Positions 1 to 25,144 are shown, counted from the first letter of the stretch. The stretch: DNA of 25,144 bases from a virus (IMGVR_UViG_3300031379_000020), one strand, 5' to 3'. Program-made: numbers and translations. The notes: a model not told the origin generated them from the letters alone.

Positions 1-870
1 AGGTTAGCTAAGGAAAATGATACCACTAAAGAGACTGAGCTTGATAAAATTATGCAGCCGTTCATTGAGACATGGACATTAATGAGTGAAGCTACGCAGC
101 AGTCAACCAGGATCTCCAACATATCTAAATGGAGAACCGGTCATCCATTGAACCGGTCCATGGCCATGTTTACTTCAGGTGCTGGGCAGATTCACAGGGT
201 AGCTACTCAATCTCTTGATTTGACATATCGAGCAGCTAAGCAAGGTAATATGGCTGCCGCTGGGATACACTTTAAGAATTTCATGTTATCTCATGTGTTG
301 ATGGGGGTTATGTATAATCTGGCTGAAAATGGTTTAATGCTAGATCCGGAAGAGAAGGCCGGTAAGAATGAATTGGTATGGGCAGCTGCTCTTGGTAACA
401 CTCGCGGTTTAGCATATTTTGGTAGAGTGGCTGATGTAATAGGATCTATTGTTAGAAAGGAGCCTTGGGCCGACAAGCAAACTATGTCACCGATAGTTGG
501 GATGATAAAGAATATAGCTAATGAGTTAGTTAACGCATCCGCCTATCATAAAGAGGGCGATATTGATAAAAGAAATGATGAACTCGTGAAGCTTGGTAAG
601 CACGTGGGGCAGATATGTGGGGTCCAAGCTAAGCAGATATTTGATATCGTTGATGATATCAAAGCCATAGCAGCCGGAGAGACCGATAAGCCGGTACGTC
701 GGGGTATGGGTATATATGATCCGGATTATGATTCGGGGGTTGAAATACACGAAATGTTTGACGCTGACGCATGGGAAAAAGCCCGTCAGGATAAAGCTGC
801 CGTAGAAAAAGGTAAGAGGCAGGGTCTCACAGGCGGTCAGGTCAAAAAGTTTCGTCAGGAAAATAAGTAG
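1..870 (+). CDS. C-terminal part of a large virion-associated protein (possibly internal/ejected virion protein), 5'-truncated
   Basis: Frame is open from base 1 (RLAKENDTTK...) to TAG at 868-870. Helical amphipathic sequence with a charged tail, directly upstream of structural genes. Function inferred from context only. Confidence 0.5.
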   Translation, partial: RLAKENDTTKETELDKIMQPFIETWTLMSEATQQSTRISNISKWRTGHPLNRSMAMFTSGAGQIHRVATQSLDLTYRAAKQGNMAAAGIHFKNFMLSHVLMGVMYNLAENGLMLDPEEKAGKNELVWAAALGNTRGLAYFGRVADVIGSIVRKEPWADKQTMSPIVGMIKNIANELVNASAYHKEGDIDKRNDELVKLGKHVGQICGVQAKQIFDIVDDIKAIAAGETDKPVRRGMGIYDPDYDSGVEIHEMFDADAWEKARQDKAAVEKGKRQGLTGGQVKKFRQENK

Positions 871-906
871 AAATGTAGTATCTTTACACAATAAAATTAA
901 TTAATT

Positions 907-1647
907 ATGGCGAATTTCCAGATTTCAATAACAAATCCGACTACCGAGCAGGCTGATATTACAGATTCGAATGATGTAATGACTATCGTTGATCATTCAA
1001 ATTATGATGAAGGTTCTCCGGAAGCCGGTCACAGTCAGACGGATTTTGATGCATTCCGGAAAATGAGGATTACCCTCCCTACCGGTACTGTGTATTTATT
1101 TTCGTCAGAGTATCCTACTGATGGTGATGTTACTTTACCGGTCCCGAATGGATCTGTTTTGCCAATGTCAACCGCATATTCATATACCACTGGAGACGGC
1201 AGGTATATCATAGAATTATTTGCCCTTCCCACATGGGGCACAGGTTATTCATATCTGGTAGCTACTACTCCATATGTAGTTCATTTGGGAATAATATATA
1301 AATGTTTACAAAATTCTGCTTCAAATATCCCGGCATCTTCCCCAACCTATTGGGAAGTTGTAACCAGTATGGATGATTTACCGGCCAAGTATCAATTGAC
1401 AAAGAATGTAACCATTACCAGTGATATGGCTGAATTATGGGCCCGTCTGGAGTACATTGCGAATTGTGTGAACAATGATATTGGATGTGCATGGGAACAA
1501 TTGTTTAGAGATCCTTATTGGATCGATGCTGTAAGACTTTGCCAGGCTATGAATGCTATCCCGGTTCTTATGAATGTGGATGCCTGGGATGAGGTTAACG
1601 CCAATATCAATATGTCCAAGGAAATCGCCATAAAATATGGTTATTAG
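907..1647 (+). CDS. Virion structural protein with an internal CBM5/12-like (chitin-binding type 3-like) aromatic module
   Basis: 246-aa ORF with an AT-rich start (AATT-ATG). The segment at 1234-1362, WGTGYSY...YVVHLGIIYKCLQ...P...PTYWEVV, fits the W..Y..V.h.G..Y.C...P....W pattern. Confidence 0.55.
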   Translation: MANFQISITNPTTEQADITDSNDVMTIVDHSNYDEGSPEAGHSQTDFDAFRKMRITLPTGTVYLFSSEYPTDGDVTLPVPNGSVLPMSTAYSYTTGDGRYIIELFALPTWGTGYSYLVATTPYVVHLGIIYKCLQNSASNIPASSPTYWEVVTSMDDLPAKYQLTKNVTITSDMAELWARLEYIANCVNNDIGCAWEQLFRDPYWIDAVRLCQAMNAIPVLMNVDAWDEVNANINMSKEIAIKYGY

Positions 1648-1658
1648 AATTTAAAATT

Positions 1659-2177
1659 ATGGAGAAAAAAGTAATAGAAGGATTTGAGGACTATGAAGTT
1701 ATATCTGATGGGAGGGTATATAGTTTAAGAAGAAAACTATATTTGAAGCCGCTTATACACTATTTAGGTTATCATAGGGTAGTTTTACAGAAATATGGAA
1801 AACGACATCAGAAATATATTGCTAGATTAGTTGCTGCAGCTTTCATTCCTAACCCCGAAAATAAGCATGAAGTCAATCATAAGGACGGTAATAAAGCTAA
1901 TAATGATAAATCTAATTTGGAGTGGTCTACACGATCTGAAAATATATTACATGCATTTCGTATAGGATTAAAACACAAATCACCAAACGCCGGGATGAAA
2001 CCGGTATTAATTGATGTATACGATTACAAAACAGGCGAGTTTAAATCTTTTCATTCATCTATGACGGAGGCGGCTAGGATCTGTGGTGTTCATAGAGCGG
2101 CTATTCACCGTGTTTTAACTGGAGAATGTAATCACGCAAAAGGATTAACTTTTAAAAAAATAAAAACAAATGGCTAA
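1659..2177 (+). CDS. Free-standing HNH homing endonuclease (NUMOD4 - HNH - NUMOD1/IENR1 architecture)
   Basis: N-terminal IEGFEDYEVISDGRVYS (NUMOD4-like), core IARLVAAAFIPNPENKHEVNHKDGNKANNDKSNLEWSTRSEN (HNH_3-like), C-terminal FHSSMTEAARICGVHRAAIHRVLTG..NHAKGLTF (NUMOD1-like HTH). Confidence 0.92.
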   Translation: MEKKVIEGFEDYEVISDGRVYSLRRKLYLKPLIHYLGYHRVVLQKYGKRHQKYIARLVAAAFIPNPENKHEVNHKDGNKANNDKSNLEWSTRSENILHAFRIGLKHKSPNAGMKPVLIDVYDYKTGEFKSFHSSMTEAARICGVHRAAIHRVLTGECNHAKGLTFKKIKTNG

Positions 2178-2397
2178 TCAAACAGCAGAAGAACGATATG
2201 CTCGCGATGTTACCAAGCAGGCCAATCACGATACGTTCGGGATTCACCAGCAAGGATCTTTGAGCGGTAACTTAAGTTGGATGGAATTGTGGAACCGGAA
2301 GATGATTCTGGATATCCTGGCTAATGCCAATGTGGATGCTTGGTTCACAGCCGACGAAAAAGCCAGACTGGAAGGGAAGCTTATAATCAAATCATAA
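2170..2397 (+). CDS. Small hypothetical protein (75 aa)
   Basis: The ORF start overlaps the HNH stop, and its TAA overlaps the next ATG (TAATG at 2395-2399), indicating translational coupling. Confidence 0.65.
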   Translation: MANQTAEERYARDVTKQANHDTFGIHQQGSLSGNLSWMELWNRKMILDILANANVDAWFTADEKARLEGKLIIKS

Positions 2398-2852
2398 TGC
2401 CTGACATATATGGACCAGAACAACCATTTACTAAGGGGGACATTACTGAGAATATTGTCCCTCTTAATGATACTGGCGTTGTGGTCGATGATGCTGAAGA
2501 TGGCATAGTGCAAACAGAAATTGGAGCAGAGGGCGTTACAGAAGGGGAAGACGCTACTATTTCTACCATTATCGCTGGGGATAAGCCAATAGAAGCCTCA
2601 GGAGGGACGATCTCCAAAGGTGTGGGTGATACTCCAGTAGTAGAAGGATCTCCTGGGAGCGTTGCTAAGGCGGTTACTGACCAGGATATTTTGAATGAAG
2701 TTCAGGGAACTGTTGATACGAAAATTTCGGATGATGGGGTTACAGAAGACGAAGCCGGTATTACAGATCGTGATGTTGTAGAGGATTCAACTACCCAGGA
2801 AAAGGTCGGATCAATTAATACAGAGCTTGGCATGTTAAATTGCATAATATAG
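2397..2852 (+). CDS. Very acidic, low-complexity hypothetical protein (151 aa)
   Basis: Start placed at ATG 2397 (TAATG coupling) rather than 2340. Rich in D/E/G/T/V, with a repeated G.V.T.I..DGVTE.E motif. Confidence 0.65.
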   Translation: MPDIYGPEQPFTKGDITENIVPLNDTGVVVDDAEDGIVQTEIGAEGVTEGEDATISTIIAGDKPIEASGGTISKGVGDTPVVEGSPGSVAKAVTDQDILNEVQGTVDTKISDDGVTEDEAGITDRDVVEDSTTQEKVGSINTELGMLNCII

Positions 2853-2857
2853 AAATA

Positions 2858-4477
2858 ATGGCCAGAAAATGTGTACCAACTGATATATCAATAGCTAACG
2901 AACCTGATTGGGACGGTAGTATACGTGTTCAGGATAATCTTGATCCGAATACTATTATTATAGATGATATGGATCTAGGATGTGGGACTCCCAAGAAGCC
3001 TGGTACACCTACACCATCTCTCGAAGGATATTGGGATCGTGACGCCAATATAGGTACCTTATATCCAAAAGTTTTATCAGATAAAGTAATGGTAGGCAAG
3101 ACTGCCCAATCATATGATGAAGAGTTTGGGGTGCTTGGTAAGATTTATTCGACTGCTGGTTATATGATGGGTCCCGGGACTCAACTTATTTATGCATCTG
3201 ATAGCACTACCATGGGTATTTATGTGCAGGATCGCAATAGTGTATTTATACGACGCGGTCATTTACGGGGAGCTCAGGATAATGCTCCTATGATTAATAC
3301 TTTGGATGCCACTACTTCAGCAACTACTCCTGCATATACTTTCTATACGGACCAGAATACAGGAATGTATCGCCCAACTGCCAATACTTTAGGATTCACG
3401 GTTGATGGGAGTCCTGCACTTATACTTACATCCATTGGTTATTTAAATATTCCAACAGTTCCAGTTACTGCTGCAGATGAAACAGTACCAGTCTTGGCAC
3501 GAAATGCTTCCACAGGTCTTGTAGAGCAAAGGGTTTTGACAGAACTTCACACACATTCTAATAAAGCGGTGTTGGATCTTCTTACAGCTCCAGCGGGGTC
3601 ACTTTGGTATGATGGCGCCTTGGTATTTGATCCATCTCCATATTATACGTCTATAGAGGTAGATGCATTGGATGCTGCACTCCTGGCAAACATTGAGACT
3701 AGATCTCTTAATACACACAATCATAATTTAGCCGATCTTACTGAGCATAGTTATAATAGTTTGGTAGATCTTCCGGATCTTAGTGAGCTTCATAGCCATA
3801 GTAATAAATCTACGTTGGATCGTATTCCGGATTACACTACTGCTACGCAAGATGACGTAATGGTACGAGATGGGGGAGGTATTACTTGGCTTCCATTATC
3901 AGCTGTAACATCAGGGCATTGGTTACGAGATGTTGTTGGAGATCCATTTTTATATCCTGCCGTTACTGGGGATGATATAAAAATTGATGCTACAATATTT
4001 GTAGATACTATTGATGAATATATTACTGATAATGGAATATTATTAGGCCAGTGTGTAACAATAGATCAACTTAATTCTCAAGTAGGTATAAATGTACCAT
4101 CCCCCGCCTATGATTTGGATGTGGCTGGGGCCGGTAGATTCTCTGATGCGACTGCAGGCCAGTCTCGTATTGGCTACGGATTGATAGTTAATTATAATGG
4201 ATCTGATTTGGTAATAGCCGATTTTCTTGTTAAAGCTGCAACTTATAATGCAATTTCGGTTGATGCAAGTGAAAATTCTATGCTAATGATGAGTAACGCT
4301 TTAGGGAAAGTTGGATTTTTTGGAGAGACTCCTACCGTTCAATCTACTGGTTGGACTATTACTAATCATGTTTTGGATAAAGTTCTTGATGCTGACGTTA
4401 CTACGGTAGATGAGATATGTGATGTGCTGGGAGAGTTAATAACTGAATTGAAAACTAAAGGAATATTAGGAGGATAA
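2858..4477 (+). CDS. Virion fibre protein (tail or head fibre)
   Basis: Start placed at MARK (AATA-ATG 2858). Three HxH motifs, beta-rich fibre-like segments (PAYTFYTDQNTGMYRPTANTLGF; VGINVPSPAYDLDVAG), C-terminal GKVGFFGETP...LITELKTKGIL typical of phage fibre ends. Confidence 0.7.
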   Translation: MARKCVPTDISIANEPDWDGSIRVQDNLDPNTIIIDDMDLGCGTPKKPGTPTPSLEGYWDRDANIGTLYPKVLSDKVMVGKTAQSYDEEFGVLGKIYSTAGYMMGPGTQLIYASDSTTMGIYVQDRNSVFIRRGHLRGAQDNAPMINTLDATTSATTPAYTFYTDQNTGMYRPTANTLGFTVDGSPALILTSIGYLNIPTVPVTAADETVPVLARNASTGLVEQRVLTELHTHSNKAVLDLLTAPAGSLWYDGALVFDPSPYYTSIEVDALDAALLANIETRSLNTHNHNLADLTEHSYNSLVDLPDLSELHSHSNKSTLDRIPDYTTATQDDVMVRDGGGITWLPLSAVTSGHWLRDVVGDPFLYPAVTGDDIKIDATIFVDTIDEYITDNGILLGQCVTIDQLNSQVGINVPSPAYDLDVAGAGRFSDATAGQSRIGYGLIVNYNGSDLVIADFLVKAATYNAISVDASENSMLMMSNALGKVGFFGETPTVQSTGWTITNHVLDKVLDADVTTVDEICDVLGELITELKTKGILGG

Positions 4478-4480
4478 ATT

Positions 4481-4792
4481 ATGAGTTATACACCAACAAC
4501 AAATGAAGATATTATATTGAATATAAGCTCAAAGGAAATTGATCTATCAACTCTTATTCAAAGATATCAAAATTTAAAGGCTGAGTTACAGGAGTTGCCT
4601 TCACGAAAAGATATACCCGATGATGAAACTTTGGAAATTTATAATCAATGGGTTGATGGAGTAATTGAGAATACTAATAGTCGAATAGTTGATCTTTATA
4701 ATCGAATAAAACCAATCAAAGATGCAGGACTTTTACCATCAAAATATGATAGTAAATATGCTCAGTTGGAACAATATATAAATAAATTGTAA
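4481..4792 (+). CDS. Small helical protein, possible fibre assembly chaperone
   Basis: 103-aa coiled-coil-like ORF immediately after a fibre gene, coupled to the next gene by TAATG. Function from position only. Confidence 0.55.
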   Translation: MSYTPTTNEDIILNISSKEIDLSTLIQRYQNLKAELQELPSRKDIPDDETLEIYNQWVDGVIENTNSRIVDLYNRIKPIKDAGLLPSKYDSKYAQLEQYINKL

Positions 4793-6558
4793 TGGCATTT
4801 CGAGTCTGGAAAACAAAGAAACCTATATTATCGTTGTCTCTTGAGGCAGGGGGAAGTCTTGCTGCTGATACGACATATTATTTTACCGGATATTATACAA
4901 GAGCAGCCGTAACTCGAAGCGGTGGTGCTTTTGGTCCTATTGCAGATGAGGTAAATATTACTACAGATTCAACAAATAGGTCAATAAAGATTCATCATAA
5001 AATTATCGGAAGTTTTACCAGTGTTGAAAGTTATGATAGCGGAAATAAGATTAAGGTTATCTCAGCGGATCATTGCCTCTGGACTGATGATATTGATATA
5101 TCTGGCAGTACAAATTACAATGGTAGCTGGACAGTAGAGGAAGTTCTAGACTATGATAGTTTTGTTATCAATACTGCATTTATTGCTGATGACTCTGGTG
5201 ATTGGGAAACTACAGGCGGTAAACCAAGTTTAGGGTATACTAATGGTGGATTGATGATGACTATGGACACTGTACCGATAGTTTTTAGTACAAGCGGTCC
5301 AAAATGGAGTCATGGTGCTGGTTCATGGGGATATCAAACACAGGATTTTATAGTTACTACTCCATATACTCAACTTGGTTATAGGGAGATGATGTATTAT
5401 CATCCTCAAATTCTTGGAGAATATATTGATTCGATGGAAGGTATAGAAATAGGTCGTCTTTATATAGAATTCGATGATACGACTTATGATAAAACTGTTA
5501 GTGAGTTTGTTGACGACCTTAGGCTTACTGATTATTTTGAAGATTATTTTGAGTATGGTGCTGGTATATTTATCCTTAATGCGTATATAAGTTGGGATGA
5601 CGCAGTGACCATTCCGTTTCAAGGTTTAACCATAATTTATTATGGGGCACACTATGGTATTGGTGATTTAGCGGGATTGACTTATGAGCGTTGTCAAATA
5701 AGATGGGATCAGGTTTCTGCGACTTATAGTACAATAAGAGGCAACCTCACAGATTGTCATATCGTTACAGGTCTTAAATTAAACGAACTTAATAGTTTTT
5801 CCAAGTGTCTTTTAACAAGAGATGGTTCCTCTCTTTATTGGATGTTTAAAAGTTGGGAGGATACGGATGCACATCTTGGTGGATATACTATAACTTTTTA
5901 CCAAAGCGTAGTAGGGAATTGGGTTAAGAATGCTAATGTTGGTCGCATTAGTTTACAATTTCCTTGGAATTACGCAAATTTGAATGACCCTGAATTAGCA
6001 GAACTCCAGAATGTGTATATAGATGCAACTACTGGAAGATACGGTAATCTTTATTATGCTATTCATCCGAGTTATACTGACCCTGATGATGTAGTGGATT
6101 TTCTTAATTTAACTAGTCTTGATGAATATGTAACTCCATTTAGGTCTCCTGCATCTCTTATAGACAGGCCGCTTTTTAAATTCTGGTTTAGTTTTGATTT
6201 GAAGGTGGTTGATTCAGATGGTGCTGCAGTGGTTGGCGCTACTGTAAAAGTTACAGATACAGAGGATACGGAATATTCTGATACAACTGATGTTAATGGT
6301 AAAATATCTCTTTATGTGGTTGGATACAGAAATGAGCCTTTACCTGTGGGTCCCCCGGAAAGTGCTGCAAAAGGAACAACAGTTGATTTAAATCCGTTTG
6401 TATTAACTATTGAGAAATCAGATTTTGCGACATATACACAGGAAGATATTACAATAATGAATGCATATAATCAAACTATTGCTTTACAGGAATTAATACC
6501 GCCTTTGCCTGAAACAATAATTTATGGCGCGGAATTATATGGTACAACAATTTATTAA
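4792..6558 (+). CDS. Tail-associated structural protein with a small beta-barrel module and a C-terminal Ig/carboxypeptidase-regulatory-like domain
   Basis: 588 aa. Module KIKVISADH...IDISGSTNYNGSWTV (5047-5208). C-terminal FDLKVVDSDGAAVVGATVKVTD....TTDVNG is typical of CarboxypepD_reg-like beta sandwiches. Confidence 0.6.
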   Translation: MAFRVWKTKKPILSLSLEAGGSLAADTTYYFTGYYTRAAVTRSGGAFGPIADEVNITTDSTNRSIKIHHKIIGSFTSVESYDSGNKIKVISADHCLWTDDIDISGSTNYNGSWTVEEVLDYDSFVINTAFIADDSGDWETTGGKPSLGYTNGGLMMTMDTVPIVFSTSGPKWSHGAGSWGYQTQDFIVTTPYTQLGYREMMYYHPQILGEYIDSMEGIEIGRLYIEFDDTTYDKTVSEFVDDLRLTDYFEDYFEYGAGIFILNAYISWDDAVTIPFQGLTIIYYGAHYGIGDLAGLTYERCQIRWDQVSATYSTIRGNLTDCHIVTGLKLNELNSFSKCLLTRDGSSLYWMFKSWEDTDAHLGGYTITFYQSVVGNWVKNANVGRISLQFPWNYANLNDPELAELQNVYIDATTGRYGNLYYAIHPSYTDPDDVVDFLNLTSLDEYVTPFRSPASLIDRPLFKFWFSFDLKVVDSDGAAVVGATVKVTDTEDTEYSDTTDVNGKISLYVVGYRNEPLPVGPPESAAKGTTVDLNPFVLTIEKSDFATYTQEDITIMNAYNQTIALQELIPPLPETIIYGAELYGTTIY

Positions 6559-6567
6559 AATAAAATA

Positions 6568-9500
6568 ATGGCTAGATTTGGATCAATACCGACACAATTA
6601 GACATACCGGCAGGAAACTTCGTCAGAAGGAATGCTGGTGATACTGCTTTTGAAGCAGCTGGGGACGTTGTGATCGACGGAGACTTTTCATCACAAGGAA
6701 TATGCTTACGCGGGGCAACTCCAGGCGTCTACGCAATCATGACCGGCAGCTCAGCTGTGAATACAGTTGAGGGGACTCTAACCAATGATGCCACACATAT
6801 GCCCACTTCTGCTGCTGTTTATGCTGCTATTGGCGCTTTACCGACTTATTCATTTTCGAACGGGTTAACAGAAACTGCCGGCGCTGTTAAATTGGGAGGT
6901 ACATTAACTCAAGCTACTAATGTATATGGAGATCCTACCAACAAATTAACGCTAGGAAGTATTTGGACAGGAACTGATTCTGCTAAACTTGCTTTTCATT
7001 CAGATGCTTCTGTTGATTTAAAAGTTTACGCTAATGATAATTGGACCGGGGCGCAGACCCAAATATCAATAGGTAAAAATTCTATATTATTAAAAGCTTC
7101 CGATGCCAGTTCTGTTGATAAGTCTATAACAATAAGTGGGTCACTTATACAGATATTAGATGCTCAAGATACTAAAGGAATGCAGTATGCTGCTGATTAT
7201 TCGATTAATGGCGCAGCTATTGGTGCTAGATGGATACCAGATAAAGGGTATGTTGATGCTGCTGTAAGTAGTGTTTCGTATACATTTACTAATGGATTAG
7301 CTGAGTCTGCGGGTGTTGTTAAACTGGGCGGACCATTAACAGGAACAACTGATTTAACTAATGCTGTAGCAGGAACATATGCACTTAATATCGGAACGAG
7401 TTCTAATTATCTTGGAGCTGTTACTGTAAATGCAGAAGGAATAAGCTTAATAGGTAGAAACAATTCTAATATTTCATTTTATACAGGGACAGGATTAATA
7501 AATCTTCAGGGTGATACAGTTATTACTTCTACTAAAGTTATCGGAACTCAAACCAGTGTTGATAATACTTATAGTTTGGCTGCATATGATACTGATGGTA
7601 CTGCATATACTAATTTCATTACATTCACAGCCGGTACTACCCCAACAATGACTTTCCCTCAATCCGGTGGTGGAACAGATAATTATCTTAATGCGGATGG
7701 TGGGTGGTCAATTCCCCCAGGTACAGTTCCGACGGATAATATTCTTGACTGGGACGGAACAGCCTATGCTCCGTACTCTGCTCAGACTACAGGGGCTTTT
7801 GATTCAAGTGCAACCAATCCTATTAGTGCTGTTAATAGATTAAATTTTGACGGTGAATTCTATGCCTATAATATATATGCAGCGAATGCAACTGATCATG
7901 TAACAATTACATCTGGTGGACAAGTTCTTATTTACACAGGCGGTGCCGATCAGATGATATTCCAGCCTTATGTAAGTGATGGGGCGGGGGCCTATGGTTA
8001 TAGTTTTGATACTGAAAATACTCTTTCGACTGAAGGATCAAAAGTAGCAATATTTAAAAATAATAGTACGGAAGTATTTACCGTATATGGTGGCGGTCAA
8101 TTATTAATCAGTGAACGCGCTCTTACAGGATTGCCAGCGCCTGCTGCGACGCAGGGATTTATTTATATGGATTCCGCTGATGATAAGTTGTATTTTAAAA
8201 ATAGTGCAACAACATATGATCTTACAAGTTCTGTAGGATCTGCAACATTCATTGGAGATACCGATACTCCTGCGGACTGGACAGGCGGTGTGGGAGGATG
8301 GTTAGTAATGGTTAATTCAACTCCTGATGCAGTAGAATTTATTGATCCTTCTGGATATGCTATTAACAATTTTAGCGGTACACTTACCGGAAACTGGACT
8401 ATTACTGGTAATAACACTTATAGATGGAGGGTGGAATCGGTACATGCCGCTACAGGATCTGTTTATGCTGAAATTAGTGATAGCGGGAAATCATTTAATA
8501 CTGTTTCATGGTCTGGAGCTGATTATACTGGGGGATATGGATCATTATATGTTGATGATGCTTTGGTAAATTTAACATTAGATGATACTTCTAATCAGAA
8601 AGTTATAGCTATTACGGCATCTGCTATGACAATTACTGATGCTATTAGTTCAATAGGATTTCAGTATGCTGCTGATTATAAAACTGATGGAATGTCTCTT
8701 GGTGATCGTTGGATTCCAGATAAAGGGTATGTTGATGATTATTTTAATGGTCAGATAATTACTATTACTTCATTAGCTACAGATGATATAATGAAGTGGA
8801 GTGGATCTGCTTGGATAAATACTCCAATTCCTACAGGCGGAACTAACCATGCTTTACTAAGTGCGACACATACTGATACAGCAAATGTAGCCGTTACAAG
8901 AGGTGATATAATATACGGGGATAACTCTACACAATGGAATGTTTTAAATATATCTGCAACTGCTACTCATTTACTTAGAACAGATGGTACAGATTTATCT
9001 TGGGGAGTATTTAATTTTGGGAATCTTGGTACTACTCCTTCAGTTTTAGGGGGAAGAATATCAGATACTAAAACTAATTTTAATGCTGCTTGTAGTAATG
9101 GTACTTTTATGTATGTTGGGGATGCGCCTACTGCCCATTCACATGGAGGGATAAGTAATACAGGTCATATTGGAGCTGCAGCTAATCTTCCTCTTATTAC
9201 AGGCACCGCAGGATTAATAACTACCGGAACATTTGGAACAGCTGTTTATACATTTTGTGTGGGTAATGATGCGCGTTTATCTAATGCTAGAACTCCTACT
9301 GCTCATGCGATGGATTCAGCTACTTACCATACTAGTAGTGATACCACTACGCTGAATGCTACCATTGTTAAACATGGATTTCTAAAAAAACTTTCAAATA
9401 TAGCTACACAATATATGAATGGTGTAGGAAACTGGACAGTTCCTGCTGGTGGGGCAGCTAATCCTGCTGGATCGGATACTCATATTCAGTTTAATGATAG

Positions 9501-10389
9501 TGGCGCATTTGGTGGATCAGTTAATCTTACATGGGATGATACCACTTTACATATAGCCGGGTCATTAAAAACTACTGTTGGAAGTCCAGTTTTCTATAAT
9601 ACTACTGATACTAGTCAACGATGTACATGGGCTATGAATGTAGCAGATTGGATTTCAATATATAATTATGACGAAACGGGGCCTGCTTTTAAAAATATGA
9701 GATTTGGTAGCAATATATCAACACAAGGGTTAGAAATTAATGGAATTACTGGTCATGTAGGAATAACTGCGACTCCTTCTGCTACTTATGATTTATATGT
9801 CGGTGGATCAGTATATGCTAGTGGGGATATCGATATAGGCGCCATAAATGCTACTGCGAAACTATACGTGTATCATGATATAGGGACTCAATATGTAGCC
9901 TATTTTGATCAAGATAACCCAACTGGGCATGGTATTAGAGTAGATATTGATGCAGCATCCGGAACAAGTTATACATTATTCAGAGGGTACAGAAGTGCTA
10001 TAAAGATTGCCGAGCTTCGTTCAGACGGCGATTGGTGGGCACATGATTTTGTTCAGAGTTCTGATAAAAGATTAAAAGATGTTTATCAAACTGTACCTGA
10101 TGGACTTGAATCAGTATTGAAATTAAATCCTGTTACTTACAGATGGAAAGATAAAAGTGATGATTATATTCATACGGGATTTATCGCCCAGGAAGTACAA
10201 AAACTCTTTCCTGAGCTTGTTAAAGACGATAGTGACGGTTTTTTATCGCTTTCGTATGGTAGGATGTCTGCATTAGCTATAGCCGGTGTACAAGGATTAA
10301 ATTGTAAAGTTGATACTATTGAAGATAAACTTCGAAAAGAGATTGTGGGTTTAAAATTAAGAGTTAAAGAATTAGAAGAAAATGGCTAA
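6568..10389 (+). CDS. Long tail fibre with C-terminal intramolecular chaperone (peptidase S74-like, autocleaving)
   Basis: 1273 aa, G/T/S/A-rich. SSDKRLKD..LESVLKLNPVTYRWKD...HTGFIAQEVQKLFPELV...LSLSYGRMSALAIAGVQ followed by a coiled coil, starting at 10060. Confidence 0.9.
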   Translation: MARFGSIPTQLDIPAGNFVRRNAGDTAFEAAGDVVIDGDFSSQGICLRGATPGVYAIMTGSSAVNTVEGTLTNDATHMPTSAAVYAAIGALPTYSFSNGLTETAGAVKLGGTLTQATNVYGDPTNKLTLGSIWTGTDSAKLAFHSDASVDLKVYANDNWTGAQTQISIGKNSILLKASDASSVDKSITISGSLIQILDAQDTKGMQYAADYSINGAAIGARWIPDKGYVDAAVSSVSYTFTNGLAESAGVVKLGGPLTGTTDLTNAVAGTYALNIGTSSNYLGAVTVNAEGISLIGRNNSNISFYTGTGLINLQGDTVITSTKVIGTQTSVDNTYSLAAYDTDGTAYTNFITFTAGTTPTMTFPQSGGGTDNYLNADGGWSIPPGTVPTDNILDWDGTAYAPYSAQTTGAFDSSATNPISAVNRLNFDGEFYAYNIYAANATDHVTITSGGQVLIYTGGADQMIFQPYVSDGAGAYGYSFDTENTLSTEGSKVAIFKNNSTEVFTVYGGGQLLISERALTGLPAPAATQGFIYMDSADDKLYFKNSATTYDLTSSVGSATFIGDTDTPADWTGGVGGWLVMVNSTPDAVEFIDPSGYAINNFSGTLTGNWTITGNNTYRWRVESVHAATGSVYAEISDSGKSFNTVSWSGADYTGGYGSLYVDDALVNLTLDDTSNQKVIAITASAMTITDAISSIGFQYAADYKTDGMSLGDRWIPDKGYVDDYFNGQIITITSLATDDIMKWSGSAWINTPIPTGGTNHALLSATHTDTANVAVTRGDIIYGDNSTQWNVLNISATATHLLRTDGTDLSWGVFNFGNLGTTPSVLGGRISDTKTNFNAACSNGTFMYVGDAPTAHSHGGISNTGHIGAAANLPLITGTAGLITTGTFGTAVYTFCVGNDARLSNARTPTAHAMDSATYHTSSDTTTLNATIVKHGFLKKLSNIATQYMNGVGNWTVPAGGAANPAGSDTHIQFNDSGAFGGSVNLTWDDTTLHIAGSLKTTVGSPVFYNTTDTSQRCTWAMNVADWISIYNYDETGPAFKNMRFGSNISTQGLEINGITGHVGITATPSATYDLYVGGSVYASGDIDIGAINATAKLYVYHDIGTQYVAYFDQDNPTGHGIRVDIDAASGTSYTLFRGYRSAIKIAELRSDGDWWAHDFVQSSDKRLKDVYQTVPDGLESVLKLNPVTYRWKDKSDDYIHTGFIAQEVQKLFPELVKDDSDGFLSLSYGRMSALAIAGVQGLNCKVDTIEDKLRKEIVGLKLRVKELEENG
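6898..7258 (+). repeat. Internal ~120-codon repeat of the tail fibre, copy 1 (partner 8377-8737)
   Basis: GTLT at 6898/8377, CAGTATGCTGCTGATTAT identical at 7183/8662, and a 28-nt block (27 identical) at 7231/8710. All three offsets equal 1479 nt. Confidence 0.85.
8377..8737 (+). repeat. Internal ~120-codon repeat of the tail fibre, copy 2 (partner 6898-7258)
   Basis: QYAADY.......G.RWIPDKGYVD occurs in both copies at the same ungapped offset. Confidence 0.85.
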
Positions 10390-11719
10390 AGTTCCAGATA
10401 CAGATACATTTGCACTGTCTGATGTTGATGTAGTTCTTTCTGAGGATAGTGAGAATGGGCTATTTGATTGGGTTACTGATTCGGTGGGTAAAGCAATGTT
10501 ACATGGCGCACTTAATAGTGATGTTGTAATTGGTAGTCGTATAACTATAACAGATTCAACATATTATAACGGTACACATACTGTTACGGCCCGTACAGAT
10601 ACTACTATTACTATTGATGCTAATTACATTGATACTGATCTTGGTAAGTGGGATCTTGAACTTTACAGTCTTGGGGATATGTTTACAGCAGCTGTAGATA
10701 ATAAATTTGATTGGCGATATAGCGTAGCAAAAGATCGTTTAAGTAATTTCAGAAATTATGGTACCCCAGGCACAGGTGTACTTACAGCCGGAGATCATGA
10801 TGATCAGGCCGGTTATCATTGGGGGCTTCATGGGAATCAGCATTGGGTTTTTATTGCTTGTATGGAATTTGGGGTTCGTTGTTATGATGTATCTACTTTA
10901 GGAATGTTAACGTTAAAAAATACTGCGGGCGCACCTGGGAATGAGGGTTTTATTGATGTTTGGACTCAAAGTAGTAAATTATTTTTAACTTCTCAAGATA
11001 GTGTTGCTGATGTTAATTATTTGAGGTCATATACTTATAATACAGTAACAGGAGTAATGGTGGCGGCAGACGTTATACAGGCTAGCACTGAGACTGGTGC
11101 GCATCATATTTTTGGTGATGGAAGTAATCTTATATTTGTTACACAGCCGTTTGGCCTTAGTACATATGGAATACATAGTTTTACATATGATATTAATGGT
11201 AATTTAACATTCAAAGATGTATATAATGCTGATCTTGCATTTTATTATAAAGGTGTTTATGTAGATGGGTATCTTTTTGTCGTGGGTAGTAATGGCATCA
11301 CTTCTTTTACAAGAAATATAACTACTGGAGTTCTTACTAGAGTTGATAACGATAACACAGGAACATTTGTTGGAAACAGTATTATTTATGATAGTAATAG
11401 TGGTTTGTTATTTGTGGGTTCGGACGCAGATGGAGCAATAGTCTATTCTCATAGCTCAGGAACTCTTACTCAAGAATATCGTCAGGGGTCGGGGGTTCGG
11501 AAACATCCAGCTTATCATTCTGCTGCAAATTATCTTTATTATATTGACGGTTCAAATGTTCTTAGATATAAACGCAATGTTAATGATGACCTTGATTACA
11601 TTGGGTCACAGGCTTTAGGTATAGTTGAACGATTATTTATATGGAGTGGGGCTCCAAATATTTTAATAGCCAGTGATGGATACGATGGAATTCGAACTTA
11701 CGGAATAGATTATGATTAA
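10382..11719 (+). CDS. Putative fibre-tip adhesin / receptor-binding protein with an about 7-bladed beta-propeller
   Basis: Overlaps the fibre stop. N-terminal VPDTDTFALSDV...SLGDMF..A...FD..Y...KDRLSNFRNYG. About seven LVIVD-like repeats (e.g. FIACMEFGVRCYDV, YLFVVGSNGITSF, LLFVGSDADGAIVY, ILIASDGYDGIRTY). Confidence 0.6.
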   Translation: MAKVPDTDTFALSDVDVVLSEDSENGLFDWVTDSVGKAMLHGALNSDVVIGSRITITDSTYYNGTHTVTARTDTTITIDANYIDTDLGKWDLELYSLGDMFTAAVDNKFDWRYSVAKDRLSNFRNYGTPGTGVLTAGDHDDQAGYHWGLHGNQHWVFIACMEFGVRCYDVSTLGMLTLKNTAGAPGNEGFIDVWTQSSKLFLTSQDSVADVNYLRSYTYNTVTGVMVAADVIQASTETGAHHIFGDGSNLIFVTQPFGLSTYGIHSFTYDINGNLTFKDVYNADLAFYYKGVYVDGYLFVVGSNGITSFTRNITTGVLTRVDNDNTGTFVGNSIIYDSNSGLLFVGSDADGAIVYSHSSGTLTQEYRQGSGVRKHPAYHSAANYLYYIDGSNVLRYKRNVNDDLDYIGSQALGIVERLFIWSGAPNILIASDGYDGIRTYGIDYD

Positions 11720-11729
11720 ATGGTAATGG

Positions 11730-11761
11730 TTTGGAAGTTACAATAAAAAAGACTACTTTTG
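11730..11761 (+). promoter_or_regulatory. Bacteroidota primary-sigma-type promoter (-33 TTTG / -7 TAnnTTTG)
   Basis: TTTG (11730-11733), 20 nt, then TACTTTTG (11754-11761): an exact match to the established TTTG-N19-21-TAnnTTTG consensus, in an intergenic gap. Confidence 0.75.
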
Positions 11762-11795
11762 TATTAATGTTTAACATTTCATAAATTTAATTAAG

Positions 11796-12113
11796 ATGGC
11801 AAAAATTAATTTTAGTCTAGTATTAACTAAGCTTGAAGGGGACCCTTTGAAAGACGATAAGCAAGAGGATTTGACATTAGCTGGCGCGGCTAAGCAGGCC
11901 TTATTGGCTTTGGATGAGAAGCAGACCGGAGAACAGAAATATGAACGTTATTGTTTAGCTACGAAAGTAGCAAATGGTGGTGAGGTTACTTTGAAATCTG
12001 AAGAAATTTCCACAATTAAAGAAGTAATTGGAAAATATATGTATCCTATTGTGGTTGGTCAAGCCTGGGATCTCCTGGAAGGAAAAGCTTCAAAAGCCGC
12101 ATTGACAAAATAA
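11796..12113 (+). CDS. Conserved-type phage hypothetical protein (105 aa) often seen after tail fibre genes
   Basis: Clean ORF with an AT-rich leader. The pattern KYERYCLATKV...EVTLKSEEISTIKEVIGKYMYPIVVGQAWDLLEG is recalled from phage tail-distal small proteins (not searched). Confidence 0.65.
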   Translation: MAKINFSLVLTKLEGDPLKDDKQEDLTLAGAAKQALLALDEKQTGEQKYERYCLATKVANGGEVTLKSEEISTIKEVIGKYMYPIVVGQAWDLLEGKASKAALTK

Positions 12114-12119
12114 AGAAAA

Positions 12120-12380
12120 ATGACTTCAGAAAGTACCAACAGCTGCCCGTATGAATGCAGCAAATCGGATGTAATAGATCAGACTGCAGAGGATATTCAA
12201 TCCCTTAAAATAACTGTTGATCGTATTGACAGGGCTCTTCAAGGCGATGAATATCATCCTAACGGTTTGGTAAGGCAAAGAGTAAAAGATCATAGACGTA
12301 TAGTTCGTATAGAGCGTTTTTTATGGACAGCCGGTGGTGCAGTGAGTGTTGGTATACTTATTTTTAAAGTCCTATTTTAA
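12120..12380 (+). CDS. Holin-like / XhlA-like protein with a coiled coil and a single C-terminal TM helix
   Basis: Coiled coil IQSLKITVDRIDRAL followed by the terminal hydrophobic helix FLWTAGGAVSVGILIFKVLF. Confidence 0.55.
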   Translation: MTSESTNSCPYECSKSDVIDQTAEDIQSLKITVDRIDRALQGDEYHPNGLVRQRVKDHRRIVRIERFLWTAGGAVSVGILIFKVLF

Positions 12381-12655
12381 TGAAATGGGCAATAACTTTA
12401 ACTTGGTCGAAATTGGTGGCAACCGTGATACTTATTGTTGGCTCCATTATCTCCTTTATCATAATAAAAACTAATAAGGACTTAGCCGTGGAAGTATTCC
12501 TCAAGACTACTACCATATCTGCTGGTCTATTAGGATGGAGACAAGCAGCCAATGTAGTGAAGAGGGCCATTCCGGCTAAAATAATAAACAGGCTGACGAA
12601 TGACGATAGAATTTCAGACGAACATTCTAAAGTACCTGTTACAGACCCCCAATAG
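12380..12655 (+). CDS. Putative holin (two hydrophobic helices)
   Basis: TM LVATVILIVGSIISFIII and a second weaker segment VFLKTTTISAGLLGW. TAATG coupling to the previous gene. The 3' end overlaps the helicase start by 56 nt. Confidence 0.5.
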   Translation: MKWAITLTWSKLVATVILIVGSIISFIIIKTNKDLAVEVFLKTTTISAGLLGWRQAANVVKRAIPAKIINRLTNDDRISDEHSKVPVTDPQ

Positions 12656-13925
12656 TGGTCAATATTTTCAGCATTTAGACAGTTCCGTATTTGATCTTGT
12701 AACACACAGGATTGCGTTTGACACACTTTATAAGTATTTTAAACAATACGGTGATACGCCTACGCCACTAGTTGCCGAGCAATTGCTACAGGAGGATCTG
12801 AGCAGTACCAAAGATTTACCCGAGACAATAAGCGGAGAATTAATTAAAATATTCGCAAGTTTCAAAGATCCACTTAACGCCAGAGATCGAGCATATATAG
12901 ATAATTTCATTGTCAGCGAGATCCAGAATAAACAGGCGGATAAACATATCATGAGTTACGGGGATGAGAAGCTTTCCCTGGAACAGCTTACCTCAAAGTT
13001 GGGGCAATTGAACTTGATTGGTCAAAATGCTGCAGCGGACACTGATGGGCTACTTATTGAGGACCGTCGGTTTCATAGTGACGACCTGGAAGACGGAGCC
13101 CCGACATTCCTATACGACCTCAATAGTATGACCGCAGCGGGGGGATTCTACTCTCCACAGTTGGTTGTTTTTGCATCGGGTCCAAAACATTTCAAAACCG
13201 GATTTATAATCAAATTAGCTGTAGAGTATGCCAGAGATGGATACAAGGTCTATTATGCTGATGGCGAGAATGGTAAGAGATCTATTCGACGCAGAGCAAA
13301 GATGTCCATCATGGAATGCACTGCTTATGACCTTCGAATGAGTGGTGAATCAGATATCACACTACATAATTTTAAGAAATACAGTACATTGTTTAGTCCT
13401 GACGGTGGAGATCTGTTCATAGACTACTGGCCAGCTAATACAGCTACTGTCGGCGATGTAAAAAACAGACTTGCTTACATAAAAGAAACAAGGAATTGGA
13501 GTCCGGATATAATCATATGGGATTCCATCGATCATTTCCTACCGACTAATCCTGATGATCGGAGAAGGGATACCAGAATCCAGATCCAGAAAGTATATCA
13601 CGAAGTAATAGCCCTTAATACAGAACTCTCCACATTCGCTATAGCGCCCTCCCAAGTGAACAAAGCGGCCATTGATAAGAAAGTATTTGACATGAAGGAC
13701 CTGAATGAGGACTTTGGTAAGGTCATGAATGCGCATGCTGTATTTGCCATCTGCGCCACTAAGGAAGAACTCCAGGCAAAGATTAGGCGGATTGTTTCAG
13801 TGGTGCAGAGAGAGGGGGAGAAATATGATGGCCAGAATCAATGTGTGATCCATGTTGATGAAGCTGTGGGTAAGGTACAGGAAGTTGACAAAGAGGCGTA
13901 CTATAAAAATCTAGAGGATGATTAA
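12600..13925 (+). CDS. dnaB: Replicative DNA helicase, DnaB/T4 gp41-like (SF4)
   Basis: Helical N-terminal domain, P-loop FASGPKHFKT, YYADGEN, Walker B IIIWDSIDH, H3 PSQVNK, H4-like DLNEDFGKVMNAHAVF. Followed by a primase. Confidence 0.85.
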   Translation: MTIEFQTNILKYLLQTPNSGQYFQHLDSSVFDLVTHRIAFDTLYKYFKQYGDTPTPLVAEQLLQEDLSSTKDLPETISGELIKIFASFKDPLNARDRAYIDNFIVSEIQNKQADKHIMSYGDEKLSLEQLTSKLGQLNLIGQNAAADTDGLLIEDRRFHSDDLEDGAPTFLYDLNSMTAAGGFYSPQLVVFASGPKHFKTGFIIKLAVEYARDGYKVYYADGENGKRSIRRRAKMSIMECTAYDLRMSGESDITLHNFKKYSTLFSPDGGDLFIDYWPANTATVGDVKNRLAYIKETRNWSPDIIIWDSIDHFLPTNPDDRRRDTRIQIQKVYHEVIALNTELSTFAIAPSQVNKAAIDKKVFDMKDLNEDFGKVMNAHAVFAICATKEELQAKIRRIVSVVQREGEKYDGQNQCVIHVDEAVGKVQEVDKEAYYKNLEDD

Positions 13926-14883
13926 TGAAGGACAGGCGTTCGCGTATTTTGATGCAGTACATGGGCCACTCAGGCCATCAACTAATGGTTGGTATGATGG
14001 GATATGCCCTTTATGTGGTGAGATGAAGTTGGCGGTTACCTTCGAATATAATCTGGTTAAGTGTTGGAAAGGGTGTTTTGACCGACAATTTATTATTGAT
14101 TTTATACAGAATATAGAGGGTGTTCGAAGGTTTGAGGCGTATGAAATACTTGAATCGTATGAAGCTCTACCATTGGAGTATACTTACAGGGAACATGGTC
14201 AGGTTGAAGTTTCTGATGTCACCCTTCCCGCCGGATATCAAGGCCTGTTACGCGGGGAGGGTGTCATTGGAGATAGAGCTAGGACTTATTTATCAGGTCG
14301 TGGCTTTGACCTGGAGCATTTGGACAACTTGGGAGTAGGCTACTGTATTGACCAGCATGAGGATAACAAAAAGAATTTTTTCGGGTACATCATTATCCCA
14401 CTTAAAAAGAATGGCAAGCTGGTGTACTATCTGGCCCGGGATTTTATGGGAAACTTCCCCAGGTACAAGAATCCTCCAAAGGAGTTGTTCGGAGTAGGGA
14501 AATCACAGTTTTTATTCAATGAGGAGGCCCTGCATCTTTATGATAGTGTCTATTTAACTGAGGGCTGGGCAGACGCGGCGACCTTGGGACCTAATGGAAT
14601 TTCATACCAGGGCCTGGATTTGAGTGTTTATCAGAGCACAGCGATCATCGAATCCCCCGTGATGGAAGTGGTTGTCATTCCGGATATTGGAGCATATAAA
14701 GAAGGGCTGAAGCAGGCCCAGAAGTTGTATAAGCATAAAAAAGTAAAAGTAATAGACCTTTCACAATTAAATACAACCGGTAAGGATGTTAACGGTATAG
14801 GAAAGCTTCCCGTGGAAAGATTGGTCGATAAGACTGATTATTTGACCTGGGCCGGGCTTTATAAAGGATTAAAAGATGGATAG
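13918..14883 (+). CDS. DNA primase (zinc-binding domain + TOPRIM)
   Basis: CPLCG...KCWKGC zinc finger, ARTYLSGRG, IIIPL...YYLARDF...PRYKNP, and TOPRIM VYLTEGWADA. Confidence 0.88.
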   Translation: MINEGQAFAYFDAVHGPLRPSTNGWYDGICPLCGEMKLAVTFEYNLVKCWKGCFDRQFIIDFIQNIEGVRRFEAYEILESYEALPLEYTYREHGQVEVSDVTLPAGYQGLLRGEGVIGDRARTYLSGRGFDLEHLDNLGVGYCIDQHEDNKKNFFGYIIIPLKKNGKLVYYLARDFMGNFPRYKNPPKELFGVGKSQFLFNEEALHLYDSVYLTEGWADAATLGPNGISYQGLDLSVYQSTAIIESPVMEVVVIPDIGAYKEGLKQAQKLYKHKKVKVIDLSQLNTTGKDVNGIGKLPVERLVDKTDYLTWAGLYKGLKDG

Positions 14884-15727
14884 AGATCCGGCAATACATG
14901 TGAAACGATCAGACCTGTTACGAATATGCAAGGAAGAAGGGATAACTTTTCCTGAGGATTTTGTATCAGCCTTAATGTTGAAATCTTCAAAAATTAAATT
15001 AAACAATAGAGTGATTGTTACTGTCAAGGCTAAAACAGCATCTAAAATTGCCAGGACAGCAGCTACCTCTGATAATATAGTAGCGCAATTTAATAGTGTG
15101 TATATGGGCGCTCTTCGGAATCATGATAGGAGGCCTACGCCGATCCATAAAGGTACTAAACAATATTTGGCTTTAAAAGAGGTGGCCACAGCTGCACACA
15201 ATTTTGCGAAGGATTACAAAATAAAATCCACGACTGAGGCGTTCAAAATTTATGTGGGACTCGGCATAACGATTATCGGTGCGGGCAAGATTACCATATA
15301 CCGGATGAAGGGTGCTGATTATAAGATCCGGGACCGGTATGAGAACATGGAAATATTGAAACTAGTAGATCCGTTACAGACACAGATAGCCCACGCTGCC
15401 TGGGATCGTTCGCTCAAAAACTTCCATAATTTGAGCATGGAGGTGAATCAGGATCAACTAGCTGATATAGCTCAGGCTTCGCATGACGCTAAAAAATCTA
15501 GTGCTGATATAAATGATTGGATGGATGCCCAGTTCGATAAGTGGACTTTCATGAACTCTATGCCGGAATTCTCTCAGTTATATGGTGATAATGCCAAACT
15601 TGCATACACGAAATATATGGCCAGTAAAGGTCAAGAATACACTAATGACGCTGAGCGTCAACATTTTGAAACCGTAAAAAATGAAAAGAAAATCCCCATT
15701 AAAGGCGAGAAGCGCCAAAGAGGCTAA
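14876..15727 (+). CDS. Hypothetical replication-module protein (283 aa, basic, helical)
   Basis: Long ORF overlapping its neighbours on both sides; no motif recognised. Confidence 0.75.
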   Translation: MDRDPAIHVKRSDLLRICKEEGITFPEDFVSALMLKSSKIKLNNRVIVTVKAKTASKIARTAATSDNIVAQFNSVYMGALRNHDRRPTPIHKGTKQYLALKEVATAAHNFAKDYKIKSTTEAFKIYVGLGITIIGAGKITIYRMKGADYKIRDRYENMEILKLVDPLQTQIAHAAWDRSLKNFHNLSMEVNQDQLADIAQASHDAKKSSADINDWMDAQFDKWTFMNSMPEFSQLYGDNAKLAYTKYMASKGQEYTNDAERQHFETVKNEKKIPIKGEKRQRG

Positions 15728-16121
15728 AATTAAGGCCGAGTACGCGAGAGTGTGCAAAGAAATTGATGAAGAAATGATTGATGAGTTGGGCTGTATGGTC
15801 TGTACTAGTTGCCACAGAAATCTTAGTGGCATCTCATGGGGCCATTCACATAACCTACCTAAAAGTCGATTTAAACATCTTGAGACAGATAAGAAGAACA
15901 TATCTCCCAGGTGCCAGGATTGGGGGGAGCATCACGGTTGTCACGAAAAACTGGATAACATGGAAATCCATGAGATTGTCACGTTTGAGGATTTCGATGA
16001 AATCATGGCTTATCGGTTTGAGAACGCCCCGGAGGAATACAATAAATTTGTGACCGCTATCATAGAATCCGACCCGCAAATAAATATAGATTATTATGAC
16101 GAAATTGAAGAAGAAGATTAG
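15681..16121 (+). CDS. NinG/Ref-like zinc-binding HNH-type nuclease
   Basis: Basic N-terminus MKRKSPLK, CTSC, HSHNLPKS, NISPRC...CH (His-Me finger pattern). Confidence 0.7.
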   Translation: MKRKSPLKARSAKEAKIKAEYARVCKEIDEEMIDELGCMVCTSCHRNLSGISWGHSHNLPKSRFKHLETDKKNISPRCQDWGEHHGCHEKLDNMEIHEIVTFEDFDEIMAYRFENAPEEYNKFVTAIIESDPQINIDYYDEIEEED

Positions 16122-16296
16122 AGTATTTATTAGTAAGATTCATAAGAATCCTACCCAAGGAAATCATTACTTCTGGTATCAGGCGAATACTGGAGGCAAG
16201 CGTACCATAGTTAAGGGATCACTTAAAGTGGTATCTGATAAACGTACAGAATTAATCGAGAAATATAAAAACGAGTACATAAAAACAGGATCATGA
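16096..16296 (+). CDS. Small basic hypothetical protein (66 aa)
   Basis: Fills the gap between the nuclease and kinase genes, with an ATGA overlap at its 3' end. Confidence 0.5.
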   Translation: MTKLKKKIRVFISKIHKNPTQGNHYFWYQANTGGKRTIVKGSLKVVSDKRTELIEKYKNEYIKTGS

Positions 16297-16859
16297 GCAA
16301 ATTAATTATTGGAATTTCAGGAAAGAAGAGACGCGGAAAAGACACCGCAGCAATGTACCTTAGCAGCCTTCTGGGAGGTTCGAACACTAAGACGATGTAT
16401 TGGGCCACTAAGTTGAAGATCGCAGCAGCAGAGATGCTAGGACTGCCTCCCTACCACTTTTTTACAGATGCCAACAAGGATAAGAAATATGAAATAGCTG
16501 CCGCTATATTTATGACTGGGCGACAAATCCTTCAGCTGTTAGGCACTGATTGCTTCAGGGCTCTATTCCACCCGAATTTTTGGGTGTTTCAGGTTATGAG
16601 AGATATCCTGGCTAGGAAGGAAAAATTTATTATTATTCCGGATACCAGATTTCCGAACGAATATGAGGCTATCAAAGACCAGGGTGGGTATGTGATCCGG
16701 GTTGAAAGGACCATGCCTGTGATGGATGGCGATGATCATGTGTCTGAGACAGCGTTAGATGGTTATGATTTTGATCTCGTCGTAGATAATAACGGGGATA
16801 TATTTGGAGAAAACTTCACAGAGCCTTTAATGCAATTCGTTGAAGATTATTGTAGGTAA
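16293..16859 (+). CDS. Deoxynucleoside monophosphate kinase (T4 gp1-like)
   Basis: IIGISGKKRRGKDTAA P-loop, TGRQILQLLGTDCFR, IIIPDTRFPNEY, H.SETALD. Confidence 0.9.
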   Translation: MSKLIIGISGKKRRGKDTAAMYLSSLLGGSNTKTMYWATKLKIAAAEMLGLPPYHFFTDANKDKKYEIAAAIFMTGRQILQLLGTDCFRALFHPNFWVFQVMRDILARKEKFIIIPDTRFPNEYEAIKDQGGYVIRVERTMPVMDGDDHVSETALDGYDFDLVVDNNGDIFGENFTEPLMQFVEDYCR

Positions 16860-18324
16860 TATTCAAACCAATCTCGTCATAAGCGGGCATGATGAGATGG
16901 CATATCCCGGGATCAAGACAGTTCTTCGGGATTATATGTCCGTGAATGTACCTGGAGCTTATTTTGCCTCAGCGTATAAAAAACGGCAATGGGATGGTAA
17001 GCGGTACTTTATCACTCCAACTGGTAAGATGGCGACCGGATTCCTTCCATTACTTGCAACGGTACTGGAAAGAGATTATCCGGATTTGCCGATTGAGGTA
17101 GTTGATGAACGTGGGGAGATTCCGCCATTCAAAAGTGAGCTAATAACTCACATTGGATCTATGATAGCTGAAGGGGATTATGAGCATCAAAAACATGCCA
17201 TTGCCTCAATGGATAAGTGGATCACGATTCGCGAATCGCAAATTGCCTTTCCCAGAGGGATTGTAAATGCTGCAACAAATGCGGGGAAAACGGCTGTAAT
17301 CGCCGGATTGCTCCTCAATCTGGAAGGTAATAACCGAATGCTGGTATTGATCCATAATAAGACTATATTTACTCAGCTGGTAGAGGCTTTTGAAGATGTG
17401 TTCAATGGGGATGTAGGAATTATCAACGCGAGTACCTATAAACCTAATATCGTTACAGTTGGAATGATTAAGACTCTTTACAATAGGATAAAAAGTAGTG
17501 TGAACGTCAAGAAGGATATGGCTGCTTTCAATGTAGTAGCTGTAGATGAATGTCATCTGGCCGGGTCCAAAACTTATCAGGGCGTACTCAAGAATGTACC
17601 GGCCCCGATCCGTCTTTTCGTATCGGGTACTCCTTTCGATTCTAATGCGATTGTAAATAAAATGGTATCCATAGGCCTCTCCGGTCCAGAACTCTTTAAT
17701 ATCAGCAAGAGAGAACTAATGGATAAGGGAATTAGTCTGGAGGCTAAGATTCACATGCATTTATGTCATGAAATGCATGCTGATGACAGTAGTTATGATT
17801 CGGTTAGGTATTCCAGGATTTTTAAATCAGCAAAGCGTGTTGCAATTATGTATGATATTCTGAAGGATTATGAAGGATCTACTTTAATCGCGGTGAATTA
17901 TATCGAGCATGGACGATTATTAGCTGCCAGTTTGCAGTTATTGGGTATTAACTCGATAACTTTTGTTTATGGTGATGATCCGAAGAGGGAAGAAAAGATA
18001 GAGCAATTTAAAAATGGTGAGATCAAGACATTGGTGAGTACCACTATCCTTAAGGAGGGTGTGAATATACCCATAATATCTAAACTAATCTACGCCGCGG
18101 GTGGGAAGGCTAAAGTGGATTTGAAGCAGTGGATGGGACGACTGGAACGTTTGTATAAGGATACTAAGGATTTTATTATGCATGATTTTTTTGACATTGG
18201 ACCATATGTTGAAAACCACTCCAGGTCCCGCCGGGCGGTGTATAAAAGAGAACAACTGGATGTCACTGAGCATTATAATCGAAAAGAAATTCAAAAAATT
18301 ACTCGCGAACCCTTGCATAATTAA
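16840..18324 (+). CDS. Superfamily 2 DNA helicase (UvsW/XPB-like, DExH)
   Basis: Walker A AATNAGKT, Walker B VDECH, motif III SGT, EGVNIP, motif VI QWMGRLER. The start codon is TTG, so the exact start is uncertain. Confidence 0.9.
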   Translation: MKIIVGNIQTNLVISGHDEMAYPGIKTVLRDYMSVNVPGAYFASAYKKRQWDGKRYFITPTGKMATGFLPLLATVLERDYPDLPIEVVDERGEIPPFKSELITHIGSMIAEGDYEHQKHAIASMDKWITIRESQIAFPRGIVNAATNAGKTAVIAGLLLNLEGNNRMLVLIHNKTIFTQLVEAFEDVFNGDVGIINASTYKPNIVTVGMIKTLYNRIKSSVNVKKDMAAFNVVAVDECHLAGSKTYQGVLKNVPAPIRLFVSGTPFDSNAIVNKMVSIGLSGPELFNISKRELMDKGISLEAKIHMHLCHEMHADDSSYDSVRYSRIFKSAKRVAIMYDILKDYEGSTLIAVNYIEHGRLLAASLQLLGINSITFVYGDDPKREEKIEQFKNGEIKTLVSTTILKEGVNIPIISKLIYAAGGKAKVDLKQWMGRLERLYKDTKDFIMHDFFDIGPYVENHSRSRRAVYKREQLDVTEHYNRKEIQKITREPLHN

Positions 18325-18343
18325 AATATTTACCGTAATTTTG
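18312..18343 (+). promoter_or_regulatory. Bacteroidota primary-sigma-type promoter upstream of the polymerase operon
   Basis: CTTG (18312-18315), 20 nt, then TAATTTTG (18336-18343). Continues GTATT exactly as the promoter at 11730-11761 does. Confidence 0.7.
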
Positions 18344-18350
18344 TATTTCA

Positions 18351-18788
18351 ATGGTAAGACAAAAGAGATCAAAAAAAACAGAGATTAGTAGATTGAAACC
18401 ACTCAACATTGAGGATTTGTCTCAATCAGATGATTGCTTTGGCAAAGCGTGGGACCCCCAACACCCTCTCTGCAGTGTATGTGCAGACATTGATATTTGT
18501 GGTGTTGTATACCAGGAAACGGTAGTGATTCCGAAAATTAAAAAATTTGACGAATCGCTGCCCCTGGACCTCTTAGATTTTAAAAAAGTGGATTGGGATA
18601 AAGTGTCTAAGCTGGTGTCCAAGTATGAGAATGAGGGGGAACCTATGTCGTATGAGGAACTGATGCGATATGTTAAGGATCTAGCTAACACCAAAGATGA
18701 TTTTATGGTCAAGCTATTTATTGAAAGATCATTAAAAATGAATAATTTAAAGTGTTCTGAACACGGGGAGATTCTGATAAATGCCTAA
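18351..18788 (+). CDS. Four-cysteine (Zn or Fe-S) hypothetical protein coupled to DNA polymerase
   Basis: CFGKAWDPQHPLCSVCADIDIC is C-x11-C-x2-C-x5-C. The stop overlaps the polA start. Confidence 0.7.
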   Translation: MVRQKRSKKTEISRLKPLNIEDLSQSDDCFGKAWDPQHPLCSVCADIDICGVVYQETVVIPKIKKFDESLPLDLLDFKKVDWDKVSKLVSKYENEGEPMSYEELMRYVKDLANTKDDFMVKLFIERSLKMNNLKCSEHGEILINA

Positions 18789-21360
18789 AATATTGACTTT
18801 CATAGATAAAGGTTCCTCTCAGGAACTCTACAGAGATACACTCAAAACACTGATGGTGAGCGTGATTGGTATACCAGAGGATGAACTGTCTTTTGAGTAT
18901 TGGCCCGGGAATGATGGGGCTGTTAATAAGATTGATAGCTATAATCCAGACATTGTGTTCGTATGTGGTGAGGAAGCCCTGAATCACACATTACGAGTTA
19001 AGGGTATTAAAAGAATGTCCGGACAGATAAAGGAGTGGAATGGTAGAATGATTGTTCCTCTTCTTTCCCCGGGTTACATATCCAGCCATCCATCAGAGCT
19101 CGCACCTTATGCCGAATCGATTCAACGGGCATATATGGTTGCTGGCGGAGAAGAAATTAAAGAACCGGAAAACGAGTTCGAAATAATCCATACCTTTCAG
19201 GAATTGCTCCCGTACCTACCATACCTGAGCAATGCATCTGTTGTATCATTTGACTTTGAGACAACAACCCTTACAGATATGGGTACCTTCGATCCAAATT
19301 TTCGGCTCAGGGGCCTGGCGTTAACATATCAAATAGGATCAGCCATTTTCTTAGATTTGGAAGATATGTCTGCCGATGATATTCGGCATGTAGCCATGGC
19401 CCTTGACGAAAAAGTGTTCGGTAACCCGGACATCATTAAAATTGGTCATTATGTAAAGTTCGACATGCATTGTGCTGTCAAACTAGGTATTAAGCAATTC
19501 AAAGGTCGGTTTCACTGTACCATGCTCATGGCACAGTTGTTGGATGAGACTACGCCAAATGGATTAAAGTATCTTGTCAGTGTGCATTTCCCGGCATTCG
19601 CAGGGTATGAGAAGAAGCTACAGGGAACTAAATGGGAGGACATCCCCATGGAAATACTGGCTCCGTATGGTGCACTTGATTCAGATCTCACCCTTCGCCT
19701 CTATGTATACTTCACAAACATTATGTTAAAGGAACATCCTAGAGTATATAATTTATTCAGGACTCTCACAGTTCCGGCAACCATGGCCTTATTCCAGGCT
19801 GAACAGAATGGCATGCTCATAGATAGGCAGTATTTAAACGATGCTATCGTAGCTACAGAAGCTGATATCATTGAGCAGGAGCAGAAACTGCGACACAATA
19901 AGACCGTGAAAAAGTTTCAGGCGCACAGGGATGAGGTGTTTAAACATAACATGATTACCAAACTTGAGGATAAGATTGTGCGAGAGGGTGAGAGGGAGTT
20001 TGCAGAGACCCCGGCAGATTGCAGGGATAAGCGAGTATCAATCCTTGAGCAGGAATTAATGGTGGCTGATATAGCGCAGCAGATAAAAATTCAGGCTAGG
20101 ATAACAAAGGAGAAGGAGAAAAAATATGGTCCTACGCCAAAGGAGGCCAGCCTTAATAGGATAGCTATACTTCAACTGAAAATAAACGCCTGGAAAACTG
20201 GTAGTGTTACCTCTAGTGAACCTATTAATTTTGCTAGTCCACTGCAGATGAATGAGTTGATATATGGAATTAAAGGCTTTGCTTTTGATCCCCCACAGGA
20301 CCCTATAACCGGTGAATTGAAGAGCGGTACCGGTAAAGAAGTATTGAATTATATTCGTGATAAATCAAGCTTCCTGGATAATTTATTGGCTTATCGCCAG
20401 CTGACTAAGATCCTGAGCACTTATTTGATATCTATTCGTGATAAAATGGGTAAAGATAATAAGATCCATTCGAGTTTTAATCAGCATATTGCAAAAACCG
20501 GTAGATTAAGTTCTAATAATCCAAATCTACAGAATATTATCGCCCGGACTAAATATGAAGTAGTAGAGGAGGCAGTAAAACGAGTGAAGAGATCCTTTAC
20601 AGTTCCTGAAGGGTATACTTTGACCCAAGCTGACTATTCTCAGGCAGAATTGCGATTGATAGCTCATTACTCTCAGGACAAGCGAATGATGAAAGCTTAT
20701 CTGGCTGATCAGGATCTGCATGAAATTACAGCGGCTAATGCCAAGGGCTTATCCCTGGCGAAGTGGAAAGAGCTGGATGATAAAGAGAGGAAAGAGAGTA
20801 GGTTTGAGGCTAAGGCTGAGAATTTCGGACTCATTTACGGGATGTCTGCCGGCGGGTACCGGGACTATGCCAGGGTCCAATATGGAATTATCATGGGTAA
20901 AAAGAAAGCAGAGGAACGACGAAATGATTTCTTTGATTTATATCCAGGTCTATTATCTTATCACCATACTTATAAGGCCAAGGCGCGGAAATTTGGTTAC
21001 GTCAGGACCTTGTTCGGGAGAAAAGTAAGACTACCCGATCTAAAAAGTTTTAACAGAATTAAAGTCGGACACGCGGAACGGAATGCTATTAATTCTCCGA
21101 TCCAGGGTACAGCCGGCGAAATGACTATATTTGCATTTGCCCTATTACAGCCCATTTTGGACAAGCGGGTGATTTTTGTCAATACGATACATGATTCGAT
21201 ACTTTATTATATACCAGATGATATTCTGGAAGAAACGATTAATTTGATCAAAATAGTTATGGAGAACTTACCTATTGAAACATACTTTGATATGACTTTA
21301 TCATTGCCTATGAAAGCAGATTTTGAATCTAGTAAAGAAAGTTGGGGGTGGTTACAATAA
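18781..21360 (+). CDS. polA: Family A DNA polymerase with N-terminal UDG-like domain, 3'-5' exonuclease and a large thumb insertion
   Basis: Exo I SFDFETT, Exo II HYVKFD, Exo III YGALD, TGRLSSNNPNLQN, motif A ADYSQAELR, motif B RFEAKAENFGLIYG (Phe at the E. coli 762 equivalent), motif C TIHDS. Confidence 0.95.
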   Translation: MPKILTFIDKGSSQELYRDTLKTLMVSVIGIPEDELSFEYWPGNDGAVNKIDSYNPDIVFVCGEEALNHTLRVKGIKRMSGQIKEWNGRMIVPLLSPGYISSHPSELAPYAESIQRAYMVAGGEEIKEPENEFEIIHTFQELLPYLPYLSNASVVSFDFETTTLTDMGTFDPNFRLRGLALTYQIGSAIFLDLEDMSADDIRHVAMALDEKVFGNPDIIKIGHYVKFDMHCAVKLGIKQFKGRFHCTMLMAQLLDETTPNGLKYLVSVHFPAFAGYEKKLQGTKWEDIPMEILAPYGALDSDLTLRLYVYFTNIMLKEHPRVYNLFRTLTVPATMALFQAEQNGMLIDRQYLNDAIVATEADIIEQEQKLRHNKTVKKFQAHRDEVFKHNMITKLEDKIVREGEREFAETPADCRDKRVSILEQELMVADIAQQIKIQARITKEKEKKYGPTPKEASLNRIAILQLKINAWKTGSVTSSEPINFASPLQMNELIYGIKGFAFDPPQDPITGELKSGTGKEVLNYIRDKSSFLDNLLAYRQLTKILSTYLISIRDKMGKDNKIHSSFNQHIAKTGRLSSNNPNLQNIIARTKYEVVEEAVKRVKRSFTVPEGYTLTQADYSQAELRLIAHYSQDKRMMKAYLADQDLHEITAANAKGLSLAKWKELDDKERKESRFEAKAENFGLIYGMSAGGYRDYARVQYGIIMGKKKAEERRNDFFDLYPGLLSYHHTYKAKARKFGYVRTLFGRKVRLPDLKSFNRIKVGHAERNAINSPIQGTAGEMTIFAFALLQPILDKRVIFVNTIHDSILYYIPDDILEETINLIKIVMENLPIETYFDMTLSLPMKADFESSKESWGWLQ

Positions 21361-21398
21361 TGATAATTCACACTTTAATAGTAGGATTTGAGAATTAT
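21360..21398 (+). pseudogene. 5' remnant (13 codons) of a second NUMOD4-HNH endonuclease gene
   Basis: ATG overlaps the polA TAA (TAATG). Encodes MIIHTLIVGFENY, and 18 of its last 21 nt match 1674-1694 (IEGFEDY) of the intact HNH gene. Confidence 0.75.
21395..21398 (+). other. Predicted target/transposon-adjacent motif TTAT (left cleavage site, likely TnpB TAM)
   Basis: The left-end guide tetramer AAAA (21413-21416) predicts TTnT by the IS608 guide-pairing rule, and TTAT lies 14 nt upstream of it. HNH homology also breaks here. Confidence 0.65.
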
Positions 21399-21529
21399 CC
21401 TGTCTTAACGAGAAAACCATTTCCTTCAGGCAGTGGATGAATCGTTTTATGTAGGATATTAGTAAATAGTGGATTTTTCTGTTGTAGAACATAGAAAATC
21501 ATGAAACTTTCTTGAAAATATTCTGTAAA

Positions 21530-21562
21530 ATTGAATAAAGTTGCAAACGACAAATATCTTCG
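21530..21562 (+). promoter_or_regulatory. Possible Bacteroidota-type promoter for tnpB (near-leaderless)
   Basis: ATTG, 21 nt, then TATCTTCG (one mismatch to TAnnTTTG), 4 nt before ATG 21567. Confidence 0.4.
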
Positions 21563-21566
21563 TATA

Positions 21567-22730
21567 ATGTTAAAGGCTTTTAAATATAGATTGTATCCTA
21601 CAGAAACACAAGCCGAATTGATAAATAAACATATCGGTAGCTGTCGTTTTCTGTGGAACTTAGCTTTGGAAACTAAGCAAATTGCATATACTGGGAATAG
21701 GGTTAATCTCAATTGTTTTGATCTTAACAACCAACTTCCTGATCTTAAAAATGAATTAGTATGGCTAAAAGAGATTAACAGCCAGTCTTTACAGGCTGTC
21801 ACTCGTATTTTAGATAATGCCTTTACTAATTTCTTCAAAGGACGGGCTAATTTCCCCAAGTTTAAATCTAAGCATAATAGAATCCAGTCATTCCATATAC
21901 CGCAAAGTGTTTCATTAAACGGGGATAAACTCATTATTCCAAAATTTAAAGGTGGGATTTTAATTGTTTTGCATCGACCAGTCAAAGGATTAATAAGGCA
22001 AGCTACAATTAGTAGAACGCCAACAGGAAAATACTTTGTTTCTATACTCTGTGAGACCAATGAACAAAATAAGCCTAAAGTAAAGATCACTGAAAATACA
22101 ACAGTAGGAATAGACTTGGGAATCAAAACATTTCTTGTGGCTTCCGATGGGAGCGAGTTTGATAATCCTAAATTTCTACGTAAAGCACAATCAAGACTTA
22201 AATATTTACAGCGCAGATGTTCTAAGTACAAAGGGAAGCAAACAAAATTCAGGCTGGCTACATTGCATGAAAAAGTAGCTAACCAACGTAAAGATTTTCT
22301 ACACAAAACCTCAACTAAATTGATTAGTGAGAACCAAACTATCGCTATTGAGGATTTGAATATTTCCGGTATGGTAAAAAACCACTGTCTTGCACAATCA
22401 ATAAGTGATGCAGGATGGTTAATGTTTGTAACTATGCTGGAATATAAAGCGGAGTGGTATGGAAAGAACATCTTAAAGATAGGTCGCTTTGATCCATCCT
22501 CAAAGACTTGTTCTAACTGCGGATATATCAATAAAGAGTTAGAACTTAAAGACAGGGAATGGAATTGCCCTTCTTGTGGTTCTGTTCTTGATCGTGATAT
22601 TAATGCTGCTGTCAACATAAAAACATTCGCTTTAAAAAATCATTTGTCTAGGGAACCTAGACTTAAAAATCAGGACGAACTGCCGACATTAGTCGGAGTG
22701 ACGACTCCCGAAGCCATCTCCTTTAGGTGA
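21567..22730 (+). CDS. tnpB: RNA-guided endonuclease TnpB, catalytic residues intact
   Basis: MLKAFKYRLYPT N-terminus, RuvC-I VGIDLG, RuvC-II IAIEDL, zinc finger CSNC/CPSC, RuvC-III DRDINAA. The ORF track's TTG start at 21531 is probably too far upstream. Confidence 0.95.
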   Translation: MLKAFKYRLYPTETQAELINKHIGSCRFLWNLALETKQIAYTGNRVNLNCFDLNNQLPDLKNELVWLKEINSQSLQAVTRILDNAFTNFFKGRANFPKFKSKHNRIQSFHIPQSVSLNGDKLIIPKFKGGILIVLHRPVKGLIRQATISRTPTGKYFVSILCETNEQNKPKVKITENTTVGIDLGIKTFLVASDGSEFDNPKFLRKAQSRLKYLQRRCSKYKGKQTKFRLATLHEKVANQRKDFLHKTSTKLISENQTIAIEDLNISGMVKNHCLAQSISDAGWLMFVTMLEYKAEWYGKNILKIGRFDPSSKTCSNCGYINKELELKDREWNCPSCGSVLDRDINAAVNIKTFALKNHLSREPRLKNQDELPTLVGVTTPEAISFR

Positions 22731-22761
22731 TGGTAGTTCACAGTGTCTTAAAAGGTAAATA
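22640..22761 (+). ncRNA. Predicted TnpB omegaRNA (reRNA) scaffold plus ~20-nt guide from the right flank; 5' end approximate
   Basis: Hairpins GTCTAGG-gaa-CCTAGAC (22646-22662), CCGAC-atta-GTCGG (22683-22696) and the right-end hairpin overlap the tnpB 3' end, as established for TnpB systems. The guide would begin AGTGTCTTAAAAGGTAAATA at 22742. Confidence 0.7.
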
Positions 22762-22798
22762 TAATCATACAAAAGGATTAACATTTAAAACAATTTGA
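22742..22798 (+). pseudogene. 3' remnant (18 codons + stop) of the second HNH endonuclease gene (NUMOD1 tail)
   Basis: Encodes SVLKGKYNHTKGLTFKTI-stop, versus RVLTGECNHAKGLTFKKI at 2109-2162: 12/18 aa and 42/54 nt identical, ungapped. Confidence 0.8.
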
Positions 22799-22837
22799 TA
22801 CGTTTATTAACACATTGCATTAAAAATTTTATTTATT

Positions 22838-23890
22838 ATGATTGATCAGAACAAATTAAAAGAATTTCAAGCGGGCCTTGACGAAAAAGACGGCCCTAGT
22901 AGTTTTTTCAACGCCAGCAAAATTGTTGGCTCGATGGATTTTCGAATTCTGGACCCCCTTCCCAACCTGGACGGATTGTATGCCCTTGAGGTAGCGTACT
23001 GGTGGATAGGGAAAGTTAAAGTGAATCTCCCAACCGCGTTTAGTGATCATGATCAGGTTCAACTCTGTCTTGACGACGCGAAATCAGCTAAGAATGCTGA
23101 GCTGGATAAGTTATTAGATCTCCGTGATGATTACGGGAATGTGAAGCTGCGTAAGCAGATTGAATATTGGATTCCAGGACTTATTTTTGATTGGGAATTA
23201 GAAGGTGATCAGATTGTAGGGATTTGGAACGATGATGCAGAGGGCACATTAAATGTCGATGCTATCAGTCGGTATGTTAGGGATGATGAAGGTAAAATTT
23301 TTACGTGTAAGATTCAGCTTATGAAAGCTATCAACCGTGAAGCAACTACCAGGGGTGGATCATTGATGTTTGATAAGGATAAAGGATTCAATTTGATTCT
23401 TGGTAAAACTGGAGAGAAGCGGAAGACCGTTTACAGTGCAAGCAAGGCTGATTATCTGCCCATGCCGGCGAAGTATTATGGTGAAGGTACCCCAGATATA
23501 GTGAATATCTGTAAGGGATCAATGTTTACTGATGATTATATCTACAGACTCCTGGGTGAATATTTGTATGGAGAAGTATTGGCTGAACGTACTGAGGATG
23601 ATTATCTTTTCCCTGAGATAAGAGAAGCATTAAAGAAGGATGCAAAGGAGCCTGAGGCGACGAAGCCATCAAGGCCTACCAGGGGTGGAGTTAGTACCCC
23701 GAAAGCAGAGCCTGAGGCAGATGCTCCAAAAGATGAGGCCCCGGCAGCAGAAGCTACGACAGCGGCGCCGACAAGGCCAAGCACATCAGCTAGACCGGCG
23801 ACCAAGGCAGATGTTACGGCTAATACAACCAGGCCTCCACGTGGAGCTGGCGTTAAGCGCAACATGACAGACGATATGCAGGATGTCTAG
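22838..23890 (+). CDS. Putative single-stranded DNA-binding protein (T4 gp32-like) with a long disordered C-terminal tail
   Basis: FFNASK...DFRILDP N-terminus, aromatic-rich core, FNLILGKTGEKRKTVYS, P/A/T/E/K-rich tail ending in acidic DDMQDV, located in the replication module. Confidence 0.6.
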   Translation: MIDQNKLKEFQAGLDEKDGPSSFFNASKIVGSMDFRILDPLPNLDGLYALEVAYWWIGKVKVNLPTAFSDHDQVQLCLDDAKSAKNAELDKLLDLRDDYGNVKLRKQIEYWIPGLIFDWELEGDQIVGIWNDDAEGTLNVDAISRYVRDDEGKIFTCKIQLMKAINREATTRGGSLMFDKDKGFNLILGKTGEKRKTVYSASKADYLPMPAKYYGEGTPDIVNICKGSMFTDDYIYRLLGEYLYGEVLAERTEDDYLFPEIREALKKDAKEPEATKPSRPTRGGVSTPKAEPEADAPKDEAPAAEATTAAPTRPSTSARPATKADVTANTTRPPRGAGVKRNMTDDMQDV

Positions 23891-24356
23891 CAACCCGGAA
23901 ATAACAGTAGTTGGAGAGCTCTCGTCAGATGGACAAAGTTTGACGATCTCTAACTCTGCTCGCGCTAAGCGCTTATGGAAACACCTGCAGGGAACTCAAC
24001 TTGAGATCACATTCAAGAAGTTCTACAGGAAGCGCTCTCTAGCACAAAACCGGTATATTCACGGAGTACTTGTACCTGATGTGGTACAGTTTCTATTAGA
24101 GACTACAGGTGTGACACACTCAAAGGAGGCGATTTATGCCTTCCTTCGCATGCGGGTCATCGGAAATGAAATGTGGGTAGAGACTATTGATGATCAGGAT
24201 GTAATATTTTTATCCGGGAAGCGATTTTCCCAGATGAATACCAAGGAGTTCTCAGAGGCAGTAGAGAAGATAGTTGCTTACTATGCTGAGCGCGGCCTGC
24301 AGATTAGACTGCCCAAAGAACGGACCAACAATTTAATTACAGATTATGCAGCTTAA
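23883..24356 (+). CDS. NinB-like recombination protein
   Basis: RKRSLAQNRYIHG and SQMNTKEFSEAVEKI...GLQIRLP match the NinB/DUF1367-type pattern. Confidence 0.7.
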   Translation: MSSNPEITVVGELSSDGQSLTISNSARAKRLWKHLQGTQLEITFKKFYRKRSLAQNRYIHGVLVPDVVQFLLETTGVTHSKEAIYAFLRMRVIGNEMWVETIDDQDVIFLSGKRFSQMNTKEFSEAVEKIVAYYAERGLQIRLPKERTNNLITDYAA

Positions 24357-24367
24357 AACAAATTAAA

Positions 24368-24877
24368 ATGGTATACATTAGAAATATAATGTTTGTGCTA
24401 TTATTATGCATGACAGCAAATCTCGATGCCCCAATACGTAAGATAACGTGTAGTGAAATTACGGAACAAATTCGGCGGGTCAAACAAAAGTTGATGATGG
24501 AGAAAGCCTTGAATGAGCCATTCTCACCAGAATTGTTTTTTGAGATGTTGAAAATGCATGTTGAACACCCGGAAATTGTAATGAGGCAGGCCATTTTGGA
24601 AACAGGCTGGTTCACTTCAAAGAGTTTTACAGAGGGAAATAATGCGTTTGGTATGCGGCAGCCACGCATACGTTATACTCTAGCGATAGGAAGCATCTAT
24701 GGACATGCTCATTATGCACATTGGCTGGATGGGGTTATGGATTATGCAAAATGGCAAGAGTACTACCAGGTCCATTCAATTACAGAAGCAGAGTATTATC
24801 AGTTTCTCAACGGGCTGCCTTATGCTACAGCTAAAAATTACACGAAAACATTAAAACAAATCAATCCAGCAACATGA
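24368..24877 (+). CDS. GH73 glucosaminidase-family peptidoglycan hydrolase with an N-terminal hydrophobic signal/anchor
   Basis: QAILETGW...NNAFGM, Y..W.D...DY, LPYATAKNY. Hydrophobic IMFVLLLCMTA at the N-terminus. Confidence 0.8.
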   Translation: MVYIRNIMFVLLLCMTANLDAPIRKITCSEITEQIRRVKQKLMMEKALNEPFSPELFFEMLKMHVEHPEIVMRQAILETGWFTSKSFTEGNNAFGMRQPRIRYTLAIGSIYGHAHYAHWLDGVMDYAKWQEYYQVHSITEAEYYQFLNGLPYATAKNYTKTLKQINPAT

Positions 24878-25144
24878 AAGTAATAGTTTTTTCGGATTTA
24901 CATGTCCACGATTACAAACAATTCAATGCAGATCAGACCAGGGCTCAAAAGGCCGCAGATATGATTGAATATGTCTTTAAGCTCGCCAATAAAAATGATA
25001 TCAAACAAATTTGGTTTTGCGGCGATCTCGGTGATCAGTTTTCGAATATTTCAGTTATTGCAATGAATGCGCTACTGTTAGCATTCCAGAAATGTTTTAC
25101 GGAATATCCGGATATTGAATTTATCGCAATCCCTGGAAACCTCG
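24874..25144 (+). CDS. Metallophosphoesterase nuclease (SbcD/Mre11/T4 gp47-like), 3'-truncated
   Basis: Not in the supplied ORF track. ATG overlaps the previous TGA and translates MKVIVFSDLHVHDY...WFCGDLGD...FIAIPGNL, giving motifs I-III. Confidence 0.85.
   Translation, partial: MKVIVFSDLHVHDYKQFNADQTRAQKAADMIEYVFKLANKNDIKQIWFCGDLGDQFSNISVIAMNALLLAFQKCFTEYPDIEFIAIPGNL

Follow-up and report, generated by a model that had tools for sequence, protein, structure and literature searches.

A TnpB transposon lacking tnpA nested in the remains of an HNH homing-endonuclease gene 3' of polA in an uncultured phage

Organization of the polA locus

The locus lies in a 25,144-nucleotide stretch of DNA (the window) from an uncultured phage, IMGVR_UViG_3300031379_000020. 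Immediately 3' of the DNA polymerase gene polA, 31 codons remained of an HNH homing-endonuclease gene, and nested among them was a small transposon without tnpA that encodes the RNA-guided nuclease TnpB (Table 1). The interval from polA to the next conserved gene was 1,477 bp and held these two nested selfish elements, and the polA stop and the remnant's ATG overlapped (TAATG).

Table 1. Features of the polA locus and of the reference HNH gene; positions are counted from the first nucleotide of the window.
Feature	Position	Strand	Evidence
polA, family A DNA polymerase, 859 aa	18781..21360	+	Pfam DNA_pol_A (9.7e-80) and DNA_pol_A_exo1
HNH N-terminal remnant, 13 codons (MIIHTLIVGFENY)	21360..21398	+	Paralog match; family N-termini
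TAM / left cleavage motif TTAT, from HNH-remnant codons AAT TAT	21395..21398	+	TAM/DNA-guide covariation
Complete non-autonomous IS200/IS605-family element, tnpA-less, 1,343 bp	21399..22741	+	Alignment to >100 related copies
Left-end terminus: 14 nt, DNA guide and imperfect hairpin	21399..21436	+	Homology to left ends of L109, L089 and L088
tnpB, 387 aa, apparently intact	21567..22730	+	Pfam domains; ISDra2 TnpB alignment
Putative omega-RNA scaffold, 3' part (start approximate, 5' limit inferred)	22640..22741	+	Consensus fold, 25 relatives
Predicted omega-RNA guide, first 16–20 nt past the right end	22742..22761	+	TnpB mechanism (PMC10055086)
HNH C-terminal remnant, 18 codons and stop (SVLKGKYNHTKGLTFKTI*)	22742..22798	+	Paralog match; PF22083
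Conserved phage gene, 350 aa (gp350)	22838..23890	+	Synteny in L081–L087
Intact paralogous HNH homing endonuclease, 172 aa, reference	1659..2177	+	Pfam NUMOD4, HNH_3, I-HmuI_NUMOD-like
Antisense open frame, 407 codons, across tnpB and the left end	21395..22618	-	Whole-clade property

Boundaries and ends of the IS200/IS605 element

The boundaries of the insertion sequence (IS) were set by aligning more than 100 related copies lying in unrelated flanks. The right end (...GGTAGTTCAC) was conserved in >100 copies with an invariant terminus, and the left end began immediately 3' of TTAT. Other complete copies were 1,310–1,328 bp long. There was no target-site duplication, as no direct repeat is common to the abutting sequences ...GAATTAT and AGTGTC.... 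Under the DNA-guide pairing rule taken from IS608 and ISGst2 (PMC10055086), the last base of the TAM covaried with the left-end DNA guide, 4 nt immediately preceding the hairpin, in the pairs TTAC with AAAG (25 copies), TTAT with AAAA (the window, L088, and L152) and TTAA with AAAT (L109); at the right end, TCAC pairs with GAAG. The left-end guide AAAA (21413–21416) preceded an imperfect hairpin, CCATTTCC-TTCA-GGCAGTGG (21417–21436), resembling that of the right end, where the guide GAAG (22710–22713) was followed by the hairpin (22714–22733) and the motif TTCAC (22737–22741). Across 25 relatives the right-end hairpin was conserved, with covarying pairs. Folding energy alone was not significant for either hairpin (right end, z -1.5; the left-end hairpin was not the minimum-energy fold).

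The clade was evidently mobile, with 104 relatives in IMG/VR and 520 in metagenome contigs, in different flanks; the window holds a single copy. A Pfam search of the window ORFs found no Y1_Tnp domain, and the lack of a Y1 (HUH) TnpA indicates that the IS is non-autonomous, as are most tnpB elements (PMC10055086). Its sequence features place it as a tnpA-less TnpB (IS1341-type) member of the IS200/IS605 family.

TnpB and its omega-RNA

TnpB contained the domains PF12323 (HTH_OrfB_IS605, 1.9e-15), PF01385 (OrfB_IS605, 6.3e-26) and PF07282 (Cas12f1-like_TNB, 6.1e-25). Residues 2–355 aligned with ISDra2 TnpB, known in structures with its omega-RNA (PDB 8EXA, 8BF8, 8H1J), at E=3e-66 against 8BF8/8EXA. 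The RuvC triad D183, E262 and D344 corresponded to D191, E278 and D361 of ISDra2, and both CxxC pairs of the zinc ribbon were present. Identity between the two proteins was modest, however, and ISDra2 differs in having the TAM TTGAT and a tnpA gene. The predicted omega-RNA overlapped the 3' end of tnpB and stopped at the right end of the IS; of 14 pairs predicted in its consensus fold from 25 relatives, 10 showed compensatory changes, and a search of the scaffold against Rfam matched no family. Judged from these features, both TnpB and the omega-RNA are apparently intact. TnpB homologs occurred in 437 of 50,697 GenBank phage records, the best match in a cultured phage being that of Geobacillus virus E3 (47% identity). 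Within the TnpB clade, the antisense frame is held stop-free by selection at synonymous sites.

HNH remnants on both flanks

Sequence comparisons confirmed the flanks of the IS as the N-terminal 13 and C-terminal 18 codons of a NUMOD4/HNH_3/I-HmuI-like homing endonuclease of ~165 aa. The N-terminal flank matched the intact HNH gene of the window at 18 of 21 nt (20 of 23 once extended), and the C-terminal flank matched it at 42 of 54 nt and 12 of 18 aa. Because the boundaries of the IS were fixed by comparison with other copies, it can be stated that 21360–21398 joined to 22742–22798 yields a 31-codon ORF in frame. The paralog segment without a counterpart spans 1695–2108, or 138 codons. The figures that the original prediction had given were all reproduced here, and the anatomy that it described, a TnpB element between in-frame HNH remnants directly after polA, was borne out.

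The two flanks were supported to different degrees in shuffled alignments, a check that the original prediction had named as able to refute it. The local alignment score of the right flank was 61, compared with 20.7 ± 2.6 for shuffled sequences, and was reached by none of 500 shuffles; the nucleotide score of the left flank was reached by 4 of 500, which is marginal. Independently of the paralog, the right flank matched positions 29–46 of 46 in PF22083 (I-HmuI NUMOD-like; E=1.6e-4), its score falling under the gathering cut-off solely because of the length of the fragment. The left remnant, with IVGFENY, matched family N-termini and codons, and its 13 residues are too short for detection of Pfam NUMOD4. 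A six-frame search of the 25-kb window found the motif GFE[ND]Y at two places only, where 0.011 would be expected: in the remnant and where the intact HNH gene begins.

Intact relatives linked the flanks to one gene family, as had been proposed. Their N-termini read MILRASIEGFENY or MRKIEGFENY, encoded by the same GGA TTT GAG AAT TAT codons, and the homolog P0092 shared the C-terminal end (...LVLKGTYKHTHGLTFKLI*). The IS therefore very probably lies within a genuine HNH remnant. No HNH_3 domain was present in the remnant, ~138 codons being missing, and no HNH similarity was detected within or beside the IS; the remnant is dead and not a functional member of the family. That the IS merely occupies an intergenic spacer beside chance similarities is extremely unlikely and is regarded as already refuted: this reading can draw on the marginal left-flank score and the lack of a NUMOD4 match in 13 residues, but it is contradicted by the right flank (0/500 shuffles and the independent PF22083 match), by the restriction of GFE[ND]Y to two sites and by the 39-nt and 57-nt flanks, which have no counterpart in the spacers of related phages.

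Related phages and predicted targets of the guide

The locus was compared with seven loci (L081–L087) from four related phage lineages, on syntenic contigs, with polA 58–78% identical. There, gp350 directly followed polA after a spacer of only 22–38 bp, and no HNH gene or remnant was found at the polA locus. Such short spacers in four lineages imply that the HNH gene and the IS are both recent arrivals. Among these phages polA is a hotspot of selfish elements, as the polA genes of relatives contain inteins with LAGLIDADG or HNH domains.

The HNH C-terminal remnant begins with the very sequence of the predicted guide (AGTGTCTTAAAAGGTA...). No other match to the guide with the TAM TTAT was found within the window, and in L081–L087 even the closest sites differed from the guide at 4 or more of 16 nt and had no TAM. 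At the guide site, an intact HNH allele would offer TTCAC and no TAM. The sole predicted target would thus be the precise excision joint (TTAT followed by the guide), consistent with the ordinary role of TnpB in retention of the element.

Evolutionary history of the locus

On balance, a stepwise history is somewhat favored as the overall explanation. A free-standing NUMOD4/HNH_3/NUMOD-like homing endonuclease gene evidently entered the short polA/gp350 spacer, its ATG overlapping the polA stop. An ISGst2-type IS of 1,343 bp was then placed 3' of the TTAT at codons 12–13; its position can be read from the junction, and for the IS to insert there a host element would have had to provide a Y1 TnpA in trans. 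The HNH gene would by then have been dead and may subsequently have lost ~138 codons between the right end of the IS and a TTCAC in its 3' part, either by replication slippage on the 5-nt repeat or by TnpA picking the look-alike downstream right-end motif. The TnpA of ISGst2 does erroneously use an alternative boundary at a downstream TTCAC (Meers et al., PMC10055086). Thirteen and 18 codons would thereby remain, their in-frame state being a 1-in-3 accident. If the element follows the mechanism of its family, the guide would now be the HNH C-terminal remnant and TnpB would cut only the scarless excision joint, after which the element would be copied back; the IS would be kept in place, with no homing into IS-free phages.

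The order of insertion at the N-terminal TTAT and later deletion beside the right end stands at about an even chance or slightly better. It is drawn from the TAM codons of intact relatives and from the position of the paralog's only TTCAC. The intact homologs P0089 and P0088 have GAG/GAA AAT TAT at the TAM codons of the remnant, which indicates that the TAM pre-exists in full-length genes. The sole TTCAC of the paralog (2104–2108) ends exactly where the right flank starts, at the homologous right junction, and this motif has a frequency of 7.6e-4 per position in the window. The codons at this site differ in other members of the HNH family; a TTCAC in the ancestral full-length gene at the polA locus is suggested by the paralog, with which the C-terminal remnant shares 78% of its 54 nt. 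One representative stood for similar places in this comparison, three other contigs with an identical neighboring gene among them, and no allele combining the IS with an HNH core was found among the representatives.

The prediction had cast the arrangement as the replacement of one selfish nuclease by another in a single event, with TnpB possibly now supplying drive. Its anatomy and the polA hotspot stand, but neither the one-step swap nor the drive is supported. Insertion of IS200/IS605 elements neither deletes nor duplicates target DNA. In L135 (ERZ650311 NODE-265), a phage-like contig, a related IS with a TnpB ~71% identical, the same right end and the TAM TTTAC splits an otherwise intact NUMOD4/HNH_3 gene without loss. 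Unlike the IS of the window, it entered near codon 75 and left both halves of the gene in place; L135 would thus represent the 'before' state of the proposed history. Together with the details of the junctions, it makes a one-step swap unnecessary, as insertion followed by a separate deletion beside the right end would suffice.

The deletion may instead have come first, the IS entering the TTAT at the junction of a gene already reduced to a 31-codon stub (...GAG AAT TAT followed by AGT GTC...), and homing endonuclease genes are indeed known to decay. This order is unlikely, but it gains from a likeness that insertion before deletion leaves unexplained: of the 14 nt that open the right flank, 9 matched the start of the IS's own left end, 8 of them consecutive and in register, and this copy is an outlier beside 26 others (maximum 8). 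Resemblance of the site to the left-end junction may have favored insertion, so the likeness could favor entry into an already shortened gene, and L152, another TTAT-type copy, shares the first 6 nt between its left-end start and right flank. Across the 26 copies, however, the mean was 3.9 of 14, equal to random expectation, which argues against any general likeness between left end and flank. The IS would also have had to land 0–6 nt from the deletion junction in a 93-nt stub, the implied deletion endpoints show no evident microhomology (with the paralog as proxy), and the paralog's TTCAC at the exact junction would be left as a ~1e-3 coincidence.

That TnpB has functionally taken the place of the HNH enzyme, with super-Mendelian drive in co-infections through RNA-guided cutting of rival alleles, is very improbable. 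TnpB and its omega-RNA look intact, the locus adjoins the polA hotspot for inteins and HNH domains, and in bacteria TnpB has been demonstrated to drive copying at empty sites once these are cleaved (PMC10055086). Yet the guide and TAM match neither the seven loci of the four lineages nor the rest of the window, those loci offer no HNH gene or remnant to target, and, with TTCAC in place of a TAM in the intact HNH allele, the only cleavable allele would be the element's own excision joint. Nothing in the sequences thus points to a new homing drive guided by RNA; TTAT followed by AGTGTCTTAAAAGG in natural phage alleles, if cut, would support functional replacement.

Highly doubtful, finally, is insertion of the IS into a TTAT immediately upstream of the VLKG codons of the full-length gene, followed by a deletion beside the left end that reached back to the N-terminal TTAT and took codons 14 to ~150. 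Such a history mirrors insertion at the N-terminal TTAT followed by deletion at the right end, and the TTAT of codons 12–13 could have served as a second left cleavage site. However, TTAT is missing from the C-terminal junction in all four intact family genes compared, the TTCAC coincidence stays unexplained, and excision of ISGst2 did not tolerate a TAM changed to the right-end motif (PMC10055086).

Comparison with known systems

In a comparison of ends and motifs, the IS resembles ISGst2 and its IS605-family relatives in Geobacillus stearothermophilus, which likewise have a TnpB gene, an omega-RNA at the right end and subterminal hairpins. In both groups the DNA guides covary with the motifs and non-autonomous copies are numerous; both have a 5-nt TAM, TTTAT in ISGst2 and (A)TTAT here, and they share the right-end motif TTCAC (Meers et al., 2023, PMC10055086). 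Most clade relatives have TTTAC with the guide AAAG, as in IS608. Unlike ISGst2, the present IS is in a phage, is nested in a homing endonuclease gene and has no known cognate TnpA. TnpA-less TnpB elements in phages were already known from ISCaje1–3, the TnpB-only IS200/IS605 elements of the virulent Campylobacter phages CP220 and CPt10, lytic phages whose genomes also carry homing endonucleases; ISCaje1–3 belong to another TnpB clade and were not reported within a homing endonuclease gene (PMC2853527).

Like free-standing I-HmuI-type NUMOD4/HNH_3 endonuclease genes, the remnant has the family termini and is packed tightly after a replication gene, with an intact paralog elsewhere in the genome. 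The homing cycle runs from invasion through fixation to decay, and at this locus decay would have been started, or at least sealed, by the insertion of a transposon, with the catalytic core wholly missing.

Genomic Context of the Insertion

The window covers part of the genome of an uncultured tailed phage, with genes for a tail fibre, a DnaB-like helicase, a primase, a helicase, a family A polymerase, a NinB-like protein and an endolysin. Megablast with positions 20900–23300 found no match among GenBank phages, and the closest polA match among cultured phages was only about 30% identical; the phage appears to have no close cultured relatives. A polA peptide-pattern scan of IMG/VR did not find relatives, whereas the protein database yielded relatives with polA 58–78% identical, several from marine sediment. 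The gap between polA and gp350, a conserved gene, was 22–38 bp in seven related phage loci from four lineages (L081-L087), compared to 1,477 bp in the window, indicating that the stretch from 21360 to about 22798 is a lineage-specific insertion.

Several related polA genes (P0003, P0028, P0029, P0036, and P0046) contained inteins with LAGLIDADG or HNH_3 domains; in this phage group, therefore, selfish elements have landed in polA repeatedly. The C-terminal codons of polA (window 21340–21360) read SWGWLQ-stop, compared to SWG[DKQ]LA[AS]-stop in all of L081-L087; the changed end could have been left by HNH invasion, either as a co-conversion tract or as a recognition site that was recoded.

Features of the polA–gp350 region and of the intact HNH gene in the window
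Feature	Position (nt)	Strand	Length	Description
Intact HNH gene (paralog)	1659-2177		519 nt	homing endonuclease; reference for both flanks
Paralog segment missing at the locus	1695-2108		138 codons
polA	18781-21360
Left flank	21360-21398		13 codons	HNH-gene remnant
Antisense open frame	21395-22618	-	407 codons	over tnpB
TnpB element	21399-22741		1,343 bp	directly 3' of TTAT (TAM); right-end motif TTCAC
tnpB	21567-22730		387 aa	all three Pfam domains
Right flank	22742-22798		18 codons + stop	HNH-gene remnant; start is the predicted omega-RNA guide
gp350	22838-23890		350 aa	conserved gene

Structure and Boundaries of the TnpB Element

In an alignment with ISDra2 TnpB (E=3e-66), the window's TnpB retained the D-E-D triad (D183, E262, D344) and both CxxC pairs. 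More than 600 TnpB relatives, up to 82% identical and with unrelated flanks, were found in IMG/VR and metagenome contigs. Across the aligned ends the right terminus was invariant, finishing in GGTAGTTCAC, which places the right end at 22741. The left end of most copies followed TTTAC and had the 4-nt DNA guide AAAG beside a hairpin, compared to TTAT or TTTAT with AAAA in the window, L088 and L152, and TTAA with AAAT in L109. This three-way covariation obeys the TAM/DNA-guide pairing rule established for IS608 and ISGst2 (PMC10055086) and puts the left boundary at 21399. The element thus bounded measures 1,343 bp, with 1,310–1,328 bp in other complete copies, and its (A)TTAT TAM and TTCAC right-end motif are those given for ISGst2 (TTTAT and TTCAC; PMC10055086).

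The fold of the omega-RNA region was conserved, 10 of 14 pairs showing compensatory changes, and Rfam gave no omega-RNA match. Folding energies of the left- and right-end hairpins were not significantly different from those of shuffles; the case for the hairpins rests on the comparison with other copies. No Y1 transposase is encoded within the window, making the element non-autonomous. Exact and degenerate left-end patterns gave zero matches in IMG/VR; two genome matches (Rudaea and Promethearchaeota) lacked a surrounding IS and were set aside as chance. The closest left end, that of L109, came from a marine-sediment metagenome (LAZR01). A shared target was considered for L109 and the window left flank (GGATTT..GA..AATTA) and rejected, the likeness not being significant (p=0.10) and the L109 flank having no Pfam match. 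Right-end tips were duplicated in two related copies: L120 (3150–3191) has ...TTCAC twice in tandem at a distance of 18 nt, and L060 (5210–5301) has the tip plus flank repeated 75 nt apart. Both look like traces of alternative right-boundary use.

Origin of the Flanks

The original prediction, that the flanks are the ends of an HNH gene, held up on recalculation: the counts of 18/21 nt for the left flank, and 42/54 nt and 12/18 aa for the right, were reproduced exactly, and removal of the element again gave a 31-codon in-frame fusion. In a shuffle test the right flank scored 61 against 20.7 ± 2.6, a score reached by none of 500 shuffles, and it also matched the last 18 positions of Pfam PF22083 (E=1.6e-4), a result independent of the paralog as reference. 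The left flank was marginal in the nucleotide shuffle test (4/500). GFE[ND]Y occurred just twice in the six frames of the window (0.011 expected), once in the left flank and once where the intact HNH gene begins. The intact gene had 119 homologs, several of which start with MILRASIEGFENY or MRKIEGFENY and finish in VLKGTYKHTHGLTFKLI, and one (P0089) has the same 15 nt, GGA TTT GAG AAT TAT, as the left flank. These matches identify the flanks as the true ends of a homing endonuclease of ~165 aa and NUMOD4/HNH_3/NUMOD-like type. The overlap of the remnant ATG with the polA stop resembles the arrangement of free-standing homing genes that are tightly packed. In IMG/VR, no match was obtained with a pattern back-translated from the remnant C-terminus.

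The paralog was 75% identical to a protein from the LCGC14 marine-sediment metagenome, the one that also yielded L109; marine sediment is the probable origin of phage and IS lineage alike. At the right junction (window 22737–22765, + strand), TTCACA at the right-end tip and the remnant's TAT AAT, separated by 17 nt, agree at 11/12 positions with a sigma-70 promoter directed toward gp350. Sites of this kind were no more numerous in the region than expected by chance.

Proposed Insertion and Deletion History

Insertion of IS200/IS605 elements neither removes nor duplicates target DNA. A related IS in L135 (2072–3998 of ERZ650311 NODE-265, 35.6 kb), with a TnpB about 71% identical and TTTAC as TAM, splits an otherwise intact NUMOD4/HNH_3 gene without sequence loss; after removal of the IS the frame reads through, KTLIL being joined to H-REVAKLF. 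L135 is thus another phage HNH gene that this IS clade has entered, independently of the first. That the IS family targets HNH genes in general was rejected, L135 being the only one of about 167 loci with an IS-split HNH gene. With insertion this clean, in L135 as in the family, the loss of 138 codons requires a second event. The layout first described, with a TnpB element in place of the HNH core, stands; a swap as one event is not supported, the junctions pointing to a deletion separate from the insertion.

The TTAT at the left junction is part of the codons AAT TAT, which occupy the same place in intact relatives, so that a full-length gene already offered the TAM. The 519-nt paralog, from which a TTCAC in the ancestral gene is predicted, has a single TTCAC, ending exactly at the base homologous to the right flank's first base; the motif occurs in the window at 7.6e-4 per position. 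In work by Meers et al. (PMC10055086), TnpA could mistake a downstream match to the TTCAC right-end motif for the boundary of the element. The IS would have inserted at codons 12–13 of a full-length HNH gene, and the DNA between its terminal TTCAC and the gene's 3' TTCAC would then have been lost, through repeat slippage or a TnpA-mediated reaction. Insertion at codons 12–13 followed by deletion beside the right end is the most economical order, and we give it slightly better than an even chance.

The reverse order, in which the gene had lost its core before the IS arrived, we regard as rather unlikely. A mirror-image deletion, adjoining the left end, is very improbable, TTAT being found at the C-terminal junction in none of four intact genes. 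Exact-protein look-ups of gp350, TnpB and the NinB-like gene returned no records, the 145-aa neighbour protein was present on four contigs, of which one, with the known layout, was read, and no intermediate allele at the locus was retrieved by these routes.

Likeness Between the Right Flank and the Left End

Nucleotides 1–14 of the right flank (22742–22755) agreed at 9 of 14 positions with the start of the left end (21399–21412; with the TAM before it, TTAT + CCTGTCTTAACGAG), including an 8-nt run in which left-end nucleotides 3–10 are repeated in register. The same comparison in 26 other complete copies gave a mean of 3.9/14 and a maximum of 8, the latter in L152, a TTAT-type copy sharing the first 6 nt (514–527 vs. 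1818–1831). The start of the left end belongs to the element itself: L109 combines a homologous start with an unrelated right flank. Over a wider stretch, the paralog site, TTCAC followed by CGTGTTTTAAC, matched the predicted excised-circle junction, TTCAC followed by CCTGTCTTAAC, at 17 of 24 positions.

The match may be due to chance (roughly 1e-3), or it may hint at joint recognition beyond the 5-nt motifs; in the latter case TnpA, or TnpB with its guide, would read beyond the 5-nt motif. Mismatches at two positions beside the TAM make cleavage of the element's own left end unlikely. It is quite unlikely that the HNH site was chosen for its likeness to the transposon's own joints. If it was, such mimicry would account for both the deletion endpoint and the similarity of guide and left end, and the locus would preserve, in nature, a case of an IS200/IS605 boundary being re-drawn within another selfish gene.

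Predicted Guide and Role of TnpB

The 16–20 nt that follow the right end are predicted to serve as the guide, and they are the start of the HNH C-terminal remnant; with the TAM, the target of the guide reads TTAT + AGTGTCTTAAAAGGTA. No other match to guide plus TTAT was found in the window or relatives, no HNH sequence occurs at the locus in L081-L087, and an intact HNH allele is predicted to have TTCAC, rather than the TAM, before the protospacer. The scarless excision joint is therefore the only predicted substrate. TnpB had been proposed to supply drive in co-infections; with a guide that finds no rival allele in relatives, this proposal is not supported, and the role predicted here from guide and target sequences is retention, not homing drive into rival phages. 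Retention is the role assigned to TnpB in canonical 'cut-and-copy' (PMC10055086).

Antisense Frame Over tnpB

The antisense frame that shares the wobble positions of tnpB was open for a median of 319 codons in 139 distinct relatives, and the observed open length of 357 codons compares with ≤204 in codon-shuffled controls. Within the clade of ≥60% identity (n=87), 2.2 antisense stops were found against 8.2 expected when the protein was kept and synonymous codons resampled; more distant TnpBs showed no such depletion. The wobble base was rarely T (10%) or C (1%) before Tyr codons (TAn), and before His/Gln codons (CAn) rarely T (4%) with C normal at 13%, compared to 28–60% T before all other codon starts; the pattern persisted in 34 sequences thinned to <80% mutual identity. 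Avoidance of T and C before TAn, and of T only before CAn, is the exact pattern of stop avoidance. Judged from codon usage, the frame is kept stop-free by selection at synonymous sites in the clade of ≥60% identity. The open stretch begins at tnpB codon 356–365, covers tnpB back to codon 1 and has variable end points in the left end; its product matched no Pfam family. In the window the element has the same orientation as its neighbours, so that ribosomes could not bridge the insertion through the antisense frame.

Significance

TnpB-only IS200/IS605 elements of lytic phages were described in 2010 as ISCaje1-3 (PMC2853527). TnpB homologs were present in 437 of 50,697 GenBank phage records. What is new is the nesting of the IS in an HNH remnant, and with it a junction resembling a trace, left in nature, of the use of an alternative right-end motif. 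The remainder is ordinary: phage TnpB elements are well known, and so are homing endonuclease genes in decay, a process that is textbook knowledge.

The locus offers a clean, datable case in which one selfish element of a phage preys on another: a homing endonuclease gene invaded beside polA, and would then have been killed by a TnpB transposon and trimmed. Its junctions would be a natural instance of interaction between an IS200/IS605 element and a look-alike of its right-end motif lying beyond its boundary, previously known only from the laboratory (PMC10055086), and such interaction would be one route for these elements to reshape neighbouring DNA. The locus also sets a limit on a popular idea, in that an intact guide does not by itself turn the TnpB of a phage into an RNA-guided homing drive.
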